Below are positions 1 through 64,000 of a stretch of 64,000 nt of DNA, one piece after another. Location of the stretch: assembly GCA_041891055.1 (NCBI GenBank), contig CP169074.1, forward strand, positions 416,001 through 480,000. The letters run 5' to 3'. The DNA comes from Halorutilales archaeon Cl-col2-1. GTDB taxonomy: Archaea > Halobacteriota > Halobacteria > Halobacteriales > Afararchaeaceae. The notes below the pieces were generated by a model. That model was not told the DNA's origin and ran no database searches. It saw only the letters and a program-made list of their open reading frames with translations. A program made the translations under genes and the position numbers. Within the stretch, counting starts at the first letter, position 1, and each line of letters opens with the position of its first letter.

Positions 1-645
1 GGCGACGTCGTGCGCCATATCGACCTTCTCGCCCAACTCCTGAGTCACGCCGTCGACTGCTTCGTGTCCCTCGTCGAGTATCCTCTCAGCCTGCCTGTAG
101 GTGAGACGTCTGTCGCTTCTCACGACCGACTTGAATATCTCTATGTTGTCGAACGAGAGATCCTCGTCCATCTCCATCCTGACGGTGTGGGCGAGTCTGT
201 CCTCGTTTCCGACTATCGAACAGACCGTCTCCGACAGCGAAGATGGGAGCATATGTACTGTGTGTCCGGGGAGGTAGACAGTCGTCGATCTCCTCTTCGC
301 CTCCTCGTAGAGCTCAGTCCCGGGCTTGACGTAATGGGTGACGTCGGCTATATGCACCCACAGCGTGTACCCCTCTCCGTCGCCCTCGTCGTCTATGCTG
401 ATAGCGTCGTCGAAGTCCTGTGCCCTCTTCGGGTCGACGGTAAAAGTCGTGAGATCCCTCAGGTCGGTTCTGTACTCCTTCTCCGCCTCGTCCTGTATGT
501 CGTCGCGGAACCCCGTAGTTATCTCGTCCGCCTCTTCGAGAGCCCTGTCGGGGAACTCCTCGTGTATCTCGTACTCCTCGAAGAGTTCCTCCCTCTTCTC
601 CTCCAGCTTCTCCTGCGTCTCCTCGTCTATCTTGACTTCGCTCAT
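1..645 (-). CDS. rnr: RNB-domain exoribonuclease (RNase R-like), runs off the window edge
   Basis: Manual translation from ATG at 645: MSEVKIDEE...DLRDLTTFTVDPKRAQDFDDAISI...LWVHIADVTHYV...RSTTVYLP; the DP..AQDFDDA motif is the RNB catalytic signature. Not in the ORF track (no stop in window). Confidence 0.9.
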   Translation of the reverse strand, partial: MSEVKIDEETQEKLEEKREELFEEYEIHEEFPDRALEEADEITTGFRDDIQDEAEKEYRTDLRDLTTFTVDPKRAQDFDDAISIDDEGDGEGYTLWVHIADVTHYVKPGTELYEEAKRRSTTVYLPGHTVHMLPSSLSETVCSIVGNEDRLAHTVRMEMDEDLSFDNIEIFKSVVRSDRRLTYRQAERILDEGHEAVDGVTQELGEKVDMAHDVA

Positions 646-736
646 ACTCCGAGTAGACATCCCGACATAAAAGTAGTACTGCTTGTGGATCATAGCCAAG
701 AGTTATGGAGAGGCACTCCGAATAATCAGACAAGAC

Positions 737-1534
737 ATGCCCGTTTCGTCGAAACCCCTCGTCAAAGACTACATGACAAAGGACGTCGTCACAGCCTCTC
801 CCGACGACACCGTCGGCGACGTGATAGAGAAGGTCATCGAGAACGAGGGACACAGTGGATTTCCTGTCACAGAAGCTAGGGAAGTCAAGGGATTCATCAC
901 TGCGGAGGACATGCTCGGGAAAGACGACGACGAACCCATCTTCCGTCTGATGTCGACTGACCCACTCGTCGCGGAGCCCGAGATGAGTGTCACCGACGCA
1001 GCGAGGGTCATACTCAGAAGCGGAATACAGAAGCTCCCCGTCGTCGACGACGCCGACAACCTCGTCGGCATAATATCGAACTCCGACGTCATACGTTCCC
1101 AGATAGAGAGAGTAACCCCACAGAAGGTCTGGAAGCTGATGGACACTCTCGAGTCTATACACGGAATAGACCTCAGAGAGGAGAGACGCCGTGTCGAGAT
1201 AGACCACCTCGTCCCGACACAGGACAAAGTCTACGCCGACGAGTTACAGGGGAGATCCTACGAACTTGAGAGGGACTTAGTCGAGCCTCTTATAGTCATA
1301 GAGAAGAAGACAGACGGCAAGACCCTCCTTGTCGACGGACACCACCGCGTCGTCGCGGCTCACCGATCGGGTGTCGAAGAGATGGACGCTTACGTAGTCG
1401 TTGTCGAAGCCGACGTAGAGCTCGGAATGGAGAAGACTGCGGAAGAGTCGGGTCTGGAGACGATAGACGACATAGAGGTAGTAGACTACGCCAAACATCC
1501 TCTCAACGAAGCCACTAACATCGGCGGGAAGTAG
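737..1534 (+). CDS. CBS-pair plus ParB/Srx-like domain protein
   Basis: Two CBS repeats (KDYMTKDVVT, HSGFPV, IQKLPVVD) then PTQ...EPLIV...LVDGHHRV. Start moved to ATG 737. Confidence 0.85.
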   Translation: MPVSSKPLVKDYMTKDVVTASPDDTVGDVIEKVIENEGHSGFPVTEAREVKGFITAEDMLGKDDDEPIFRLMSTDPLVAEPEMSVTDAARVILRSGIQKLPVVDDADNLVGIISNSDVIRSQIERVTPQKVWKLMDTLESIHGIDLREERRRVEIDHLVPTQDKVYADELQGRSYELERDLVEPLIVIEKKTDGKTLLVDGHHRVVAAHRSGVEEMDAYVVVVEADVELGMEKTAEESGLETIDDIEVVDYAKHPLNEATNIGGK

Positions 1535-1537
1535 GTC

Positions 1538-2521
1538 TCACCAGTGCCAGCCGTAGTACTGGAGCATCAGATAGGTTATTATTCCGAGACCGAGGGAGAG
1601 TATCCACGAGCCGGCGGCTATCCTTCCGACACGCGGATGTGAGGTATCGGGAATCTCCTCTACGGGGAATGAGACTCCTAGGACGACGGCGTGTATCACG
1701 AAGGGGACTGCGACTACCGAGAGGACGAGATGGATGGCTAACATTATGAGGTAGGCGTAGTAGATGACCCCCTCAACGAGTATGTGTTTCTCTCCCGCAC
1801 CTCCGACCTTGAAGAGATAGACGACTAGGAAGAGGAGTATGAGACCGAAAGACGACAGCATAGCCTTTCTGTGCTTCTCGATCTGTGACTTCTTGACCCA
1901 GTAGACGCCGAGTATCAGCGAGGTGACTGCGAAGGTGTTTATGACCGCGATGGCGTGTGACATCAGGTTAGCGGTCGATCTGGTCACCGAAGGATACGGG
2001 AAGAGACCCGCGAAGGTTCCGAGAACTACGAAGTAGCCCGCCACCGAGAGTACACCAGTTGCGACACGGGGTCGTGGTCTTGCGTGACGCCCGAAGGCGT
2101 CGAGGGCGTCGGTTCCAAACAGAAACGGGAGACGCCAGACGAGGAGAAAGACTGTGCCTGCAATGAAAGAGACAACGAAGAAACTGAGACTCGCGCTTCC
2201 GTGGAAAAACGTGGTGTTACGCAGAGCCTGTGCGGCTACGTCGGAGAAGAGCCAAGACAGAGTCGTAAGACCCACAGTACGGAGTGGCGACGATCCTATC
2301 CCACGGCGGTAACCACCGACTAGACTTCCGACGACGAGCCATCCTATCGCGAAGGGGAGGAAGGTTCCGGCTGTTCTGACGGGCATCTTGACGGGGTTTA
2401 TTCCGTGGCTTATCTCTCCGACTACTACGAACGCGAGTATCGCCAAGAGATCTCCGACGACCAGAGCAGGCGAGACTGCGGAGGTATCTATCCGGCTTCT
2501 GAGACCTGAGACAGAGGACAT
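1538..2521 (-). CDS. Membrane protein, DUF3054-like N-half fused to DUF420 (CtaM/YozB-like) C-half
   Basis: N-half GDLLAI..FVVVGEISH..PFAIGW; C-half HAIA.IN..HRKAM..FLVVY..LAIH..HPRVGRIA..W. Confidence 0.7.
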   Translation of the reverse strand: MSSVSGLRSRIDTSAVSPALVVGDLLAILAFVVVGEISHGINPVKMPVRTAGTFLPFAIGWLVVGSLVGGYRRGIGSSPLRTVGLTTLSWLFSDVAAQALRNTTFFHGSASLSFFVVSFIAGTVFLLVWRLPFLFGTDALDAFGRHARPRPRVATGVLSVAGYFVVLGTFAGLFPYPSVTRSTANLMSHAIAVINTFAVTSLILGVYWVKKSQIEKHRKAMLSSFGLILLFLVVYLFKVGGAGEKHILVEGVIYYAYLIMLAIHLVLSVVAVPFVIHAVVLGVSFPVEEIPDTSHPRVGRIAAGSWILSLGLGIITYLMLQYYGWHW

Positions 2522-2630
2522 ATACTTACTTCATATGGCGGATCTGAGAAGTATAAATCGCACGGAATCTCAGACAGATATGGGAAATTTTAACAGGGTA
2601 CAATACTACGCTTTTTTAAAGGTGAGACAG

Positions 2631-3311
2631 ATGGACATGGACAGACGGAAGTTCCTTTCGACGGCGGCGGCAACGACGGCAGCGACAGCGGGAGTGTCAC
2701 GTGAAGCGGCTGCACAGGAAGGACCGGGTGAGAACACGGTTGGGATGTTCACGAGCGGGAGTACCTACTTCTTCGATCCGATAGGACTCCACGTTGAGGA
2801 GGGGACAACGGTCACGTTCGCCATAGAGAGCGGTGCCCACTCGTCGACTGCGTACGAAGATAGGATTCCTGAGGGGGCGAGCGCGTGGGACTCAGGGACT
2901 ATAAGCGGACAGGGCGAGTCGTTCTCACACACATTCGAGACGCCGGGTACGTACGACTACTTCTGTATCCCACACAAGTCGCTAGGGATGGTCGGAAGGA
3001 TAGTCGTCGGCGAGCCCGGAGGTCCCGCTGACGGAAGCATGCCAGCTGACGGCGACGTCCCAGAGAGCCAGACAATCGTCGACGAGGGCTCCGTCTCGTT
3101 CTCTCAGTTCTCGGGTAACTCTGGAATGGGATATTCGACCGGCGGAGGCGACGGTGGGGGCGAAGGAGGGAATCAGACACAGATAACACCTTCGGGAACC
3201 ATGGGGTACATAGTCAAGATGGGCCTCGGAGTGATAAGTTTCCTTACCGTGTCGCTCGTGGGATTCTACTTCCTGATGAGGTACGGCTCCGAGGCAGAAG
3301 CAGCCGAGTAG
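2631..3311 (+). CDS. Halocyanin/plastocyanin-type blue copper protein, Tat signal, C-terminal TM anchor
   Basis: DRRKFL Tat motif; GAHS and YFCIPHKSLGMVG type-1 copper ligands. Confidence 0.9.
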   Translation: MDMDRRKFLSTAAATTAATAGVSREAAAQEGPGENTVGMFTSGSTYFFDPIGLHVEEGTTVTFAIESGAHSSTAYEDRIPEGASAWDSGTISGQGESFSHTFETPGTYDYFCIPHKSLGMVGRIVVGEPGGPADGSMPADGDVPESQTIVDEGSVSFSQFSGNSGMGYSTGGGDGGGEGGNQTQITPSGTMGYIVKMGLGVISFLTVSLVGFYFLMRYGSEAEAAE

Positions 3312-3338
3312 AGGTCACCGACTTTTTCTTAGAGTCTG

Positions 3339-4688
3339 ATGTGGGGAGTTGTTACTGAGACCGATTTGCAAACGGGTCTCCGAAGTCGTTTACTCCGTAT
3401 ATTTTTAGCGGGTGTTCTCCTCTCCGCGGTGTCGGGACGTGTCTCAGCACATGGTCTGGGTCTCGGGACACGTGTCTACCGCCTCACGCTCGAAGCCTCC
3501 GAGTTACTCGTTCTCTGTTCAGGTCTGGCTCTAGTGTCGTACGCCGTAGTCGTAATGGAGCCGTGCCGTCTCGTCACGTGTTCGAAGTCGTTCTCGTTCT
3601 CGATACCTCGTGCCGTGGCTTCGTCGGGTATCACAGTTGGAGGGGTCGTAGGCGTGGTAACCGGAGTTCTCATCGTAGTCACGGGGATATTCGGCGAACA
3701 GGTTCCGGCTTCTTTCGCACTGATAGCCGTCTGGTCGGTCTGGTGGTCGGGCTACGTACCCACAGTCTACCTCGTCTCGAACAGTTGGGAGACAGTGAGC
3801 CCCTGGAGAACCATGGCTACCTACCTTCCCTCTGCCAACACCGAGTATCCGCGAGTAGGTCTGGGATTAGGAATCCTGGGATTCCTTCTCTACGTCTGGT
3901 TCTTAGCCGTAAGCCCTCTGTCGAGACGTCCGTACGCAGTCGGTACTTTAGTAGCAGTCTACACAGGGGTTACTCTAGCCGGTGCTGTTGTCTTCGGAGA
4001 CGTCTGGTTCGAGAGGGCAGACCCCCTGTCGTTAGCCATGTCGTACTACGGATCTATCTCGCCCGTGTCGAGAGAGGGAAACCGTCTCATCGTAACGACA
4101 CCCTTCAAGTCAGTCGTCGACTCCGAAGTCTTCTCGAAAAAAGGCAGTCTCGGATTCGTCGTAGCGACCGTCTGGGCAACAGTCTACGACGCAGTCGTGA
4201 GGACGCCTTTCTGGGACGCATTCGCTAGATCAGCCGTCGACACCGGTCTGTCGCCCGTGTCTGTCTACGTCTCAGCCCTAGTAGTCGGCTACGTTGGCTT
4301 CCTCGTCGTCTTCCGTCTCGTGCCGACTTTCGGAGGCATCGAGAAGATCGGGGCTGCGGTAGTTCCTCTCGCCGCGGGATACCATCTCTCACATTACCCC
4401 GGCTACTTCATAACAACTTTTCCGACCGTCACGGAGGTCTTTCTACGTCCTTTCAGCCCTCCGCTTCTTGAGACGGCACCTCTTCCGACGTGGTACGGCT
4501 TCTTCCGACTCGGAGCCGTCGTAGTCGCACATCTCGTCGGTGTCGTGACTCTCACTCGCCTCGACAAAACAGACCACGATACCCCGACTTCGTCGAAACT
4601 CGTAGCCGTCGGAGTTATGGTACTGTCGACATCGGTTTTCCTCTGGGTATCTACAAGACCCGAGGTTCCTATGCCCTACTTCAGCTAG
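3339..4688 (+). CDS. Conserved multi-pass membrane protein, function unknown
   Basis: About 10 hydrophobic segments; NSWETVSPWR, VPLAAGYHLSHY and AHLVGV motifs; 27 bp after the halocyanin gene. Confidence 0.65.
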   Translation: MWGVVTETDLQTGLRSRLLRIFLAGVLLSAVSGRVSAHGLGLGTRVYRLTLEASELLVLCSGLALVSYAVVVMEPCRLVTCSKSFSFSIPRAVASSGITVGGVVGVVTGVLIVVTGIFGEQVPASFALIAVWSVWWSGYVPTVYLVSNSWETVSPWRTMATYLPSANTEYPRVGLGLGILGFLLYVWFLAVSPLSRRPYAVGTLVAVYTGVTLAGAVVFGDVWFERADPLSLAMSYYGSISPVSREGNRLIVTTPFKSVVDSEVFSKKGSLGFVVATVWATVYDAVVRTPFWDAFARSAVDTGLSPVSVYVSALVVGYVGFLVVFRLVPTFGGIEKIGAAVVPLAAGYHLSHYPGYFITTFPTVTEVFLRPFSPPLLETAPLPTWYGFFRLGAVVVAHLVGVVTLTRLDKTDHDTPTSSKLVAVGVMVLSTSVFLWVSTRPEVPMPYFS

Positions 4689-5073
4689 ACCCCGCAGTCG
4701 CCTCGTACTTGTCGCGGAACTCCTGTATCATCTCATCCATCTGATCCTGCCACTCCTGTAACATCGACTCCATCTTATCGGCGATAGCGTCGGGGTCGGA
4801 CGGCTTATAGACGTGGTAGTAACCCCCCTGTTCGTAGTTGACCTGCTCCTTCTGTACGAAGCCTGACTGGAGGAGTCTCTGTACCGAACGGTAGGCGGTC
4901 GACCTCTCCCTGTCTATCCTGTCTGCTATCTCGTCTATCGTGAGCGGTTCGTCCGACTCGACAAGTGACATGAAACACTCCTTGTCGAGGTCTTTCAGCC
5001 CGTGGACACATTCGAGGAGTCCCTCACACTCCATCTCCTTCTGTAAAAGCTCTGATACCGAAGACGTCGTCAT
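4681..5073 (-). CDS. TrmB-like winged-helix transcription regulator
   Basis: CEGLLECVHGL...LTIDEIADRIDRERSTAYRSVQRLL...GGYYHVY. Confidence 0.85.
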   Translation of the reverse strand: MTTSSVSELLQKEMECEGLLECVHGLKDLDKECFMSLVESDEPLTIDEIADRIDRERSTAYRSVQRLLQSGFVQKEQVNYEQGGYYHVYKPSDPDAIADKMESMLQEWQDQMDEMIQEFRDKYEATAGSS

Positions 5074-5157
5074 TACTTAACAGTATACCTTTTAACGTTA
5101 AAAGAGTTTGTGTCGTTACTCCGAAGAGATAAGTCTCTCGACGGGTTAAATCCGTGG

Positions 5158-5301
5158 ATGACAGTATCGGGTGTCTGTTACATCTGTGGTGACGAGGCTG
5201 TGGCTACGTGTCGGTCGTGTGGCGGCGCAGTCTGTGACGAGCATTACGACGCAGAGACAGGTCTCTGTGTGAGGTGTCTGTCGGGGATGCAGATGGATTA
5301 G
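5158..5301 (+). CDS. Small Cys-rich zinc-finger protein (47 aa)
   Basis: MTVSGVCYICG..CRSCG..CDEH..CVRC, four Zn-knuckle pairs. Confidence 0.75.
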   Translation: MTVSGVCYICGDEAVATCRSCGGAVCDEHYDAETGLCVRCLSGMQMD

Positions 5302-5939
5302 AAGAAATCCTCTACTTTTTCGAGATCACTCCTCGTGTTGACGTTGACGAAGCTCTCCTCGGATGCGTGTTCGAGGACAGTTTCCTCGTCGACGGCAGTG
5401 TAGTCGAGGATTTCAAGGACGCGGCGCATGCTCGCTTCCCCCTCGCTCGTACTTTCACTAAAAGCAGCTTCGCACGCTTCGAGAGTAGGCGACCTCCGGT
5501 AGACTGCATGTGTCGTCTGGAGCCAGCCATCGACAGATGGAACAACGGCGTCGTCTCCGGTTTGTTGAGCCAAGTCTAAGACGTAGTCAACTAAGCCGGA
5601 ACTCAGGAGAGGCATGTCACACGCCACGACGACGACGTACTCCGACTCGGCTTTCCCCATACCGGTTATTACGCCTCCGACGGGTCCGAGACCCGGCTCA
5701 TCGTCCTCTGCGAACTCGATACACGTGTCGTCTACTACGGAGTCGGATCTAAGAGACTCACTTACTTCGGATGTCTGTCCAGGTCTCGTGTTGATTATGA
5801 CAGTCTCGACCGTCTCGACGTCAGAGACTGAGTCGACGACATGGCTTATGAGGGGCGAACCGTCGAGTCTCGCCACAGCCTTGTCGTCTTCGCCGAAACG
5901 TGTCGAGAAGCCGCCCGCGAGGACTACCGCGTCAGCCAT
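5298..5939 (-). CDS. mobA: Molybdenum cofactor guanylyltransferase
   Basis: VLAGGFSTRFGEDDKA, GPVGG, ACDMP, NVNT motifs. Confidence 0.9.
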   Translation of the reverse strand: MADAVVLAGGFSTRFGEDDKAVARLDGSPLISHVVDSVSDVETVETVIINTRPGQTSEVSESLRSDSVVDDTCIEFAEDDEPGLGPVGGVITGMGKAESEYVVVVACDMPLLSSGLVDYVLDLAQQTGDDAVVPSVDGWLQTTHAVYRRSPTLEACEAAFSESTSEGEASMRRVLEILDYTAVDEETVLEHASEESFVNVNTRSDLEKVEDFF

Positions 5940-6023
5940 CGGTTCGAGTAGACGCCGCTTCCCAAAACAGTTTGTGGCTCGAACCGGCGTCAGGTATAAG
6001 TTGTCTTCCTACTATCGTTTGGT

Positions 6024-6821
6024 ATGTCAGATTCTCCCACGCAGGCAGACATACAGGCACCGGCACACACCGACGCTGAGGTCAGTTTCGAGAGAATAAC
6101 GGAGATAGAGTCGGAGTCGCCGACACTCATAGAGGGTTTCCCGGGACACGGTCTCGTGGCGTCGATAGCTGTCAACCAGATAAACCAGCAGTTAGACCTC
6201 TCGCACCACGGCAACGTCGTCTCCGACGGCTTCCCTCCCGTGGCGTCGTTCGAAGACGGATTGGTACAGGACACAGTGCGCGTCTACTCGGGAACCGATC
6301 CAGACGTGATGACACTGAGGAGCGACATAACACTCCCGCCGTCGAACTACAAGTCGCTTAGCCGTTTCGTCATAAACCAACTCTCCGACGAGTTCGGACG
6401 TGCTGTCTTCCTCGCGGGGGCTCCCGCCGAAAACGAGGATGAGATTGGTGATGTCATGGGTGTAGCAACCCACGATGACCTCCGCGACGACCTTGAGGCA
6501 GCCGGGATACCTCTCGGGGACGAACCGGGTGTAGTCGGAGGAATCACTGGCGCGCTCGCCAACGAGTGTTACCACGCCGGTATTCCAGCCGCTGTTCTGA
6601 TAGTCCGTTCACATCCCTACCTCCCCGACCCCACGGCGGCACAGTCAGTGATAGAGAACGCCCTTGAACCCCTAGTCGAGTTCGACATAGACACGGCTGA
6701 GCTTGAGAAACAGGCTGACGAGATAAGACATCAGATGGAACAGATAGCTAAACAGCTCAGACAGGCTTACGGAGGCGAGGCGGAGACGGAGTCTCAGCCA
6801 CAGTCCCCGATGTATCAGTGA
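6024..6821 (+). CDS. Proteasome assembly chaperone (PAC2) family protein
   Basis: LIEGFPGHGLVASIA, GGITGAL, PDPTAA, C-terminal MYQ HbYX-like tail. Confidence 0.88.
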   Translation: MSDSPTQADIQAPAHTDAEVSFERITEIESESPTLIEGFPGHGLVASIAVNQINQQLDLSHHGNVVSDGFPPVASFEDGLVQDTVRVYSGTDPDVMTLRSDITLPPSNYKSLSRFVINQLSDEFGRAVFLAGAPAENEDEIGDVMGVATHDDLRDDLEAAGIPLGDEPGVVGGITGALANECYHAGIPAAVLIVRSHPYLPDPTAAQSVIENALEPLVEFDIDTAELEKQADEIRHQMEQIAKQLRQAYGGEAETESQPQSPMYQ

Positions 6822-6875
6822 GACAGACAGAAGCTTTTTAACATAGTGGGTTAAATCCCAACTACGAGCGATAAG

Positions 6876-7073
6876 ATGACAACTGGCACGGTCAAGTTCT
6901 ACCACAACGAGAAGGGTTACGGATTCATAGAGACAGAAGCGGAGGACGACGACGTCTTCTTCCACATAACTGACGTAGACGACTCGGTAACTCCCGAGGA
7001 AGACATGGAGCTAGAGTTTGAGTTGGAGGAGGGCGACGAGGGTCCAAGGGCAGTAAACGTCAGGATGGCGTAA
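6876..7073 (+). CDS. cspA: Cold-shock protein
   Basis: TGTVKFYHNEKGYGFI (RNP1), DVFFHI (RNP2), GPRAVNV. Confidence 0.95.
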   Translation: MTTGTVKFYHNEKGYGFIETEAEDDDVFFHITDVDDSVTPEEDMELEFELEEGDEGPRAVNVRMA

Positions 7074-7087
7074 GAGTTAGTATTGTA

Positions 7088-9862
7088 TTAACCACCCGGT
7101 TCGGTCACGGTTGAGTTGAGACTCGGTGAGACGGTCGTGTTTGGCTCAGTTTCCGCCCGAGCCTCTGCCTCTTCGAGACGTCTTCCGAGTTCCTCTATTC
7201 TCTGAGCGTAAGTCGTGAAGTCGCCGTCTCTGAGAGCCGTCTGCGCCTCGTCGTAGATCTGTCTCAGACGCTGTATCTCCTCGGGGGGTAGACCATCAGT
7301 CGCCGGAACACGTGTTATCCCTTCTCCCTCAGTGCGTCTCGTGCCGAAGACGACATCGAGCGACGCGTTGAGGTTGGGCTGCATCGTGAGACGGTTCTCG
7401 TGTGCGAGTATCACCCTCTTGAGTTCAGGGAGGGCTCCGTCCTGGCTAGACTCAAGATAGAGAGGCTCGACGTAGATCATGCTGTCGTCTATCGGAATCG
7501 CGAGCAGGTTACCTCTTATGACTGACGATCCCGCCTGTGACCACAGGGTTATCCTCTGTGATATCTCGGTGTTCTGGTCGATCCTCGACTCTATCTGCAT
7601 CGGTCCGTATGTGAGGTTCTGCTTCGAGAACTGTATGGCTCTGAGGTCGCCGTAGTTGGGTTGGTCGGATCTCGCGCTCAGCCAGCCTATCATGTTCTCC
7701 TTTCCGCGCGGGACGAACGGAAGTATCTCGACGAACTCGGGGTCTTCTTCTCCGGGAAGCTTCATCATGACGTAGTAAGGCTCCATCGGCTGTCTGTCAC
7801 CGCGCGAGACCTCGTTGGGTATCCTCCATGAGTCCTCCTTGTTGTAGAAGACGCGCGGGTTCTGCATATGGTAGTCGAGGTATGCTCTCGACTGGACATC
7901 GAATGCGTCGGTGGGATAACGTACGTTGTCGCTTATCGACTTTGGCATCTGATCCATCTCCTCGAAGAGCGACGGGAAGACCTTCTCGTATGTCTGTATT
8001 ATCGGATCATCCTCGTCGGAGACGTAGTAGTTCGTCTCACCCGAGTAGGCGTCGACGACGACCTTGACCGAGTTCCTGACGTAGTTCTCCTCGTCGCCCT
8101 TGAAGTCGAGACGTTTCGAGTACGGGTAGTTCTCGGTCGTCGTGTAAGCGTCGTAGACCCAGTAGAGCTCGCCGTCAGCCACAACGACGTACGGGTCGGA
8201 GTCGTACTCTAAGAAGGGTGCGGGCTTTTTCACGCGACTCTGTATATCACGGTCGTACTGTATACGTGTCTCGTCAGTGACCGAGTCGGAGACGAATATA
8301 TTCGGGGTTCCGAACTTCGCCGAGTAGATCAGCTTTCTTAGAGACGACGAGAGTTCGACTCCTCCGTTCCCCGAGTATGACGTGTAGACATTCTCGTCAC
8401 CGCTCGGGTAGTCGAACTCCTCAGTCCCTGAGTTGACGAGGGCGTAGGTGTCAGTACTCTCACCGTAGTAGATACGTGGCTGCTCGACATCTATTCCGAC
8501 CGACGATTGGGGGGGTATGTCCTTGACGTAGAACTCGGGAAGACCCTCCGACGACATCTTACTCACGGGACTCATAGCGACGCCGTAGCCGTGTGTGTAG
8601 ACCATATGTCGGTTGACCCACGACCCCGACCCCCCGGAGAGTGACTCGGTCTGTATCTCACGCGCAGAGACCATGACCTGTTTCTGGCTGCCGTTTACGT
8701 CGTAACGGTCTATGTCGACGTCGTTGAAGCCGTAGTAAGACCTGAAAACCTGTATCTCGTTGTAGGTTGTGAGTAACGGACGGTAGTCCCAGAGACGTAT
8801 ATTGTCCACTGTCCCGGGGTTATTCTCTATGTCGTCACGCGTGAGTTGGTTCGAGAGATTGAGCTGTGACTCCTTGACACGGTCGAGGGCGAAGCCCTGT
8901 CTCGTGAACTCTATCTCGTTCTGTATGTACTCGTTCTGTTTGTTGAACTCGTCGGGCTCGACAATATACGACTGGTGGATCGAGCCGACTATGTTTCCAC
9001 CGACTGCTGTGAGAAGGACGACTCCGACTGCGACGTAGACAGCCTTCGAGTCGGTGCCAACGTAGGGATTGAGGATCGACACCACACCTCCGAGAACCGA
9101 GAATCCCGCGAGTCCTAAGAGTAGAGGCTTGAAGACAGCGATGTCAGTCGCACCCGCTCCGAAGACCACACCCCGGGTCGAGAAGACGAGTTCGAAACGG
9201 TCGAGGTAGAATCCCAGACCGAGTGCTACGAGTATTAAGCCGATGTAGACAGAGAGATGTCCGGCGGTGTTCTTCTTGAGAGCCTTAGTGTACTCGTTGA
9301 CGTCGAACTCAGCACCTACGTCCTGTGTCTGTACTCTGACTGTCTCGCCCTCCTCGAAGCCGAAGTGGAAGGCGTAATGGACGAGAGAGAAGACGAGTGA
9401 GACTACCGAGACGAAGACGAGGTAGCCGACGATCAAGCCGTAGAAAGGCAGGTCGAAGACGTAGAAAGAGACGTCTTTTGAGTAGAGTGGGTCGGTGACG
9501 CCGAACTCGGTCGGATTGAGGAACCTCAGGACGGTCTCCCACGACCCCGAGTAGACGAGACCGACGAAGACAGAGACAGCCAATGCACCTGCGACGGGTA
9601 CCACGGACGGATCGTAGTCCTCCTTCGCGTCACGTATGTTACGCACCCCGATCCTGTATCCCGTGTAGACAGAGACGAAGGTCACGATCGACGCGACCCC
9701 GAAGAGTCCTATCTTGTAGGCTATGACACGCGTGAAGACCGACTCGTAACCGAGCGAGACGAACCAGAGGTACTCGCCGTAGAGCGACGGGACTGAAAAG
9801 GCTACGTAAGCCACCACGAGAACCAAGGCGGCAACGACGAGTCTCCTAAGATTAGAGGACAT
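7088..9862 (-). CDS. UPF0182 family membrane protein
   Basis: YLWFVSLGYESVF, DPLYSKDVSFYVFDLP, NIRLWD, DIDRY, YTHGYG, NYVRNSVKVVVDAYSG, YVEPLY motifs. Confidence 0.92.
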   Translation of the reverse strand: MSSNLRRLVVAALVLVVAYVAFSVPSLYGEYLWFVSLGYESVFTRVIAYKIGLFGVASIVTFVSVYTGYRIGVRNIRDAKEDYDPSVVPVAGALAVSVFVGLVYSGSWETVLRFLNPTEFGVTDPLYSKDVSFYVFDLPFYGLIVGYLVFVSVVSLVFSLVHYAFHFGFEEGETVRVQTQDVGAEFDVNEYTKALKKNTAGHLSVYIGLILVALGLGFYLDRFELVFSTRGVVFGAGATDIAVFKPLLLGLAGFSVLGGVVSILNPYVGTDSKAVYVAVGVVLLTAVGGNIVGSIHQSYIVEPDEFNKQNEYIQNEIEFTRQGFALDRVKESQLNLSNQLTRDDIENNPGTVDNIRLWDYRPLLTTYNEIQVFRSYYGFNDVDIDRYDVNGSQKQVMVSAREIQTESLSGGSGSWVNRHMVYTHGYGVAMSPVSKMSSEGLPEFYVKDIPPQSSVGIDVEQPRIYYGESTDTYALVNSGTEEFDYPSGDENVYTSYSGNGGVELSSSLRKLIYSAKFGTPNIFVSDSVTDETRIQYDRDIQSRVKKPAPFLEYDSDPYVVVADGELYWVYDAYTTTENYPYSKRLDFKGDEENYVRNSVKVVVDAYSGETNYYVSDEDDPIIQTYEKVFPSLFEEMDQMPKSISDNVRYPTDAFDVQSRAYLDYHMQNPRVFYNKEDSWRIPNEVSRGDRQPMEPYYVMMKLPGEEDPEFVEILPFVPRGKENMIGWLSARSDQPNYGDLRAIQFSKQNLTYGPMQIESRIDQNTEISQRITLWSQAGSSVIRGNLLAIPIDDSMIYVEPLYLESSQDGALPELKRVILAHENRLTMQPNLNASLDVVFGTRRTEGEGITRVPATDGLPPEEIQRLRQIYDEAQTALRDGDFTTYAQRIEELGRRLEEAEARAETEPNTTVSPSLNSTVTEPGG

Positions 9863-9910
9863 ATGAGTTAAATTAGACGTCCTCCAGGAACATTAATCTA
9901 TGCTCTGTAT

Positions 9911-10303
9911 TCACGGAACCACAGTCACCGCGAACTCGTTCGACTCGATGACCCTTTCGGCAGCACTTCCAAGTACTGCGCGTCCCATTCTTCCGGTGCC
10001 GTGGTGTCCCATAACGATGTGATCGTAGCCCTCATTCTTGGCTATACGGACTATGTCGTCTCCTATCTGGTTCGAGGGACGTATGTCGAGACGTATGTCG
10101 GTTCTGACCTCGGGCTCGTCTTCTATTCCCTCGTCTTCGAGTACCTCTTCGGCTCTCTCTACGGTGTCGCGCGTCGCGTCGGTTTTCTTGTCGGTTATAT
10201 GTATGACATGGAGGGTCGACTCGAATCTTTTCGCGAGGTCACAAGCGAATCCGAGCGCGCGGAAGCTACAGTCGGAGTCGTCTATTGGGACGAGTATCTT
10301 CAT
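9911..10303 (-). CDS. Universal stress protein
   Basis: KILVPIDDS...IVMGHHG...LGSAAERV. Confidence 0.9.
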   Translation of the reverse strand: MKILVPIDDSDCSFRALGFACDLAKRFESTLHVIHITDKKTDATRDTVERAEEVLEDEGIEDEPEVRTDIRLDIRPSNQIGDDIVRIAKNEGYDHIVMGHHGTGRMGRAVLGSAAERVIESNEFAVTVVP

Positions 10304-10402
10304 AACTCGGAGGTCGTATTAGCGGTTCTTAACTTTTTCCCCAATACTACTCCTACTCTTAACGTTAGACGTTTGAGGAGCCACGTACAGATCTAACTAA
10401 GT

Positions 10403-11083
10403 ATGACCGTACGTGACGAGTTCGACTCGTGGGCGGAGACGGGACGCGACAGAGGGATGGAGGAGAGACACTGGAGCACCGCGAAGAAGGCTCTCGCGAG
10501 GATGCCTGTCGAGGAGGGCGACTACGTCCTCGACCTCGGCTGTGGGAGTGGCTACGCCGGACGCGCACTCCGTGACAACTACGACGCCGGAAGGGTCTAC
10601 GGACTCGACGGATCTCCCGAGATGGCGCGTAACGCGAGCGGCTACACAGAAGACCCGCGTATAGGCTACATCGTTGGCGACTTCTCGGATCTACCTTTCT
10701 CCGACTCGTCGCTCGACCACGTCTGGTCTATGGAGGCTTTCTACTACGCCGACGACCCCCACGAGACACTCGAAGAGGTGAGACGCGTACTCCGCTCAGG
10801 CGGTACCTTCTACTGCGCAGTCAACTACTACGACGAGAATATATACTCCCACGACTGGCAGGATATGATCTCTGTCGAGATGACACTCTGGAGCCGTGAC
10901 GACTACCGAGATGCCTTCCGTGAGGCAGGTCTCTACGTTGCCGAACAGGACAACATACCAGACACAGACGTCGATATACCCGACGAGTCGGAGTTCCCGA
11001 CACAGGACTGGGAGACGCGAGACGAGATGGTCGAACGTTACAGGGAGTTCGGAACCCTCCTGACTGTAGGGGTCGCGCCGTAG
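10403..11083 (+). CDS. Class I SAM-dependent methyltransferase
   Basis: VLDLGCGSG motif I, GLDGS, LPFSDSSLD, LRSGG. Confidence 0.9.
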   Translation: MTVRDEFDSWAETGRDRGMEERHWSTAKKALARMPVEEGDYVLDLGCGSGYAGRALRDNYDAGRVYGLDGSPEMARNASGYTEDPRIGYIVGDFSDLPFSDSSLDHVWSMEAFYYADDPHETLEEVRRVLRSGGTFYCAVNYYDENIYSHDWQDMISVEMTLWSRDDYRDAFREAGLYVAEQDNIPDTDVDIPDESEFPTQDWETRDEMVERYREFGTLLTVGVAP

Positions 11084-11085
11084 TC

Positions 11086-11786
11086 GGCGGTGTTCAGATA
11101 AGGAATGAATGAAGGATGAGGCGGGGCGTTTTGAGAGTGTCCATGTCCAAAAACGCCTGCCTCAGTAGAGGTATAGACGCAATCGAATTAGGTTTTATGG
11201 AACGAGAAGCGACACCCCAATTTGCGATGAAGGTAGGTATTCAGATGCATTTGGCTGGATTATCGCTATCGAATACCGCCTCTGTACTGGAGTCCTTGGG
11301 TGTCGAGCGAGTGCGTTCAACAATTCACAACTGGGTGCATAAAGCCGATCTACAGCCAGACAGCGGCGGCAGTCCGAATCAGGTAGCAGTTGACGAAACC
11401 ATGATTCGGTTCAACGGGAGGTGGTACTGGCTGTACATGGCTGTAGATCCTGACACTAACGACATCCTCCACACAAAGCTTCAACCAACGAGAAACCACT
11501 ATACGGCAAAAGATTTCATGAGTGAACTAATCGAGAAACACGACTTGGACGAGAGTCTGTTTCTCGTTGACGGTAACCTGTCGCTTCATGATGCTTGTCG
11601 GTACCACTCACTCCGATTTCGGGTCACTAAACATGGAAATCGGAACTCCGTAGAACGCGTCTTTAGAGAATTAAAACGCCGTACGCAAGCCTTCTCAAAC
11701 AGCTTCAGCAACGCTCACCTTCAGACAGCCGACGACTGGCTAAAGTCGTTCGCCTTCGCTTGGAATCATCTTATCTGAACACTACC
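11086..11786 (+). mobile_element. IS6-family insertion sequence (701 bp)
   Basis: TIRs GGCGGTGTTCAGATAAG (11086-11102) and CTTATCTGAACACTACC (11770-11786), 15/17 match; 8-bp direct repeat CCGTAGTC at 11078-11085 and 11787-11794. Confidence 0.93.
11143..11778 (+). CDS. IS6-family DDE transposase
   Basis: HLAGLSLS..STIHNWV HTH; VAVDET / FLVDG / NSVERVF DDE triad. Confidence 0.92.
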   Translation: MSKNACLSRGIDAIELGFMEREATPQFAMKVGIQMHLAGLSLSNTASVLESLGVERVRSTIHNWVHKADLQPDSGGSPNQVAVDETMIRFNGRWYWLYMAVDPDTNDILHTKLQPTRNHYTAKDFMSELIEKHDLDESLFLVDGNLSLHDACRYHSLRFRVTKHGNRNSVERVFRELKRRTQAFSNSFSNAHLQTADDWLKSFAFAWNHLI

Positions 11787-11836
11787 CCGTAGTCACGGCT
11801 TAGCTTTATAAGACGAAAGCACGTACACGTTCTAAG

Positions 11837-12994
11837 ATGAGGAGCTACAAAGTCGGACGTATAATGGGAATTGATATAAAGATACATCTGTCGCTCCTCG
11901 TTCTACTTCCCCTGCTCGCGTGGCTCATAAGCAGGGAACAACAGATCACCATCTGGACCGACATAATCTCGGGGTTCTACCCCCACACACTCACGACTGA
12001 GCCTCTCCTCTCGGGTAATGCACCCTTAATAATCGGAGGAGTCGCAGCCGTGGGTCTTTTCGCGGGTGTGACTGTCCACGAGCTCGGACACTCGTGGGTC
12101 GCGCGGCGTTACGGTCTCACGATCTCGTCGATCACACTCTGGATATTCGGCGGAATGGCGAACATGGACGAGAACCCAAAGGAGTGGAACGTCGAGTTCT
12201 GGATGGCTCTCGCAGGTCCCGTGACGAGCGTCGTGATAAGCGGTGTCTTCATGGGGGTACTCCAGCTACTCCCCGCGAGTACTCCTCCCGTCGCGGTCTT
12301 CGTAGTCGGATGGCTCGCTATGATGAACCTCGCACTCGCCATCTTTAACATGCTCCCGGCGTTCCCGATGGACGGCGGACGTGTCTTCCGGGCTCTACTC
12401 GCGAGGTCACGTCCCTACGTCGAGGCGACCCAGATCGCGGCGGGAGTCGGAAAGTTCTTCGCAGTCGGAATGGGTATACTCGGAGTCCTAAGCTTCAATC
12501 CCCTACTCGTCCTCATAGCACTCTTCGTCTACGTCGCGGCGACGTCGGAGTCGAGGATGGCTGTCGTCAGCGACCTCCTTCAGGACGTGAAGGTGTCGGA
12601 TCTGATGACGACCGAGGTCAAGACGGTACCGCGTGACATAAGCGTGAACGACCTTGCCAACAGGATGCTCACACAGAGACACACCGGATACCCCGTCGTA
12701 GACGGTACGGGATCGGTCGTGGGTATTGTGACTCTCACCGACATAAAGGAAGTAGATGAGGTCGAGAGAGACGCCTACACTGCGGGCGACATAATGACCC
12801 ACGACGTCATCACCGTAGAGCCCGAAGACGACGCCTTCGAGGTTCTCAGAACGATAGGACAGAACGACATAGGGCGCGTCTTAGTCGAGACAGACGGCGA
12901 GGTCGTCGGGATACTCTCAAGAACCGACCTCGTGACGGCACTCGAAGTTCTCCAGGGAGGCGGTATGCAGAGAAGAAGTATGCCTCAGGTGTAG
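11837..12994 (+). CDS. M50 site-2 metalloprotease with CBS pair
   Basis: HELGH, AGP and FNMLPAFPMDGGR motifs; two C-terminal CBS domains. Confidence 0.93.
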   Translation: MRSYKVGRIMGIDIKIHLSLLVLLPLLAWLISREQQITIWTDIISGFYPHTLTTEPLLSGNAPLIIGGVAAVGLFAGVTVHELGHSWVARRYGLTISSITLWIFGGMANMDENPKEWNVEFWMALAGPVTSVVISGVFMGVLQLLPASTPPVAVFVVGWLAMMNLALAIFNMLPAFPMDGGRVFRALLARSRPYVEATQIAAGVGKFFAVGMGILGVLSFNPLLVLIALFVYVAATSESRMAVVSDLLQDVKVSDLMTTEVKTVPRDISVNDLANRMLTQRHTGYPVVDGTGSVVGIVTLTDIKEVDEVERDAYTAGDIMTHDVITVEPEDDAFEVLRTIGQNDIGRVLVETDGEVVGILSRTDLVTALEVLQGGGMQRRSMPQV

Positions 12995-13006
12995 GTGTAG
13001 GTGTAG
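12989..13006 (+). repeat. (GTGTAG)x3 tandem repeat over the protease stop codon
   Basis: gtgtag gtgtag gtgtag read directly. Confidence 0.8.
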
Positions 13007-13294
13007 GTTTAACTGAGGTGCGATAGCCTCGGGATCGCGAAACCAAGATCAGCAGACTGGAAGTTTAACCTTGAACGCGGCACCCCCCATCTCGGAGTCG
13101 TCGACCCAGACTTCGCCGCCGTAGTTCTCGACTAATGTGTCGACTAGATAGAGCCCGACGCCGGTTCCCTCGCTTTCGAGTCCTTTCTCCCCTCTCCCGA
13201 ATATCTCGTCTTTTTCGTTGTCGGGGACACCCGGACCGTTGTCGGCTATACTTATTACGACGTGTCCCTCGACCTCCTCTGCTGTAATCTCTAT

Positions 13295-14743
13295 CTTTCT
13301 GCGAGGAGAGAATCCCGCCCTTCAGGGCGGGAGTGAATCCGACAACTCCCTCACAACCCACTGTCGATGGCAGGCCGGATATTCAACGCTCATCCGTACC
13401 ATTAAGTAAGTTTATCGACATAGGCTATGTATGGCGATTGAGGTCACGCGAACCTACATTGGTTCCATCCAGAACCAGCGACAGGTTTACCATGGCCTCG
13501 ATTCGCTCGGAGACTCCGCCTCAAAAATCTGGAACGTCGCACGCTGGACAGCTGACCGAATCTGGGGCGAAACAGGCGAAATCCCAGACGAAGGAACGCT
13601 CAAAGCGTACATGAAGAACCGAGAGTGCTGGAAAGATTTGAACGCACAATCCAGTCAGAAAGTCATCGAAGAACTTTCCGACGCTTTCCAGTCATGGTTC
13701 GACCTGCGACACAAGGACGACAAGGCGAATCCGCCCGGCTACCGCAAACACGGCGACACTCGCCCCAAGAGTACGGTCACGTTCAAAGAAGACGGTTTCA
13801 AACACGACCCAGAGAACAACCGCATTCGCCTCTCAAAGGGAAAGAACCTGAAAGACCACCGCTCGGACTTCCTGCTCTGTGAGTACCAGACCCGCCCTGA
13901 CGTTGACCTCTCAGAAGTAACCAAGGTGCAGAACGTTCGCGCAGTCTGGAATGGTGAGGAGTGGGAACTGCACTTCGTCTGCAAAGTCAGCCTCGAAACC
14001 AACGACTCTGCTGGCAACGGAGTGGCAGGAATCGATCTCGGAATCAAGAACATCGCCACGGTCGCCTTCCCCGACGAATACGTTCTCTACCCCGGCAACT
14101 CACTCAAAGAAGACAAGCACTACTTCACCCGAGCAGAGTACGATACAGAGGGTGAGAACGGGCCGTCCGAAAAGTCGATGTGGGCACGTCGAAAACTCAC
14201 AGAGCGCGAGACACACTTCTACCACACGCTGACAGACACCATCATCACAGAGTGTGTCGAACGCGGTGTCGGCACGCTCGCAGTGAGTTGGCCCGAAGAC
14301 GTGCATGAGTCGGATTGGGGAAAGACCGGGAACAAGAAGCTGCACTCGTGGGCGTTCGACCGCATCTACCAGTACCTCGAATACAAAGGCGAGATTCGCG
14401 GTGTCGAGGTGCTGAAGGAGAACGAGTGGGACACCTCGAAAACGTGTTCACGATGTGGTGACGACACGAAGTCAAACCGTGTCGAGCGTGGACTGTACGT
14501 CTGCTCGTCGTGTGAAATGGTAGCCAACGCGGATTGCAATGGGGCGGAGAATATGCGGCAGAAGATAACTCTGAGTCCTCATGGTGAGGATAGGAGTAAC
14601 GGCTGTGTGGCACAGCCATCGACACACTTGTTCGACCGCGAGAGCGGGACGTTCAACACGAGAGAACAGGTCGTGTCGTAGACCGGCAAATATCCCACCT
14701 GCGGTACGGGAAGCCCCGCCGTTCACGGCGGGGAGGATGTCAC
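13295..14743 (+). mobile_element. IS200/IS605-family tnpB-only (IS1341-type) element 1
   Basis: Left hairpin TCCCGCCC-TTCA-GGGCGGGA 13313-13332; right hairpin CCCCGCCG-TTCA-CGGCGGGG 14714-14733; ends in TCAC; inserted 3' of CTAT with no TSD; no tnpA. Confidence 0.92.
13431..14681 (+). CDS. tnpB: TnpB RNA-guided nuclease
   Basis: PPGYRK, GIDLG (RuvC-I), TSKTCSRCG..CSSC Zn ribbon, NADCNGAENM (RuvC-III). Confidence 0.95.
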   Translation: MAIEVTRTYIGSIQNQRQVYHGLDSLGDSASKIWNVARWTADRIWGETGEIPDEGTLKAYMKNRECWKDLNAQSSQKVIEELSDAFQSWFDLRHKDDKANPPGYRKHGDTRPKSTVTFKEDGFKHDPENNRIRLSKGKNLKDHRSDFLLCEYQTRPDVDLSEVTKVQNVRAVWNGEEWELHFVCKVSLETNDSAGNGVAGIDLGIKNIATVAFPDEYVLYPGNSLKEDKHYFTRAEYDTEGENGPSEKSMWARRKLTERETHFYHTLTDTIITECVERGVGTLAVSWPEDVHESDWGKTGNKKLHSWAFDRIYQYLEYKGEIRGVEVLKENEWDTSKTCSRCGDDTKSNRVERGLYVCSSCEMVANADCNGAENMRQKITLSPHGEDRSNGCVAQPSTHLFDRESGTFNTREQVVS

Positions 14744-15986
14744 TCTCGGCGTGTTACTGCTGTTGTGCTCGATCGAGTTGTTGAGTATGTTTCTGAAGAC
14801 TGAGTCTATCAGGTCGTTTGCCCTGACCTCGACACTGGGTATATCCTCCATCGTGATCTCGGCGTCAGTCTGAGAAAGCTTCGTCTCATACTCCTCTCTC
14901 AGAACCTCGGATATATCGACGGGCTCGACCTCCATCTCCTCGTCCGACGCTATCGATCTGACGAAGTCACGTGCGACCTCGGTAAGGTCGACGACGCTCT
15001 CACACGCCGACTCGGCTCTCTCGACGCACTCCTCAGCGTCGTCATCGACCATCCCTTCGAGTCTCGACAGCCATCCGAGGGCGACAGTCATGTCGTTACG
15101 TATGTCGTGACGCACTATACGGTTGAGAAGCTCAAGCTCGGTGTTTCTTCTCTGAAGCTCCTCCTCGTACTTCTTCTGGGCAGTTATGTCGCGGAATATA
15201 CCTATTGTCTCGACGGACTCAGATAAGTCGGATATCACACTCGTGTTGAGCTCAGAGATTAAGCGGTCTCTGGGTGACGTATACTCGACTGTCGTACTTG
15301 TCGTGGTGTCCTCCTCTATGTCGAGAAAGACTCTGTCGACTTCTTCTTCGGGCTCGAAGTTAAGTTCGGCTACGTTATTCCCTGAGGCGTCTTTTATTTC
15401 GAAAGACTCCGAGAACGCCTCGTTGGTATCGAGTATCTCACCGTCCTGTGAGACGACGGCTACGGGGTCGGGGGCGTTCTCGAAGAGTGACTTGAACCGT
15501 CTGTCGCTAATCTCCTTCCTGTGTCTGAGTTCGACTGAGAGCCTCCTGTTTCTCAGAAGACTCTCGACTCTGTAGTTAAGCTCCAGCTTGTCCACGGGCA
15601 TAGAGACTATGTCGTCGATGAGGCTCGTGTCATTGACAGAGTCAGCAACCCCGGAGTTCGGCGTACTGAGATCCGAGCCGGAGCTGAGAAGGAGGAGGTA
15701 GGGCAGGTAAGCGGGTCTCTCGGACTCCTTCTTCTGTCTGAGATCCGACTCCCTACGTCTCAATATCTCCGTGTCGAAGATACACAGGTCGAAGTCGGTG
15801 TCGGCAATACTAACATCGTCAGGGTCTTGGTACTCGACGAGTTCTGCGTCGTGTTTCTCCTCGATCTCGTCCTCTAGAAGACGTAAATTCGGTTTGTTTT
15901 CGGAGAGTATAAGAATCTCCGCCGTAGCCATGCTTAAACTAAATCTGGATCAAGTATTAATATTGGGGGATCGGCATCTAAGTATG

Positions 15987-16961
15987 TCAGATCTGTATCT
16001 GGGGCATCATTCTCCACGCCGACCACACCAGAAGAACTGAGAAAGCCGCTTTGAGAGCCCTGTCGGGTAGACGGTGGTTGACCTTCTGACCGAGTCTCGC
16101 GCCGAAGAAGCCGCCGACCAGAACTGCGACGCCGAGTTCGAGGAAGACTGCGCCCTGGCTCAAGTACTCCGTCGTCGCTGAGACGCTGTTCGCCATCACG
16201 ACAGACGACGAGGTTCCTACGGCGACGTGTATCGGAAGACCGAGTATCACGTTTATCGAGGGTGTGAGTAGGAAGCCACCGCCCACACCCAAGAGACCCG
16301 CGACGAATCCGATGCCGAGTCCGAGTAGTACTGAGGTCAGGAGGTCGACGGTGTACGAGACGCCCTTGTACGAGCCGGTGAACTTGAGGAAGTCGGGGAC
16401 GAAGCCGAGTGACCTGTCGGTGGTCTCTATCTCTCCTCCTCCCGACTTTACCGACTCCCTCGCCATGTAGACAGCACCGCCGACGAGAACCGCTGAGAAG
16501 ACGCCTCTCATCGTAGACTCGTCGAGACCCGCCGACCACGCCGCTCCTAAGACGGCTCCCACAATTCCACCGACACCCACCGCGGCTCCGGCTCTGATAT
16601 CGGCGGTTCCGCTCCTGTAATGGTTCGAGACAGCGAAGAAGGACGTGAAGGCGGCTTGGAAGACGCTCGTCCCCTTAGCGAGAGTGAGCGGGAGACCTCC
16701 GAAGAGGGTCAGGAAGGTCACCGTCAGGACTCCTATGAACGCGCCGAAGACACCCCCCGCGAACCCCGCGCCGAATCCTATCGCGCTCCCTACTGCGGCG
16801 GGAACCTCGGCGGCGTACTCGGTGCTGGAGAAAGTAAGGACTACCGACGGTGAGAGAGCCTCGGAAACTACGAACACGGCATAGATGACAAATCCCGAGT
16901 AGAATACGGCATCGAACCACGACAACGACCTGTATTTAGTTACTAGGCTACGTACAGACAT
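15987..16961 (-). CDS. TauE/SafE (TSUP) sulfite-exporter family membrane protein
   Basis: AGLLGVGGGFLLTP, AVGTS / AKGTS repeats. Start at ATG 16961 is an estimate. Confidence 0.85.
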   Translation of the reverse strand: MSVRSLVTKYRSLSWFDAVFYSGFVIYAVFVVSEALSPSVVLTFSSTEYAAEVPAAVGSAIGFGAGFAGGVFGAFIGVLTVTFLTLFGGLPLTLAKGTSVFQAAFTSFFAVSNHYRSGTADIRAGAAVGVGGIVGAVLGAAWSAGLDESTMRGVFSAVLVGGAVYMARESVKSGGGEIETTDRSLGFVPDFLKFTGSYKGVSYTVDLLTSVLLGLGIGFVAGLLGVGGGFLLTPSINVILGLPIHVAVGTSSSVVMANSVSATTEYLSQGAVFLELGVAVLVGGFFGARLGQKVNHRLPDRALKAAFSVLLVWSAWRMMPQIQI

Positions 16962-17068
16962 ATTGGTACTACATACGTAGAGACTGGTCAAGTAGCTTCC
17001 GACAGTCACACGCGAACCAGAGCCTAAGAACAGAGCGAGGAAAGTAAGTAAGTAGTCGGTTTTCTATC

Positions 17069-17599
17069 TCAGCACTCTTCCTCGTAGAGCTCCATCGAGT
17101 GCTCTATGGCTTCCATTGCCTCTTCCCTGTCCTCGTATCCGAGAGTCTCGGTCTCCTTGCCCTCTTCGAGAGCCTTGTAGGTCTCGAAGAAATGGGCGAT
17201 CTCCTCTCTCCTGTGTCCAGGGATGTCGGAGACATCGTCGACGTGGTCGTAACGTGGATCTTCCTCGGGGACGGCTATTATCTTGTCGTCCTTCTCACCG
17301 TCATCGAGCATCTTGAGCATGCCTATCGGACGTGCCTCGACGACACAGCCGGGGAATGTGCTGTCCTCTAAGAGGACGAGAGCGTCAAGTGGGTCTCCGT
17401 CGTCGTAGAACGACTGTGGGAGGAATCCGTAGTCACTCGGGTAATGGACGTTCGAGTGGAGCACACGGTCGAGGACACAGTCCTCGACTTCCTTGTGGTA
17501 CTCGTACTTGTTCCTCTCACCCTTGAGACACTCAACGACGACGTGTATCTGTTCGGGCGGGTTGTGTCCTGTGTCGACGTCTCTCCAGAGGTCTACCAT
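17069..17599 (-). CDS. ppa: Inorganic pyrophosphatase
   Basis: NKYE, LDRVL, YGF.PQ, DDGDPLD, DDKII motifs. Confidence 0.96.
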   Translation of the reverse strand: MVDLWRDVDTGHNPPEQIHVVVECLKGERNKYEYHKEVEDCVLDRVLHSNVHYPSDYGFLPQSFYDDGDPLDALVLLEDSTFPGCVVEARPIGMLKMLDDGEKDDKIIAVPEEDPRYDHVDDVSDIPGHRREEIAHFFETYKALEEGKETETLGYEDREEAMEAIEHSMELYEEEC

Positions 17600-17923
17600 A
17601 CGACTTCGAGGGGACGGAGACTCAAAGAAGATTTCGCTTTCGACGAGCGTAATAAGCTCACCAGTATTTGCGAAGATTTATCTTGAGACAACGTCCTACC
17701 CATTACCATAATGCCCAGTACCTGGAGGGATCGTTTTTTGGGACTCGGAAGTCACGAAGTCGGTGTCGGAGACCGACCCGTATACGGATTCTGATAGGCG
17801 CCACCCTACGACGCCGCTTCGACGTCTGATTAGAGGTAGAGGCAGTTTCGACATAGACACAGACGCGGATACAGAGACCCAGACGCAGAGAGACACGACT
17901 ACTCGACGGAGGATTGATACTTT

Positions 17924-20617
17924 ATGTCCTTGACAGATATAGACACAGAGACTGACACCGAAGAAGACGACTCTACGTACGACCACGACGCAGTAGAGGA
18001 GAAGTGGCAGGAGAGATGGGAGGAAGAAGGTGTATTCGAGGCGGACGACGAGGGCGACGACAAGTACTACGTCCTCGGTATGTTTCCCTACCCCTCGGGA
18101 AAGCTCCACATGGGACACGTCCGCAACTACTCGATAACCGACGCCTACGCGCGGTACAGGAGGATGAAAGGGCACGAAGTCCTACATCCGATGGGATGGG
18201 ACTCGTTCGGACTCCCCGCCGAGAACGCCGCCTTAGAACGTGACACCAATCCGAGGGACTGGACTATCGACTGCATCGACTCGATGCACGACCAGATGGA
18301 GGCTATGGGGTTCGGCTACGACTGGAGCCGTGAGATAAAGACCTCCGACCCCGACTACTTCCGTTGGAACCAGTGGCTCTTCAAACGGTTCTACGACGAG
18401 GGTCTCGTCGAGAACAAGGAGGGCGAGGTCAACTGGTGTCCTTCGTGTGAGACAGTCCTCGCGAACGAACAGGTCGAGGACGACAGATGCTGGAGATGTG
18501 AGACCCCCGTCGAGACTAGGATGCTCGACCAGTGGTACTTCGAGATCACGGAGTACGCCGATGAGCTCCTAGAGTACCTCGAAGAGCTCGACGGCTGGCC
18601 CGACAGTGTCACGGAGATGCAGAGGAACTGGATAGGAAAACAGGAGGGCGCGAGGGTCGACTTCGAGGTCGAAGGCTACGGTGACGTCGAGGTCTTCACG
18701 ACACGTCTCGACACTATCCACGGAGCGACCTACATGGCACTCGCTCCCGAACATCCCGTCGCCGAGGATATCGCCGACGGAAACGACGATGTCGCCGACT
18801 TCATAGACTCGGTCGATGAGGACAGGGAAGTCGGACCCGATGCCGAGAAGAACGGCGTCTTTACCGGAGAGTACGCCGTAAACCCGGCGACTGGTGACGA
18901 GATACCCGTATACGTCGCCGACTTCGTCATGATGGACTTCGGCACGGGAGCCATCATGGCAGTCCCTGCACATGACGAGAGGGATCACGAGTTCGCCGAG
19001 AAGTACGACATAGAGATCAGACAGGTCGTCGAGCCCGAGGACGGTGACGTTGACGCTGAAGACGAGGTGTTCACTGAAGACGGCGTCCTCGTCAACTCGG
19101 GAGGATACGACGGAGTGGAAAGCGAGGAGGCGCGCAAGGCGATAGCCGAGGATCTCGACGCCGCGGAGGAAGATACCGAGTACAGGCTACGTGACTGGCT
19201 CATATCGAGACAGAGGTACTGGGGAACACCGATCCCCGTCGTCCACTGTGAAGACTGCGGGGAGGTTCTCGTCTCCGACGAAGAGCTTCCGGTCGAACTC
19301 CCCGAGTTCGTCCAGTCGACGGGCAACCCCTTAGAAGAGGTCGACGGCTTCGTCGAGACCGAGTGTCCCGAATGTGGCGGCGAGGCGAGACGTGAGACCG
19401 ACACGATGGACACATTCGTCGACTCGTCGTGGTACTTCCTGCGTTATACCTCTCCCGACTACGACGACGCCCCCTTCGACGTCGAGACCGCGAACGACTG
19501 GATGCCCGTAGACCAGTACGTCGGCGGCATAGAGCACGCAGTGATGCATCTACTCTACTCACGTTTCTTCACACACGTCCTCAACGACACCGACCTCGTC
19601 GACGTCAAGGAGCCCTTCGAGAACCTCGTGACACAGGGAATGGTTCTCTTAGAGGGAGAGAAGATGTCGAAGAGCAAGGGCAACGTCGTCTCGCCACAGA
19701 GGATAGTCGACGACTACGGTGCCGACACCGCACGTCTCTTCACTATGGGTGCCGCACTCCCCGAGAAGGACTTCGACTGGACCGAGAAGGGAGTCAAGTC
19801 GAACTACGCCTTCATAGAACGTCTCCACACACTCGTCTCGAACTTCACCGACTACGCCGAGGACGAAGACGACGCCCTAACTCGCGACGGAGCCGCAGAG
19901 AAGTACGTCGAAGCTGAGACAGACGCGACGGTAGAGACTGCGAGCGACGAGTACGAGAACTTCGAGTTCAACCACGCTGTCAGAGACGTCAAGAACCTCG
20001 TCTCTCTCCTCGAACAGTACTCCGAGTACAGGAACGGAGAGCCCGACCCCGAGGTGTTCAGAAGGGGTCTCGAAACCGCTGTCAAGGTACTCGCGCCGAT
20101 CACACCCCATGTCTCAGAGGAGATGTGGGACGAACTCGGAGGAGAGGGTCTCGTCGCCGAGGCGGACTGGCCCTCTGCGGAGGTACCCGACGACTACGCC
20201 CTCGAGGAGAGGCTGATAGAGAACACACGCGAGGACGTACGTGAGATAAGCGAGGTCGCGGGGATAGAAGACCCCGAAGAGATACGTATAATTACCGCGC
20301 CTGGCTGGAAGTACGACGCCCTACAGATCGCGCTCGACCTCGACTCCGACGCCGACGTTATCGGACGTATCATGTCAGAAGACGAAATAAGGAGACACGG
20401 CGACGCCGCCGCGAGCTACGGTCAGTACCTCCAGAAGAACCAGATGAAGCTAGAGGACGAGCTTCCGCCTGAGAGGGAAGCCGAGGCTCTCGAACGCGCT
20501 AGATGGCTCTTCGTGAAGGAGTTCGACGCCGAGATCCGGATTCAGAACGCCGACGAGTCGGACTCCGAGAGGGCGGACAAGGCACGTCCCGGAAAGCCCG
20601 CGATAGAGATAGAGTAA
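17924..20617 (+). CDS. leuS: Leucine--tRNA ligase (bacterial-type core, haloarchaeal form)
   Basis: MFPYPSGKLHMGH (HIGH), KMSKS, DWLISRQRYWGTPIP, archaeal-type tail ARPGKPAI. Confidence 0.97.
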   Translation: MSLTDIDTETDTEEDDSTYDHDAVEEKWQERWEEEGVFEADDEGDDKYYVLGMFPYPSGKLHMGHVRNYSITDAYARYRRMKGHEVLHPMGWDSFGLPAENAALERDTNPRDWTIDCIDSMHDQMEAMGFGYDWSREIKTSDPDYFRWNQWLFKRFYDEGLVENKEGEVNWCPSCETVLANEQVEDDRCWRCETPVETRMLDQWYFEITEYADELLEYLEELDGWPDSVTEMQRNWIGKQEGARVDFEVEGYGDVEVFTTRLDTIHGATYMALAPEHPVAEDIADGNDDVADFIDSVDEDREVGPDAEKNGVFTGEYAVNPATGDEIPVYVADFVMMDFGTGAIMAVPAHDERDHEFAEKYDIEIRQVVEPEDGDVDAEDEVFTEDGVLVNSGGYDGVESEEARKAIAEDLDAAEEDTEYRLRDWLISRQRYWGTPIPVVHCEDCGEVLVSDEELPVELPEFVQSTGNPLEEVDGFVETECPECGGEARRETDTMDTFVDSSWYFLRYTSPDYDDAPFDVETANDWMPVDQYVGGIEHAVMHLLYSRFFTHVLNDTDLVDVKEPFENLVTQGMVLLEGEKMSKSKGNVVSPQRIVDDYGADTARLFTMGAALPEKDFDWTEKGVKSNYAFIERLHTLVSNFTDYAEDEDDALTRDGAAEKYVEAETDATVETASDEYENFEFNHAVRDVKNLVSLLEQYSEYRNGEPDPEVFRRGLETAVKVLAPITPHVSEEMWDELGGEGLVAEADWPSAEVPDDYALEERLIENTREDVREISEVAGIEDPEEIRIITAPGWKYDALQIALDLDSDADVIGRIMSEDEIRRHGDAAASYGQYLQKNQMKLEDELPPEREAEALERARWLFVKEFDAEIRIQNADESDSERADKARPGKPAIEIE

Positions 20618-20639
20618 TCCACCTTCCTAACTCGAAGCC

Positions 20640-20935
20640 AACTCGGAGTCAGCGCAGACATACATTCTCTTATCCTCCGACAGTACTTACGTGCGTGGCG
20701 AGGACTCGCATTTCGGGTCAGTTTGCTCGTCTTGTCTTATCCCTAGCGTGCCTCGAACTGATCATGGACTGGCTGCATCGGCGACGGTAGGACATCAGAC
20801 ACGCTCTATTGGAGGTGCCAGCTCCACAGTGCCCGAACGGACGCTCGCCACGGTTCACGGTGCTGTCGGAGTCGGTTTATCGTCGTCACAGCCGTCTCAC
20901 CTTATCCTCCGAGACTCTTTAGGCTCGCCTAAACC
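20640..20935 (-). ncRNA. Putative structured ncRNA containing a bulge-helix-bulge-bounded 166-nt intron/circRNA (20688-20853); transcript ends are estimates
   Basis: Nested inverted repeats 20675-20686/20860-20871, 20690-20693/20856-20859 and 20694-20702/20844-20852, with two opposed 3-nt bulges; no credible ORF in the gap. Confidence 0.65.
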
Positions 20936-20967
20936 ACATGTCGGATGTTTTTAGCCAAGCCTAAAAA
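20918..20967. promoter_or_regulatory. Tandem DtxR/IdeR/MntR-type palindromic operators
   Basis: TTTAGGCTCGCCTAAA (20918-20933) and TTTTTAGCCAAGCCTAAAAA (20948-20967), both TTTAG-N6-CTAAA, 32 bp apart. Confidence 0.7.
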
Positions 20968-21039
20968 CCTTCCGAAGTCCGTATCTCCAACTCGTCGTCG
21001 TTGATGTCGAAAGCAAGTCTTCGCTTCCGGCTTTTCGAC

Positions 21040-21273
21040 TCAGCTTAGGAGAGAGTAGCCGAAGTAGACTCCGGCTATAATTAGAAGGACTCCGACAGAC
21101 TGGACGAGACGTCTAACACGGAGGGAAGGTTCCGAGTCAGAGCCGTACTCTCCCCGTCTGTCGGTGGGAAGACGTCCTCCGAGGTTGACACGGACTACTA
21201 TCTCGGGGAACCTCAGAAACACGAGACCTACTACTACGCCGATTACTGCCGAAAGAAGGGTTCGTATATCCAT
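21040..21273 (-). CDS. Small two-TM membrane protein
   Basis: Two hydrophobic helices; 7 bp downstream of htpX on the same strand. Confidence 0.7.
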   Translation of the reverse strand: MDIRTLLSAVIGVVVGLVFLRFPEIVVRVNLGGRLPTDRRGEYGSDSEPSLRVRRLVQSVGVLLIIAGVYFGYSLLS

Positions 21274-21280
21274 CTCAGTC

Positions 21281-22108
21281 TCAGTAGCTACGCAGGCGTT
21301 CTATCCTCTTCTCGACCGGAGGATGAGTAGCGAACAGACGTGCGATACCGACTCCGTCGCCGAAGATACAGAGCGCGTTGACATTGGCGTCGACCTCGGA
21401 TTTACGTGAACGCTCGTTTCCGCGGCTTATCTTTTCGAGGGCACTCGCAAGAGGCTCCCCACCGCCGATCTCGGATGCTGCGTCCCTGTCGGCGACGTAC
21501 TCCCTGTAACGTGAGATGGCGAAGACGACTGTCATCACCAGCATCTGAACCACCTGTCCGACTACTATCGCCATGAAGAAGTCGGCGAGGTCGTTGTCTC
21601 CGGTGAGGAGAACAGCCCACTCAGCCGTTATAGCGACTATCGAGGCTATGCCTTGACCCAGAACCATCATAACCACGTCACGGTTACGTATATGTGCGAG
21701 CTCGTGAGCGAGGACTCCCTCCACCTCGTCGGAGTTAAGCCTGTTGAGGAGCTCCTGTGACACGACGACAGTTCCGGCTCCCTTGCGTCCGACCGCGAAG
21801 GCGTTCGGTACCCCCATCTTAGCCACCATCAGACGCGGCTTCTCTATTCCCATGTCGTTGGACAGCGACTCGACACGTCTGTGTATCTCAGGGGCTCGAC
21901 TCTCGGGAAGGTCATCGGCTCCTACGCTTCTGAGAGCCGCCCACTTGCCGATCTTGTACTGAAAACCGACCAGTCCTATGCTTCCGACGAGAACTAAGGG
22001 GAGTGAAAGACCGAAGACACCCATCGCCACAGCGGCTGCAACAGCATACAGTGCAAAGAGGACTGATCCGGCTATTAGCATCCGAATCTTGAGTCCAAGA
22101 TGTCGCAT
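21281..22108 (-). CDS. htpX: HtpX-like M48 zinc protease
   Basis: PNAFAVG, HELAH, SRYREYVAD, THPPVEKRI. Confidence 0.93.
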   Translation of the reverse strand: MRHLGLKIRMLIAGSVLFALYAVAAAVAMGVFGLSLPLVLVGSIGLVGFQYKIGKWAALRSVGADDLPESRAPEIHRRVESLSNDMGIEKPRLMVAKMGVPNAFAVGRKGAGTVVVSQELLNRLNSDEVEGVLAHELAHIRNRDVVMMVLGQGIASIVAITAEWAVLLTGDNDLADFFMAIVVGQVVQMLVMTVVFAISRYREYVADRDAASEIGGGEPLASALEKISRGNERSRKSEVDANVNALCIFGDGVGIARLFATHPPVEKRIERLRSY

Positions 22109-22209
22109 ATCTGAGACTTGTTACGTCACGCATAAATGAGTGGTGTGGGTACTGTTGCCACTCTCAGCTAACCAAAAGACTCGTGTCCCCACGGCTAAAA
22201 CCGACTGTA

Positions 22210-22863
22210 ATGCCTTCTCAGAGAGAGTTCGACACGAAGCTCCGAGAGCTGTCTAACTACGTCGAACGTATAGGCGACGAAGTAACAGGTGAGGTTGAGG
22301 GAGAGGCTGACGGATCGCCTCTCCATGGATACGAATGTGACCACGGAGGGCACAAGTACCGGATAATCGGGACTCAGGACTGGGAGTACTTCATACTGAG
22401 GTACTCTTACCAGATATACGGTGACTACGCCGTAGCCCAGAAGCTCCAGAGAGCGGAGGTACCTGAAGCGAGTGAAAACCAAGAGGTCAATATAAACGTC
22501 GATCTGACCGACCAAGACCTCCAGAATGCGAAAGAGGAACTATACCAACAGCTTTCTCAGGAGAGCCAGGAGGAGGTGGCTCAGGTTCGACAGAAGATGA
22601 TACAGATGCTCTCGACCCCCGAATCAGCGATTTCTTTTGTGCCTGATGACTCTCAGCAGATTCACGGGTTCAACATCGACAGAAAGATCTTCCCTTACTC
22701 AGAGAGATTCGGACTCTCGGAGTTCAACCGCAGTGTTCAGACTGTGGTGAGCCTGGGTTTCAAAGGGGTTGAGTACCTCAAAAACAGCTACGGCATCCGA
22801 AATATCAGTATCTCTCAGTCGAGCACGAAGCAGGATCATCTTCGAGACCGCGGCTTTCGGTAG
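22210..22863 (+). CDS. Hypothetical protein
   Basis: Long acidic ORF; no family recognised. Start at ATG 22210. Confidence 0.65.
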   Translation: MPSQREFDTKLRELSNYVERIGDEVTGEVEGEADGSPLHGYECDHGGHKYRIIGTQDWEYFILRYSYQIYGDYAVAQKLQRAEVPEASENQEVNINVDLTDQDLQNAKEELYQQLSQESQEEVAQVRQKMIQMLSTPESAISFVPDDSQQIHGFNIDRKIFPYSERFGLSEFNRSVQTVVSLGFKGVEYLKNSYGIRNISISQSSTKQDHLRDRGFR

Positions 22864-22925
22864 GAGTCAGTCTTGGATATCATCGTGGGAGTTATATCTC
22901 GGAGCCAAGAAGGTTTAGAAGAGAG

Positions 22926-25166
22926 ATGGACAGCCCGACCCGGATCCTGGTTGTCGACGACGACGAAGTCGCCGACTCCCTGGAACGGAGCCACAGCGGG
23001 TTCGACGTCGAAACCGCGTCGTGCTATACAGACTGTCTCGACCGGATAGTCTCGGTTGACTACGACTGCGTGGTCAGCGGCTACGGAGTACCCGGAGGAG
23101 ACGGTATCAAGCTACTCGAATCCGTGCGCAATAGGTTTCCAAATCTTCCCTTCATTCTGTACACTGACAGTGGCTCGGAGGAGATCGCTAGCAAGGCTAT
23201 CTCAGCAGATGTCACTGACTACCTTACGAAAGACAGACACGCCGACGGTGACCCGGGTCACGAGGCACTAGCCCGCAGGATACTCGGTGCAGTTGAGGAT
23301 TACCACGCCGAAAAGGAAGACGGGGTAGGCGAGCATGACGCCTTGTCTCGGCGTATCGACATCGACGTGGAGACAGTCTCCCAGAGCCTCAAAGAGCCTA
23401 TCGTCGCGGTCGATGCCACCGGTCAAATCGCGTTCGCTAACCAGAGACTCCTCAACGTCACACAGCTCTCGTCGGATGATACTCTGGGAGCTAGTTACTA
23501 CGTGATGTTCAGACGTTTCGTCGATGAGGGATTCGACCGTCTGACTCAAGCAGTCGAGGAGGTCTCCGACGGCGACTCCGACGAGAGACGTGTCGAGGTA
23601 CTGACACGACATCCCGACTCAGCACCTGTTCCCCCTAAGTTACCCGCGGAGGCACGCGTAGTCCCTATGGAAGAAGACGGTTCGAGGATCGGGTCAGTAG
23701 TAGTCTGGCGCGATATCTCCGAACGCAAACAGATTGAGTCCGAGCTTCGGAGACGTGAGAGACAGTTCCGTGCTATGTTCGAGCGCCACAGTGCTCCCAT
23801 GCTTCTGATCGAACCCGATACGGGTAGTATTCAGGAGGCGAACCAGGCGGCGGTCGAGTTCTACGGCTACTCAGACGACGAACTCACGTCGATGGGAATA
23901 CAGGAGATAAATACTCTCTCCCCGGAACAGGTTGAGGAGGAACGTAAGAAGGCGGAGAGACAAGACCGCAATCACTTCGTCTTCAAGCACAAACTCTCCG
24001 ACGGTGAGATCCGTACCGTCGAGGTACATTCGTCCCCAATCGAGTTCGAGGGCGACGAGCTTCTCTTCTCAATCATACACGATATTACCGAGAGGAGGAG
24101 ACAGGAGAAAGTCAGAAAGCGGTTCGAACGAGCCATAGAAGAGACGGGACACGCGGTCTATATCACCGACTCAGACGGCGTGATAGAGTACGTCAATCCG
24201 GCGTTTGAACGTATAACAGGCTACACCGCTGAGGAGGCTATCGGTAAGACGCCTCGTATTCTCAAGTCGGGAAGGATGGACGACGACTACTACGAGGAGC
24301 TATGGAAAACCGTGAAGTCGGGGAAGATATGGAGCGAGGAGATATACGATCAACGGAAGTCGGGGGACATATACATCGCTCACCAGACGATAGCCCCAAT
24401 AACTCAGGACGGAGAGATAACCGGATACGTCGCTATCCAGAACGACATCTCAGAGCGTAAGGAGTACGAGCACGAGATAGAGAAAAAGAACAGACAGCTT
24501 TCGGTCATGGATCGTGTCCTCCGCCATAACCTACGTAACGACCTGAACGTCGTCAAGGGACACGCCGAGCTAATCAGGGATAGTGTCGGAAGAGGAGAGG
24601 ATAGGAACTCCGTAGATATTAGATCCCATTCAGAAACGATCATAGACGAGACTCAACAGCTTCTCAAGACTGCCGACAAGCAACGTGAGATTACGAATCT
24701 TCTCGCCGACCCTTCGTCGGTGGGCGAGGTCGACATCGCGGCGATGATCGAGTCGAAAGCCGAGAAGTTCCGTGAGAAGTATCCCGACGCCGACATATCC
24801 GTGTCAGTCGCCGAGTCCAGACCCACTGTCGGAGCTATACCCGAGATAGGAACCGCTCTTGAGGAGCTAATCGACAACTCGTTGTCCCACTCCGACCGGT
24901 CGACACCTAAGGTCGACGTAGAGCTAACACTCGACGAGGAAGAGGCTGTTGTCGAGGTCAGGGACAACGGTTCGGGAATCCCCGAGATGGAGAGGAAGGT
25001 TCTGACAGACAATGAGTCTATCGAGCCACTCTACCACGGAAGCGGTCTCGGACTCTGGCTCGTCAAAGAGATAATCGATCAGAGCGGCGGATCACTCGAC
25101 TTCGACGAGAGGGAGTCGCGGGGAAGTATAGTCAGACTCCGTCTCGGACTACTGACTGACGTTTAG
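22926..25166 (+). CDS. Receiver-like + 3 PAS + histidine kinase
   Basis: ILVVDDD receiver fold, PAS motifs (ANQAAVEFYGY, VNPAFERITGY), RHNLRN H-box, DNGSG and GSGLGL. Confidence 0.92.
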   Translation: MDSPTRILVVDDDEVADSLERSHSGFDVETASCYTDCLDRIVSVDYDCVVSGYGVPGGDGIKLLESVRNRFPNLPFILYTDSGSEEIASKAISADVTDYLTKDRHADGDPGHEALARRILGAVEDYHAEKEDGVGEHDALSRRIDIDVETVSQSLKEPIVAVDATGQIAFANQRLLNVTQLSSDDTLGASYYVMFRRFVDEGFDRLTQAVEEVSDGDSDERRVEVLTRHPDSAPVPPKLPAEARVVPMEEDGSRIGSVVVWRDISERKQIESELRRRERQFRAMFERHSAPMLLIEPDTGSIQEANQAAVEFYGYSDDELTSMGIQEINTLSPEQVEEERKKAERQDRNHFVFKHKLSDGEIRTVEVHSSPIEFEGDELLFSIIHDITERRRQEKVRKRFERAIEETGHAVYITDSDGVIEYVNPAFERITGYTAEEAIGKTPRILKSGRMDDDYYEELWKTVKSGKIWSEEIYDQRKSGDIYIAHQTIAPITQDGEITGYVAIQNDISERKEYEHEIEKKNRQLSVMDRVLRHNLRNDLNVVKGHAELIRDSVGRGEDRNSVDIRSHSETIIDETQQLLKTADKQREITNLLADPSSVGEVDIAAMIESKAEKFREKYPDADISVSVAESRPTVGAIPEIGTALEELIDNSLSHSDRSTPKVDVELTLDEEEAVVEVRDNGSGIPEMERKVLTDNESIEPLYHGSGLGLWLVKEIIDQSGGSLDFDERESRGSIVRLRLGLLTDV

Positions 25167-25213
25167 GCGAAGAAAAGCCGAAGAACCGGATCGAGATGAC
25201 GCGTTTAGTTTTC

Positions 25214-27852
<2,639 letters not shown>

Positions 27853-27888
27853 CTGACTGTGCTGTGGGTAAGAGAAAAAGACGCTGGT

Positions 27889-28155
27889 CTAAAGCCTTCC
27901 GACGTCCTCGACACTCACGCTCTCGACGTCGTCGACGTCGGCGAACGCCTCCTCGACCGCCTCGGTTCCTCCCGCCTCGTCGGGGACGACGACAGTCACT
28001 ATGAGTGCGGTAAGACCGAATGCGACGTCTTCGGTGTCGACGTTGCTTATCTTGGCGTTTTCGGGAAGAGTCCCTTCGAGTCTCTCCCTGAGACCGTCGA
28101 GGTCGATGTCGGGGCCCGTGGGCATGACCTTGATCTGAGCAGCTACCTTAGCCAT
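27889..28155 (-). CDS. ef1b: Translation elongation factor aEF-1beta
   Basis: AQIKVMP...[10 protein letters not shown]...GGTEAVEE...VGRL. Confidence 0.95.
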
Positions 28156-28159
28156 CTTA

Positions 28160-28339
28160 TCACGGTCCTACGAATCCGCAGTCGGGGCACTTGTACTTGT
28201 TACCCTGTTTTCTGCAGTTCGAACAACGGTAGATCTCGTGTCCACAGTCGGGACACTTGAACTGAGCGTATCCCGTGCCGACTATCGTGATGCCACACGA
28301 GACACAGCTCTTGCGCTGATCCTGTTCTGCTTGGCTCAT
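28160..28339 (-). CDS. Zn-ribbon RNA-binding protein (DUF1610/HVO_2753-like, 59 aa), absent from the ORF track
   Basis: [47 protein letters not shown]; usual archaeal position just upstream of EF-1beta. Confidence 0.92.
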
Positions 28340-28384
28340 AGAAGGTGATTCGTCGGCTCAGTTGATAAGGTTTTATACCTGACT

Positions 28385-29041
28385 TTACTTCATCGCGGGA
28401 CTCTCGCGGTCTCCCCAGTCGTCGAGGAAGGCTTCGAGTCCCTCGTCAGTCTTGGGATGCTCGAACATGCCGTCGAGCACACTAGGCGGAAGCGTAGCGA
28501 CGTCTGCGCCCATCTTAGCCGACTCCTTGACGTGTTTGGGATGTCTTATGCTCGCTACGAGTATCTGAGTCTCGAAGTCGTACGAGCCGTAGATCTGGGA
28601 TATCTCGTCTATCAGACCCATTCCGTCGTGTCCTATGTCGTCTATCCTGCCGACGAAGGGCGAGACAAATGTCGCGCCGTTCTTCGCGGCGAGGAGAGCC
28701 TGGTTGGGCGAGAATACGAGTGTGACGTTGGTGTCTATGCCCTCTGCGGTGAGTGTCTTGAGTGCCTTCATTCCGTCACGTGTCATCGGGAGCTTGACGG
28801 CGATGTTGTCCCCCCATGTGTCGTACTCGCGCGCCTCCTCTATCATTCCCTCAGCGTCGGTTGCGATGACCTCGACGCTTATCGGACCCTCGACGAAGTC
28901 GTCGAGTTCGCTTATTATCTCGTCGTACTCCCTTCCCGTGTCGGAGACGAGAGACGGGTTCGTCGTCACACCGTCTACGAATCCGAGCTCGTGTGCCTCA
29001 CGTACCTCTTCTACGTCTGCTGAGTCTATGAAGAACTTCAT
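28385..29041 (-). CDS. tal: Transaldolase (TalC/Fsa-type short form)
   Basis: [12 protein letters not shown] Schiff-base Lys; ISVEV (Glu) and SPFVGR (Phe) favour transaldolase over FSA. Confidence 0.9.
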
Positions 29042-29070
29042 TATGTATCGTACCTGTTTGGCTGTCTTAC

Positions 29071-30018
29071 TTAAAGTAACTCCTTTGCCGACTCGACTAT
29101 GTCGTCTGCCGTGAGACCGTACGCCTCGTAGAGGTCGTCGGGAAGACCCGACTCCCCGAAGGTGTCGTCGACTCCGACACGTCTCATAGGAACGGGACAA
29201 CTCTCTGTGACAGTCTCGGCTACCGCGCTTCCGAGTCCTCCTATCACAGAGTGATCCTCGGCGGTGACTATGCCTCGCGTCTCCTCGGCGGCTTCTACCA
29301 CCAGATCGTCGTCAAGGGGCTTTATCGACGGCATGTTGATGACGCGAGCGTCTATACCCTCGTCGGCGAGCTTCTCTCCCGCCTCTATCGCCTCGTGGAG
29401 CATGGCTCCGTGTGCGATTACTGTCACGTCGTCTCCGTCTCTCATCACGGTACCCTCGCCTATCTCGGGGTCGTGGTCGTCGTCGAATACTACCGGAACG
29501 TCCTCACGTATCAGACGGAAGTAGACCGGACTGTCGTCGTCTGCGATCTTCTCGACGTACTTCTCAGCCTCGACTGCGTCGCCGGGCGAGATGACCTTCA
29601 TGTTGGGGAGAGTCCTGTATATCGAGACGTCCTCTATCGCTTGGGCACTCTCTCCGTCCTGTCCCGTGATGAGACCCGCGTGGCTTCCCGCGACGGTCAC
29701 GTTGAGGTCGTTCCTCGCTATCTGGTTTCTGACCTGTTCGAATCCCCTCTCGGTGAATATAGCGAATGTGCTCGCGAACGCGGTCTTTCCTGTCGATGCC
29801 ATTCCCGCGGCGGTCACCATCATGTCCTGTTCTGCGATACCCATGTTGAACCAGCGGTCGGGGTTCTCGTCCTTGAACCAAGCGCCTCGTGTCGATCCCG
29901 CGAGGTCGGCGTCGAGTGCGACTACGTCTTCTCTCTCTCTTCCGATCTCTACGAGACCGTATCCGTATCCGTTCCTCGTCGGCAGTTCGTCGTGTTCAGA
30001 AGGTGGTTTCGACATCAT
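29071..30018 (-). CDS. tkt: Transketolase, C-terminal subunit
   Basis: [38 protein letters not shown]. Confidence 0.92.
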
Positions 30019-30873
30019 CTATATCTCCTCCGCTTCTTCCTCGAATCCGAGTTCCCTGAGTCCTTTCCTGAGCTGTTCGTCGTTCGGTGCCTTTCCGTGG
30101 AATCCCGAGAGCTCCTCCTCCATGAACGAGATTCCCTTGCCCTTCGTCGAGTGGGAGATTACCACGGCGGGCTCGTCGTCACGGTTCTCGTCTACGTCCT
30201 CGAACGCCTCACGTATCGATTCGAAGTCGTGTCCGTCACAGTCGGTGACATACCAGCCGAACGACTCGAACTTGTCGTCGAGAGGCTCTATCGTCTTCGA
30301 CTCCTCGACGGGACGGTCGTTCTGTACTCCGTTGTTGTCGACGACTACGGTGAGGTTGTCTATCGACTTGTCTCCCGCGGTCATAGCCGCCTCCCAGACG
30401 GCACCTTCCTGTACTTCTCCGTCTCCGAGCATCGCGTAGACGTGGTAGTCAGCACCGTCGAGCTTGCCCGCGAGCGCGATACCGTTGGCGAACGACAGAC
30501 CCTGTCCGAGCGACCCCGACGAGAAGTCGACACCGGGTATCTTCATGCTAGAGTGTCCCTGGAGTAGCTCGTCGAAGCCGCGGAACTTCATTAGCTCGTC
30601 GTCTGAGAAGAAGCCCTGTCTCGCGAGGACGGAGTAGTAGGCTGGGCAGGCGTGTCCCTTGCTGTAGACCAGCCTGTCCCTGTCGCCTGCGTCGGGACTG
30701 TCGGGGTCGACATCTAGCTCCTCGTTGTAGAGCCAGATCAGCATCTCGGTCGCCGAGAGCGACCCTCCGGGATGTCCCGATCCCGCGGCGTTCGTCATCT
30801 TGAGTATCTCCTTACGTGTCTGTCTAGCTCGCTCTTCGTAGTTCTCGTAAGCTGTTTTCTCTTTCTGTGTCAT
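30019..30873 (-). CDS. tkt: Transketolase, N-terminal ThDP-binding subunit
   Basis: SGHPGGSLS, SKGHACP, GSLGQG, GDGEVQEG...NN, CDGHD, KGKG. Confidence 0.93.
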   Translation of the reverse strand: MTQKEKTAYENYEERARQTRKEILKMTNAAGSGHPGGSLSATEMLIWLYNEELDVDPDSPDAGDRDRLVYSKGHACPAYYSVLARQGFFSDDELMKFRGFDELLQGHSSMKIPGVDFSSGSLGQGLSFANGIALAGKLDGADYHVYAMLGDGEVQEGAVWEAAMTAGDKSIDNLTVVVDNNGVQNDRPVEESKTIEPLDDKFESFGWYVTDCDGHDFESIREAFEDVDENRDDEPAVVISHSTKGKGISFMEEELSGFHGKAPNDEQLRKGLRELGFEEEAEEI

Positions 30874-31511
30874 TGTTTCTCCTCGGCTGCGTTTCTTATG
30901 TCTCTCATGGCTTCTGCCGGGTTGTCAGAGCCGAATATAGAAGAGCCGGACACGAGTACGTCGACACCAGCCTCGACGCAGTCGCGTGCGTTCCCGACTC
31001 CCACTCCGCCGTCGATCTCTATCTCGACGTCCGACTTCGAGTCTATCTCCTCGACCTTGTCGAGGACTCCGGGGAGGAACTCCTGTCCGCCGAAGCCGGG
31101 GTTGACCGACATCACGAGAACGCGGTCGATCTCGCTCAGAACTTCGTCTAAGACGGTCGCAGGAGTCGCGGGGTTTATCGCCACACCCGCGTCCATGCCT
31201 GCGTCGTGTATCCTCTGTACAGTTCTGTGGAGATGGACACACGCCTCCTCATGGACTGTGAGAGTATCGGCACCCGAGTCGGCGAACTCTGATATATAGT
31301 CGTCGGGATTTTCTATCATCAGATGGGTGTCGAAAGACAGATTGGTGACCGGGTCGAGCGAGTCGAGAACGAGAGGACCGAACGTGATGTTGGGAACGAA
31401 ATGACCGTCCATGACGTCGAGGTGTAACATGTCGGCTTCCTCGACTTTCTCGACCTCATCGGCGAGATGTGAGAAGTCTGCTGAGAGTAGTGATGGTGCT
31501 ATCTTGACCAT
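30870..31511 (-). CDS. rpe: Ribulose-phosphate 3-epimerase
   Basis: IAPSLLSADF, HLDVMDGHFVPN, MSVNPGFGGQ, IDGG. Confidence 0.96.
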   Translation of the reverse strand: MVKIAPSLLSADFSHLADEVEKVEEADMLHLDVMDGHFVPNITFGPLVLDSLDPVTNLSFDTHLMIENPDDYISEFADSGADTLTVHEEACVHLHRTVQRIHDAGMDAGVAINPATPATVLDEVLSEIDRVLVMSVNPGFGGQEFLPGVLDKVEEIDSKSDVEIEIDGGVGVGNARDCVEAGVDVLVSGSSIFGSDNPAEAMRDIRNAAEEKQ

Positions 31512-31643
31512 ATAGGTAGTTACTAATCCGTCTCAGCACCACTTTAAACAACCGTTTTGAGGGGTGTATGTCAATCTCTGACCATTAGTACAACTACAGT
31601 CACCACCAGTTTGATCTGTCGTGTCTTCGTACTTCTTCGTAGT

Positions 31644-32000
31644 ATGCAGCCGAGCAAGTTCATCTGGTGGGCGTCCGAGGACAAGGATCAGCTACACAAG
31701 TTCGAGGACACGTGTGACGAGAGAAACTGGGTCTCACGCCACGGAATACAGGACTTCCTTCTATCTCAGCTTCCCGGTGACCCCGACAAGGTACGTATGG
31801 AGGTTCCGACCGACTACTGGAGCGACATAGAGAACCCTCACATCGACACCGCGGGAGAGATCGACCTACTCGAACTCGAAGGCGTCGCGCATTACCCCGA
31901 GAAGAAGATAGAGTTCGAGACAGTGACAAAGATGGTGAAAGACGACGAAGATCCGTCGATAGACTGGAAGATCTGGAAGATGCAGAAGAAGTATCCCTGA
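31644..32000 (+). CDS. Hypothetical protein
   Basis: Acidic ORF from ATG 31644, stop 1 bp before the next gene. Confidence 0.65.
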   Translation: MQPSKFIWWASEDKDQLHKFEDTCDERNWVSRHGIQDFLLSQLPGDPDKVRMEVPTDYWSDIENPHIDTAGEIDLLELEGVAHYPEKKIEFETVTKMVKDDEDPSIDWKIWKMQKKYP

Positions 32001-32001
32001 C

Positions 32002-32868
32002 ATGAAAGGAGAAGACACCGATGAGGTAATAAGAAAGATACGCGAGGTCGAGATACAGGGAGCGACCTCGGTCGCGAGAGAGGGAATCCGTCTTCTGCGA
32101 CGTATGGAGGAAGCAGGTAGGAGCCGCGACGAAGTCGAGGACGTAGCAGAGAGACTCCGGGAAGCGCGTCCGACTGAGCCACTTCTATTCAACTCGCTCG
32201 ACATGGCTCTCGGAGGTCGGGAGAGCTACGACGCCATACTCGGACACATAGACGAGTCGCGTGACGAGATAGTATCTAACGGAAGAGGGATTCTCAAGGA
32301 CTCCGAGGTGGTCTACACACACTGTCACTCGTCGACAGTCACACGTGTTCTGAGGCAGACCTACCGAGACACCGACTTCGAGGTACGTGCGACCGAGACA
32401 CGTCCTCTCTACCAGGGTAGAGAGACAGCCAGAGAGCTCTCGAACAGCCGTATTCCGACGAGTCTCTACGTCGACTCGGGGGCGCGTCTCGCACTCGAAG
32501 GGGTCGGAGAAGACCCAGCCGATGTGATGTTGATAGGTGCCGACGCTGTCGGATCGAGAGGCAACGTCATAAACAAGATAGGAAGCCGTGTCTTCGCAAA
32601 CGTAGCCGACTCGCTCGACGTTCCTGTCTATGTACTCGCCGACTCGTGGAAGTACCTCCCCGATGTCGAGGAAGAAGTCGAGAAACGTCTTGAGAGACGT
32701 GACCCCGACGAAGTCTGGGAGGAGGCTCCCGACGGAGTCGATGTCGTCAACTACGCCTTCGAGTTAGTGCCTAACGACGTCTTAGAAGGGATAGTCACCG
32801 AGATCGGAATTATAGAGCCCGGTGAGTTCGGGGAAAGAGTAGAGTCGGAGTATCCCAAACTCGCTTAG
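32002..32868 (+). CDS. Ribose-1,5-bisphosphate isomerase-like protein (eIF2B family)
   Basis: IQGA, RPTE, THCHSS, TETRPLYQG, GADA, NKIGS. Confidence 0.82.
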   Translation: MKGEDTDEVIRKIREVEIQGATSVAREGIRLLRRMEEAGRSRDEVEDVAERLREARPTEPLLFNSLDMALGGRESYDAILGHIDESRDEIVSNGRGILKDSEVVYTHCHSSTVTRVLRQTYRDTDFEVRATETRPLYQGRETARELSNSRIPTSLYVDSGARLALEGVGEDPADVMLIGADAVGSRGNVINKIGSRVFANVADSLDVPVYVLADSWKYLPDVEEEVEKRLERRDPDEVWEEAPDGVDVVNYAFELVPNDVLEGIVTEIGIIEPGEFGERVESEYPKLA

Positions 32869-32870
32869 GC

Positions 32871-34097
32871 TTAAGCCATTATCGAGGCGAGGTCAATCTC
32901 CTCTTCGAGGAGCTCGTGCTCGTGTCCCTCGATGTCCATCTTGTCCTCTATTATCTTCGTGAGCTTTCCGACGGGACGTACGTTTCCTATGAGTATCGCA
33001 CCGATGAGACGTCCGTCCTTGTAGCACAGTCTTCTGTACTCTTTCTCGCCGTACTTCCTCGACTCGTAGGTGTCAGCCATCGGCGGGCTTCCGAGCGATA
33101 TGAACGGCATCGAGAAATGGGCGACCGAGTAGGTTGAGACGAACTCGAACGCCTCGGCGTCGTCGGGGTTGAGCATGTTCTTCGCGGCGCGCTCACCCTG
33201 TGCCATCGCTGAGTCCCAGGAACCGTTCGTCTTGTACTCCTGTGTGATCGGGTCGTAGAACTCGGCTATGTCTCCCGCAGCGTAGATGTCCTCGTCCTTC
33301 GTCTGGAGTGTCTCGTCGACGACTATGCCGTCGTTTGTCTCGACCTCGGTTCCTTCCATGAGATCGGTGTTGAGGTCGAGTCCTATACAGACACCGGCTA
33401 TGTCACAGTCATAGACCTCTCCCGAGGTTCCGACACACTCCTCGACGCTTCCCATGCGGTCGACTCCGAATCTCTCGACGCCCTCCTGGAAGACGGGCTC
33501 GACTCCTATCGATCTTAGCTCGTCGTGGATTATCTCAGCGCCGTCCTTGTCGATGCCGTATCTCCACCATCTGTCTCCTCGCATGAGGTACTTCGCGTCG
33601 ACGTTGTTCTCCCCCATCGCGTACGCGAAGTCTATTCCGAGGAGACCCGCTCCGACTATGACGCCCGAGTCGGCTTCCTCGGCGTCTCTCCTTATTCTGC
33701 GCGAGTCGACGAAGGTCCAGAAGTTGTGTATTCCGTCGGCGTCTCCGTGTGGTACGGGAAGGTTCCACGGCTTACCTCCTGCGGCGACGAGGAGCTTGTC
33801 GTACTCGACTGTCTCCTCGTTGTGGAGTATTACCTGACTGTTGTCGTTGTCTATCCTGTTGACACGTGTGTTGAGCATCAGGTCGATGTCATTCTCGTCG
33901 TACCACTCCTCGTCATGCATCCTGATCTCTTCCTCGGGCATCTTGCCCTTGGCGTACTCCTTTATATTTATACGGTTGTAGAGCGGCTCGGGCTCGTCGG
34001 TAATAACCGTGATTTCTGCGGAGTCAGACTCCTCCCTAAGCGTCTCTGCTGCGGTTGATCCCGCGATTCCGTCTCCGATAATTACGTATTCAGACAT
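32871..34097 (-). CDS. NAD(P)/FAD-dependent oxidoreductase (ferredoxin/rubredoxin reductase-like)
   Basis: IIGDGIAG, VGAGLLG, IYAAGD. Confidence 0.88.
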   Translation of the reverse strand: MSEYVIIGDGIAGSTAAETLREESDSAEITVITDEPEPLYNRINIKEYAKGKMPEEEIRMHDEEWYDENDIDLMLNTRVNRIDNDNSQVILHNEETVEYDKLLVAAGGKPWNLPVPHGDADGIHNFWTFVDSRRIRRDAEEADSGVIVGAGLLGIDFAYAMGENNVDAKYLMRGDRWWRYGIDKDGAEIIHDELRSIGVEPVFQEGVERFGVDRMGSVEECVGTSGEVYDCDIAGVCIGLDLNTDLMEGTEVETNDGIVVDETLQTKDEDIYAAGDIAEFYDPITQEYKTNGSWDSAMAQGERAAKNMLNPDDAEAFEFVSTYSVAHFSMPFISLGSPPMADTYESRKYGEKEYRRLCYKDGRLIGAILIGNVRPVGKLTKIIEDKMDIEGHEHELLEEEIDLASIMA

Positions 34098-34176
34098 TCG
34101 TATTGTTCGGAAGTACCTTCATTTATATATATTAATTGGTATGTTCCTGTGTGCCAGTGTGACTTACCACAGGCTG

Positions 34177-34572
34177 TCAGTCTATCGACTCGAAGAATCC
34201 CTCGGGCGGCTCAGTGGGTGTCCAGTCTCCTTCCTCGACGACTACGGGAGTGATCTCGCCCTCTACCGCAGGATCGTCGTCACCGTTCTTGTAGACCTCG
34301 AATCCGACAGTGAAAGACGTCTCTCCTGTCTCTTCCACCCGAGCCACGACCTCGATCTCATCGTCGTATCCTAGGGCGTCGTTGTAGTTAGCCTCGGCGT
34401 TGGCTCTGGGTATGTCGTATCCCTCGTCATGGAGTCTGTCGAGCGACCAGCCCGCCTCTCTCAGAAGCTCCATCTCTGCGTCCTCGAAGTACCTGAAGAC
34501 GCTGGCGAAATGTATCTGTCCCGAGGCGTCGGTGTGTCTCCATCTCACGCGTGTCGAAAACGTGTGTTCCAT
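34177..34572 (-). CDS. Acyl-CoA thioesterase (4HBT/YbgC-like)
   Basis: RVRWRHTDASGQIHFASVFRYFEDA hot-dog motif. Confidence 0.85.
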   Translation of the reverse strand: MEHTFSTRVRWRHTDASGQIHFASVFRYFEDAEMELLREAGWSLDRLHDEGYDIPRANAEANYNDALGYDDEIEVVARVEETGETSFTVGFEVYKNGDDDPAVEGEITPVVVEEGDWTPTEPPEGFFESID

Positions 34573-34924
34573 GTAGTCGGCTTTGGCGAGACACGACTTA
34601 TCTACTTCGGAGACTTTCCCTTTCCTCTCTCTGGACAGTTTCCTGTGCCTCTTTCTTGGCTTGGCGTTTTCGAGACTCTCTGGTTCGAGTTAGTTTTTCC
34701 ACAAGCCACTCGTCTATCGACTTTTTTCGGGTTCAGCGGGCTTTTCAGAGGACATCTCTGTATCTCTCGATTGGTTCTTGTATTCTTCTGTTGGGTCATA
34801 TAATACCTTCTTACTCTTCCGGTGGCTCTTTAGTAGAGTGGTGTCAAATAGGAGGAATCTCGAACCTGATCATCGAAAGTGAGCGATATACGTGTCAGCT
34901 TCTCACCGAACTCGACAGCCGTTC

Positions 34925-35353
34925 TCAGCCGATTATACCGAACCCTGCCCAAGCTCCGTGTACGACTCCGTAGACGAGATGGAAGAAAAGAGACATTCCC
35001 AACATCTTCGTCCTAATCTTGACGCCGAGTATCAGTCTCATCCAGAAGCCGACGCCTATTACGAAGAGGAGAACGCCGTACATAGAACCCCAGAGTACGC
35101 CGCTGTCTACGGTTCCTATGTCTATCTTGAGTACACCCGCGGCGTGCTCGAAGACACCACCAGCGGACGCTCCGTATACTAAGTGAAGCGCCAGACCGTG
35201 TAACGTGTACTCTTCGGGGCTCGCGCCACCGATGTACTTCGACCAGAATATTGCTGTGAGAGGTGGTGATTCGTCTCCGAGTAACTCCATGAATACCGTC
35301 ATGACTACGGTGGCTATCAGTCCCCCCACGAGACCGTTGACTACGGATGACAC
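34925..35353 (-). CDS. Four-TM membrane protein
   Basis: GGLIATVVMT and twice-repeated HLVYG motif. Confidence 0.75.
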   Translation of the reverse strand: MSSVVNGLVGGLIATVVMTVFMELLGDESPPLTAIFWSKYIGGASPEEYTLHGLALHLVYGASAGGVFEHAAGVLKIDIGTVDSGVLWGSMYGVLLFVIGVGFWMRLILGVKIRTKMLGMSLFFHLVYGVVHGAWAGFGIIG

Positions 35354-35436
35354 TCTATAACATAGACGTCGGGGCTTAATAGTTCCAGCGTGGTTGTGGT
35401 GGGTTTTGGAACTCGTGGACAGAAATAGAAATGGAC

Positions 35437-35955
35437 TCAGGCGACCTCGAACACGACCTTCCTCTCCTCTACGCCGTCATCCATGTCTATCCCGACTACT
35501 TCGAGGGAGACGCCGTCTATCGGGAGGTCGTCCCAGCCGAGACTCTCGAACTCTATCTCGTTAGTGCCGTCACGGAAGACGTACTCCCTAACTTCCTTGA
35601 GTACAACACCGTCGTCGTTGAGTTCGAGTTTTCTCCGTGTCTCCGGCACGTCGGCTACGTCTGTGTCAACCGAATCTATCTTGAGTATCACCGACTTCTT
35701 GTCCTCTGATTCGCCCCTAAAGCCTATGCCGACAACTTCGAGACGGACGTCCTCGACGGGAAGCTGGCTCCACTGGAGTTCGTCGCGTGGAACCTGGACG
35801 GGATAGTCCTTGAAGACGCTCTCCGTAATCTCGTTGAGAAGTAGACCCGAGTCGTTTATCTCAAGAACGTACTGTATCTCCTCGTCGTAGAACTCGGGGT
35901 ACTTGTCGAGACGGCTGTCTGAGTCGGAGAACGACTGTTTTCGTCTTTTCGACAT
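35437..35955 (-). CDS. Hypothetical acidic protein
   Basis: Acidic ORF with internal repeat (LQWSQLPVEDVRLEVVGI / LGWDDLPIDGVSLEVVGI). Confidence 0.65.
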   Translation of the reverse strand: MSKRRKQSFSDSDSRLDKYPEFYDEEIQYVLEINDSGLLLNEITESVFKDYPVQVPRDELQWSQLPVEDVRLEVVGIGFRGESEDKKSVILKIDSVDTDVADVPETRRKLELNDDGVVLKEVREYVFRDGTNEIEFESLGWDDLPIDGVSLEVVGIDMDDGVEERKVVFEVA

Positions 35956-36003
35956 CCTCGGGCTTTCTTCGTCTCCCCGAGTTAAGATTCTGTCGCTATG
36001 GTA

Positions 36004-38580
36004 CTACTGTCTCCTCCGACGTCTTACGACTGAGACAGCGGCTACCACGGCGACAGCGACTAATACGGTTACGAAACCGAAGCCAGGCTGATCTTCACCC
36101 TCCTCGCGCGACTCGTTCAGCTCTCTCAGACGCTCCTCTAAGCTCTGCCTCTCCGACTCTAAGTCGTCTATGCTCCGGCTCAGATTCTCGTTCCGGCTCG
36201 TGAGATTCTCTATTCGTGTCTCAAGCTCCCTGTTCTCCGTAGTGACGTTCTCTATACGTGACTCAAGATCCTCTATCTCCGAGGTTAGGTCGTCACGGCT
36301 CCTCATCTCCTCGGCTCTGCGTTCTCCCTCGGCGACGACACGTACAGTCACAGTGTCCGAACTCTCACCGTCGCCGTCCTCGGCTCTGAGGACGTACTCA
36401 TCTGTTTCGAGACCCTCAGTGTCTACCGACGCCGACCACTCTCCGGTCTCCCTGTTCCACGTCTCGACGGTCACGAGAGGGAGTTCGTCGGCGGAGGCGC
36501 CCTCAGTAGCCTCGAGAGTTATGGATGTGTCGTCGGGGTTACGGTTAGTGGTTCCTCTCACAACTGCGGTCTCACCCAGTTCTAATGTACGTACTCCCGT
36601 AAGGTTCGCAAACGAATCAGGAACCACGTCATCTATCTCAGTACTCGGCGACGCTACTCTTATCTCGTCCCTCTGGAGTAGGTCGTCGGTTCCCCTCTCG
36701 TCGGCTGACTCGCTCAGAATCCTCTCGACTATCTGATCCTTCGCGAGACCCCTCCTATCGAATCCCTCGACGAAGCTGCTGAATGAAGACGCCGATCTAG
36801 TCGAAACGGGCTGTCCTCTCGCGCTCGTCGCGGAGCCGTCGCCGAACTCTCCGTCTCTTCCCGGCGTAGTAGCCAGAACCGTCGCGTCTCCCCGACGTAT
36901 ATCGCCGAGGTCGATGTTCTCCTCAAACAGGTTGTTGTCCCCGACGTCTATGACCTCCGAGACTACACGTCCTCTCTCACCTATTACCGACACAACGACT
37001 TCGTCGGAGCCGACCGAGACACCGCTAACGTGGAGTCTGTCGCCCTGAGCGACCTCATCCGCTGTCATACGTGCCGAGAAGTAGGGCCCGACCGACCTCA
37101 GACGGTTACGGCTCGGACTGTACTCCGAGATCTCAGACGGAGGTATACGTACGGGTATCGGGTCGGGAAGCGAGTCGGCGTTCACGGCGGCGATCTGGTA
37201 GGTTCCGGGGTATCTGAGTATCTCCCTTCCGGCGTACTTCTCGTCGGAGAGTACGACGTCTCTAGCCACCCACGTACCGTCAGCCCTCACGCCAGTCGTG
37301 TTCCTGCCGTTTAGCTGGAGAAGAGTCCAGTCTCCCCTGTCCCTGACGTAGATTGCTATCCCGTCGACGCCTGACGACGCCGTGCCGCGGAGTGTGGTGC
37401 TGTCACCTATGGCGTACGAGAAGCCGCCTATGTTAGTGACTATACGTCCCTCTTCGACTCGTAAGCCTCTGTCGTCGGCGTCTAATCCGTCCTCCAAAGC
37501 TTGTCTTGCCCTACTCCGTGTGTTCCTTCCCTCAAAGAGAGTGGCTGTCACACGCGTGTCGTCGAGGAGTCCCGTGTCTATGATACCGATTCCGACTCCG
37601 TCATCGTCGATCTCAACCACTCCGTAAGCGAATCCCTCCGTGCTACCCGTCTCGATAGTGTCGCCCGCTAGACGGAAGACATCGTCGGGATTGGCATTCT
37701 GGTTACGCAGGTCTTGTATGGGTATCCCGACCGCGTGGTATCTTCCGGGATCAGATCCCACAACCGTAAACCTGAGTCTCTCGCCCTGTGTCACTGTGCT
37801 TCTTTCGAGGCTAAGAGCCGGACGTGTCTCGGCTCCGACGTCTATATTAACTGACTCGGTCGCGTCACCGAAGTCGAGGTCGTCGACTCCCTTCACGGTG
37901 AGGCTATGGCTCCCGTCGTCAAGCTGATCGAGGTCTATGAGCCAGTAAGCCGTCCTGTGTCCAGTCGTTCCGATACCCTGGCTCTCACGTTCGAGGTATC
38001 CGTTGTTAAATCCCGACGGGAGTATCTCCTCCTGATCCTCCGACGGACTGTCCGAGAGTGCCTCCCTTACTACGTTCACGCCTCGGTCGTCAGTGAGTTC
38101 TAGCTCTACGTCCTCAGCGTCAGCGAAGTTCCACGTAGCCCTGACGAGTAGCTTCTGGTTCTGTCTCAGACTACTTCCCGATCCTATCTCGACCCCGAGA
38201 TGGTTGTACATGTCAACTGAGACTATACGCGGCTTGGCGACCAGAGCCGTGACATCCGTGTCAGCGTACCTACCGGTCTCCTGTGACCTCGGCACAGATG
38301 AGACGAGTTCGAGCTGTTCGCCCTCGGCGCCGCCGTTCGGAACTCCGGTGAGTATACTATCCGAAATGTCGGTGCCGTTAGGGTTCTTCCAGCCCTGTAT
38401 GTCCTCCTCTCCCTGGAAGACACGGTAGTAGCTGTCGGCGTCGAGGATTATCTCGCCTGTGCCCTCGGCTTGATCCCAGTCCTCGCGTGGGGACGACTGA
38501 GCCACTGCGGTAGTAGCCACCGCACCTAAGACGAACATTGTTATTATGAGGGCAACAGACAGCTTTGTTTTCGTGGGCAT
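36004..38580 (-). CDS. S-layer-glycoprotein-like surface protein with coiled coil and PGF-CTERM anchor
   Basis: Sec signal; GRDGEFGDG and GTTNRNPDD motifs resembling haloarchaeal Csg; QPGFG-TM-RRRRR archaeosortase A signal. Confidence 0.85.
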   Translation of the reverse strand: MPTKTKLSVALIITMFVLGAVATTAVAQSSPREDWDQAEGTGEIILDADSYYRVFQGEEDIQGWKNPNGTDISDSILTGVPNGGAEGEQLELVSSVPRSQETGRYADTDVTALVAKPRIVSVDMYNHLGVEIGSGSSLRQNQKLLVRATWNFADAEDVELELTDDRGVNVVREALSDSPSEDQEEILPSGFNNGYLERESQGIGTTGHRTAYWLIDLDQLDDGSHSLTVKGVDDLDFGDATESVNIDVGAETRPALSLERSTVTQGERLRFTVVGSDPGRYHAVGIPIQDLRNQNANPDDVFRLAGDTIETGSTEGFAYGVVEIDDDGVGIGIIDTGLLDDTRVTATLFEGRNTRSRARQALEDGLDADDRGLRVEEGRIVTNIGGFSYAIGDSTTLRGTASSGVDGIAIYVRDRGDWTLLQLNGRNTTGVRADGTWVARDVVLSDEKYAGREILRYPGTYQIAAVNADSLPDPIPVRIPPSEISEYSPSRNRLRSVGPYFSARMTADEVAQGDRLHVSGVSVGSDEVVVSVIGERGRVVSEVIDVGDNNLFEENIDLGDIRRGDATVLATTPGRDGEFGDGSATSARGQPVSTRSASSFSSFVEGFDRRGLAKDQIVERILSESADERGTDDLLQRDEIRVASPSTEIDDVVPDSFANLTGVRTLELGETAVVRGTTNRNPDDTSITLEATEGASADELPLVTVETWNRETGEWSASVDTEGLETDEYVLRAEDGDGESSDTVTVRVVAEGERRAEEMRSRDDLTSEIEDLESRIENVTTENRELETRIENLTSRNENLSRSIDDLESERQSLEERLRELNESREEGEDQPGFGFVTVLVAVAVVAAVSVVRRRRRQ

Positions 38581-38673
38581 GTCTATTGCCGTATATAACT
38601 CAAGGAATAAAACAGTAGCTCCAAAGAACTTAAACCAACAGAGGAATTATATTGATTTTCAGAACTGCCGGAG

Positions 38674-39084
38674 TCAGTAGCCCTGTTTTATGACCTCGCC
38701 CTTCGCGAAGGTCTTCTTGACGTCGTCTATCCTTATCGTGACGGTATCGTCGACGTCGGTGTTGGGAACGAAGATAACGAAGTTTCCGTCGACCTTAGCG
38801 ACTCCGTCGCCGTCGTCTCCGAGGCTTTCGATAGTGACCTCACGTATCTCGCCTTCTTCCACAGGCGGACTGTAAGCCTGTGATCCGTCGGAAAGATCCT
38901 CCGACTCTATATCCATACTCTGACTTTCTGTCGGCGAGACCTGCTCGAAGACACCGAACCTGTAACTTCCTCTCTTCTCGATCTCACCGTAATCTATCTC
39001 TGTCTTAGGGACTTCGATGACGTAGGAGTCATCGCGCTCTTCGACTCGTGAATTGAACAGACATAGGAGGTCTTCCGGAATCAA
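38674..39084 (-). CDS. TRAM-domain protein
   Basis: PPVEEGE..IESLGDDGDGVAKV..FVIFVP. Start codon uncertain. Confidence 0.85.
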   Translation of the reverse strand: MIPEDLLCLFNSRVEERDDSYVIEVPKTEIDYGEIEKRGSYRFGVFEQVSPTESQSMDIESEDLSDGSQAYSPPVEEGEIREVTIESLGDDGDGVAKVDGNFVIFVPNTDVDDTVTIRIDDVKKTFAKGEVIKQGY

Positions 39085-39156
39085 TTTCGTTCACTCATAT
39101 AAATTTAGGCTCGGTTCGACTTGTATCCACCGACTTAGACCGATAAATGACTCTGT

Positions 39157-39573
39157 CTACTCGACTGAGGTGAGATAGACGGCTACGACTGCGAGTGAGA
39201 TACCCACGATCTTTCTTGTGGTTACTGACTCGCCGAGGAAGACCATTCCCACGACCGAGCTAGTGACTATGAACATCCCGAATATCGGAACCACGACGCT
39301 GATCTCTCCCATCGAGAGCGCCCTGTAGTACGACAGTATTCCAACTGCGAGGAAGACTCCTGCGGCGTAGACGTAGACCGAACGCGGCTGTGTGAGGTAG
39401 GGACGTACTGACCTTCCCTCGAAGACGACAACCCCTGCAGTTATGACTACGAGTATCGAGTTCGAGATCATAGCAGCGACGTCACTCGGTATCTCCTCGG
39501 TAGCTGCCTTCATGAGGATCGGAACCATCGTATACGACCCAAGTGCTACGACTGCCCAGGCTACGTAGTTCAT
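39157..39573 (-). CDS. EamA/DMT family transporter
   Basis: YYRALSMGEISVVVPI...FLGE.VT.RK. Start at ATG 39573. Confidence 0.88.
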   Translation of the reverse strand: MNYVAWAVVALGSYTMVPILMKAATEEIPSDVAAMISNSILVVITAGVVVFEGRSVRPYLTQPRSVYVYAAGVFLAVGILSYYRALSMGEISVVVPIFGMFIVTSSVVGMVFLGESVTTRKIVGISLAVVAVYLTSVE

Positions 39574-39654
39574 ACTGAGCCGTCTTCTCTCAGACGGATA
39601 CGTCTTCCGTCTGTGTCTTATCGGCGATAGATATTTAAGAGGGGAGCTACTACT

Positions 39655-40098
39655 ATGAGATACGTTATCACACAACAGGTAAGAATGTTTAGATGTAACT
39701 GTCAGAACCCCGAGACTGAGGACAGACTTAGAGTCAACATCTCCGACGCGGGCGCAGGGACGCGAGTAACTGTTTACAGGAGCGGGGAGCCCGTAGAGTC
39801 GGAAGATTCGGAGATAGACCACTCAGTGTCCGAAGCCTACTGCCCGAGATGTGAGGAGACGGCGGAGTGGGTTGATCCCTCCGACGAAATCTACCCCAAC
39901 GACTTCGTTGTCTTCGAGTGGAAGGGCAGGGAGAGACAGGGTGAAGTCTACCGTATAAAGGCTGAGTCTGACAGGATAATCATACAGGAGTACACCGAGA
40001 GCGGTAAGCCCAAGAACGGTGTCGTAAGAGGAGTCGAGAGGGAAAAGGTCGATCTTCACTCCGAGGGGCGTCCTCTCGTGAGTCAGGCTGACTCGTGA
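39655..40098 (+). CDS. Hypothetical protein with CxC / CxxC motifs
   Basis: FRCNC...YCPRC, acidic composition. Confidence 0.6.
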   Translation: MRYVITQQVRMFRCNCQNPETEDRLRVNISDAGAGTRVTVYRSGEPVESEDSEIDHSVSEAYCPRCEETAEWVDPSDEIYPNDFVVFEWKGRERQGEVYRIKAESDRIIIQEYTESGKPKNGVVRGVEREKVDLHSEGRPLVSQADS

Positions 40099-40150
40099 CC
40101 TTTTCGGCATAACGTAACTGTTTTGATACTTTCGGTCACACAGGGAGTAG

Positions 40151-41491
40151 ATGTGTGTCCGAAGAAGAGTAAAGGTAGATCTGTCTCCCGTCGAGGTATA
40201 CGACGCCTTGGACGGTGACGTTATTCTCGAAGGAACCCAGAGAGGCTGGGAGACCACGTACGTCGGAGCCGATCCGTTCGGGAGCTTTCGTTACACGAGG
40301 AGCGACTCAGGGGACGACGGTCTCGGGGGGCTCTCCGACTGGCTCGACAGCTTCGAGGACGGGTTTGAGGGAACCGGAGCGAGAGCCTTCGGATATATAG
40401 GATACGAGATCTCGGAGGAGATAGAGGACACTGTCGAGGTCTCAACCTCTCCGGAGTACGGTCTTCCCGACATAGCCTTTGACATATACGGCACTGTCGT
40501 GGAGATAGACGACAACACGGTGGTCTCGGCGGTCGAGTACCCCGGACAGTCAGTACCAGCCGAGAGACGCGCTGAGGAAGCTAAGGAGGCTCTTCTCGAC
40601 TATGACGGCTTCAGACGTGTCGGATCAGATGAGGTAGATATCACCGAAATAGAGTCGAACTTCACCCAGGAGTCCTACCGAGAAGCCGTCGAACGAGTCA
40701 AGGAGTACATACGTGAGGGCGACACCTTCCAGACTAACATCTCACACCGCCTGAGCTTCGAGACAGACGCCGATCCACTCAGACTCTACTCCGAGCTTCG
40801 ACGGACAAACCCAGCGCCGTACATGGGCCTTCTGAGTTACGGAGACTACGCCGTCGTCTCGTCGAGTCCCGAGCTTCTCGTGAGGAAGAACGGTGAGGCT
40901 GTCGAGACGCGTCCGATAGCGGGGACACGTCCGCGGAGTGACGATCCCAACGAAGACGAGAGACTCGAAAGACAGCTCAGAAACAGCAGTAAGGAGATAG
41001 CCGAACACTCGATACTCGTTGACCTTGCACGTAACGACCTCGGAAAGACCTCGGAGTACGGAACTGTCGAGGTCGAGTCCTTCGCGGGTATCGAGAAGTA
41101 CGCCGAGGTTCAGCATCTCGAATCCGTCGTAAATGGGAAGAAACGTGACGACGCCGACCTCGTCGACGTGATAGAGGCAGTCTTCCCCGGAGGAACCGTT
41201 ACGGGGGCTCCGAAGCCACGTACCCTCTCGATAATAGACGAGACGGAGCCTCACGAGAGGGGTCCTTACACGGGTTCGATGGGGGTCATAGAGCCCGACG
41301 GAGACATGACACTCAACATACTCATAAGAACAGTCTTTAAGGACGGCGATGAGCACCATCTCCACGTCGGCGGAGGCGTCGTACACGACTCAGGTCCGAA
41401 GGTTGAGTACGACGAGACGCTTCAGAAGGCAGAGGGGAGTCTGAGAGCTCTGGGTTCGTCAGTAGATACGGGTGAGGTGACCAAACAGTGA
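40151..41491 (+). CDS. pabB: Aminodeoxychorismate synthase component I
   Basis: GDTFQTN, NPAPY, SSSPE, PIAGT, VDLARND, FPGGTVTGAPK; clustered with pabA and pabC. Confidence 0.88.
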   Translation: MCVRRRVKVDLSPVEVYDALDGDVILEGTQRGWETTYVGADPFGSFRYTRSDSGDDGLGGLSDWLDSFEDGFEGTGARAFGYIGYEISEEIEDTVEVSTSPEYGLPDIAFDIYGTVVEIDDNTVVSAVEYPGQSVPAERRAEEAKEALLDYDGFRRVGSDEVDITEIESNFTQESYREAVERVKEYIREGDTFQTNISHRLSFETDADPLRLYSELRRTNPAPYMGLLSYGDYAVVSSSPELLVRKNGEAVETRPIAGTRPRSDDPNEDERLERQLRNSSKEIAEHSILVDLARNDLGKTSEYGTVEVESFAGIEKYAEVQHLESVVNGKKRDDADLVDVIEAVFPGGTVTGAPKPRTLSIIDETEPHERGPYTGSMGVIEPDGDMTLNILIRTVFKDGDEHHLHVGGGVVHDSGPKVEYDETLQKAEGSLRALGSSVDTGEVTKQ

Positions 41492-42036
41492 TTGCGATAG
41501 TCGACAACTACGACTCTTTCGTTCATAACCTAGAGCAGTACGTCGGCGAGTTCACGGAGGTCGAGGTGGGGAGGTACGACTCGCCGCCAAAGGACGCCGA
41601 CGGCATAGTATTCTCACCGGGTCCGGGAACCCCCGACGAGGACGAGTTCGAGGTCATGCAGGACGTACTCCGCGAGACCGACGTTCCCGTCCTGGGAGTC
41701 TGTCTCGGACACCAGTCGATAGCCGACTTCTTTGGCGGCGATATTCGATACGCCGACGAGGTCGTCCACGGCAAGACGTCAGAGATAAGCCACGACGGAA
41801 GGGGAATCTTCGAGGGACTACCCGACCCGATGGAAGTCGGGAGGTACCACTCTCTCGTGATCGACGACACGCCCGACGAACTCATCGTGACGGCTCGGGG
41901 TGCGGACGAGATAATGGGAGTTCGTCACGAGACTCGTCCCCTCTACGGCGTCCAGTTCCATCCCGAGAGCATTCTCACTCCCGAGGGAAAGAGTCTGGTA
42001 AGAAACTTCGTGGAGATAGTCGAGAATGAGCGGTAA
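41488..42036 (+). CDS. pabA: Aminodeoxychorismate synthase glutamine amidotransferase subunit
   Basis: DNYDSF, SPGPG, GVCLGHQ, RYHSL, QFHPES. Confidence 0.9.
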   Translation: MIAIVDNYDSFVHNLEQYVGEFTEVEVGRYDSPPKDADGIVFSPGPGTPDEDEFEVMQDVLRETDVPVLGVCLGHQSIADFFGGDIRYADEVVHGKTSEISHDGRGIFEGLPDPMEVGRYHSLVIDDTPDELIVTARGADEIMGVRHETRPLYGVQFHPESILTPEGKSLVRNFVEIVENER

Positions 42037-42922
42037 TAGGGAAGACGTCTCGTCTTCTGGCGAGACATACGTGATAGTCGAAGACGAACTCGAAGCCGAG
42101 AATAAGACGGAAGCCGAGGTCGTCAGACCCGGCGAGGCGTCGGTCTCGCCCCTCGACAGAGGCTTCCTGTACGGTGACGCAGTCTTCGAGACGTTACGGT
42201 GTTACGGATCGAGTCCCGCGTTTCTCGGCAGACACACCCAGCGTCTCAACTCGGCTCTCGACGAAGTCGGAATACCCGCGTCATTCACTGTTGATGACCT
42301 CGAATCACGTATACGGCGGCTTCTCGATAGAATACACGACGACGCGGGCTACGAGATAGACGCTTACGTCCGTGTTTCGGTCACTAGGGGCGAGAGACGC
42401 GGGCTCCTGTCCCCCACCGAGAAGTCTCCGACACTCGTCGCCGTAGCCAAGGCGTTAGACGGATCTAGGAGGTATCCGCCCGCAGACGTCGAGGTGGTCG
42501 AAGAGACGAGACCCGATGGAGCCATGGGAAGTCTCAAGACACATAACTACCTGCCGAATATACTCGCGAAGTCGGAGACTGAGACTGACGAGGCTCTGAT
42601 GCTCGACGGATCGGGATGTGTAGCCTCGGGCGCGGTCTCGAACGTCTTCTTCTTCGACTCCGACGGCGTCCTCGTGACCCCCGGGACACGTATACGTAAA
42701 GGTGTCACGCGTGAGGTCGTCTTGGAGACAGCCGAAAGTCTCGGGATCGAGGTCAGAGAGAAGAATCCAAGACGTGACGCAGTCGACGAATATGTCTCGG
42801 GCTTCCTCACTAACTCGACCTGGGGCGTGCGGCGTATATCGAGCATCGACGGACGCCGACTCGGAGACTCTGAGAAAGTAGAGGCACTTGCCGACGAGTA
42901 TATCAAACGAGCGACTTTGTGA
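42026..42922 (+). CDS. pabC: Class IV aminotransferase / aminodeoxychorismate lyase
   Basis: DRGFLYGDAVFET, LKT.NY, GVTR, TNS. Confidence 0.82.
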   Translation: MSGNREDVSSSGETYVIVEDELEAENKTEAEVVRPGEASVSPLDRGFLYGDAVFETLRCYGSSPAFLGRHTQRLNSALDEVGIPASFTVDDLESRIRRLLDRIHDDAGYEIDAYVRVSVTRGERRGLLSPTEKSPTLVAVAKALDGSRRYPPADVEVVEETRPDGAMGSLKTHNYLPNILAKSETETDEALMLDGSGCVASGAVSNVFFFDSDGVLVTPGTRIRKGVTREVVLETAESLGIEVREKNPRRDAVDEYVSGFLTNSTWGVRRISSIDGRRLGDSEKVEALADEYIKRATL

Positions 42923-42937
42923 TACTTCGTGCGGTGC

Positions 42938-43978
42938 TCAAGGCTTCACGAGAACCTTGATCGCCTCGCGGTCGTCCATCGCACGGTAGCCCTCAGCGAT
43001 CTCGTCGAGACTCACCGTCTTCGTGAATACCGGTGATGGATCGAGAGTACCCTGTAAGACGTCTTCCATGAGATCGTCGATGTACCCCCGGACGGGAGCG
43101 ACGCCTCCACGTAACTCGACGTTCTTCCGGAAGAAAGAGAAGAGATCCATGCCTCCCTCTTCGACGCCGTATGGGACTCCGACGTATCCGACAGTACCTC
43201 CAGGTCTACACACCTCGACAGCGGTCTCCATCGAAGACGCCGCACCTACACATTCGAGTACGTGGTTGGCACCGCCGTATGTGAGTTCACGTACGCGTTC
43301 GATGGCTTCCTCACCCCTCTCCGAGACTGTCTGGGTCGCTCCGAACTCCTCGGCGACTTCGAGCCTGTCGTCGTGGTGTCCCACCGCAATTACACGTTCG
43401 GCTCCGAGACGGCTTGCGGCTAGGACTCCACAGAGACCAACCGCTCCGTCCCCTATAACTACACACGTGTCGCCCTCTCCGACGCGGGCACTCTTCGCGG
43501 CGTGGTGTCCCGTACCCATGACGTCGGTGAGGGGAAGAAGGGCTTCGAGTGTGTCGTCGTCGGCGGCGTGTCTGTCAGGTATTCTCACGAGAGTTCCGTC
43601 GGCGTAGGGACACCGGACGTACTCTCCCTGTGCCCCGCCGTTTTCGTCGTCCCACGACTCGGATTTAACGCACGACGTGTAGAGACCCTTCCTGCAGAAC
43701 TCACAGTCTCCACAGCTTATAGAGAAGGGTGCCAGGACGCGGTCTCCGGGCTCGACAGACGTGACGTCGTCGCCGACCTCCTCGACTATCCCCATCGGCT
43801 CGTGACCAACGCGTGAACCCGGCTCCTGATCCTTCTCGCCGCGGTAGAACCAGAGGTCAGAGCCACAGATCGCAGTGTGTGTGATACGTACCACGGCGTC
43901 GTTCGGGCTGTCGACCTCCGGCTTCGGAACCTCCTCGACTGATATATCTCCGGGCGAGTTATAGACTGCGGCTCTCAT
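42938..43978 (-). CDS. Zinc-dependent alcohol dehydrogenase
   Basis: ICGSD, GHE, CGDCEFC..C, GDGAVG. Start at ATG 43978. Confidence 0.92.
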   Translation of the reverse strand: MRAAVYNSPGDISVEEVPKPEVDSPNDAVVRITHTAICGSDLWFYRGEKDQEPGSRVGHEPMGIVEEVGDDVTSVEPGDRVLAPFSISCGDCEFCRKGLYTSCVKSESWDDENGGAQGEYVRCPYADGTLVRIPDRHAADDDTLEALLPLTDVMGTGHHAAKSARVGEGDTCVVIGDGAVGLCGVLAASRLGAERVIAVGHHDDRLEVAEEFGATQTVSERGEEAIERVRELTYGGANHVLECVGAASSMETAVEVCRPGGTVGYVGVPYGVEEGGMDLFSFFRKNVELRGGVAPVRGYIDDLMEDVLQGTLDPSPVFTKTVSLDEIAEGYRAMDDREAIKVLVKP

Positions 43979-44080
43979 ATACGTATATCCTCGTCGGGGC
44001 TGTAAAAGCCTTCCACTGCGTTCTCGCCTATACATATAGGCTCCGTCTTTTTCGGAGTCGAGGGAGTACTTAGACACGAG

Positions 44081-44632
44081 ATGAACCGAGTAAACGGACT
44101 CCCGACTCAGAAGCTGGAGAGCCTCCTCGAAGACGTCAACCAGAACCCCGAAGCCGCGTCGTTCACCTTCCGATCCGAGACCGAGTGGACGGGCGGGTTT
44201 TCGAGCGTAACGAGGATATCCGACTTCGATCACAACGGCGAGACGGTCGAATCCCCCGAGTTCGAGATCGTCGGCGACGAGCCAGAGGCACTTCTCGGAG
44301 AACGCGAGGGGCCTAACGCAGTAGAGCTACTCCTTGGCGCGGTTGGGTCGTGTCTCAGCGTCACCTACTCGGGACACGCAGCCGCGAAAGGCATCGAGAT
44401 AGAAGATATGGAGTTCGAGTTCGAGGGCGAGTTAGACCTCCGCGGATTCCTCGGAATCGGTGACGTCAGACCCGGCTACGACGAGATAAGCTGTAGACTG
44501 AGTATAGAGACCGAAGCCTCCGAAGAAGAGATCGAGGATCTCCACGAGGAGGTCAAACAGACCTCGCCACTCTACGACAACGTCACTAACGAGGTCAGCC
44601 TCGACATCTCTCTTGCAACTGATACATATTGA
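44081..44632 (+). CDS. OsmC-family protein
   Basis: DEPEALLG..GPNAVELLLGAVGSC..DLRGFLG..RPGY..TSP. Confidence 0.88.
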   Translation: MNRVNGLPTQKLESLLEDVNQNPEAASFTFRSETEWTGGFSSVTRISDFDHNGETVESPEFEIVGDEPEALLGEREGPNAVELLLGAVGSCLSVTYSGHAAAKGIEIEDMEFEFEGELDLRGFLGIGDVRPGYDEISCRLSIETEASEEEIEDLHEEVKQTSPLYDNVTNEVSLDISLATDTY

Positions 44633-44642
44633 TACTGACACA

Positions 44643-44816
44643 ATGATATGTGAAAGCTGTGTCTACTATCCGCCCAACCTCCAGAGAGCCGACTACTCCG
44701 ACGAAGAGTGGGAGGAGCTTCAGTCAGTCGACTGTTCGGTAGGAGCCGAGCCCGGGGACGAAGTATGTGACGAGTTCCGGACTGACTCTTGTGACTTGGT
44801 CAGCCTCCGAGAATAG
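44643..44816 (+). CDS. Small acidic Cys-rich protein (57 aa)
   Basis: MICESCVYYPPN...C...C...C; starts 10 bp after the OsmC stop. Confidence 0.55.
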   Translation: MICESCVYYPPNLQRADYSDEEWEELQSVDCSVGAEPGDEVCDEFRTDSCDLVSLRE

Positions 44817-46080
44817 ACGAGAGTATCTCGCTCTCGGCTTCACGTATGTGTTCTGAGAAGGTGGGCTGAGAGATCCCGAGCATATCGGCGACCTCGTCGG
44901 AGGTCTTACGTCTCGGATACTCGAAGTATCCGCTGAGATAAGCCGTCTCCAGGACTTCCGTCTGTCTCCTCGTCAGACCGTCAGTCGGTGAGGACACGAC
45001 ACGTCTGTCTCCGGATACGTCTCCGTCTGTGTCTTCACCCACGATCCCGCGTCCTCTGGGTCTTCTCGCGGGATCACGTCTTGCTAGTATCTCCACTCCT
45101 TCGTACTCCGACTCTAACGACTCCATTAGACCCGACACGTCAGACTCGGGCGGAAGACGGGCTACTACTGTTCCCTCGCCGTCGTCAGCGGCTGCCGTCT
45201 CAAGCTTGCCCCCGTACTCGGCTATGACTGCGGCTATACACGGCTTCGAGGTGACTACAGCCCATCTACATCTACTCTCGGTCGCGGTGTCATCCGGGAC
45301 GGCTATCCTCGCGTACTCGTCAATCTTCCCGAACCCCTCCGCTATCTCACGTATCTCAGAGTCGGCGGTACCGTCTACCTCTACTGTGAGTATCTGGAGG
45401 AATCTACCGTCAGGACGTTGTACCATGCTTTCGATCTCGACAGTCGAAGACAGCTCTTCCGAGACATAGACAGAGAAGAGACGTGAGTCCGAGACACCGA
45501 ACTCAAGCTCGACGTATCTGTCTGACAGGAGGCTCTTTCTCGTCTCGGCGGAGCTTATAGTGAATCCTACGAGGTCGCTCAGGCTCTCAAAGGTCTGTAC
45601 CTCGTCGTCGCCGAAACGTCTCTCGGAAACCACACCGAGGACACCGTAGGGAACGTCCTCGAAACTTATCGGAACTGTGGCTATGTACTCAGTCTCGGCG
45701 TCGGTACCCGTGTCTGTGTCGTCGGTATCTGTATCTGTGTCTGTGTCTGGCGTACCGCGGCTCTCGACGACTCGTCTCTCACGTCTCCCGGCGGATTCGA
45801 GGACGGCTTCCTTCTCTGTGTCTGATAGGAACTCTCTTGGATCTGTCTCCCCTTCGACGCCGTACTCACGTAAGACGACCTCGTTCCGATTTTTCACCTC
45901 AGAAACCCAGGCTCGTGTGTACGTCGCTGTCGAGGTAAGAGTTTCACAGACTGCTTCCTCTATGCCCTCACGTGTCCTCCTCTCAAGTATCTCGTCGGAA
46001 CTCTCACGGAGTATGTCTGTCACTACATACTGTAGTAGTCTCGTGACGAAATACGTTCCCACTCCTTCTCGGATAGACAA
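44800..46080 (-). CDS. Bat-like transcription regulator (GAF + HTH_10)
   Basis: GAF (ATVPI..YGVL) and LTRRQTEVLETAYLSGYFEYPR..T..EVA..LGISQPTFSEHIR. Start uncertain. Confidence 0.88.
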   Translation of the reverse strand: MSIREGVGTYFVTRLLQYVVTDILRESSDEILERRTREGIEEAVCETLTSTATYTRAWVSEVKNRNEVVLREYGVEGETDPREFLSDTEKEAVLESAGRRERRVVESRGTPDTDTDTDTDDTDTGTDAETEYIATVPISFEDVPYGVLGVVSERRFGDDEVQTFESLSDLVGFTISSAETRKSLLSDRYVELEFGVSDSRLFSVYVSEELSSTVEIESMVQRPDGRFLQILTVEVDGTADSEIREIAEGFGKIDEYARIAVPDDTATESRCRWAVVTSKPCIAAVIAEYGGKLETAAADDGEGTVVARLPPESDVSGLMESLESEYEGVEILARRDPARRPRGRGIVGEDTDGDVSGDRRVVSSPTDGLTRRQTEVLETAYLSGYFEYPRRKTSDEVADMLGISQPTFSEHIREAESEILSSILGG

Positions 46081-46085
46081 GATAC

Positions 46086-46535
46086 TTGAGAGTTCGGAAG
46101 ATACTCACGGACGTGTTAGACTTAGCCTCTATATTGGGGTTCCTCAAGGACTCGTCCTCTGAGTCGAGGGACTACTACTCACCCCACTCGTCGGAGGTGT
46201 TGAACGAGGCGACCGAGGGTCTAGACATATCCACATCCGAGGCTGACAGACTCCTACAGAAGTTCGAGGAGGCAGTTCTGACGGAATCCGTACTGTCGGA
46301 TCTCAGAGACAGGGCAGCCGGAGACGGTGGCTCTTCGGGGTTTATCTACATCGCAGACGAGAGTCAGAGGTATCTCGTAATCGGGGGTGCCTCACGTCTC
46401 TACGACGGTCTCTCAGAGGAGGTGCTGTCAGAGGATGACGTCGAGGTTATACGGCGGATCTACGACGTCGCTGCGTCGAAGAACGGAGATAGCGAGGACA
46501 TAGCCCTTGAGGACGTAATCTTCGTGGAGAAGTAG
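46086..46535 (+). CDS. Hypothetical acidic protein
   Basis: Acidic ORF filling the gap; start doubtful, only 5 bp from the divergent start. Confidence 0.5.
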   Translation: MRVRKILTDVLDLASILGFLKDSSSESRDYYSPHSSEVLNEATEGLDISTSEADRLLQKFEEAVLTESVLSDLRDRAAGDGGSSGFIYIADESQRYLVIGGASRLYDGLSEEVLSEDDVEVIRRIYDVAASKNGDSEDIALEDVIFVEK

Positions 46536-46820
46536 TTCACTTTGTCCATATACGGTAATATTTCCATGACTCCTAAACTTTTACATATATTCCACATCCT
46601 ACGGAAGATTTAATATTTACTGGAGATATGACTTATCAGATGTCGAAATCCGACACCACGTCTGAGAGGATAGGAGTTCTGACAGAGGAGATCCAAGGCT
46701 TCCTGTCTGTGATCTCAGCCGAGCCCGGATTACACAGAACCGACCCCGTAACCACAGTCGGGGACGCAGTCTCGGAGACATGTCCTCGTCTCAGTCGGTT
46801 CTTCTTTCTCTTTTTAGTCT

Positions 46821-47795
46821 TCAGACGACGTCGTCGAACGACCTCCACAGACGTATCTCGAAGACTGTGCCCTCGGGATAGCTGTCCCTGACCCGTATGT
46901 CACCCCTGTACTCCTCCACCAGCTTGTCGGCGAAGAAGAGAGAGATTCCCTCTCCGTGCCGAAGGTCGTCCTTTTCCTCGTGTCCGAAGACGAGACTCCT
47001 GTCTTCCTCGGGAATACCCGGACCGTTGTCCTCTACTGAGACAGTCACACTGAGCCGGTTTCTCTCGACGTCTATCTCAAGACGCGGCTCGTCTTTGTCG
47101 TTGTGTACGACTCCGTTCTCAGCCACGGCTCGGATGACTGATCTCAGATCTTCGTCAGCCACGACTTTCAGACTGTCTGTCCCGTCGAGTCCGAGACGTA
47201 TATCGGCTTCGTCGAACCTCTCCCTGAGCCTCTCGACCTCTTCTTCGAGTATTCTGTCGAGACTAACCGAGTGAAGCCGTCGGCTTTCTGCGAGTATGCT
47301 TTCGAGACGACGGGCTTTACTCGCAGTCCTGTCCATCCTCTCGATCTCCCTCTCCGACTTAGCTAGGTGATCCCGAACCCGGGAGTAGTCTCCGTTCTCG
47401 ATCTTGGTCTCTACGAGGTCTATCTGTCCCTTGATTACCGTAAGGCTGTTTCTGAGATCGTGTCTCATCACCCTGTCGAGGACGTCCTTGCCTTCCTTTA
47501 TCTTCTTCTCCTCGTTTATGACTCCGAGTGCGAAGTAGGCTGAGAATCCGGCAATCAGGTTAGTAGCCGTCTCTACAGCCTCGAACTTCGAGACTATCAC
47601 TGCGTCCCCCGTCTGTATGAATGAGACCGTCTCAACTGACTGGTGTATAGCCATCGACCAGAGTAGTAAGACTACAGTCAAGGGCTTCCAGCTTCTCAGC
47701 CTGTTTGTCCTGAGTATTACGTGTGATATAGTGAGGAACAGAAACACCATCGGAAACACGCTGTACAGATATATCTCCCATGTCCCATCAAACAT
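46821..47795 (-). CDS. Membrane-bound histidine kinase
   Basis: Three N-terminal TMs, RHDLRN, ENGVVHN, DNGPG, HGEGISL. Confidence 0.88.
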   Translation of the reverse strand: MFDGTWEIYLYSVFPMVFLFLTISHVILRTNRLRSWKPLTVVLLLWSMAIHQSVETVSFIQTGDAVIVSKFEAVETATNLIAGFSAYFALGVINEEKKIKEGKDVLDRVMRHDLRNSLTVIKGQIDLVETKIENGDYSRVRDHLAKSEREIERMDRTASKARRLESILAESRRLHSVSLDRILEEEVERLRERFDEADIRLGLDGTDSLKVVADEDLRSVIRAVAENGVVHNDKDEPRLEIDVERNRLSVTVSVEDNGPGIPEEDRSLVFGHEEKDDLRHGEGISLFFADKLVEEYRGDIRVRDSYPEGTVFEIRLWRSFDDVV

Positions 47796-47944
47796 ATCCA
47801 GTTCGAGTACACCAACCGTTTTAGATATAATAAGGCTGTTGGTGAGTTGCGGGTGTACGTAAGAGTCAACGGCTCAGCCGAGTTCAGCTTCGGTCCTCAC
47901 GTCTTCAAGGTGCCTTTCGAGACGACTACTCAGAAGAGACTGAC

Positions 47945-48457
47945 TCAGTTTAGAACCCAGAACCGGTAGTTGAGATACGTCGCGAACGAGACCCAGAGGA
48001 GATACGGGAGAAGAGCTACACCGGCGCGTCGGCTCACACGGCTGAACGACCACACAGTAGCCAGGACAAGCAGCCAGAGAACTACTATAGTCAACAGACC
48101 GAGACCTATCCTCCTCATCCCGAAGAAGACAGCCGACCAGCCGATGTTGAAGACGAAATGGAAGGCGAATATACCCGCAGCGAGACGTACCTCAGTTGGC
48201 GACTCCTCGGCTTGACGCCAGACGAGCCAGACCGCAACCCCCATGAGACCGAACAGGAGAGTCCACACGAGACCGAATACCCATCCCGGCGGCAGTATAC
48301 TCGGCTGTCGGAGTGTCTCGTACCATCCGTCGAGTCCGCGTGCGGTGAAGACTGACCCGGATGCACCGACAGCCTCGACACACAGAATACTGAGGACGAG
48401 AGTAGCCAGCGGGCTTTCTCTCGGCAGTCTCCGAAGACGGCTTCTGAGGGATGCCAT
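47945..48457 (-). CDS. tspO: TspO/MBR tryptophan-rich sensory protein
   Basis: WYETL..P..PPGWVFGLVWT, NIGWSAVFF, LLPYLLWVSFATYLN. The track's ATG at 48493 lies inside the IS, so the start is set at 48457. Confidence 0.92.
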   Translation of the reverse strand: MASLRSRLRRLPRESPLATLVLSILCVEAVGASGSVFTARGLDGWYETLRQPSILPPGWVFGLVWTLLFGLMGVAVWLVWRQAEESPTEVRLAAGIFAFHFVFNIGWSAVFFGMRRIGLGLLTIVVLWLLVLATVWSFSRVSRRAGVALLPYLLWVSFATYLNYRFWVLN

Positions 48458-48566
48458 GTAGTTAGAGACACGAGTCCACAGCCTCTTTGACATCCTCCCG
48501 CGCCTAAAGTCGCGGGAATCCCACCTTGGGATATTAGGGTTTGTAGTCTACCTGTTCTTGTGGCAT

Positions 48567-48612
48567 CACCAAATCTACGATTTGGTTAGCCTCCAGATAC
48601 CGCATCTGGAGA
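48567..48612. repeat. 46-bp twin-hairpin micro-insertion A
   Basis: ACCAAATC-TAC-GATTTGGT plus CTCCAGAT-ACCGC-ATCTGGAG; CAC repeated at the junction. Confidence 0.75.
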
Positions 48613-49881
48613 CACTATTCCAGCCGTAGTATCGAACAGATAGACTCCGGGCTGTGCCAAACAGCCGTTACTCATATCCTCCGAGGGAGGACTCTGAGTT
48701 ATCTCTGAACTTCGTTCAGAGGTTAACGAAGCTTTGCTTCGTGATATCTTTCTGCGTATGTTCACCGCACCGTTCACGTCTGCGTTCATCACCGTATCAC
48801 ACGAACTACAGACGTATAGACCACGCTCTACACGGTTGCTGTCGTCTATCTTACCACAACAACAACAGGTCTTTGACGTATTTTCCTCGTCCACTCGGTC
48901 TACCAAGATACCGTACTCTTCGGCTTTGTACTCAAGCAGACGGGTGAAACGGTTGAACTCCCAACCGTGTAACTTCTTGTTACCTGACTTACCCCAGCTA
49001 CGACTCTCTCTGTCTTCGTCCTCTCGTATATCGCTCAAGTCACCTACCGCGATAGTTCCGACACCTTTCTCTACACATCGCTCTACGATGTGGCGAGACA
49101 ACGTGTGAAGGAAGTGGTCTTTCCTACGAGAGAGCTTACGACGCGCGCGTAACGCTCTTTTTGAAGGTCCGTCTTCACCTTCCGTCTGGTACTCTTCCCG
49201 CGTGAAGTAGTGTTTGTCCTGCTTGAGCCGGTTGCCGGGGTAGAGTTCTGCGTCACCGTCTTCGTAGGCTATAGCGACGTAGTTTTTTATTCCGAGGTCG
49301 ATACCCGCTACGTCGTCACCGGGAGCTTCTTCAACGGGAATTTCTTTCTTACAGACGATATGGACTTCCCATCTGTCTCCGTTCCACACCGCTCGTACTT
49401 GCTGTACGTTCTCGACTTCTACGTCTGGACGAGTCTCGTACTCCACGAGGATGTAGTCGCTACGACTCCCTTTTAGGTTCCAGCCTTTGGAGAGTCGTAG
49501 ACGGTTGTACTCGTCGTCGTGCTTGATGCCGCGTTTCTTCCATGTAACGGTAGAGCGTGGGTGGTCGTCGCCACGTTTTCTGTAGCCAGGGGGATTGTTT
49601 TCGTTGTCGGAGTTGTACCAACCGTTGAACGCCTCAGAAAGCTCTTCAAGAACTCTCTGACTGGACTGACTATGTAAGTCCTTGTAGCGTTCGTGGTCTT
49701 TCAACTCCGACTTGAGTTCGCTTTCGTCAGGTATCTCACCGTCTTCGTCCCAGCGTTCTTGGATGTAGTGGCGACCAACGTTCCATAGTTTCGAGGCGGA
49801 AAACCCGCACTTGTCGAGGTCGTCTTTGACCTGACTATGATTGGCTATCTTGCCAACATAGGTGCGGGTTGTTTCCAACAC
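48586..49881 (-). CDS. tnpB: TnpB nuclease, C-terminus altered by insertions
   Basis: GTG start (LETTRTY), PPGYRK, GIDLG, TSKTC..CG..CSSC, NADVNGAVNI. Original stop probably 48534-48536. Confidence 0.92.
   Translation of the reverse strand: MLETTRTYVGKIANHSQVKDDLDKCGFSASKLWNVGRHYIQERWDEDGEIPDESELKSELKDHERYKDLHSQSSQRVLEELSEAFNGWYNSDNENNPPGYRKRGDDHPRSTVTWKKRGIKHDDEYNRLRLSKGWNLKGSRSDYILVEYETRPDVEVENVQQVRAVWNGDRWEVHIVCKKEIPVEEAPGDDVAGIDLGIKNYVAIAYEDGDAELYPGNRLKQDKHYFTREEYQTEGEDGPSKRALRARRKLSRRKDHFLHTLSRHIVERCVEKGVGTIAVGDLSDIREDEDRESRSWGKSGNKKLHGWEFNRFTRLLEYKAEEYGILVDRVDEENTSKTCCCCGKIDDSNRVERGLYVCSSCDTVMNADVNGAVNIRRKISRSKASLTSERSSEITQSPPSEDMSNGCLAQPGVYLFDTTAGIVSPDAVSGG
48700..48744. repeat. 45-bp twin-hairpin micro-insertion B
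   Basis: CTCTGAAC-TTC-GTTCAGAG plus ACGAAGC-TTT-GCTTCGT; TATCT repeated at the junction. Confidence 0.78.
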
Positions 49882-49976
49882 ATAATCGGTTATGTACCGT
49901 TCTATATTAAAGGAAACGAATATCCAAAACAGTCTGCACTTCATGGTTAGCTGAGTAGTTCGACGGATTCATCACC

Positions 49977-50027
49977 CGTCATCAGACGCGGAGCGTCTGA
50001 TTGGCTCGTAAATCTTCGATTTACGAA
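49977..50027. repeat. 51-bp twin-hairpin micro-insertion C
   Basis: ATCAGACGC-GGA-GCGTCTGAT plus TCGTAAATC-TTC-GATTTACGA; CG repeated at the junction. Confidence 0.82.
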
Positions 50028-50195
50028 CGCCTAAAGGCGGGTGTATTCTCCTGTACTATCTATAAACTGACGCCGCCGAACCGATCTATCTCATTTCTAA
50101 ACTGAGTTCTACCTCAGTCATACTCCAGTGTTTGAAGACCCCGCTTGGAGATAGCCTGCACAAATGCTTTAAATAGGTGATCTGTAGTCGGTTCC

Positions 50196-51737
50196 ATGCT
50201 TCGGCGTGACTTCCTCGGAGCCGCGGCTAAGATCGGCATAGCGAGTGGAGTAGCCGGCTGTCTCGGATCTGATCGAAGCCAAGACCAAGACGTGGAATCA
50301 CGGCTTAACCGATCAGACGCCTCACTTGACAAGGGGTCTCAGATACCCCGTCCCGATCCTACTCTGTCGGCAGACGAGATCGACGCCAGGTTTGAAGAGG
50401 TGTCTCAGGTCGTCGACTACGAGACTCTACCTCTGACACTCTCGGCGCATCGGGTATTTGGATCGGTGTCAGCCGGTATCGGTATCACAGAGACCGCAAC
50501 TCAGGAATCTCCTGCGAAGATAGAGATATCCGTCGTAAACAGAAATGACTTCGAGTACGTCTACAAGATATCCGAGGCTCCGCCCTATGATACCAAGCCG
50601 ATACTCTACAACCAAAGCCACGATCCTCTCTACCTCGTACCGACACCGAGCCATCCGTTAGTGGATTACGAGGACGAACCCTACACCTACGCTCAGGAGG
50701 GAACGTGGCATGTTAGCGGTGGTATAATAGACTGGCTTCCCGAAGTCTTCAGACTCGAATCCGGAAGAGGATTCATAGGCGAGTACGCCGTCGTGGGACA
50801 TCACAACCGCTCGGGTAGACCGACAGGTACCTACAGTACACAGGGAGACGGCGGAACTCTCTCGCTTGCTCTCTGGGAGACTGAATCGCCGGGTCCAGAC
50901 CGTGAATCCGTCTTCGAGAACGTCGAGGTGCCCGATCTGTCACAGACTCCTAACCGAGACAAAGACGACGAAGACAACGAAAAGACAGACACACACTGGT
51001 TCCACGAGGCTGACTCCGAGACACAGATATACCTACGTCCGTCGATGGAAAAGACGGATCTTCCCGCCGACATAGAGTTCGAGTTCGTAAACCGGAGTCG
51101 GAAAAAGGTCTCCGGAAACCCCTATGGCTGGGATCTATACAAGCTCGTTGACGGAGACTGGTTCCACATAGCCCCACTCATCGTCAACCTGCCTATGTCA
51201 TATGTCTACCCAGGCGACACCGAGAGGTCTTCTTTACATCTCTTCCACGGAGAGGGACTTGGATGTGAGTGTCAGACTCCAGACGGTAAGGTCAGAGACG
51301 TCGACCGTCTCGGGGGAGGAAGATACGCCTATACTGTCGACTTCGGAAGAGAAGGAGAAAGACACGCCGCGCTTCTCGATATCGAGGCTCCCGAGCTAAC
51401 CATAGAAAAGCCCGACGACGTCGAAGTCGAGAGGAGAGGAAGTACTGTAGTAGTCAGTACCGTCGACTCGGAGGACGGATCGGATCTGAGTATACGTGTC
51501 GAGAGGTCGGACGGGACGGAGGGAGACAGACGTGTCATAGCCGAAAATATCTACAGAGGAAACAGCCATCTGAGGTACTCGGTGCCCTTCTTCGAGGGCG
51601 GAGTCGAAGCCGTCGTAGTCGAGACCGAGAAACGGGCTGTCTTCCCGTCTTTACCGTTTTCTTCAGAGACGAGTAAGAGCTACGTCTACAAGGGCAGAAC
51701 ATACACGGCTGAGGTCTTAGACGACGGAAGCACGTGA
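50196..51737 (+). CDS. Tat-exported lipoprotein, unknown function
   Basis: LRRDFL Tat motif and VAGC lipobox. Confidence 0.8.
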   Translation: MLRRDFLGAAAKIGIASGVAGCLGSDRSQDQDVESRLNRSDASLDKGSQIPRPDPTLSADEIDARFEEVSQVVDYETLPLTLSAHRVFGSVSAGIGITETATQESPAKIEISVVNRNDFEYVYKISEAPPYDTKPILYNQSHDPLYLVPTPSHPLVDYEDEPYTYAQEGTWHVSGGIIDWLPEVFRLESGRGFIGEYAVVGHHNRSGRPTGTYSTQGDGGTLSLALWETESPGPDRESVFENVEVPDLSQTPNRDKDDEDNEKTDTHWFHEADSETQIYLRPSMEKTDLPADIEFEFVNRSRKKVSGNPYGWDLYKLVDGDWFHIAPLIVNLPMSYVYPGDTERSSLHLFHGEGLGCECQTPDGKVRDVDRLGGGRYAYTVDFGREGERHAALLDIEAPELTIEKPDDVEVERRGSTVVVSTVDSEDGSDLSIRVERSDGTEGDRRVIAENIYRGNSHLRYSVPFFEGGVEAVVVETEKRAVFPSLPFSSETSKSYVYKGRTYTAEVLDDGST

Positions 51738-51756
51738 GTACCGGCGGTATCCTGAA

Positions 51757-51954
51757 TCAGTCTTCCACGGCTTCGGCTATACGTTCGTGAGCACGTACGA
51801 ACCGCCAGACGAGGTACAGGAAGACTATGATAGCTCCCATCACAGCCCCGAGGAATATCTGCTGGACTACAGCCATATACAGTACGAGAGCCACAGCTAC
51901 TCCGACTCCAGCCTTGACGAGGAAAGTCCTTTCGTCCGTATCAGACCGTGTCAT
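51757..51954 (-). CDS. Small two-TM membrane protein
   Basis: Two TMs then WRFVRAHERIAEAVE. Confidence 0.7.
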   Translation of the reverse strand: MTRSDTDERTFLVKAGVGVAVALVLYMAVVQQIFLGAVMGAIIVFLYLVWRFVRAHERIAEAVED

Positions 51955-51981
51955 GTCTTATGTATTCTATGTACTTCCTGC

Positions 51982-52698
51982 TTAAGAAGCTGAAGCCGAC
52001 CCAGACCTTAGCTGAACGAAGGCTTCGGCGATGATTCCGAGCGAGACTACCGAAACTGCCATTGAGATCGCGGTGCCGATTATCTGTGTTCCTGTGGCTA
52101 AGGCGATCAGGCTGCTTATACCTCCGGCTACGATTCCGGCTCCGAATATGATAAGCAGAACCACGAAGAGACGTAGCCAGTGACCACGTGTGAGGTTCCA
52201 GCTCTTCTTGAGGGCAGTGACGAAGCTGTCGTCCTCGACAGCGATGTAGGGCACCATGAAGACGAAAGCGACGTACGCTATGATTCCCGGTATGAGGAGG
52301 AGAAACGACCCGACCACGACGAGTATGCCGTAAGCGACCCCTCCGACGAATATGTTTATGAGAGCCCAGCCGATGTTTCGACTGTAGTACTCAGAGGGTA
52401 TAGAGTCTGTGTGTCCTCCGACGAAGGTACGTGTAGCGAGTATACTCAAGTATCCGAGAAGGATGAACATCACAACGCCCGCAACTCCGAGAATACTCAG
52501 TGGCAGATCCACCGTGACTGCGAAGGTGTCTCCCGTCATCTCGGCACCCCTTTCCCTCATCATACTCATCATGAAGCTGTTGACAGTCACCTGCCAGATG
52601 ACTCCCACCAGGGCGTAGACTACCACGAACAGGGCTCCGTTCCGGTTGGCTATACGTCTGATGCCGCCTGATACCGACGATCCTATGCTCAGACTCAT
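51982..52698 (-). CDS. Multi-pass membrane protein
   Basis: LLLIPGII...IAVED..FVTALKKSWNLTRGHW motif of a common membrane family. Confidence 0.75.
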   Translation of the reverse strand: MSLSIGSSVSGGIRRIANRNGALFVVVYALVGVIWQVTVNSFMMSMMRERGAEMTGDTFAVTVDLPLSILGVAGVVMFILLGYLSILATRTFVGGHTDSIPSEYYSRNIGWALINIFVGGVAYGILVVVGSFLLLIPGIIAYVAFVFMVPYIAVEDDSFVTALKKSWNLTRGHWLRLFVVLLIIFGAGIVAGGISSLIALATGTQIIGTAISMAVSVVSLGIIAEAFVQLRSGSASAS

Positions 52699-52808
52699 GT
52701 TTATGTTTTCGGAAATCCGGCGGATATATTAAGCATTTCTGATACATGGAGCCTCTGTATGCTGAATTAACAAAAAGTTACTTGAACAGCCGTTCCGACT
52801 CTGAAGTA

Positions 52809-53576
52809 ATGTCAGCTCCGGCTATCGAGGTATCGGGACTCCGGAAGGAGTACGACGAAACTACTGCTATCGACGGGCTCGACCTCACCGTAGAGGAAGA
52901 GACTGTCTTCGGATTTCTCGGCTCGAACGGAGCGGGGAAGACGACTACGATAGAGATTCTCTCGACTCTTCGTCAGCCGACCTCGGGTGAGGTACGTATT
53001 CAAGGGCACGACGTCTCTAACCGATCCGAGGTAGTTCCACTGATCGGCTATCTCCCCGAGGAGCCTCCTGTCTACGACGAACTCACGGGGCGCGAACAGC
53101 TTTCGTACGTAGCGGGTCTCAGGGACTTCGGAGACGAGTCGGGGTTCGAAGACCTAGCCGAGAGGTTCGGACTCAGACAAGACCTCGACAAGAGGGTCTC
53201 AGCCTACTCGAAGGGGATGAAACAGAAGCTGAGCCTGATACAGGCTGTGATGCACAGACCCGACGTACTCTTTCTCGACGAGCCCACGAGCGGACTCGAT
53301 CCCAGAGCCGCACGCACTGTGCGTGACTTCATAGGAGAGATCGCAGACTCCGAGACGACAGTCTTTCTGTCGACCCATATACTCCCAGTAGTCGAGGAGA
53401 TCGCCGACGAGGTGGGTGTTCTGTACGAAGGAACTCTTGTGGCTAAGGGATCTCCCGAAGACCTAAAACGTCGTGTCCGTGACGAGGAAACCGACACTGG
53501 CGGTACGACACTTGAAGAGGTCTTCCTCGACCTGACCAGATCCAGAGACACCGGCACGGGGAGTCAGAATGGCTGA
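52809..53576 (+). CDS. ABC transporter ATP-binding subunit
   Basis: GSNGAGKTT, YSKGM, FLDEPTSGLD, STH. Confidence 0.95.
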   Translation: MSAPAIEVSGLRKEYDETTAIDGLDLTVEEETVFGFLGSNGAGKTTTIEILSTLRQPTSGEVRIQGHDVSNRSEVVPLIGYLPEEPPVYDELTGREQLSYVAGLRDFGDESGFEDLAERFGLRQDLDKRVSAYSKGMKQKLSLIQAVMHRPDVLFLDEPTSGLDPRAARTVRDFIGEIADSETTVFLSTHILPVVEEIADEVGVLYEGTLVAKGSPEDLKRRVRDEETDTGGTTLEEVFLDLTRSRDTGTGSQNG

Positions 53577-55173
53577 AACGTCTCAGATAGACACGAGTAA
53601 GATACTCCTCGTGGCGAGAACAGAGCTCCGCCGAAGCTACCGGAAACTCAACTCTAACACGAAGGCAGCTGCGATGACGGTCATCGGCGCGGGATTCGGA
53701 CTTCTCTACTCAGTCGGCTTAGGTGTCGGATCTTACTTCTTCGTCAGGTCGCTCGTGTCGGAGGGTATGAGTCCTGAGAGTCCCCTTGCGGTCGGTGTCA
53801 CGTTGACGGGCACTGCCGCCTTTGTCGGCTTCTTCACGTTACAGAGGACGGTCAAGTCGGTCGGAACAGTCGACGAAGACAGGGCTGTTCTCTCAGCCAC
53901 CTCCCACTACAACGTCTTCCTCGGGGTTCTTCTCGGAGAGGTAGGACGGTGGCTCGCGGCGGCTGTCTTTCCTGTCGTCGTCCTCTCGGTAGGTGTCGGC
54001 GCGGGCGCGCGCTCGGCTCTCGCCTTCGGTCTGACCGGGGCTGTACTTCTACTTCTAATGGGACTCGGGGTGACATTGGGTTTCACGGCTGGTGTCTTCG
54101 TAAAAGTAGCCGCGGCACGTTCGAGGCTCGTAGCTAGTCACAGGACGAGCCTGAGTCTCGTGGCGTCTGTCGTGTCACTCACGGTCTACTTCTTCTTCAT
54201 GACTGAGGAGTCTACGGGACGTATCGTCTCCGAGACTGTCGGCTATCTGCCGAGTAGCTGGCTAGGCGACCTCATACTCGTGTCTTTACCCGTCTCTGCC
54301 GGAGATCTGACACGTGGACTCGGGGGTCTCACAGTCTGTCTCATGGTGATTACTCTCGGAGTCGTAGCCTCGGGAAGACTAACACGGAGTCTGTGGTTCA
54401 GCGACAGTCTGAACTCCGGGACGGCGAACCCCGACACATCCTCTGTCTTCAGCCTCTTCGAAGGCAGACTCCCGAAAGCCACTCTTCGGACAGCCGACAA
54501 AAGCTGGAAACGCGCGAGACGCGCTCCCTTCACGCTCCAGTACGCCTTTGTCCCCGTGTTTATGCTCGTGTACGTTTTCGTCATGTCGGTAAGATCTGGC
54601 TTCTCTCCCGTGGTCGCGCCGGTTACTGGGGCAGCAGTCGCCCTCAGTGCGTCGTCGGCTTTTACACTCAACCCGATAGGAGGCGAGGGATCGGTTCTGC
54701 CCTTGGTTCTGACCTCACGTGTCGAGCCGAGACAGTTCCTCGGAGGACTCGTTCTCGGAGGTATTACGGTGGGTCTTCCCGTGTCTGTGCTCGCCACGGC
54801 TGTCGTGGGAGTCGTCGGACCCAACGGGTCTGTGAGTACAGCGGCTTCGGTAGTCCTCGTGGCGGTTATGGCAGCCTTCGGACCCCTCCTGTCGACGGGA
54901 TTCGGGGTCGAGTTCCCTAAGTTCGAGAAGACAGCCGTACAGGGTCGTCGTGAGGCTGTGGTTCCGAGTGGCTGGGCTTATCTCTTCTTCGTACTCACAT
55001 TCGGCATCGTCTCAGCACCGGGTATAATCGCACAGTCGGGTATTGACCTGGTCGACAGCCTGCTGCCCTTAGGAGGAGTAGGCGCGGTAGCTCTGTCGTC
55101 GGCTCTCTTCGTCTCGGCGTCTCTTCTGAGTTTCCGCCATGCTGTAGCTGTCTTCGAGGACTACTACCTCTGA
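53569..55173 (+). CDS. ABC exporter permease
   Basis: More than 12 TMs; overlaps the ATPase stop. Confidence 0.8.
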   Translation: MAETSQIDTSKILLVARTELRRSYRKLNSNTKAAAMTVIGAGFGLLYSVGLGVGSYFFVRSLVSEGMSPESPLAVGVTLTGTAAFVGFFTLQRTVKSVGTVDEDRAVLSATSHYNVFLGVLLGEVGRWLAAAVFPVVVLSVGVGAGARSALAFGLTGAVLLLLMGLGVTLGFTAGVFVKVAAARSRLVASHRTSLSLVASVVSLTVYFFFMTEESTGRIVSETVGYLPSSWLGDLILVSLPVSAGDLTRGLGGLTVCLMVITLGVVASGRLTRSLWFSDSLNSGTANPDTSSVFSLFEGRLPKATLRTADKSWKRARRAPFTLQYAFVPVFMLVYVFVMSVRSGFSPVVAPVTGAAVALSASSAFTLNPIGGEGSVLPLVLTSRVEPRQFLGGLVLGGITVGLPVSVLATAVVGVVGPNGSVSTAASVVLVAVMAAFGPLLSTGFGVEFPKFEKTAVQGRREAVVPSGWAYLFFVLTFGIVSAPGIIAQSGIDLVDSLLPLGGVGAVALSSALFVSASLLSFRHAVAVFEDYYL

Positions 55174-55264
55174 GACTGACGTGTTTCTCAGCCAGCCTCC
55201 CATAAATGCTTTACATACCTATCCGTGAGAAATGCTTTATATACGTAAGAGAGTGCGTCTATAC

Positions 55265-56524
55265 ATGAGAGACCTAAAAACAGTGGCGGCGTTACTGTTA
55301 GTCTTGGCGGCTCTGCCCGTCGCGGGTGCACAGATGTCCTCGAGTGGAGGCTCAGGAGCCTCAGCGACAGCTACCGCGTCGGAGGCTACGGTACAGACAC
55401 AGTCGGGTATCACCAACTACACGAATATATACATAGACGATAACTACCGTGACTTCAGCGTGAAGCCCGGGGAGTCGGAGTCGTTCAGTCTGACTCTGGA
55501 GAACAGGGAGGACTCCTCCGTGACTGTGAATCCACGACTCGTACAGCCACCCATACCGAACCAGAACTTCGTCGACTCCTCGTGGCTCGAGATCCAAACG
55601 GGAGAGACTACTCTCGAAGCCGACGGGTCGGAGGAGTTCGAGTTCACTGTCAACGTCCCCGAAGACGCTAGCCTTGGAAACTACGACGGCACTGTAGCGT
55701 TTACGAACGAGACGATCTCGTACCCCGGGAGACCGTCTAGACACGTACACACGGCTAACTTCAACGTCGATGTATGGCGTGAGCCCACGGTCGAGATACT
55801 CTCAGACACCTACGTACATACTCAGGTGAAAGCCGGAGAGTCAGTGACACGTGAGATCAGGATAGAGAACACGGGAGAAACCTCGGTTCCCCTCAATCCC
55901 GAGATGAACGGTCAGGACAGGAACGTAGTCTACAGCGGGGACACGCCGGATAAGATAGACAGATCGTGGCTCTCGGTAGACGCGCCCACACAGATAGGTT
56001 CGGGTGAGACCGCTACCGTCGAACTGACGGTCTCACCACCCTCGTCAGTCAACAGAGGCGACTACCGCGGAGAGATCGACCTCGGGATAAAAGACCCGAC
56101 GAGACAGTCCGAAAACGGCTACTGGCAGAGGGTACGTCTCAGAACCGAGGTCTGGAAACAGCCGTCCGAAGCCTTCGAGGTACCCTTCAGTGTCGACTCG
56201 AACACGACCGAGGTTAGAGTCAAGATAACGAGTCAGTCAGCCCACGGAGAGTCCCAGAGACCCGAAGTCGACTTCGACGTGAGTCTTACGAGCCCGAGTG
56301 GGGACGAGGTAGAGCCCGAGATGGTCAGGACGACTAACAAGGGTCACGTCAGCCTCGGAAACGGCGGAGTCCGTGACTCACAGACAGTGGGTGAGTACGG
56401 TGTAGCAGGCGGCTCGAAGGAGTTCGTCTACACGGTCGAGAACCCGTCGAGCGGAGACTGGAGTGCAGACATAATGCCCCACAACACGATGAGGTTCGAC
56501 TACGAGGTAGTGAGGGTAAGGTAG
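55265..56524 (+). CDS. Secreted protein with tandem Ig-like domains
   Basis: Sec signal; two similar beta-rich repeats (V.PGES...LEN..SWL....G.Y.G). Confidence 0.75.
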   Translation: MRDLKTVAALLLVLAALPVAGAQMSSSGGSGASATATASEATVQTQSGITNYTNIYIDDNYRDFSVKPGESESFSLTLENREDSSVTVNPRLVQPPIPNQNFVDSSWLEIQTGETTLEADGSEEFEFTVNVPEDASLGNYDGTVAFTNETISYPGRPSRHVHTANFNVDVWREPTVEILSDTYVHTQVKAGESVTREIRIENTGETSVPLNPEMNGQDRNVVYSGDTPDKIDRSWLSVDAPTQIGSGETATVELTVSPPSSVNRGDYRGEIDLGIKDPTRQSENGYWQRVRLRTEVWKQPSEAFEVPFSVDSNTTEVRVKITSQSAHGESQRPEVDFDVSLTSPSGDEVEPEMVRTTNKGHVSLGNGGVRDSQTVGEYGVAGGSKEFVYTVENPSSGDWSADIMPHNTMRFDYEVVRVR

Positions 56525-56534
56525 CACGATAGGC

Positions 56535-58070
56535 TCACACCCTCCTGAGCTTCATCCTGAAGTCGGCACCGCCGAGTTCGGAGTCCTCGACCCAGATACG
56601 TCCACCCGACCTCTCTACTATCCTGTCCACGAGGAATAGCCCCATCCCTTCGCCGTGGCGGAGATCGTCGATCTCACGTCTTCCGAATATTTCCTCCTTC
56701 GCTCTGTCCGGAACTCCGGAGCCGTCGTCGGCGACCGAGACGACGGCAGTCTCCTCGTTCCTTTCTACGCCGACCTCGATCCTGTCGGTGGCGTGTTCGA
56801 CGGCGTTCTCGATCACCTCCTCGAACGCCATACGTACGTACCTCTCTCCAATTCCGTTAACATCTGTCTCGGAGTCGCCGTAGAGACATTCTACCTCTAC
56901 CTCGACGGAGTCGGGGTTCGGTTCGTCTCTGACCCTGTCTATGCTGTCGTCTAAGACCTCCTCCAAGCAGACCTCGGCGTCTGGGGATAGCTCGGCTTCG
57001 AGTATCTTCCTCGTTTCCCTCGCCTGATCCGCCTTCTTGTTTATACGTTTGAGTTTATCCTCGGCGTCTTCGAGACTCCCAGCGACCTCGTCCGAAGACG
57101 ACCGTTTCTTAGCTATCCCTATCCTTCCGAGTGCGACACTCAGGTCGTTACGGAGGTCGTGTCTCAGTGCCCTGTTTATGACCTTGAGGGACTGGGTCAT
57201 CCTCTCCATCTCGGTCACGTCGGCGAAGACTCCCGCGTAGCCGATTCTCCGTCTGTCGACTTGTATCGGGACTACGGTGAGATGTAGATGAAGACGTCTG
57301 CCGTCCTTGGCTCTGTCAGTAATCGTGTTGGACCACGTCTCTCCATCGTCTAGCTTCCCCCACATCTCATCGTAAGTCTCGTCGGGGGTCTCGGGAGATC
57401 CGACTATACTGGGATTCTCCCCTACGAGCTCGTCACGTGTATAGCCGAACTTCTCGACGTAGGCGTCGTTGACCTCGACTATCTCGGGCGACGTGTCGGT
57501 AATTACGACGGGGTTCTCGGTGCTCTCGAAGACCTTCCTGTACTTCTCCAGTCTCTGTCTCCTGTCTCTGAGCTTTTCGAGGCTCGTGATGTTTCTGGCG
57601 TTGTAGACTCCCACGGCTGTGCCGGCTATTATCCCTGCCTCGGAGACTAGAAGAACCGTGTTGAGAGGATTCGCCGAGACGCCGCCTCTTATGTCGTTCT
57701 GTAAGAGTATGACCCCCGCAGTTACTACGCCAGCGAAGCCTCCGAAGACCATCCACGACACCACACGTCTCTTACACGGCACCGCGAGATCGGAGTACCG
57801 TAGCTTATACGCGAGTGCCACAGAGCCGAGAAGTGCCGAGAACATCGGAAGGACGACGAAGAAGAGATGTGAGACGGATGGAGCGGAAGCGATGTCCGAG
57901 ACAGCCGAGGCTTCCTCGTAGAGATAGCCTGTGAAAAGAAGAACCCCAATTCCAACTACCGAAGCCTCGTACCCCGAAGACGTCTCGAAGAAGTATCTGT
58001 CCGAGTCTTGACACTGTTTTGACCCTGTGTCGCTGGTTAACCCCGACCCCACCTCTGAGTCGAATGACAT
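56535..58070 (-). CDS. Membrane PAS histidine kinase
   Basis: Four TMs, VNDAYVEKFGY PAS, RHDLRN, DDGSG, GEGMGL. Confidence 0.9.
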   Translation of the reverse strand: MSFDSEVGSGLTSDTGSKQCQDSDRYFFETSSGYEASVVGIGVLLFTGYLYEEASAVSDIASAPSVSHLFFVVLPMFSALLGSVALAYKLRYSDLAVPCKRRVVSWMVFGGFAGVVTAGVILLQNDIRGGVSANPLNTVLLVSEAGIIAGTAVGVYNARNITSLEKLRDRRQRLEKYRKVFESTENPVVITDTSPEIVEVNDAYVEKFGYTRDELVGENPSIVGSPETPDETYDEMWGKLDDGETWSNTITDRAKDGRRLHLHLTVVPIQVDRRRIGYAGVFADVTEMERMTQSLKVINRALRHDLRNDLSVALGRIGIAKKRSSSDEVAGSLEDAEDKLKRINKKADQARETRKILEAELSPDAEVCLEEVLDDSIDRVRDEPNPDSVEVEVECLYGDSETDVNGIGERYVRMAFEEVIENAVEHATDRIEVGVERNEETAVVSVADDGSGVPDRAKEEIFGRREIDDLRHGEGMGLFLVDRIVERSGGRIWVEDSELGGADFRMKLRRV

Positions 58071-58172
58071 GCTCCCCCTATGTTATGTACTCCAACTGAG
58101 TATTATTCTCAGCGGCTAGCTTATTAACCTTTGGGTAGTGTTGACACATATACGTGTACACACCACAGACCG

Positions 58173-58499
58173 TCAGCCCCTCCAGTCACGTACCCTCCGG
58201 CTCTTGTCGACCTGTATACGTGTCTTGTCGGTCTGACGTATCCAGCCGAGGAACTCCGACATCCTCTCTGATTCTCTTATGTCTTCGGGGCTGTTGTACT
58301 CGTGTCTTAGCTCGTGGTTGGTGAAGACTGCGTGTATCTGTCTGTGGCACGCCTCACAGACGTCTGCGGTCTGAGAGCTCTTCCTGTCCTTCGGTGTGAG
58401 ATGGTGTACCTCGGTCTCTACGTCCCTGCCACAGATCTCACAGTCTGGGGAGTCACTATGGCTCTCGAAGACGTGGTCAGGTATCTCGTCGTCGGACAT
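58173..58499 (-). CDS. Small HNH-like Zn-binding protein
   Basis: CEICGR....EVHHLTPK......CEACHRQIH. Confidence 0.78.
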   Translation of the reverse strand: MSDDEIPDHVFESHSDSPDCEICGRDVETEVHHLTPKDRKSSQTADVCEACHRQIHAVFTNHELRHEYNSPEDIRESERMSEFLGWIRQTDKTRIQVDKSRRVRDWRG

Positions 58500-58603
58500 C
58501 AGAGACTCTACGTCGGGTATCGTCTTAAGACTGTCTGGCTTGTGTAGTATCAACAGGGACAAGAGTTTTGGAAAAGCACTACGCGTGTCGAACACGGAGC
58601 ACA

Positions 58604-60955
58604 ATGACAGACCCTCTCAGTCTTCTCGTCTTAGATCCCTCAGAAGACGTCCTCGGAACAGCCTCCGAGTATCTCAGAGACGCGGGATTCGACGTGTCTA
58701 CGACGTCGACGGTCGCCGAGGCGAGCGCCTGCGTCGAAAGGCGTGGTACTGAGATCGACTGTGTGGTTACTGAGTACCGGCTCGGCGAGGCTGACGGGAT
58801 CGAATTCATGAGGGAGATCCGTGGCGAGATGCCCAAGATACCCTTCGTCTTCTACTCAGACGTCGACAGCTCAGTTGCGTCCGAGGTACTCGGCTACCGT
58901 CTCACCGAGTACGTCGAGAAGAGCAGAGCTGACTCCGACGACAGACTCGACCTCCTCGTGAAGAGGATAGAGGAGACTGTTGAACACAGACGTGCTGTCG
59001 AAGACGAGAAGGAGCGGAGTAGGGTGCTCGGAGTCATACGTGAGGTAAACCGCGCTGTTACCAGATCCTCGACTCAGGAAGGGCTAAAGCAGACTGTCTG
59101 TGATGTGATAGCCGGGTCTGAGCCGTACGTATTCGCGTGGTTCGGCGAGTACGATGACGAGACACGGACGGTGGTTCCGACCGAGTACGCCGGCGTAGAA
59201 GCGGGATACCTCGACGAGATAGAGATAAAGGTAGACGGCGAGACGTCGGAGGGTCCTACGGGACGTGCAGTCCGAAACAGGGAGGTCGAGGTGATGCAGA
59301 ACATACCCGAGGATCCGAGTTACGAGCCTTGGCGGGAACAGGCTCTCGAACGTGGTTACAGATCGAGCGCGTCAGTCCCAGCGGTCTACTCCGGAGAGCT
59401 CTACGGTACTCTCAACATCTACGCAGACAGGAAGTTCGCCTTCGACGAGGACGAAAAGGAGCTTCTGAGGGAGATAGGCGAGGACATAGGCTTCGGTCTC
59501 AACGCGATACGGACACGTCGGGAGACGGAGCGGAAGAGTGAGTTCCTCTCGATCACAGAGATGACAGCCGGCATCGGAGGCTGGGAGTACGTCCACAGTG
59601 CCGACAAGTCGGGGGTGGAGGGAAAGATAAGATGGACTCAGGGAGCCAGACGTATCTGCTGTGACTCAGAGGAGATGCCACTGGAGGTTGAAGTCGAAGA
59701 AGCACTCAGCTTCGTGCATCCCGAAGACAGAGAAGAGATAAGAGACGGCTTGGTCAACAGGTCGGAGTTCGACGTAACTGTCCGTTCGGACTCAGGTCGA
59801 AGCGACGACTCTGATTCGGGTTCAAAATGGGTACGTGTAATAGGCAAGCCATCGAAGCCCGAAGCCGAGACTCACGCAGGAGAAGCGGTTCTGATGAGAG
59901 GTTCGATACAGGACGTTACGCTCACGAAGGAACGTGAGATGCGTCTCGACAGTTACAGGAGAGTCATAGACTGCTCCGAGGATCTCATAGCCGCTGTCGA
60001 TACCAACTATAACTATATCTTTGCCAATCAGAGGTACGTCGAGACCCACACCTCAGTTTCCTCACCGGCTGCGGTAGAGGGGGAAAGTCTCAGAGAGATC
60101 GTGGGCGATGAGATATACAACGAGATAATAGACGATGTCGACAGGGCTTTCGATGGAAACCACGTCGAGTACGAGATGGAACGCCACGGGAGTTTCTTCC
60201 ATATCCAGTACTACCCCATGTGGGAAGAGGGCGAGGACAAGGTACGTGGAGTTGCAGCATCACTCCGTGACATAACCGACTACAAGGAGTACGAGAAGCA
60301 GATCGAGAACAAGAACAGACAGCTTACGGTTCTCAACAGAATCACTCGCCACGACATACGTAACGACATGAATCTCATACTCGGCTGGGGGGATATCCTG
60401 AGAGACCACGTCGACGAAGAAGGCGAGGAGTGTCTCCGTAAAATCCTCGACGCTGCGAGACACACAGTCGACCTCACTAAGAACGCGAGGGACTTTGTCA
60501 AGACTATCGACGGCTCCGAGACGTCCGAGATAGACCTCCGCGAGAGACTCAGCCACGTGGTGGAGAAACGTAGAGAGGCGTACGATAACGCAGTCTTCGA
60601 GACGGCTGAGATACCCGATGTGACTGTCTGTGCCAACAGTCTGATCTCGACAGTCTTCAGAAACCTCCTCAACAACGCAGTACAGCATAACGACAAGGAG
60701 ACTCCGAGGGTCGAGGTCTCTGCCGAGGAGAACGACGAGGAAGTAGTCGTCTCTGTCGCAGACAACGGTCCCGGTGTACCCGACGACAGGAAGGACGAGG
60801 TGTTCGGCGAGGAAGAGAAAGGACCCGAGAGCGAGGGTACGGGAGTCGGTCTCTATCTTGTGAAGATGCTCGTCGATGAGTACGGTGGTGAGGTCTGGGT
60901 AGAGGACAACGAACCCGAGGGAGCCGTATTCAGGATCAGACTCAGAAAGGCTTGA
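58604..60955 (+). CDS. Receiver-like + GAF + PAS histidine kinase
   Basis: GAF (GPTGRA..PWRE..GYRSSASVP), PAS, RHDIRN, NLLNNAVQHN, DNGPG, GTGVGL. Confidence 0.92.
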   Translation: MTDPLSLLVLDPSEDVLGTASEYLRDAGFDVSTTSTVAEASACVERRGTEIDCVVTEYRLGEADGIEFMREIRGEMPKIPFVFYSDVDSSVASEVLGYRLTEYVEKSRADSDDRLDLLVKRIEETVEHRRAVEDEKERSRVLGVIREVNRAVTRSSTQEGLKQTVCDVIAGSEPYVFAWFGEYDDETRTVVPTEYAGVEAGYLDEIEIKVDGETSEGPTGRAVRNREVEVMQNIPEDPSYEPWREQALERGYRSSASVPAVYSGELYGTLNIYADRKFAFDEDEKELLREIGEDIGFGLNAIRTRRETERKSEFLSITEMTAGIGGWEYVHSADKSGVEGKIRWTQGARRICCDSEEMPLEVEVEEALSFVHPEDREEIRDGLVNRSEFDVTVRSDSGRSDDSDSGSKWVRVIGKPSKPEAETHAGEAVLMRGSIQDVTLTKEREMRLDSYRRVIDCSEDLIAAVDTNYNYIFANQRYVETHTSVSSPAAVEGESLREIVGDEIYNEIIDDVDRAFDGNHVEYEMERHGSFFHIQYYPMWEEGEDKVRGVAASLRDITDYKEYEKQIENKNRQLTVLNRITRHDIRNDMNLILGWGDILRDHVDEEGEECLRKILDAARHTVDLTKNARDFVKTIDGSETSEIDLRERLSHVVEKRREAYDNAVFETAEIPDVTVCANSLISTVFRNLLNNAVQHNDKETPRVEVSAEENDEEVVVSVADNGPGVPDDRKDEVFGEEEKGPESEGTGVGLYLVKMLVDEYGGEVWVEDNEPEGAVFRIRLRKA

Positions 60956-61381
60956 TCACCCGACCGGAGTCACGCCGCCCGTGACTGTTCTCACGACCCT
61001 ACTCCGGTTCCCCGACTTCGCCACGACATCGAACTGATTTCTTTCCGTGGTCACGGTGTCGCCTTCGTCGTACATCTCAGTTCCGCTTATCTTCTCGCCA
61101 CCCACCTCGGCGAGATAGACGACTTCACCGTTCGTCGACTGTAGGATGACACGCGTTCGGCTGTCTGTCTCGACCATCCGGAAATCGGCGGTGAGTCGGG
61201 CTTGAGTCTCCTCGGAGTCTCGGCTGTCCCCCATCAAAAACACGAACCCGAAGACTCCAGCCACGAACACGAGGAGGACTACCGACACAGCCGCGATCTG
61301 AACCGAGTTCAAGCTCGCCTCAGTCTCAGTCGAAGTCGAGGCTTCCGTCTCTGTGACTGTCTCAGATCCGTCTCGTCTCAT
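60956..61381 (-). CDS. Single-TM hypothetical protein
   Basis: One hydrophobic helix then a small beta-rich domain. Confidence 0.55.
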   Translation of the reverse strand: MRRDGSETVTETEASTSTETEASLNSVQIAAVSVVLLVFVAGVFGFVFLMGDSRDSEETQARLTADFRMVETDSRTRVILQSTNGEVVYLAEVGGEKISGTEMYDEGDTVTTERNQFDVVAKSGNRSRVVRTVTGGVTPVG

Positions 61382-61405
61382 CCTTCCGTCGTTTGAGCTC
61401 CAGGC

Positions 61406-62089
61406 TCAAGAAGTTAGCTCCTCCGCCAGATCCGAGAGGCTCTCGACGACAAGATCCGGCTCTCCGCCAACCCTTTCCTCTGGCTCCGTCTTCCTGTTCA
61501 CCCAAGCTGTCGCCATACCTGCCTGTGAGGCTCCTGCTATGTCCCACGCGTTCGACGACACGAGACGGCAGTTACCTATCTGCCTGTCGAGTCTATCCGC
61601 GGCGTTCTCGTAGACGACGGGCGACGGCTTGAAGTCAGAGACCTCGTCGGCACTTATTATGTCGTCCACGTAGCCGTCTATCCCCGTGTTCTCGGCGAGT
61701 CTTTCGAGCATATCGGGGTTTCCGTTCGAGAGTACCGCGAGTCTGTAGCCGTCGGAGAGTGAGTTAAGGGCATCTAAGGTGTCGGAGAACGGGTCGAGAC
61801 TGTCGTATGACTTCATCAGGCGTTCTGTCTCGTCGGAAGTTGCATCGATCGAGTAGAAGTCGAGTGAGTAATCGAGAGCCTTTGAAGTAATCTCCCAGAA
61901 GGTCTCGTACTCCCCCATCTGGGCGGACTGGTACGAGTACTGGAGCTGTTTACGTCTCCAGAGTTCGTCTACCGAGGCTCCGAAGCTCTCGGTGAGACCG
62001 AGGACGTCAGATATCTCTTCCCTGACGCTCGAAGTGTCACACAGGGTTCCGTACATGTCGAAACACAGAGCTTCGCCTTGTCGTGTCAC
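61406..62089 (-). CDS. Haloacid dehalogenase type II
   Basis: FDMYGTL, WRRKQLQY, LSNG, FKP, VSSNAWD. Start (GTG 62089) estimated. Confidence 0.9.
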   Translation of the reverse strand: MTRQGEALCFDMYGTLCDTSSVREEISDVLGLTESFGASVDELWRRKQLQYSYQSAQMGEYETFWEITSKALDYSLDFYSIDATSDETERLMKSYDSLDPFSDTLDALNSLSDGYRLAVLSNGNPDMLERLAENTGIDGYVDDIISADEVSDFKPSPVVYENAADRLDRQIGNCRLVSSNAWDIAGASQAGMATAWVNRKTEPEERVGGEPDLVVESLSDLAEELTS

Positions 62090-62173
62090 GGCGTCGTTTA
62101 GCCGCCGTGATCGGATATAACTTCTGGAGAACAGAGGAGAAGGCATATACACAGACCCGACGAAGACTAACCG

Positions 62174-62812
62174 ATGTCAGATTACAGAGTTCTATCAGTC
62201 GACGACGTCGGAGACGACACAGTTAGCGTCGAGATCGAGTCACCAGCCGACCTCTCGGATTCGGCGTCGCCGGGTCAGTTCGTCGAGATTTCGGCTGAGA
62301 TAGACGGCGAAGAGGTCTCTCGTTACTACACTATCTCGTCGCCGTATGTCACCGAGACCTTCGAGACGACCGTCGAGGTCGATCCCGAGGGAGATCTGAG
62401 TCCTTACCTTTCGACTCCGGAGGACTCGGTCTCCGTCTCAGTCGAGGGTCCTTACGGCAGTAGCTACTACGAAGGGGAGAAAGATGTCGTCGTCTTAGCT
62501 GGAGGACCTGGTGTAGGTCCCGCAGTCGGTATAGCCGAGAGGGCAGTCGACGACGGCGGTTCGGCGACAGTTATCTACTACGACGACGATCCCGTCCACC
62601 GCGATAGACTCAACGCCGTCGACACTAGTGAGAGAGGCGAGGTCATCTACGTCGAGACCGACACTGACTTCACCGACTCTGTCTCGGATGCCGTCGAGTC
62701 GGGAAGTCAGGTCTTCGTCTACGGCTTCGAGGAGTTCGTGGAGAAAGCGCGCGACGCCCTCGAAGACGCTGGCTACGACATCGAAGAAGCCAAGATAGAG
62801 TCGTTTGGATGA
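62174..62812 (+). CDS. FAD-binding FR-type oxidoreductase
   Basis: PGQFV, RYYTISS, EGPYG, LAGGPGVGP, ESF. Confidence 0.85.
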   Translation: MSDYRVLSVDDVGDDTVSVEIESPADLSDSASPGQFVEISAEIDGEEVSRYYTISSPYVTETFETTVEVDPEGDLSPYLSTPEDSVSVSVEGPYGSSYYEGEKDVVVLAGGPGVGPAVGIAERAVDDGGSATVIYYDDDPVHRDRLNAVDTSERGEVIYVETDTDFTDSVSDAVESGSQVFVYGFEEFVEKARDALEDAGYDIEEAKIESFG

Positions 62813-62863
62813 GGTATGGGATCAGTACGGTAAAAGTATTAGACTGCGTGACTTATACCGGGT

Positions 62864-63085
62864 ATGACTGACACTGATACTGACACTGACACCGACACCG
62901 ACACCAACTTCGACAGTCTTCTGTCCGAGGCGGATCGCATAGAGGACGAGATAGACGACTGTGATGACTGTGAGGGGGACTACGTATGTGAGACCCACAC
63001 AGCCAAGCTAGCCACTCTCGGAGGCGTCGTCGATCTCGGTGCGGAAGACAGCAATAGCACGGATTCCGAGGAACGCGACGTCTGA
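62864..63085 (+). CDS. Small acidic protein with (TD)6 repeat and CxxC..CxxH motif
   Basis: MTDTDTDTDTDTDT...CDDC....VCETH. Confidence 0.6.
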   Translation: MTDTDTDTDTDTDTNFDSLLSEADRIEDEIDDCDDCEGDYVCETHTAKLATLGGVVDLGAEDSNSTDSEERDV

Positions 63086-63141
63086 GTCCAGGGAGAAAAG
63101 TATCGTCCTTAATATAAACCCGAACAACAATAGACGTCTTA

Positions 63142-63654
63142 ATGGCGTCCGACACTGAGAGAGACACTGAGACTGATAACGGCTCCGACACGGAGGACGA
63201 AGACGTCCCAATAGACCTGACAACTGTGAGGGGTATGATAGACGACGCCGCGTTCAATGAGGTTGAGACGGTGACCTCTGACGACGACGTCTTCCAGATA
63301 AACTGCTGGTTACAGAACACCGCCGTCTCTGTCACGGGGATACCCCACGAGGAAAGGATAGTCGTCTCGGGACGTGTCGAGATCGAAGACTGGCGTGAGT
63401 TCGACTCTCTCTCCGATCCTGACAGACACGCCTTCTACGAGAGGATATCCGAAGTGGTAAGTGGGCAGCCGGTGACACGCCACTTTGTCGACGAGTTAGG
63501 GCAGCCAGTCACCTTCGACGAGGCGAGGGAGATAAGAGTCGCAAGACGTCTCTACGGCGACGTGGGTAAGCAGGAGATAATGGACGCCGTCTTCCTCGTG
63601 AGACGTTACGTCGACCTACTCAACGTCTCAGTCGACAGGTTTCTGGTGGAGTAG
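63142..63654 (+). CDS. Hypothetical acidic protein (possibly DUF2299-like)
   Basis: Acidic ORF; C-terminal RRLY..VGKQEIMDAV pattern. Family call tentative. Confidence 0.6.
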   Translation: MASDTERDTETDNGSDTEDEDVPIDLTTVRGMIDDAAFNEVETVTSDDDVFQINCWLQNTAVSVTGIPHEERIVVSGRVEIEDWREFDSLSDPDRHAFYERISEVVSGQPVTRHFVDELGQPVTFDEAREIRVARRLYGDVGKQEIMDAVFLVRRYVDLLNVSVDRFLVE

Positions 63655-63843
63655 ATCGAGACTGCGTGCGACATAAGGTCTGTCTCCCCAGCTTCTGTGC
63701 GGAGAGATAGCCGTTATCAAGCTCTGAGCTTTGTCGTGGATGGTAGTTACGTAGGATTGGACATGTCTTGCACACTGTCGACTACGGCTACTGCCCTTCA
63801 GTACCAGTATGGTTATACACGGGTATCACTTACTCCTCGAACC

Positions 63844-64000
63844 ATGTCTCCCTTTGATACAAAGCTAACTAAGACTCTCAACATAGATCTTCCAATAGTC
63901 CAAGCACCGATAGGGAGTGCGACGTGTCCCGAGCTCGTAACCGCTGTGTCTGAGGCGGGAGCCTTAGGAATGCTGTCCGTGACTTGGAGGGACGAAAGCG
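63844..64000 (+). CDS. Nitronate monooxygenase family flavoprotein, runs off the window edge
   Basis: TKLTKTLNIDLPIVQAPIGSATCPELVTAVSEAGALGML. Confidence 0.85.
   Translation, partial: MSPFDTKLTKTLNIDLPIVQAPIGSATCPELVTAVSEAGALGMLSVTWRDES

Follow-up and report, generated by a model that had tools for sequence, protein, structure and literature searches.

An intergenic hairpin on a haloarchaeal chromosome has, on the minus strand, the geometry and handedness of a strict hBHBh' bulge-helix-bulge (BHB) substrate of the archaeal splicing endonuclease. We propose that this BHB element is a lineage-specific, single-copy, host-less EndA substrate which would yield a 166-nt circular RNA, a proposal which we see as evenly poised between true and false and for which the case rests on one sequence. 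The window, i.e. the whole stretch of 64,000 nt that was analysed and to which all positions refer unless a contig is named, corresponds to positions 416001-480000 of contig C1, the 1.9 Mb chromosome of a genome (G000) of 2.06 Mb and 55% GC from the class to which the haloarchaea belong. The element is located in the 422-bp gap between leuS and a convergent gene for a small membrane protein (Table 1). Its GC content is that of its flanks, and it gives one match in its own genome, other matches there being at most 32 nt long with E values of at least 0.14.

Table 1. Features of the BHB element and its surroundings, in window positions; motif sequences are given as read on the minus strand.
Feature	Position	Strand	Remark
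leuS	17924-20617	+	LeuRS domains
11-nt direct repeat CGGAGGATAAG, second copy	20669-20679	-	overlaps end of outer helix
Outer helix, 3' strand (GUACUGUCGGAG)	20675-20686	-	unchanged in congener G001
3' bulge, UAA	20687-20689	-	unpaired probability 1.0; predicted EndA cut between 20688 and 20687
Predicted excised and circularised RNA, 166 nt	20688-20853	-	predicted from geometry; EndA and RtcB encoded
Central helix, 3' strand, CACG	20690-20693	-	4 Watson-Crick pairs
Inner helix, 3' strand (CUCGCCACG)	20694-20702	-	pairs with 20844-20852
Interior of excised piece, 141 nt	20703-20843	-	non-coding, without recognisable motif
Inner helix, 5' strand (CGUGGCGAG)	20844-20852	-	9/9 Watson-Crick pairs with 20694-20702
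5' bulge, AAC	20853-20855	-	unpaired probability 1.0; predicted EndA cut between 20854 and 20853
Central helix, 5' strand, CGUG	20856-20859	-	pairs with 20690-20693, probabilities 0.98-0.99
Outer helix, 5' strand (CUCCGACAGCAC)	20860-20871	-	11/12 pairs with 20675-20686
11-nt direct repeat CGGAGGATAAG, upstream copy	20901-20911	-	read from sequence
8-bp hairpin with T5/A5 run	20947-20968		read from sequence; between convergent genes, overlaps candidate promoter
Weak BRE/TATA-like match (ACTTCGGAAGGTTTTT)	20963-20978	-	candidate promoter, ~95 nt upstream of hairpin
77-aa two-helix membrane ORF	21040-21273	-	convergent with leuS
M48 peptidase gene	21281-22108	-	beyond 77-aa ORF

In minus-strand reading, both bulges of the motif lie 3' of their central-helix strand, on opposite strands, and helices are present on both outer sides of the bulges (outer 11/12, inner 9/9). 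Counted from the central helix, the outer helix features two pairs, a C.A mismatch at the third pair, and nine further pairs. The unconstrained MFE fold of the minus strand recovers the whole motif, and partition functions computed in 226-, 328- and 480-nt contexts give probabilities of 0.92-1.0 for all helix pairs other than C.A, with all six bulge bases unpaired at 1.0. A sequence-only reading made earlier had described this motif with exactly the same strings and coordinates, including the 166-nt piece, and the MFE and ensemble folds agree with it; its interpretation is borne out in part. In tRNA introns the 5' strand of the central helix is part of the 5' exon and adjoins the anticodon stem, as described in PMC4090602; this places the bulge 3' of the strand, as in the BHB element. 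The cut positions in Table 1 follow the canonical 37/38 tRNA intron geometry described in the same source (PMC4090602).

The rarity of such 3-4-3 motifs was assessed on both strands of C1 with a scan that was restricted to Watson-Crick pairs, tolerated a single mismatch in each flanking helix and allowed spans of up to 500 nt. Four motifs have at least 16 flanking pairs, two have at least 18, and a single one, the BHB element with its 20 pairs, reaches 20 or more and so heads the short-span motifs of the chromosome. At the threshold of 16, no motif was present in any of four mononucleotide-shuffled chromosomes (0, 0, 0, 0), and four triplet-shuffled chromosomes gave 1, 2, 1 and 0; motifs with at least 18 flanking pairs were absent from all 8 shuffled chromosomes. 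The restriction to Watson-Crick pairs was adopted because a scan by pair count that tolerated G.U was too loose, the score of the target being reached by one of three shuffles. The constrained folding energy of the element (-37.3 kcal/mol) ranks second among 109,459 candidates, a ranking made among candidates of the real chromosome alone. We conclude that a chance match does not account for the hairpin. The two best matches of the same scanner are the processing stems of 16S and 23S rRNA (C1:1553702-1555308 and 1555601-1558554, + strand), + being the rRNA sense strand (tRNA-Ala at 1555355-1555426 and 5S rRNA at 1558618-1558739, both +), and the BHB element has the same handedness as these stems have on their sense strand.

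These counts bear directly on a neutral explanation, by which the locus would be a DNA-level inverted repeat that happens to have the BHB shape, e.g. a decayed palindrome, with no meaningful minus-strand RNA and no RNA function. The 20 flanking and 4 central Watson-Crick pairs lie well beyond anything in the 8 shuffles. Inverted repeats that are both long and local are very scarce, with just 7 of at least 18 pairs within 600 nt counted over the entire chromosome in an ungapped census. An accidental origin of the shape thus lacks a stock of long hairpins to draw upon, and we think it unlikely that some common type of repeat produced the shape by accident. Seven of eight other geometries that were run (central helices of 3, 5, 6, 7 and 8 bp; bulges of 1/1 and 2/2) gave no match with at least 18 flanking pairs; for the eighth, a central helix of 2 bp, the seed was shorter, and 4 matches had 18 or more flanking pairs, none of them 20 or more. 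Once the 7 nt that make up central strand and bulge are removed from both arms, what remains is an uninterrupted hairpin of 21 bp, one of them mismatched. The motif can thus be described as a plain hairpin with two mirrored 7-nt additions, which such a hairpin would have needed in order to acquire the BHB shape and for which we know of no DNA-level cause. The neutral explanation nevertheless draws on the triplet shuffles, with their 0-2 motifs per chromosome at 16 or more flanking pairs, and on several observations presented below: the element is an orphan that has been lost in the sister species, its interior shows no excess structure, neither wobbles nor energy prefer a strand, and a second 3-4-3 hairpin of the window appears to be coding. 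Taking both sides together, we consider a neutral origin unlikely, if well worth keeping in mind.

The second hairpin calls for caution. It is the second-best motif of the chromosome, located on the minus strand at 46098-45995, with an outer helix of 11/12 pairs, a central helix AGUA/UACU, bulges UCU and CCG, an inner helix of 6/7 pairs (18 flanking pairs altogether) and a 73-nt "intron", at the 5' end of a gene for a Bat-like GAF-BAT-HTH_10 regulator. Splicing would preserve the frame from an upstream GUG. Homology to related regulators (tblastn, 10 homolog loci) begins, however, at residues 16-23, within the would-be intron (VTDIL versus, for example, LNDVV and INEVV), and the unspliced N-terminus outscores the spliced one in all 10 loci. 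Of the two differences between this genome and that of its congener in the outer helix, one is wobble-compatible and one breaks a pair but is synonymous. Most likely, this hairpin belongs to the coding sequence, its fold being accidental or regulatory, and it probably does not undergo splicing; as it overlaps conserved coding sequence, a BHB shape alone is no proof of splicing. Triplet shuffles yield about 8 motifs at 14 or more flanking pairs and about 1 at 16 or more, a roughly five-fold fall per two pairs, and by extrapolation about 0.2 motifs with 18 flanking pairs are expected per chromosome. With its 20 pairs and non-coding location, the BHB element is a rarer case than this second motif. 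A conserved 3-4-3 hairpin is also found on two small contigs of the same genome, C3 and C4.

The choice of strand needs separate consideration. The earlier reading had treated handedness as an argument for the minus strand. The motif is indeed canonical on the minus strand, with bulges located 5' of the central helix on the plus strand; every staggered 3-4-3 DNA hairpin is, however, canonical on one and only one of its strands. Handedness therefore adds no independent evidence and tells merely which strand would be the substrate. Similarly, an interior G-U pair formed only on the minus strand had been offered as strand evidence, but the C.A mismatch of the minus-strand outer helix becomes G.U on the plus strand, where the outer helix is paired 12/12, and the two wobbles balance each other, leaving no strand preference. 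The same reading had pointed to additional helices within the enclosed part and spoken of a structured circular RNA. Neither description withstands dinucleotide shuffling: the interior (taken as 140 or 122 nt) has z-scores of +0.5 and +0.66, i.e. no more helices than shuffled sequence yields, and the whole circle has -0.76. The 328-nt region as a whole stands at +0.17. Exceptional structure is confined to the BHB stem.

The element might alternatively act on the plus strand, as a structure in a long leuS 3' UTR or as part of a bidirectional terminator, in which case EndA would not cut it. The first T5 run on the plus strand lies near 20955-20960, so that leuS transcripts, whose coding part ends at 20617, could span the element, and the plus-strand fold is slightly the more stable of the two (-80.9 versus -79.4 kcal/mol), in addition to its fully paired outer helix. 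This stability is nonetheless unremarkable (z = -1.32, with 17 of 200 shuffles folding equally well), a 25-bp stem around 141 nt does not have the shape of a terminator, two exact 3-nt bulges 4 bp apart find no explanation on the plus strand, and no Rfam family matches on either strand. A plus-strand role appears quite improbable to us.

For the minus strand to serve as substrate it would have to be transcribed. A promoter matrix was built from the regions upstream of the tRNA genes of this genome, with the consensus AAACCGAAAGATTTAA located ~43 nt ahead of the mature 5' end. Its best match on the minus strand, at 20978-20963, scores 6.9 bits, at about the 10th percentile of tRNA sites; scores of at least 6 bits occur in the background at 1.1e-3 per position, which corresponds to ~0.5 chance matches in the 461-nt region. 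The match overlaps the T5-bearing hairpin at 20968-20947, probably a bidirectional terminator of the two convergent genes, and the T5 tract separates the upstream M48/77-aa operon from the BHB hairpin. It is plausible that the minus strand is transcribed, whether from this weak promoter or by read-through.

Known classes of RNA do not account for the locus. An Rfam 15 search of both strands of 20400-21300 gave no match at gathering score or at E values up to 10, and ARAGORN, run in both linear and circular mode, detected no tRNA in the window or on the circle; calls obtained with relaxed settings are noise, as 167 of 200 random chunks were called too. No tRNA lay beside leuS in 13 of 28 metagenome loci examined. 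A permuted housekeeping RNA was rejected, SRP RNA (203.8 bits), RNase P RNA and 5S rRNA all being found elsewhere in the genome above cut-offs and in normal form, and so was an rRNA processing stem, the rRNA operon being located at C1:1.553-1.559 Mb. The earlier remark that the locus bears no hallmarks of tRNA, SRP RNA or RNase P RNA is thus supported by ARAGORN, by Rfam and by the normal genes elsewhere. Box C/D RNAs are defined by a C box RUGAUGA and a D box CUGA, with a guide spacing of about 12 nt and a terminal kink-turn. The excised piece contains neither RUGAUGA nor UGAUGA, and its two CUGA (positions 56 and 133 of the piece) lack matching spacing; an H/ACA RNA was likewise rejected on box content and spacing. 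No similarity to the tRNA-Trp and tRNA-Met introns of the same genome was found, the longest shared words being 7-10 nt, and a search for antisense targets in the genome gave no complementarity beyond chance. Among potential coding sequences, the plus-strand ORFs at 20503-20790 and 20691-20954, which match no Pfam family, and minus-strand ORFs of 21-46 aa encode basic or Ser-rich products unlike halophile proteins; on this basis, no credible reading frame crosses the BHB element.

Comparison with the congener G001, the sole other genome of the family that was compared, provides clues on the history of the locus. Homology extends from leuS to the 3' bulge and ends there, with 98% identity over window 20600-20691, and the 3' bulge and the outer 3' strand are unchanged up to an IS junction. 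Past the junction lies a TnpB gene (OrfB_IS605, Cas12f-like TNB domains). In G001, contigs C16 and C6 share a 55-nt overlap, and C6 carries a sot0042 RNA (90.5 bits), which we take to be the omega RNA of an IS200/IS605 element. The M48 gene of G001 resumes at the equivalent of window 21688, cut just past its HELAH motif. In place of window 20691-21687, which includes part of the M48 gene, G001 thus has an IS200/IS605 element that begins at the plus-strand TTAC of the 3' bulge. Conservation of the 3' bulge and outer 3' strand implies that at least the 3' side of the hairpin predates the species split, and loss of the locus to the IS element that the BHB element is dispensable in G001.

Beyond the congener, homologs in Halobacteria, which the sequence-only reading had suggested looking for, were not found. 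A blastn search of 401 genomes of the class matched the own genome and a 32-nt flank in G001 alone, other matches being at most 54 nt long with E values of at least 6.9e-4. A covariance model built from the single sequence returned, from 151 genomes of the order, the own genome and one plain GC hairpin. No homolog was found at 28 metagenome loci beside LeuRS relatives, where the best sequence is merely 61% identical, nor among plasmids and phages. Searches with exact words across species genomes in general and viral contigs gave 24, 9 and 0 matches, all of them to bacterial or viral sequence by chance and none confirmed by the covariance model. A BHB scan of 73 other loci (~300 kb over all 76) yielded no motif with more than 17 flanking pairs and nothing antisense downstream of leuS.

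Involvement of an IS element in the loss of the locus raises the question of whether the BHB element could itself be a relic or target of a mobile element, such as a MITE, one of the small mobile hairpin repeats of haloarchaea, a derivative of IS200/IS605 without genes, or an insertion with the 11-nt direct repeat (20911-20901 and 20679-20669) on either side. The exact coincidence of the start of the congener's IS element with the 3' bulge would fit, as would the several TnpB elements of the own genome, G000, where 8 places match. The BHB element, however, occurs just once there, shows no similarity to IS ends and has no match in the 401 genomes, plasmids or phages; the direct repeat does not adjoin inverted ends, with no terminal inverted repeats at its boundaries, and GC content does not change from the flanks. 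A MITE or IS-derived repeat was rejected on these grounds, and mobile ancestry in any of the above forms is very improbable.

Both enzymes on which our proposal depends are encoded in the genome. EndA is represented by a 353-codon frame in which PF01974 (tRNA_int_endo) occurs twice (85.8 and 26.4 bits), and RtcB by a match of 544 bits. We take the tandem-domain frame to be of the alpha2 homodimer type, as it is named for Haloferax volcanii. The alpha2 EndA of H. volcanii is described as strictly requiring hBHBh' (Schwarz et al. 2020, PMC7714728). The element has this form, so that any minus-strand transcript over 20871-20675 should be cut and ligated. Transcription, cleavage, circularisation and any function are steps that we infer, and they would proceed as follows. 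A minus-strand transcript, initiated at the weak promoter near 20978-20963 or by read-through of the M48-peptidase/77-aa operon, would fold into the strict hBHBh' motif; the tandem-domain EndA would cut after the second base of each bulge; RtcB would join the ends into a covalently closed RNA of 166 nt (20853 to 20688); and the flanks, once ligated, would fold into a hairpin of 12 bp closed by a loop of 7 nt. The product would be an exonuclease-resistant small RNA, whose largely unstructured interior probably acts, if at all, through its sequence. We take the excised piece rather than the flanks as the product on account of the length of its flanking helices (12 and 9 bp), which resembles that of rRNA processing stems and exceeds the 5 bp of an anticodon stem. 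Whether the circle is made in vivo is a matter on which the sequence evidence leaves us equally divided. It is tempting to speculate further that the element is a selected, dedicated circular-RNA gene, i.e. an autonomous transcription unit that solely presents a processing stem to EndA and RtcB and that newly arose in one haloarchaeal lineage, a tentative view that we hold with rather more doubt than confidence.

Very few EndA substrates outside tRNA and rRNA are described in the sources cited here, namely the cbf5 mRNA intron, the HVO_1309 leader intron and a permuted SRP RNA (PMC7714728, PMC4731332). The nearest parallel is the intron in the 5' UTR of HVO_1309 (an M24 peptidase gene) of H. 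volcanii, like our element a haloarchaeal strict hBHBh' outside tRNA and rRNA. Circular-RNA sequencing in that species is reported to have detected seven BHB-flanked circles, two from tRNA introns, four from rRNA and one from the HVO_1309 leader intron, and the HVO_1309 5' UTR BHB, neither tRNA nor rRNA, to be cut in vitro by the H. volcanii alpha2 EndA (PMC7714728). That intron is excised as a circle, as predicted for the element presented here. It measures 46 nt and lies in the leader of a protein gene, in transcribed sequence reported as conserved in haloarchaea (PMC7714728), whereas our element is 166 nt long, located between convergent genes with no same-strand gene downstream, and has no homolog. 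Upstream of the two M24 peptidase genes of the own genome, no convincing short-span candidate for a leader intron of the HVO_1309 type was found. The cbf5 mRNA intron of Crenarchaeota, as cited in PMC7714728, is also a BHB intron outside stable RNA genes, but it interrupts a protein-coding frame.

Archaeal 16S and 23S processing stems likewise have long helices flanking a 3-4-3 motif, with A-rich bulges (AUA/UAA and ACA/AAA in the 16S and 23S stems of this genome, AAC/UAA in the BHB element), and there the excised piece is the product, by way of a circular intermediate. The RNA enclosed by our element differs in that it is only 166 nt long, not rRNA-like, located outside the rRNA operon and without sequence similarity. 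The haloarchaeal tRNA-Trp intron is described as a BHB-excised circular box C/D sRNA of about 100-120 nt that acts in trans (PMC12558985, PMC4090602); our element has no host tRNA, no RUGAUGA box and no 12-nt box spacing. In the permuted SRP RNA of Thermoproteus, an RNA that is neither tRNA nor rRNA is reported to be circularised at a BHB by EndA-type cutting and ligation (PMC4731332), but an ordinary SRP RNA exists elsewhere in the present genome, and the excised piece is too short and matches no SRP model. As for intergenic circles, those of Halobacterium salinarum are all placed in the rRNA operon, and circles formed by omega RNAs have no BHB (PMC12558985). Supplementary tables aside, the Haloferax and Halobacterium surveys report no BHB-flanked intergenic circle outside the rRNA operon (PMC7714728, PMC12558985). 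In literature searches, titles and the beginnings of abstracts gave no report of a host-less intergenic BHB element, and supplementary circle tables could hold cases.

A host-less, strict motif in an intergenic region, if truly processed, would indicate that new EndA substrates can arise de novo, and would represent a natural gene whose product is a circular RNA as well as a compact natural scaffold for the expression of circular RNAs in haloarchaea. If the locus is untranscribed, it would serve instead as a warning that a near-perfect BHB can be a by-product. Should the element prove to be a dedicated circular-RNA gene, then together with the hairpin on contigs C3 and C4 it could hint at small circles made by the splicing machinery beyond tRNA and rRNA in this organism.

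The predicted EndA substrate on the minus strand between the convergent leuS and 77-aa ORF/M48 peptidase genes (window 20675-20871) lies between two copies of an 11-nt direct repeat, the downstream one of which coincides in part with the end of the outer helix. An alternative fold is conceivable, in which the upstream UCGGAG pairs with this helix's 5′ strand. Two further hairpins between the convergent genes (both within window 20918-20968) are related to each other; one of them, that at 20968-20947, carries a T5/A5 run and, judged from its sequence, is a likely bidirectional terminator.

Features in the window, elsewhere in the same genome and in the only congener, G001
Feature	Location	Strand	Remarks
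Direct repeat CGGAGGATAAG, 11 nt	window 20901-20911 and 20669-20679		one copy each side of the predicted EndA substrate; read from sequence
Hairpin GTTTTTAG...CTAAAAAC	window 20968-20947		between convergent genes; read from sequence
Hairpin TTTAGG-CGAG-CCTAAA	window 20933-20918		between convergent genes; read from sequence
Second exact 3-4-3 BHB-shaped hairpin	window 45995-46098	minus	
Conserved 3-4-3 hairpin, copy 1	G000 C3:4130-4166	minus	outside window
Conserved 3-4-3 hairpin, copy 2	G000 C4:2728-2764	plus	outside window
sot0042 RNA	window 14563-14734	+	Rfam match, 98.1 bits
IS200/IS605 TnpB element with sot0042 RNA	L002 (G001:C16:1-1383) and L003 (G001:C6:1-191)		

The second bulge-helix-bulge (BHB)-shaped hairpin of the window (outer helix 11/12, inner 6/7, central AGUA/UACU, bulges UCU/CCG) encloses 73 nt (46080..46008) at the 5′ end of a gene for a Bat-like GAF-BAT-HTH_10 regulator. 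Since alignments with homologs reach into these 73 nt, and the N-terminus scores better unspliced than spliced in 10 of 10 homolog loci, this hairpin is probably part of the coding sequence rather than an intron. The 3-4-3 hairpin on two small contigs (C3 and C4) features an outer helix of 10 bp, an inner helix of 7 bp, a central CGCG/CGCG, bulges ACC/CUG and a 16-nt loop, in an AT-rich spot with TTTAAA motifs on its flanks. The two copies differ at 1/42 stem bases, in a wobble-compatible manner, and at 3/16 loop positions. This structure might be a further substrate of EndA, or might be the hairpin of a plasmid origin.

In the window, the sot0042 match and the 3′ end of a TnpB-like gene (about 13725-14610) overlap; this RNA is therefore most likely the omega (right-end) RNA of the element to which that gene belongs. 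The sot RNAs of Halobacterium are regarded as omega RNAs in PMC12558985. In G001, an IS200/IS605 TnpB element, starting at a TTAC, and its sot0042 RNA replace the equivalent of window 20691-21687, and the M48 peptidase gene is cut by this element directly after the HELAH motif.

Follow-up and report, generated by a model that had tools for sequence, protein, structure and literature searches.

Two short palindromes of the kind bound by DtxR-family metal repressors lie close together in the genome of Halorutilales archaeon Cl-col2-1. The unusual point about this locus is that it holds a full-strength tandem operator without anything to regulate, and the questions were which regulator would recognise the two boxes and what they might control. 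All coordinates refer to the window, which is the whole 64,000-nucleotide stretch of DNA that was analysed.

Position and rarity of the two boxes

The original prediction described two TTTAG-N6-CTAAA palindromes 32 bp apart, located between two gene 3' ends, and both parts of this description were confirmed. The boxes were found at 20918-20933 and 20950-20965, a start-to-start distance of 32 bp, and both lie inside a 422-bp gap between leuS, which ends at 20617 on the plus strand, and orf77, which ends at 21040 on the minus strand. The features of the gap and of the neighbouring genes are the following:

17924-20617, plus strand: leuS, leucyl-tRNA synthetase (Pfam tRNA-synt_1_2, tRNA-synt_1 and Anticodon_1), the left neighbour
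20669-20680: first copy of a 12-nt direct repeat, CTTATCCTCCGA
20901-20912: second copy of CTTATCCTCCGA, adjoining box 1
20918-20933: box 1, TTTAGGCTCGCCTAAA, read as TTTAGGC-TCG-CCTAAA and followed by CCACAT on the plus strand; very probably a TroR-type operator
20948-20952, plus strand: T5 run, TATA-like element and/or oligo-T terminator
20950-20965: box 2, TTTAGCCAAGCCTAAA, read as TTTAGCC-AAG-CCTAAA and followed by AACC
20963-20967, minus strand: T5 run (A5 on the plus strand), TATA-like element and/or oligo-T terminator
21040-21273, minus strand: orf77, a 77-aa membrane ORF conserved downstream of the M48 peptidase gene
21281-22108, minus strand: M48 (HtpX-like) peptidase gene (Pfam), upstream of orf77

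Within the 64-kb window the pattern TTTAG-N6-CTAAA had exactly two matches, box 1 and box 2. In dinucleotide-preserving shuffles of the window the mean was 0.01 match, and none of 100 shuffles contained two or more. Five sites were present in the whole 2.06-Mb genome, where other spacers of 0 to 14 nt between the same arms gave zero or one site each and a backwards control pattern gave one. The idea that the boxes are chance palindromes with no regulator involved can be given next to no weight and is effectively refuted by the shuffle expectation of 0.01 per window, by the restriction of the enrichment to a single spacer length and by a published-motif match, described below, that reaches the GGC/GCC core and the flanks.

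Read on the minus strand, box 2 is TTTAGGC-TTG-GCTAAA-AACA, and on that strand it is preceded by GGTTTTTAGG, a TTTTTA-like run. It extends to an 8+8 palindrome, GTTTTTAG-N6-CTAAAAAC, at 20947-20968. The T5 of box 2 is the first run of at least four T past the leuS stop codon on the plus strand, and its A5 is, by reading of the sequence, the first 5-T run on the minus strand past the stop codon of orf77.

Convergent gaps in this genome had a median length of 23 bp by a crude gene call, with 417 bp as the 95th percentile, and the 422-bp gap is long for a compact genome. The right border of the gap is a real gene: orf77 was recovered by tblastn in the M48 loci of 11 of 29 other genomes and was present in four of nine metagenome M48 loci. 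The repeat CTTATCCTCCGA had no copies elsewhere in the genome beyond those at 20669 and 20901, and no tRNA was detected in the 64-kb window by ARAGORN.

Assignment of the boxes to TroR

Both boxes fit the operator TTTAGGC-NNN-CCTAAAANAN, which was defined by ChIP-seq for TroR, a DtxR-family regulator of Haloferax volcanii, and is reported to occur often in tandem (PMC10783522). In its supplement the motif is written as TTTAGGCHDRCCTAAAANAW (PMC10783522). The same study reports reporter mutagenesis in which tandem copies about 30 bp apart repressed the Haloferax siderophore promoter in an iron-dependent manner, one copy being enough, and it assigns TroR peaks 23 and 24 to HVO_1704 (RGP family) and HVO_1705 (iron ABC transporter binding protein) and places HVO_1613 (GT2) in the high-confidence regulon (PMC10783522).

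A position weight matrix was built from eight TTAGG-N4-CCTAA-type sites of the same genome. Its nine top sites, consisting of the eight training sites and one more, scored 21.8 to 30.6 bits, and the next sites reached at most 18.9 bits; box 1 scored 22.8 bits and box 2 scored 26.5 bits. The sites outside the gap were located as follows:

before an LPG_synthase_TM gene, in a minus-strand cluster of four
before an RGP-family gene, with the box 13 nt from the ATG, in the same minus-strand cluster of four
before an SBP_bac_6 ABC binding protein gene followed by a fused two-domain permease, in the same minus-strand cluster of four
before a GT2 glycosyltransferase gene, in the same minus-strand cluster of four
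between the genes for a HAD hydrolase and for an orphan, TOBE-domain ABC ATPase
two sites in tandem, spaced at 26 bp, ahead of two moeA genes

Since the same RGP-family, iron ABC and GT2 genes carry the motif here and the motif or peaks in Haloferax, the two organisms share a TroR regulon. The operator itself was already known, having been published in 2023; the window lends further support to the motif and part of the regulon (the RGP-family gene, the iron ABC transporter and the GT2 gene) being common to distant haloarchaea. Eleven loci were inspected in other haloarchaea; of nine proteins scanned, three Peripla_BP_2, one FecCD and three SBP_bac-type proteins had a near-identical box 4-8 nt before the ATG of their gene. 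One check proposed along with the original prediction was whether the motif is enriched at metal-homeostasis genes. When this check was run, iron-uptake genes and orthologues of the TroR regulon were found to be boxed in other haloarchaea as well as in this genome.

The boxes share with the Haloferax TroR operators the half-sites and the spacing between these, the A/C-rich extension and the tandem layout. They differ from them in that no gene stands behind the boxes here, and in being operators predicted from sequence. Bacterial DtxR/IdeR/MntR boxes have palindromic arms resembling TTAGG/CCTAA and act in repression by promoter occlusion. The regulator family and the arms are thus the same as here; however, the bacterial DtxR/IdeR consensus is a 19-bp interrupted palindrome with a different arm arrangement, whereas the sites described here are 16-bp TTTAGG-N4-CCTAAA elements, and for this reason they were assigned to the haloarchaeal TroR motif and not to the bacterial box.

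The earlier reading of the boxes as DtxR-type operators was strongly supported and could be sharpened to TroR by the motif match, by the presence of two DtxR paralogues and by the regulon orthologues. Judged by these sequence features, the boxes are almost certainly TroR-type operators, i.e. sites for a DtxR-family, iron-sensing regulator, and iron is more likely than manganese to be the metal concerned.

Two DtxR-family loci, encoding proteins of 156 aa and 235 aa, exceeded the Pfam cut-offs for Fe_dep_repress and Fe_dep_repr_C. The 235-aa protein aligned over its whole length with full-length (about 230-aa) MntR/DtxR models, and its extra C-terminal part is taken to be an SH3-like extension of the kind described for SirR in the TroR study (PMC10783522). 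By elimination, the repressor acting at the boxes is probably the 156-aa paralogue, which is without the SH3-like tail. The genome scan with the matrix gave no site near either DtxR gene.

Search for a protein target

The boxes had been predicted to have no protein gene to control, and the search described here bore this out: there was no adjoining ORF of 20 aa or more, no Pfam or NCBIfam match and no remnant detectable by tblastn. No ORF of at least 20 aa starts beside either box in either direction. From the CATG that lies between the boxes, a minus-strand frame runs for 6 codons and a plus-strand frame for 8 codons before closing. The CCAC-ATG that comes after box 1 is also seen at true start codons elsewhere, but the frame ends after 8 codons. 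Longer ORFs in the vicinity (87, 95, 46, 39 and 27 aa) have a non-coding appearance. Pfam had no match for those of 87 and 95 aa, and NCBIfam likewise had none for the local ORFs; in the 39-aa frame, one sister-species difference would, by reading, change Leu to Pro.

Among the M48 loci of 29 other genomes, a TroR box was present downstream of orf77 in one (genome G061). In that genome the box stands immediately before a gene for a Tat-signal lipoprotein that has no Pfam match and probably encodes an ABC binding protein; no homologue of this lipoprotein was found in the genome studied here. The lipoprotein of G061 was included among the tblastn queries, together with DUF7331 proteins, seven binding and permease proteins from boxed promoters, and the RGP and binding proteins of the genome itself. 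No pseudogene remnant was detected in the gap with these queries, the best E-value in the targeted searches being 0.19, and a genome-wide tblastn with the DUF7331 proteins gave no match at the box locus.

The DUF7331 proteins belong to a cautionary case next to dpsA. In 12 of 30 dpsA loci of other genomes a TroR box was located 177-414 bp downstream of dpsA, apparently in a convergent gap, which gives these boxes the same orphan look as the boxes here. However, an ORF of 49-56 aa started 6-13 nt from the box in all 12, and the four of these ORFs that were scanned were all DUF7331 in Pfam, one above the cut-off and three below. Because the dpsA-side boxes only seemed orphan, the hunt for small ORFs was pressed harder at the present locus. 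The TroR-boxed DUF7331 genes near dpsA carry a small ORF at the box, whereas the boxes in the window do not. In this genome no Dps was detectable with the query used.

A candidate minus-strand RNA and its alternatives

Tandem TroR pairs were surveyed in 201 genomes with the pattern TTAGG-N4-CCTAA-N8-30-TTAGG-N4-CCTAA, and at least one match was obtained in 99 of them. The survey needs TTAGG in both boxes, so the pair in the window, whose box 2 has TTAGC, would itself fail it. Spacings were counted by hand for the 75 distinct sites listed, with 92 further sites lying outside the tally. Among the matches listed, 37 sites had a spacing of 36 bp, 12 sites each had 35 bp and 34 bp, and two had 37 bp; shorter spacings were 29 bp (seven sites), 27 bp (two sites) and 26 bp (two sites), one site had 43 bp, and none had the 32 bp of the present pair. 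The pair thus differs from the surveyed pairs, which among the matches listed are mostly 34-37 bp or 26-29 bp apart.

Boxes of the common class are spaced at 34-37 bp and enclose a 20-nt spacer with CGAAAC-like and TTTAG/TTTAT TATA-like elements, with CCAC-ATG after the proximal box; at the inspected loci, six of seven tandem pairs were spaced at 36 bp and one at 34 bp. The 29-bp class was found to be the promoter of an RGP-family gene in six of six genomes of one other genus. Its spacer, CATCGACACACA, has no TATA and resembles the minus-strand spacer here, ACATCCGACATGTGG. Unlike the 36-bp class, the 32-bp pair has no BRE/TATA in its spacer. On the minus strand, box 2 and its flank are nearly identical to the box of the genome's own RGP promoter, which stands 13 nt before the ATG. 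With its short-spacer box type and its likeness to the RGP promoter, the pair looks like a short-spacer TroR promoter facing left, although its exact spacing is unusual.

The distance from TATA element to transcript start in haloarchaeal promoters is, as a rule of thumb, about 27 nt. For a predicted minus-strand start at 20939-20935, the TATA position is taken by box 2's T-rich left arm, and positions +3 to +20 would be covered by box 1. This agrees with the minus-strand layout given in the original prediction, namely a TTTTTA element overlapped by one box and an expected start near 20935 covered by the other. Downstream of the predicted start the minus strand contains a motif of the bulge-helix-bulge (BHB) type, and the candidate features are:

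20935-20940, minus strand: predicted transcript start region, about 27 nt past the TTTTTAG of box 2 and containing CATG, placed by analogy with the RGP promoter
20844-20871, minus strand: 5' half of the BHB, with outer helix 20871-20860, central 4 bp 20859-20856, bulge AAC 20855-20853 and inner helix 20852-20844
20675-20702, minus strand: 3' half of the BHB, with inner helix 20702-20694, central 4 bp 20693-20690, bulge UAA 20689-20687 and outer helix 20686-20675

The reading we tentatively favour, at somewhat less than even chances, is that the boxes form an iron-repressed promoter for a non-coding minus-strand RNA with a 217-nt, BHB-closed domain. When iron is plentiful, TroR would occupy both boxes and block TBP, TFB and RNA polymerase, box 2 lying over the T-rich TATA-like element and box 1 over the start region. 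When iron is scarce, a leftward non-coding RNA would be made from about 20939-20935, and about 68 nt into this RNA there would be a structured domain of about 200 nt based on the canonical-geometry BHB. The archaeal splicing endonuclease could cut the BHB and free a circle of about 166 nt, and the rest of the RNA, which has no oligo-T terminator, would continue in antisense orientation into the 3' end of leuS. This reading is supported by the intact, full-strength boxes, by the unusual length of the gap and by the similarly built promoter that drives a real RGP gene in the same genome. The spacing of 32 bp, absent among the listed tandem pairs, and the spacer without BRE/TATA count against it.

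The minus-strand BHB that had been predicted is present, with canonical geometry and one C.A mismatch, on a strand that folds better than its shuffles. It begins 68 nt downstream of the predicted start. On the minus strand its outer helix consists of 9 bp, the C.A mismatch and 2 bp, and its inner helix of 9 bp. The geometry scan was checked on the genome, where the 23S and 16S processing stems ranked first and second, on the strand of the usual 16S-then-23S order. With a span of at most 400 nt and one outer mismatch allowed, the BHB was the top candidate of the genome with a score of 20, the runners-up scoring 19, 18 and 18; two 1-Mb samples of shuffled sequence gave at most 16. A looser scan with helices of at least 3 bp gave 18 matches in the gap, compared with a mean of 12.2 in shuffles, and was uninformative. 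BHB-like scores of 16-20 were also obtained in unrelated 3-kb loci of other, GC-richer genomes, which weighs against the minus-strand RNA, and the statistical support for the motif is modest. The third-best long-range match of the scan, C1:520386-523642, had no Rfam match and was rejected as inverted paralogous histidine-kinase coding segments.

Folding of the minus strand at 20665-20881 (217 nt) gave z = -3.28, with none of 200 shuffles as good, and the minimum free energy fold contained the BHB. For the plus strand of the same segment z was -1.63 and 12 of 200 shuffles were as good. Over the whole gap (20618-20940, minus strand) z was -0.01, so that significant folding is confined to the 217-nt core. 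The top-ranked BHB and the significant structure of the minus strand argue for the non-coding RNA; the mismatch position of the outer helix, which is C.A on the minus strand and G.U on the plus strand, would by itself favour the plus strand. The minus strand has no run of four or more T for 2.3 kb and hence no obvious terminator, which is a further point against a minus-strand RNA. No Rfam family was detected in 20300-21400 at E-values up to 10. In the part that would be excised, C/D-box features were matched only partially by eye, and exact-word self-BLAST returned matches of 15-19 nt without evident significance.

Relatives of the locus were then compared. A metagenome contig 98% identical to the window spans 20662-21700 and keeps both boxes; the only changes inside them are 20926 C>T and 20927 G>A, both in the NNN spacer of box 1, and box 2 is unchanged. 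This preservation speaks for the non-coding RNA and is consistent with selection, at a divergence too low for statistical power. The same contig has no compensatory change in the BHB fold, and a single internal substitution breaks one predicted pair, which speaks against it. The sister species and two metagenome runs carry an IS605-type element at 20691/20692, in the 3' half of the BHB, and homology with them resumes only at 21688, inside the M48 gene; in the sister species 20692-21687 is lost. Because the IS605-type element and the deletion replace 20692-21687, the sister species is uninformative on conservation; the loss itself was counted against the minus-strand RNA.

An order-wide DNA search with the gap gave matches of at most 52 nt, mostly a box or a GTCGTCGTC-rich stretch, and many of the short matches in other genomes of the order were box 1 itself. 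Outside the genus there was no homology beyond the boxes. A metagenome scan with the M48 protein found none closer than 80% identity, and none of the nine loci had the boxes. This want of conservation beyond the boxes outside the genus, together with M48/orf77 loci that elsewhere mostly have no boxes, further weakens the case for a minus-strand RNA.

The RyhB/PrrF/IsrR-type RNAs of bacteria were first spotted through a regulator box on an intergenic promoter without a protein gene. The present locus is like them in having an iron-regulator box in an intergenic position and no protein gene; it differs in that the regulator of RyhB is Fur whereas the regulator here is DtxR-type, and in that the RNA here is a candidate only. 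Cleavage at a BHB would yield a circular RNA. A BHB splicing-endonuclease substrate that is neither tRNA nor rRNA is described for the 5' UTR of HVO_1309 (PMC7714728). Like the motif found here, it has two 3-nt bulges with a 4-bp helix between them and flanking helices in a non-tRNA, non-rRNA transcript, whereas the motif here is predicted only and has a C.A mismatch in its outer helix.

The further proposal that iron starvation leads to a non-coding RNA whose core is excised at the BHB and circularised, with a RyhB-like role, is in our estimate unlikely, and the circular "RyhB analogue" is speculation. If it were true, archaea would have their first regulatory RNA under DtxR/TroR control, with RNA ends set by the tRNA-splicing machinery and not by a terminator. 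Among the papers listed in a literature survey there was no archaeal iron-responsive sRNA under DtxR control. If any RNA is made from the boxes, archaeal post-transcriptional iron control would become directly testable and would be linked to BHB processing.

A second explanation is that the boxes are relic operators of an iron-uptake gene or operon since lost from the streamlined 2.06-Mb genome, to which TroR may still bind without regulating anything useful. The genome, at 99.5% completeness, contains no FecCD and no Peripla_BP_2 genes, which in relatives are what tandem TroR boxes usually precede, and this absence fits gene loss and counts against the minus-strand RNA. The box that follows the M48-orf77 pair in G061 and directly precedes a lipoprotein gene speaks for a relic; that such a syntenic gene was present in only one of the 29 related loci speaks against it. 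The CCAC-ATG after box 1 stands as at real starts, but the frame behind it closes after 8 codons, and the atypical 32-bp spacing, the missing TATA between the boxes and the deletion of the region in the sister species also suit a relic. Both boxes are nevertheless intact, with scores equal to those of functional sites, remnants of the candidate targets were undetected in the 422 bp, a compact genome has retained an unusually long gap, and the minus-strand fold is better than chance. On balance we consider a relic rather unlikely. If it is one, a streamlined haloarchaeon would have dropped chelate-type iron uptake yet kept the switch.

A third explanation reverses the direction of transcription and assumes a rightward plus-strand transcript from about 20976, repressed by iron and antisense to the orf77 and M48 peptidase operon. 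Box 2 is symmetric, has T5 on both strands and provides a TATA-like element about 27 nt before 20976, and the CCACAT of box 1 points right, toward the gene in most examples elsewhere. In this arrangement, however, box 2 would lie on the TATA and box 1 upstream of it, no structured or conserved element follows downstream, and a T4 run at 21032 could end transcription early. To our knowledge M48 and orf77 have no link to iron. Such an antisense transcript is very unlikely.

Returning to the T5/A5 arms of box 2, these could instead serve mainly in termination, as a shared oligo-T terminator of the leuS and M48-orf77 transcripts, with bound TroR acting at most as a roadblock and the long hairpin belonging to the leuS 3' UTR. 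No oligo-T signal comes earlier past either stop codon than the T5 runs of box 2, and the hairpin pairs perfectly on the plus strand, where G.U replaces the mismatch. This explanation leaves two full TroR consensus sites 32 bp apart unaccounted for, and the plus-strand fold, with z = -1.63, is no better than its shuffles; as the main function of the boxes, termination thus has only a slim chance of being correct. A terminator role is compatible with the other explanations and does not exclude them.

Repeat and insertion at the box locus

The following features were located at the two TroR boxes (operators of the DtxR-family iron-sensing repressor TroR) of the window and beside them.

20669-20680 and 20901-20912: direct repeat CTTATCCTCCGA, 12 nt
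20691/20692: insertion point of an IS605-type tnpB element, directly after ...ACTTACG, in the sister species and two metagenome runs

The direct repeat extends to 21 nt at 81% identity, and no further copies of CTTATCCTCCGA were found elsewhere in the whole genome. One copy overlaps the outer helix of the predicted minus-strand bulge-helix-bulge, and the other adjoins box 1. In the predicted minus-strand RNA the repeat reads UCGGAGGAUAAG, containing a Shine-Dalgarno-like GGAGG. Beside the IS605-type insertion, approximately 1 kb was absent from the sister species and both metagenome runs; the missing stretch includes both boxes together with orf77, as well as the M48 peptidase gene's C-terminal half.

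TroR-like boxes elsewhere in the genome

Further loci with such boxes lie outside the window.

G000:C1:671484-680769, minus strand: cluster with four TroR boxes (L012)
G000:C1:1459949-1459988: tandem TroR-like pair, 26 bp apart (L013)

The four-box cluster encodes an LPG_synthase_TM protein, an RGP family protein, an iron-type binding protein together with its fused permease, a PMT_2/DUF7846 protein, a Gluconate_2-dh3 protein, a GMC oxidoreductase and a GT2 protein. The ATPase of its transporter is encoded 500 kb from the cluster, at C1:178476, and carries its own TroR box. Envelope and glycosylation-type genes are included in the iron regulon of this genome as in that of Haloferax. The tandem pair is flanked by a PGF-CTERM surface protein gene on one side and by two moeA genes on the other, and one moeA gene carries a fused PBP_like domain. 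The 26-bp tandem pair is kept in the sister species (G001:C48:10458-10497).

Small-protein genes beside dpsA

When dpsA loci of other genomes were sampled, 12 of 30 had a tail-to-tail neighbour gene encoding a protein of 49-56 aa, with TroR boxes 6-13 nt 5' of the ATG.

L088, L089, L100, L101, L103, L107, L108, L109, L112, L113, L116 and L117: dpsA loci of other genomes with a TroR-boxed small-protein gene

These proteins share the motif ...RPGRxVFTE...DNxDxWIxTDLTVDLxR, and all four that were scanned matched Pfam DUF7331, one above the Pfam cut-off and three below it. In the Haloferax table of PMC10783522, TroR ChIP peak 13 corresponds to the dpsA-idr gap and stands there without any listed gene. 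By analogy with the dpsA neighbours, the true target at this gap may be a small ORF of this kind.

Other features of the window and genome

The only Rfam family detected in the window was sot0042.

14563-14734, plus strand: sot0042 (RF02656), 98.1 bits vs a gathering score of 88
48571 and 50010: short perfect hairpins, xGAAATC-NNN-GATTTCx

Genome-wide, 104 such hairpins were counted (93 on C1 and 11 on C2), the other 102 lying elsewhere in the genome, and many occur in small groups.

Follow-up and report, generated by a model that had tools for sequence, protein, structure and literature searches.

Are three short hairpin segments inside a single tnpB element of Halorutilales archaeon Cl-col2-1 original parts of that element, or did each arrive later as a mobile unit, and, in the latter case, how do such units land and what moves them? 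The question is raised by a stretch of 64,000 nucleotides (the window), in which the original prediction described twin-hairpin inserts at three places in one element. Positions are given as window coordinates and, in parallel, as coordinates on contig C1 (e.g. C1 464568 is window 48568).

Results

Three twin-hairpin inserts in one tnpB element

The element that carries the inserts is of the IS1341 type, and its ends were placed where homology with a paralog on contig C2 and with the copies in genome G011 stops. Its features are as follows.

48487 to 50065, minus strand: IS1341-type (tnpB-only) element carrying inserts 1-3, ends inferred from homology stops
48496 to 48517, minus strand: right-end hairpin with a 7-bp stem and an 8-nt loop, uninterrupted (sequence, alignment with the C2 paralog, Rfam search)
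48496 to 48704, minus strand: omega-type guide RNA region (Rfam sot0042 match, 74 bits, E 1.4e-18, model positions 1-174 of 174)
48569 to 48617, plus strand: insert 1, 49-nt twin-hairpin unit
48586 to 49944, minus strand: tnpB open reading frame, 452 aa (open reading frame list; tblastn paralogs)
48700 to 48744, minus strand: insert 2, 45-nt twin-hairpin unit with a 5-nt junction repeat
49977 to 50027, minus strand: insert 3, 51-nt twin-hairpin unit with a GCCA spacer and GACG at its end
50028 to 50043, minus strand: left-end hairpin as far as insert 3, with its 5′ arm, a loop of 4 nt and the initial 4 nt of its 3′ arm (read from the sequence)

A scan for perfect hairpins found two of them in each insert, separated by a 4-nt spacer: stems of 8 and 8 bp with loops of 3 and 5 nt in insert 1 (C1 464568-464611, window 48568-48611), stems of 8 and 7 bp with loops of 3 and 3 nt in insert 2 (C1 464703-464742, window 48703-48742), and stems of 9 and 9 bp with loops of 3 and 3 nt in insert 3 (C1 465981-466026, window 49981-50026). 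Read on the plus strand, insert 1 consists of an 8-bp stem with a 3-nt loop, a TAGC spacer, and an 8-bp stem with a 5-nt loop; the minus-strand spacers of inserts 1, 2 and 3 are GCTA, TAAC and GCCA. This agrees with the original prediction of two 7-9 bp hairpins per insert, mostly with 3-nt loops and with these spacers of about 4 nt. The predicted lengths of 45 and 51 nt are borne out by gaps in metagenome contigs, whereas the 46 nt proposed for insert 1 had to be corrected to 49 nt by an alignment (48569-48617) in which one substitution adjoins the 49-nt block. Folding as single-stranded DNA gave two hairpins per insert (z = -5.21, -5.18 and -5.45 for inserts 1, 2 and 3), and none of 200 shuffles folded as well as the real inserts. 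Insert 2 has an identical twin within a tnpB fragment at C1:335177-335216, and insert 3 has a relative in genome G011, an 88% identical unit that occupies the corresponding place in a right-end hairpin.

Two of the inserts touch the guide RNA. Insert 1 appears as a 50-nt insertion in a hairpin loop of the RF02656 model, in the apical loop of an omega/sot RNA stem, and insert 2 adjoins position 1 of the sot0042 model on its upstream side. That model describes the sense overlapping transcript of IS1341-type tnpB, and its match here, at 74 bits, is below the gathering score of 88. The tnpB frame stays open despite both of them: insert 1 alters the final residues of the reading frame, while insert 2 preserves the frame and lengthens TnpB by 15 residues close to its C-terminus. 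Insert 3 interrupts the left-end hairpin in its 3′ arm, and the other 4 nt of that arm lie beyond the insert at 49973-49976. At the opposite end, the element finishes at about 48487: it still has a terminal motif in common with the C2 paralog, and homology ends after this motif. An Rfam match to HgcC in this region (17.3 bits, E 0.4) was dismissed as a chance overlap with the right-end hairpin. The element designated tnpB element 1, which had been predicted to carry no inserts, indeed has no family hairpin inside it or within 400 bp.

Empty alleles show the inserts to be later additions

Hairpins are native to the ends of IS200/IS605 elements and to omega RNAs, and the three segments might accordingly be ancestral end or guide-RNA hairpins that were lost in some copies. 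This reading is already contradicted by empty alleles. The paralog at C2:36455-37747 (89.2% amino-acid identity over 446 residues by tblastn) has neither the 45-nt block at insert 2 nor the 49-nt block at insert 1, and three copies in genome G005 are without inserts 1 and 2, as judged from match coordinates. Metagenome contigs, counted at a likeness of at least 85%, skip 48700-48744 in four of four runs (45 nt, 5 nt ambiguous) and 49977-50027 in two of four (51 nt, 2 nt ambiguous), and at the site of insert 1 metagenome relatives have 19 other letters in place of 48564-48628. All four runs were represented by assembled contigs, and the share of the sampled words present in any one sequencing run was at most 0.34; the contigs attest to related elements free of the inserts, not to polymorphism within this strain, nor, in the case of the RNA run, to transcription. 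The Rfam model likewise has no counterpart of the segments. Deletion of insert 3 gives back an 8-bp left-end hairpin, and the hairpin at this place in the C2 paralog is uninterrupted.

Gaps read inside BLAST alignments gave 26 filled/empty pairs of 40-55 nt, which reduce to 16 distinct empty sites, and single-unit insertions measure 43-51 nt. A larger difference of the same kind is a 194-nt array of four units that is missing from the sister species G001 (flanks 94-96% identical); here an outgroup is needed to distinguish gain in G000 from loss in G001, and the array is compatible with ancestral parts to that extent. Near-identical units are also found in unrelated contexts: both flanks are unrelated in 42 of 85 similar twin pairs, as expected from the mobile-unit reading of the original prediction. 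We conclude that, very probably, each of the three segments arrived by an insertion of its own and belongs to a family of mobile units that are non-autonomous and 43-51 bp long; that they are ancestral parts is highly improbable.

A genome-wide family with a common architecture

The genome holds 393 perfect hairpins, and 117 arrays of at least two hairpins (array size 2-9). The excess over expectation is confined to stems of 7-9 bp and loops of 3 nt: with a 3-nt loop, there are 139 hairpins with an 8-bp stem against 49 expected (about 3-fold), 141 with a 9-bp stem against 10.3 expected (about 14-fold), and 3 with a 10-bp stem against 4.7 expected, while loops of 4 and 5 nt occur about as often as expected. 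The consensus of the 5′ arm is TCGNAAATC. Hairpins in arrays nonetheless comprise 137 different stems, all the while remaining perfect, and the proposal that the inserts share an architecture with little sequence in common therefore extends to the family.

Two different hairpins arranged head to head make up the unit, with CGT(C/T)-type tags outside and a middle of 2-5 nt, often GCCA (GCCA, GCC or GC being the commonest spacers). A typical unit reads T, hairpin A, GCCA, hairpin B, GACG. Wherever an empty site could be resolved, the inserted unit is a dimer, and in the GCCA type its tags are external. In 189/393 hairpins the stem is bordered on one or both sides by ACGT, CGTC or CGTT, compared with about 22% of random sites, so that the tag is a feature of about half the family; tag plus tail flank 83/393 hairpins and 2.8% of random sites. 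No GTAG consensus was found beside the 393 hairpins. The loops are the most variable part: when twin pairs that agree in stems and spacer are compared, 29 of 116 loop comparisons show a difference. Loop flip-flop was considered as a hallmark and set aside, since only 4 of the 116 comparisons are exact inversions, of which one is a single-base change and two are one event, making it suggestive at most. Orientation on C1 is balanced (29 forward, 26 reverse), with a weak GC skew and no replichore pattern.

A pattern search found the hairpin type in 153 of 201 Halobacteria genomes. Within the genus there are 56-71 matches to the single hairpin pattern in about 2 Mb, which would make it a good system for finding the mover. 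In a plasmid collection, insert 3 with its flanks (76 nt) and a 166-nt array matched nothing in 'distant' mode, where short hairpins may miss the E-value limit.

Where the units land and what becomes of the host element

Units are concentrated at tnpB genes: 45/117 arrays lie within 500 bp of one, compared with 3.3% of random positions (about 12-fold), and 25 of the 32 tnpB loci carry units. The end hairpins are split not only in the window element but also in the only tnpA-bearing element, whose left-end hairpin is interrupted by nested units, and in G011, where left-end and right-end hairpins have both been hit. The predicted targeting of IS605 ends and the omega RNA region thus holds as a preference, to which the position of insert 1 in the sot stem loop adds. 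It does not hold as a specificity, because a DDE transposase gene has four unit inserts among its copies, and further arrays lie in host intergenic DNA between ordinary genes. Nor is strict targeting of hairpins the general rule, given that the insertion point falls inside a perfect hairpin (at least 6 bp) in 2/16 empty alleles, compared with 6% of control positions.

The junction repeats are 1-5 nt long and variable in sequence (CG, ACA, AACG, AGATA, GC, AAG). We propose that a unit would land just after a C-purine dinucleotide and that its own 3′ end would repeat the last 1-5 nt of the target. Such a match would leave no duplication of fixed length and would make each unit end a new landing site, which would explain both nesting and tandem arrays. 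In the window element, one unit has split the left-end hairpin, another has entered a loop of the guide-RNA scaffold, and the third lies at the 5′ edge of the RNA, within the tnpB frame.

The consequences for the host element bear on the idea, put forward for the SMR-A repeats of Haloquadratum by the authors who described them (PMC3119063, from the accessible part of the text), that such repeats serve host defence, here by disabling IS200/IS605 elements and their derivatives. The strong preference for IS ends accords with this idea, as does the fact that left-end hairpins, right-end hairpins and the guide-RNA scaffold have all been hit. Several observations speak against it. The frame of the window tnpB is still open, and the outer left-end stem can pair around insert 3, since a 6-bp stem is kept there in the minimum free energy fold, at an ensemble frequency of just 3.6%. 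Many units lie in host intergenic DNA. Finally, G011 contains left-end plus right-end derivatives without tnpB (by match coordinates) that carry the same unit in the left-end hairpin at four different loci, which means that these derivatives kept multiplying after the hit. Insertions therefore need not kill the host element, and a defence function appears improbable.

What moves the units

Repeats of the REP/BIME kind are thought to be handled by HUH-type cutting and joining of folded single-stranded DNA. By analogy, our leading guess, a tentative one, is that the units would travel as folded single-stranded DNA and that an HUH (Y1) transposase acting in trans would cut and join them beside their hairpins. 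The best explanation overall combines mobile-unit identity, the landing mode set out above and HUH-type movement, and we put its probability at roughly 0.7, the movement being its much less certain part. In favour of the HUH route, the units are hairpin-defined, show no fixed duplication and build arrays, and both genomes with the most copies carry Y1. The genome has one candidate gene, with a hairpin array 50 bp downstream of it.

C1:979038-979397: TnpA, the sole Y1 (PF01797) gene of the genome (profile match)

On the IS200/IS605 model its product reaches 159.7 bits, and on the RAYT model NF047646 it reaches 26.3 bits (cut-off 80), so that the single PF01797 gene is an ordinary IS200/IS605 TnpA; no RAYT turned up in the genome. 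Across genomes, Y1 occurs in 11/15 of those with at least 10 hairpin copies and in 137/201 of all. The 137 Y1-positive genomes have a median of 2 hairpin matches (11 with at least 10) and the 64 Y1-negative genomes a median of 1 (4 with at least 10, namely 20, 14, 12 and 11 copies); the one-sided Mann-Whitney p value of 0.064 ignores kinship and is hence overstated. The hairpin copies of one genome, G205, may be passengers of a larger repeat. The original prediction of a TnpA/RAYT-like mover was thus not upheld by its own co-occurrence check, which returned a weak association. Other features also sit poorly with an HUH route: the element's own native end hairpins are GC-rich, unlike the AATC-type stems of the units, and the junction repeats vary in both length and sequence. 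IS608 uses an internal left guide; a unit begins one base before hairpin A, which leaves no room for a guide of this type. An IS607-type serine recombinase was rejected as the mover, PF00239 having no match in the 99.5% complete genome.

The same features weigh on a simpler version of transposase-mediated movement, in which the units would be minimal PATEs (palindrome-associated transposable elements, which derive from IS200/IS605), that is, fused left-end and right-end hairpins of an IS200/IS605 element moved canonically by its own TnpA. Two hairpins per unit, a size equal to two hairpins plus short linkers, and the lack of a fixed duplication would fit. However, the native end hairpins are of a CACCC type, AATC-type hairpins are secondary inserts wherever the two can be separated in the genome, and the unit has no space for the left guide of the IS608 model. 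We regard this version as very unlikely, somewhat more so than a defence function.

Almost as likely as the HUH route is copying without any transposase, through template switching in replication or templated break repair, although it too is less than probable. A 3′ end at a short match (such as CG, ACG or ACA) would anneal to the identical bases next to a distant unit, copy one unit as far as the next match and return. Variable junction repeats would follow naturally, and two inserts with a common hairpin A but an unrelated hairpin B point to modular swapping. Variable loops with occasional exact inversions, stems that are perfect across 137 variants, and the want of a clear Y1 link or of any serine recombinase match in the genome are consistent with the same process. 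A paper in PNAS in 2022 (PMC8794818, in its accessible part) describes the creation and maintenance of hairpins by template switching, and bacterial CGTC-tagged REPs are likewise described without a dedicated transposase in the accessible part of PMC3733652. On the other side, the boundaries of GCCA-type units (T before hairpin A, GACG at the end) are constant over independent events in two genomes, the moved piece is nearly always exactly one dimer, and a common stem consensus is kept over the 153 genomes with the hairpin type. Identical units also occur at unrelated, distant loci, for which transposase-free copying requires switching between loci.

The units might instead be moved by a dedicated enzyme that is neither Y1 nor a serine recombinase, perhaps a host or viral nuclease or integrase that reads small hairpins. 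The narrow range of stem lengths, 7-9 bp with loops of 3 nt, suggests a shape fitted to a protein, the Y1 association is weak, and SMR-A repeats, whose mobilisation is called enigmatic in the accessible part of PMC3119063, behave alike. Against this, the genes inspected beside the large arrays include no candidate mover and are ordinary (Iso_dh, ABC_membrane, F420_oxidored). We consider a dedicated enzyme unlikely, and HUH-type movement in trans is retained as the leading guess.

Discussion

At 43-51 bp, these units are among the smallest for which insertion can be demonstrated cleanly, with both filled and empty alleles in existence. They land in the end hairpins read by TnpA and in the guide-RNA scaffold of TnpB, and the insertions are therefore natural experiments on the structural tolerance of both. 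In practical terms, the units break assemblies, the contigs of the sister genome starting and ending in units, and they are likely to confuse the annotation of tnpB genes, omega RNAs and IS ends. The family also joins two puzzles that have been treated separately, the 'enigmatic' small mobile repeats of Haloquadratum and the CGTC-tagged REPs that lack a transposase. It is doubtful, but worth considering, that the units are archaeal kin of CGTC-tagged REP dimers, pairs of small hairpins with short matching ends that are recopied by replication or break repair at any place where a few bases match, without a dedicated transposase. If this were true, a self-propagating DNA structure would be common to Bacteria and Archaea, and the units would remodel IS ends and the guide RNAs of TnpB without bringing the elements themselves to a halt.

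Comparison with better-known hairpin repeats sets the units apart. They resemble REP/BIME repeats and REPINs with RAYT in being hairpin-defined, in forming dimers and arrays, and in lying mostly outside genes, but they have no GTAG tag, the genome yielded no RAYT, and the hairpins within a unit, in contrast to the arms of a REPIN, do not pair with one another. With PATEs they share a non-coding, hairpin-containing sequence without long inverted repeats, and G011 does hold PATE-like left-end plus right-end derivatives of the IS family of the window element. However, the native end hairpins of the window element, its paralog and the tnpA-bearing element bear no relation to the unit stems, and PATEs and IS ends serve the units as targets, not as a source. 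MITEs, whose terminal inverted repeats match a transposase-encoding IS, differ in having a target duplication of fixed length, where the junction repeat here is anything between 1 and 5 nt long.

The closest known elements are the SMR-A repeats of Haloquadratum and the CGTC-tagged REP dimers of bacteria. The original prediction had suggested an overlap with short mobile repeats of other haloarchaea, and the SMR-A types HqIRS42, HqIRS43 and HqIRS55 of Haloquadratum walsbyi (Dyall-Smith et al., 2011, PMC3119063) do behave similarly. Compared by description, not by sequence, and as far as the accessible part of that paper goes, SMR-A repeats are likewise transposase-free, haloarchaeal and frequent. 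They prefer IS605-type transposons and PATEs, near-terminal palindromes included, a choice of target resembled by the split end hairpins reported here, although just two of our 16 empty sites lie in hairpins. They show no regular target duplication, with which our variable junction repeats, matching the element end, are compatible. They differ in being about 110 bp long, in having prominent inverted terminal repeats where the units here have only CGT/ACG-type tags of 3-4 nt, and in being commonly more than 95% alike within a type, in contrast to the 137 stems found here. CGTC-tagged REP dimers were described from five bacterial phyla (Di Nocera et al., 2013, PMC3733652), and in the accessible part of that text the word 'archaea' occurs in the reference list alone. 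As described there, they too are small perfect hairpins with stems of 8-9 bp, flanked by an unpaired CGTC-like tag and, at the opposite end, by a CCA-like tail; most form dimers in head-to-head orientation, in many cases from hairpins that differ, some of them lie inside other palindromes or genes, and they have no associated transposase gene. Their loops are of 4-5 nt instead of 3 nt, and their clusters are rare whereas arrays are common here.

Three twin-hairpin insertions in one tnpB element

The original prediction held that three pairs of small hairpins inside one tnpB element are later additions belonging to a family of mobile units. We regard the twin-hairpin observation as confirmed and the mobile-family reading as supported. 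The element lies in a 2.06 Mb genome of four contigs, the window being C1:416001-480000, and its ends were placed by comparison with a paralog on contig C2 and with copies in another genome:

~50065, minus strand: left end of the element
48586-49944, minus strand: tnpB frame, open, 452 aa
~48487, minus strand: right end of the element

The three predicted pairs are exactly what a perfect-hairpin search recovers: stems are 8+8, 8+7 and 9+9 bp, loops are 3 nt in five of the six hairpins, and every pair has a 4-nt spacer. Each insert folds as two hairpins (z -5.2 to -5.5; equalled by 0 of 200 shuffles). Empty alleles exist in several related elements. The C2 paralog (C2:36455-37747; 89.2% amino-acid identity over 446 residues) aligns across two of the sites without the 49-nt block of insert 1 and the 45-nt block of insert 2, and three copies in another genome, G005, with 73-75% identity, show the same shortening according to match coordinates. 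The length of insert 1, given as 46 nt in the prediction, is 49 nt in the alignment. Metagenome contigs, which are related elements from other organisms (at most 0.34 of sampled words in any run), skip insert 2 (48700-48744) in four of four runs and insert 3 (49977-50027) in two of four at a likeness of at least 85%, and the ambiguities of these skips (5 and 2 nt, respectively) equal the junction repeats. Once insert 3 is removed a recognisable structure does return: its flanks pair as an 8-bp stem with a 4-nt loop, resembling the uninterrupted left-end hairpin of the C2 paralog. As anticipated, tnpB element 1 has no family hairpins inside it or within 400 bp, and the same is true of the C2 paralog.

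The Rfam family sot0042 represents sense overlapping transcripts of tnpB genes of the IS1341 type (PMC4615843). Its model matches 48496-48704 over its full length (74 bits, E 1.4e-18, under the gathering score of 88); in that match insert 1 enlarges the apical loop of one model hairpin by 50 nt, and insert 2 adjoins the model at position 1 and lengthens TnpB by 15 residues in frame. The right-end hairpin is intact. In the MFE fold the left-end hairpin can keep its outer stem paired on either side of insert 3, but this structure makes up only 3.6% of the ensemble. Both end-hairpin stems (48496-48517 and 50028-50043) differ from those of the paralog (C2:36400-37840) at most positions; the differences are paired (compensatory) and the neighbouring bases conserved. 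The IS family of this element also occurs in G011, a genome from a different family of the same order, where the left end (L012:90-125, L013, L014) is identical to 50030-50065 at 36 of 36 bases. Such identity across two families suggests that the element has recently spread by horizontal transfer.

A genome-wide family of dimeric units

Relative to third-order Markov genomes, perfect hairpins with 3-nt loops are in excess at stems of 8 bp (139 observed, 49 expected) and 9 bp (141 against 10.3) but not 10 bp (3 against 4.7), and counts for 4- and 5-nt loops are close to expectation. Decay products are few (8-bp perfect hairpins, 285 against 65 expected; one-mismatch hairpins, 1362 against 1262). 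The hairpins form 117 arrays of 2-9 adjacent members (183-185 adjacent pairs), within which 137 different stems occur despite a 5' arm consensus of TCGNAAATC with a C-G closing pair. The inserted unit is a dimer, its commonest type reading T, hairpin A, GCCA, hairpin B, GACG. Each hairpin of this type thus has a CGT(C/T) tag outside and a GCC(A) tail inside; tag and tail are found together at 83 of all 393 hairpins compared with 2.8% of random sites. The 3-nt loops of otherwise identical twins differ in 29 of 116 comparisons (e.g. C1:13759 and C1:1421114), and in a few cases one loop is the exact reverse complement of the other (GTA/TAC, AAA/TTT), which looks as though individual hairpins had been inverted.

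The pattern of one hairpin type occurs at 71 sites in this genome and at 56 in G001, the sister species, compared with 0-20 in the other 199 of 201 sampled Halobacteria genomes; it is present in 153 of the 201, whereas a reversed control pattern gives single matches in three. Several G001 contigs start or finish within hairpin repeats (C39:1-71, C42:1-55, C44:1-30, C31:1-55). Short-read assembly seems to fail at the repeats, so that counts in draft genomes are likely to be too low.

Evidence of mobility and choice of site

Similar twins have unrelated DNA on both flanks in 42 of 85 pairs. Comparison of repeated DNA within the genome yields 26 filled/empty pairs differing by 40-55 nt, which represent 16 different empty sites, and one further case of 97 nt, which is two units. 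A repeat upstream of tnpB element 1 (window ~11180, C1:427180) is the empty counterpart, 72% identical, of C1:256127, which holds a 48-nt twin unit. One array of 194 nt, made up of four different twin units (C1:259789-259982; L036 ~990-1183), lies upstream of the gene for an isocitrate/isopropylmalate dehydrogenase. It is wholly missing from G001, where the flanks are 94-96% identical, and the difference may be either a gain or a loss. In unit orientation, the unit comes after a C-purine dinucleotide, and its 3' end repeats the same 1-5 nt as the target (mostly ACG or ACA, elsewhere ATA, AGC or AAG). Each unit end therefore remakes a landing site, and in this way both nesting and tandem arrays are explained.

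Targeting of IS605 elements was predicted, and enrichment near tnpB is clear, but exclusivity is not supported. Of the 117 arrays, 45 have one of the 32 tnpB loci no more than 500 bp away (3.3% of random positions do), family hairpins occur inside or within 400 bp of 25 of these loci, and the loci ± 400 bp, 2.9% of the genome, hold 119 of 393 hairpins. In the only tnpA-bearing IS200/IS605 element, the GC-rich left-end hairpin (region C1:979417-979597; L001 ~1880-2060) is interrupted by a unit into which a 97-nt block of two more units is nested. Yet units also occur in a DDE transposase gene (PF01609), four copies of which (near C1:368.7 kb, C1:1016.1 kb, C1:1299.4 kb and C2:71.5 kb) carry the same four twin inserts of 43-51 nt each; a fifth (C1:304610-305461; L035:611-1462; 283 aa) is unit-free. 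A DDE transposase copy broken by four units has still multiplied. Large arrays are situated between ordinary genes. ORFs of at least 150 aa make up 86% of C1 but contain the greater part of only 33 of the 117 arrays. Strict hairpin targeting was not seen among the 16 empty alleles, the insertion point falling inside a perfect hairpin of at least 6 bp in only two (6% in controls).

G011 has four derivatives, at four loci, consisting of left and right ends and, by match coordinates, lacking tnpB; they carry in the left-end hairpin a unit that differs from insert 3 and sits two bases off the site in our element. This speaks against a pure 'defence' role of units: the derivatives multiplied, which argues that a unit in the left-end hairpin is no bar to spread. 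One G011 right-end hairpin is split twice; one of the two units shares 88% identity with insert 3, occupies the corresponding position and shows compensatory changes in its hairpin A.

What moves the units

The proposed link to an HUH (Y1) enzyme is not supported. PF01797 is present in 137 of 201 Halobacteria genomes, which have a median of 2 hairpin matches (at least 10 in 11 of the 137), compared with a median of 1 in the Y1-negative genomes (at least 10 in 4 of 64; one-sided Mann-Whitney p = 0.064, kinship ignored). The Y1-negative genome G205 carries twins within a larger repeat (L024-L034), and because these may be passengers of that repeat the co-occurrence test is weak in both directions. 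In the G205 twins the two hairpins are separated by TGATCA and carry a tag on each outer side; another conserved hairpin lies a fixed distance away, and the first twin hairpin varies among copies. The single Y1 protein of our genome was considered as a RAYT and rejected, being a standard IS200/IS605 TnpA. An HUH enzyme acting in trans nevertheless has roughly one chance in three. Copying without a transposase, by template switching, is only slightly less likely: variable junction repeats, modular hairpin swapping, perfect yet diverse stems and fast-changing loops all fit it about as well as an enzyme-made cut. Constant unit boundaries and the dispersal of identical units over long distances agree better with a defined mobile unit. 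A different enzyme is less likely than either of these. No serine recombinase was found in the genome. Unit orientation has no chromosome-wide bias.

Comparison with known elements

Our literature search for such units in haloarchaea found a single 2011 paper (PMC3119063). The Haloquadratum small mobile repeats SMR-A described there are the closest known elements in behaviour: they are transposase-free, enter IS605/PATE palindromes without target duplication, and have a mobilisation called 'enigmatic'. Because SMR-A are ~110 bp long with prominent inverted repeats and high conservation, the units here lack three of five features of membership. In anatomy the closest known elements are bacterial CGTC-tagged REP dimers, for which PMC3733652 lists five bacterial phyla and no archaea. 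These REPs differ from our units in loop length, and are head-to-head heterodimers with 8-9 bp stems, a CGTC tag, a CCA tail and no transposase.
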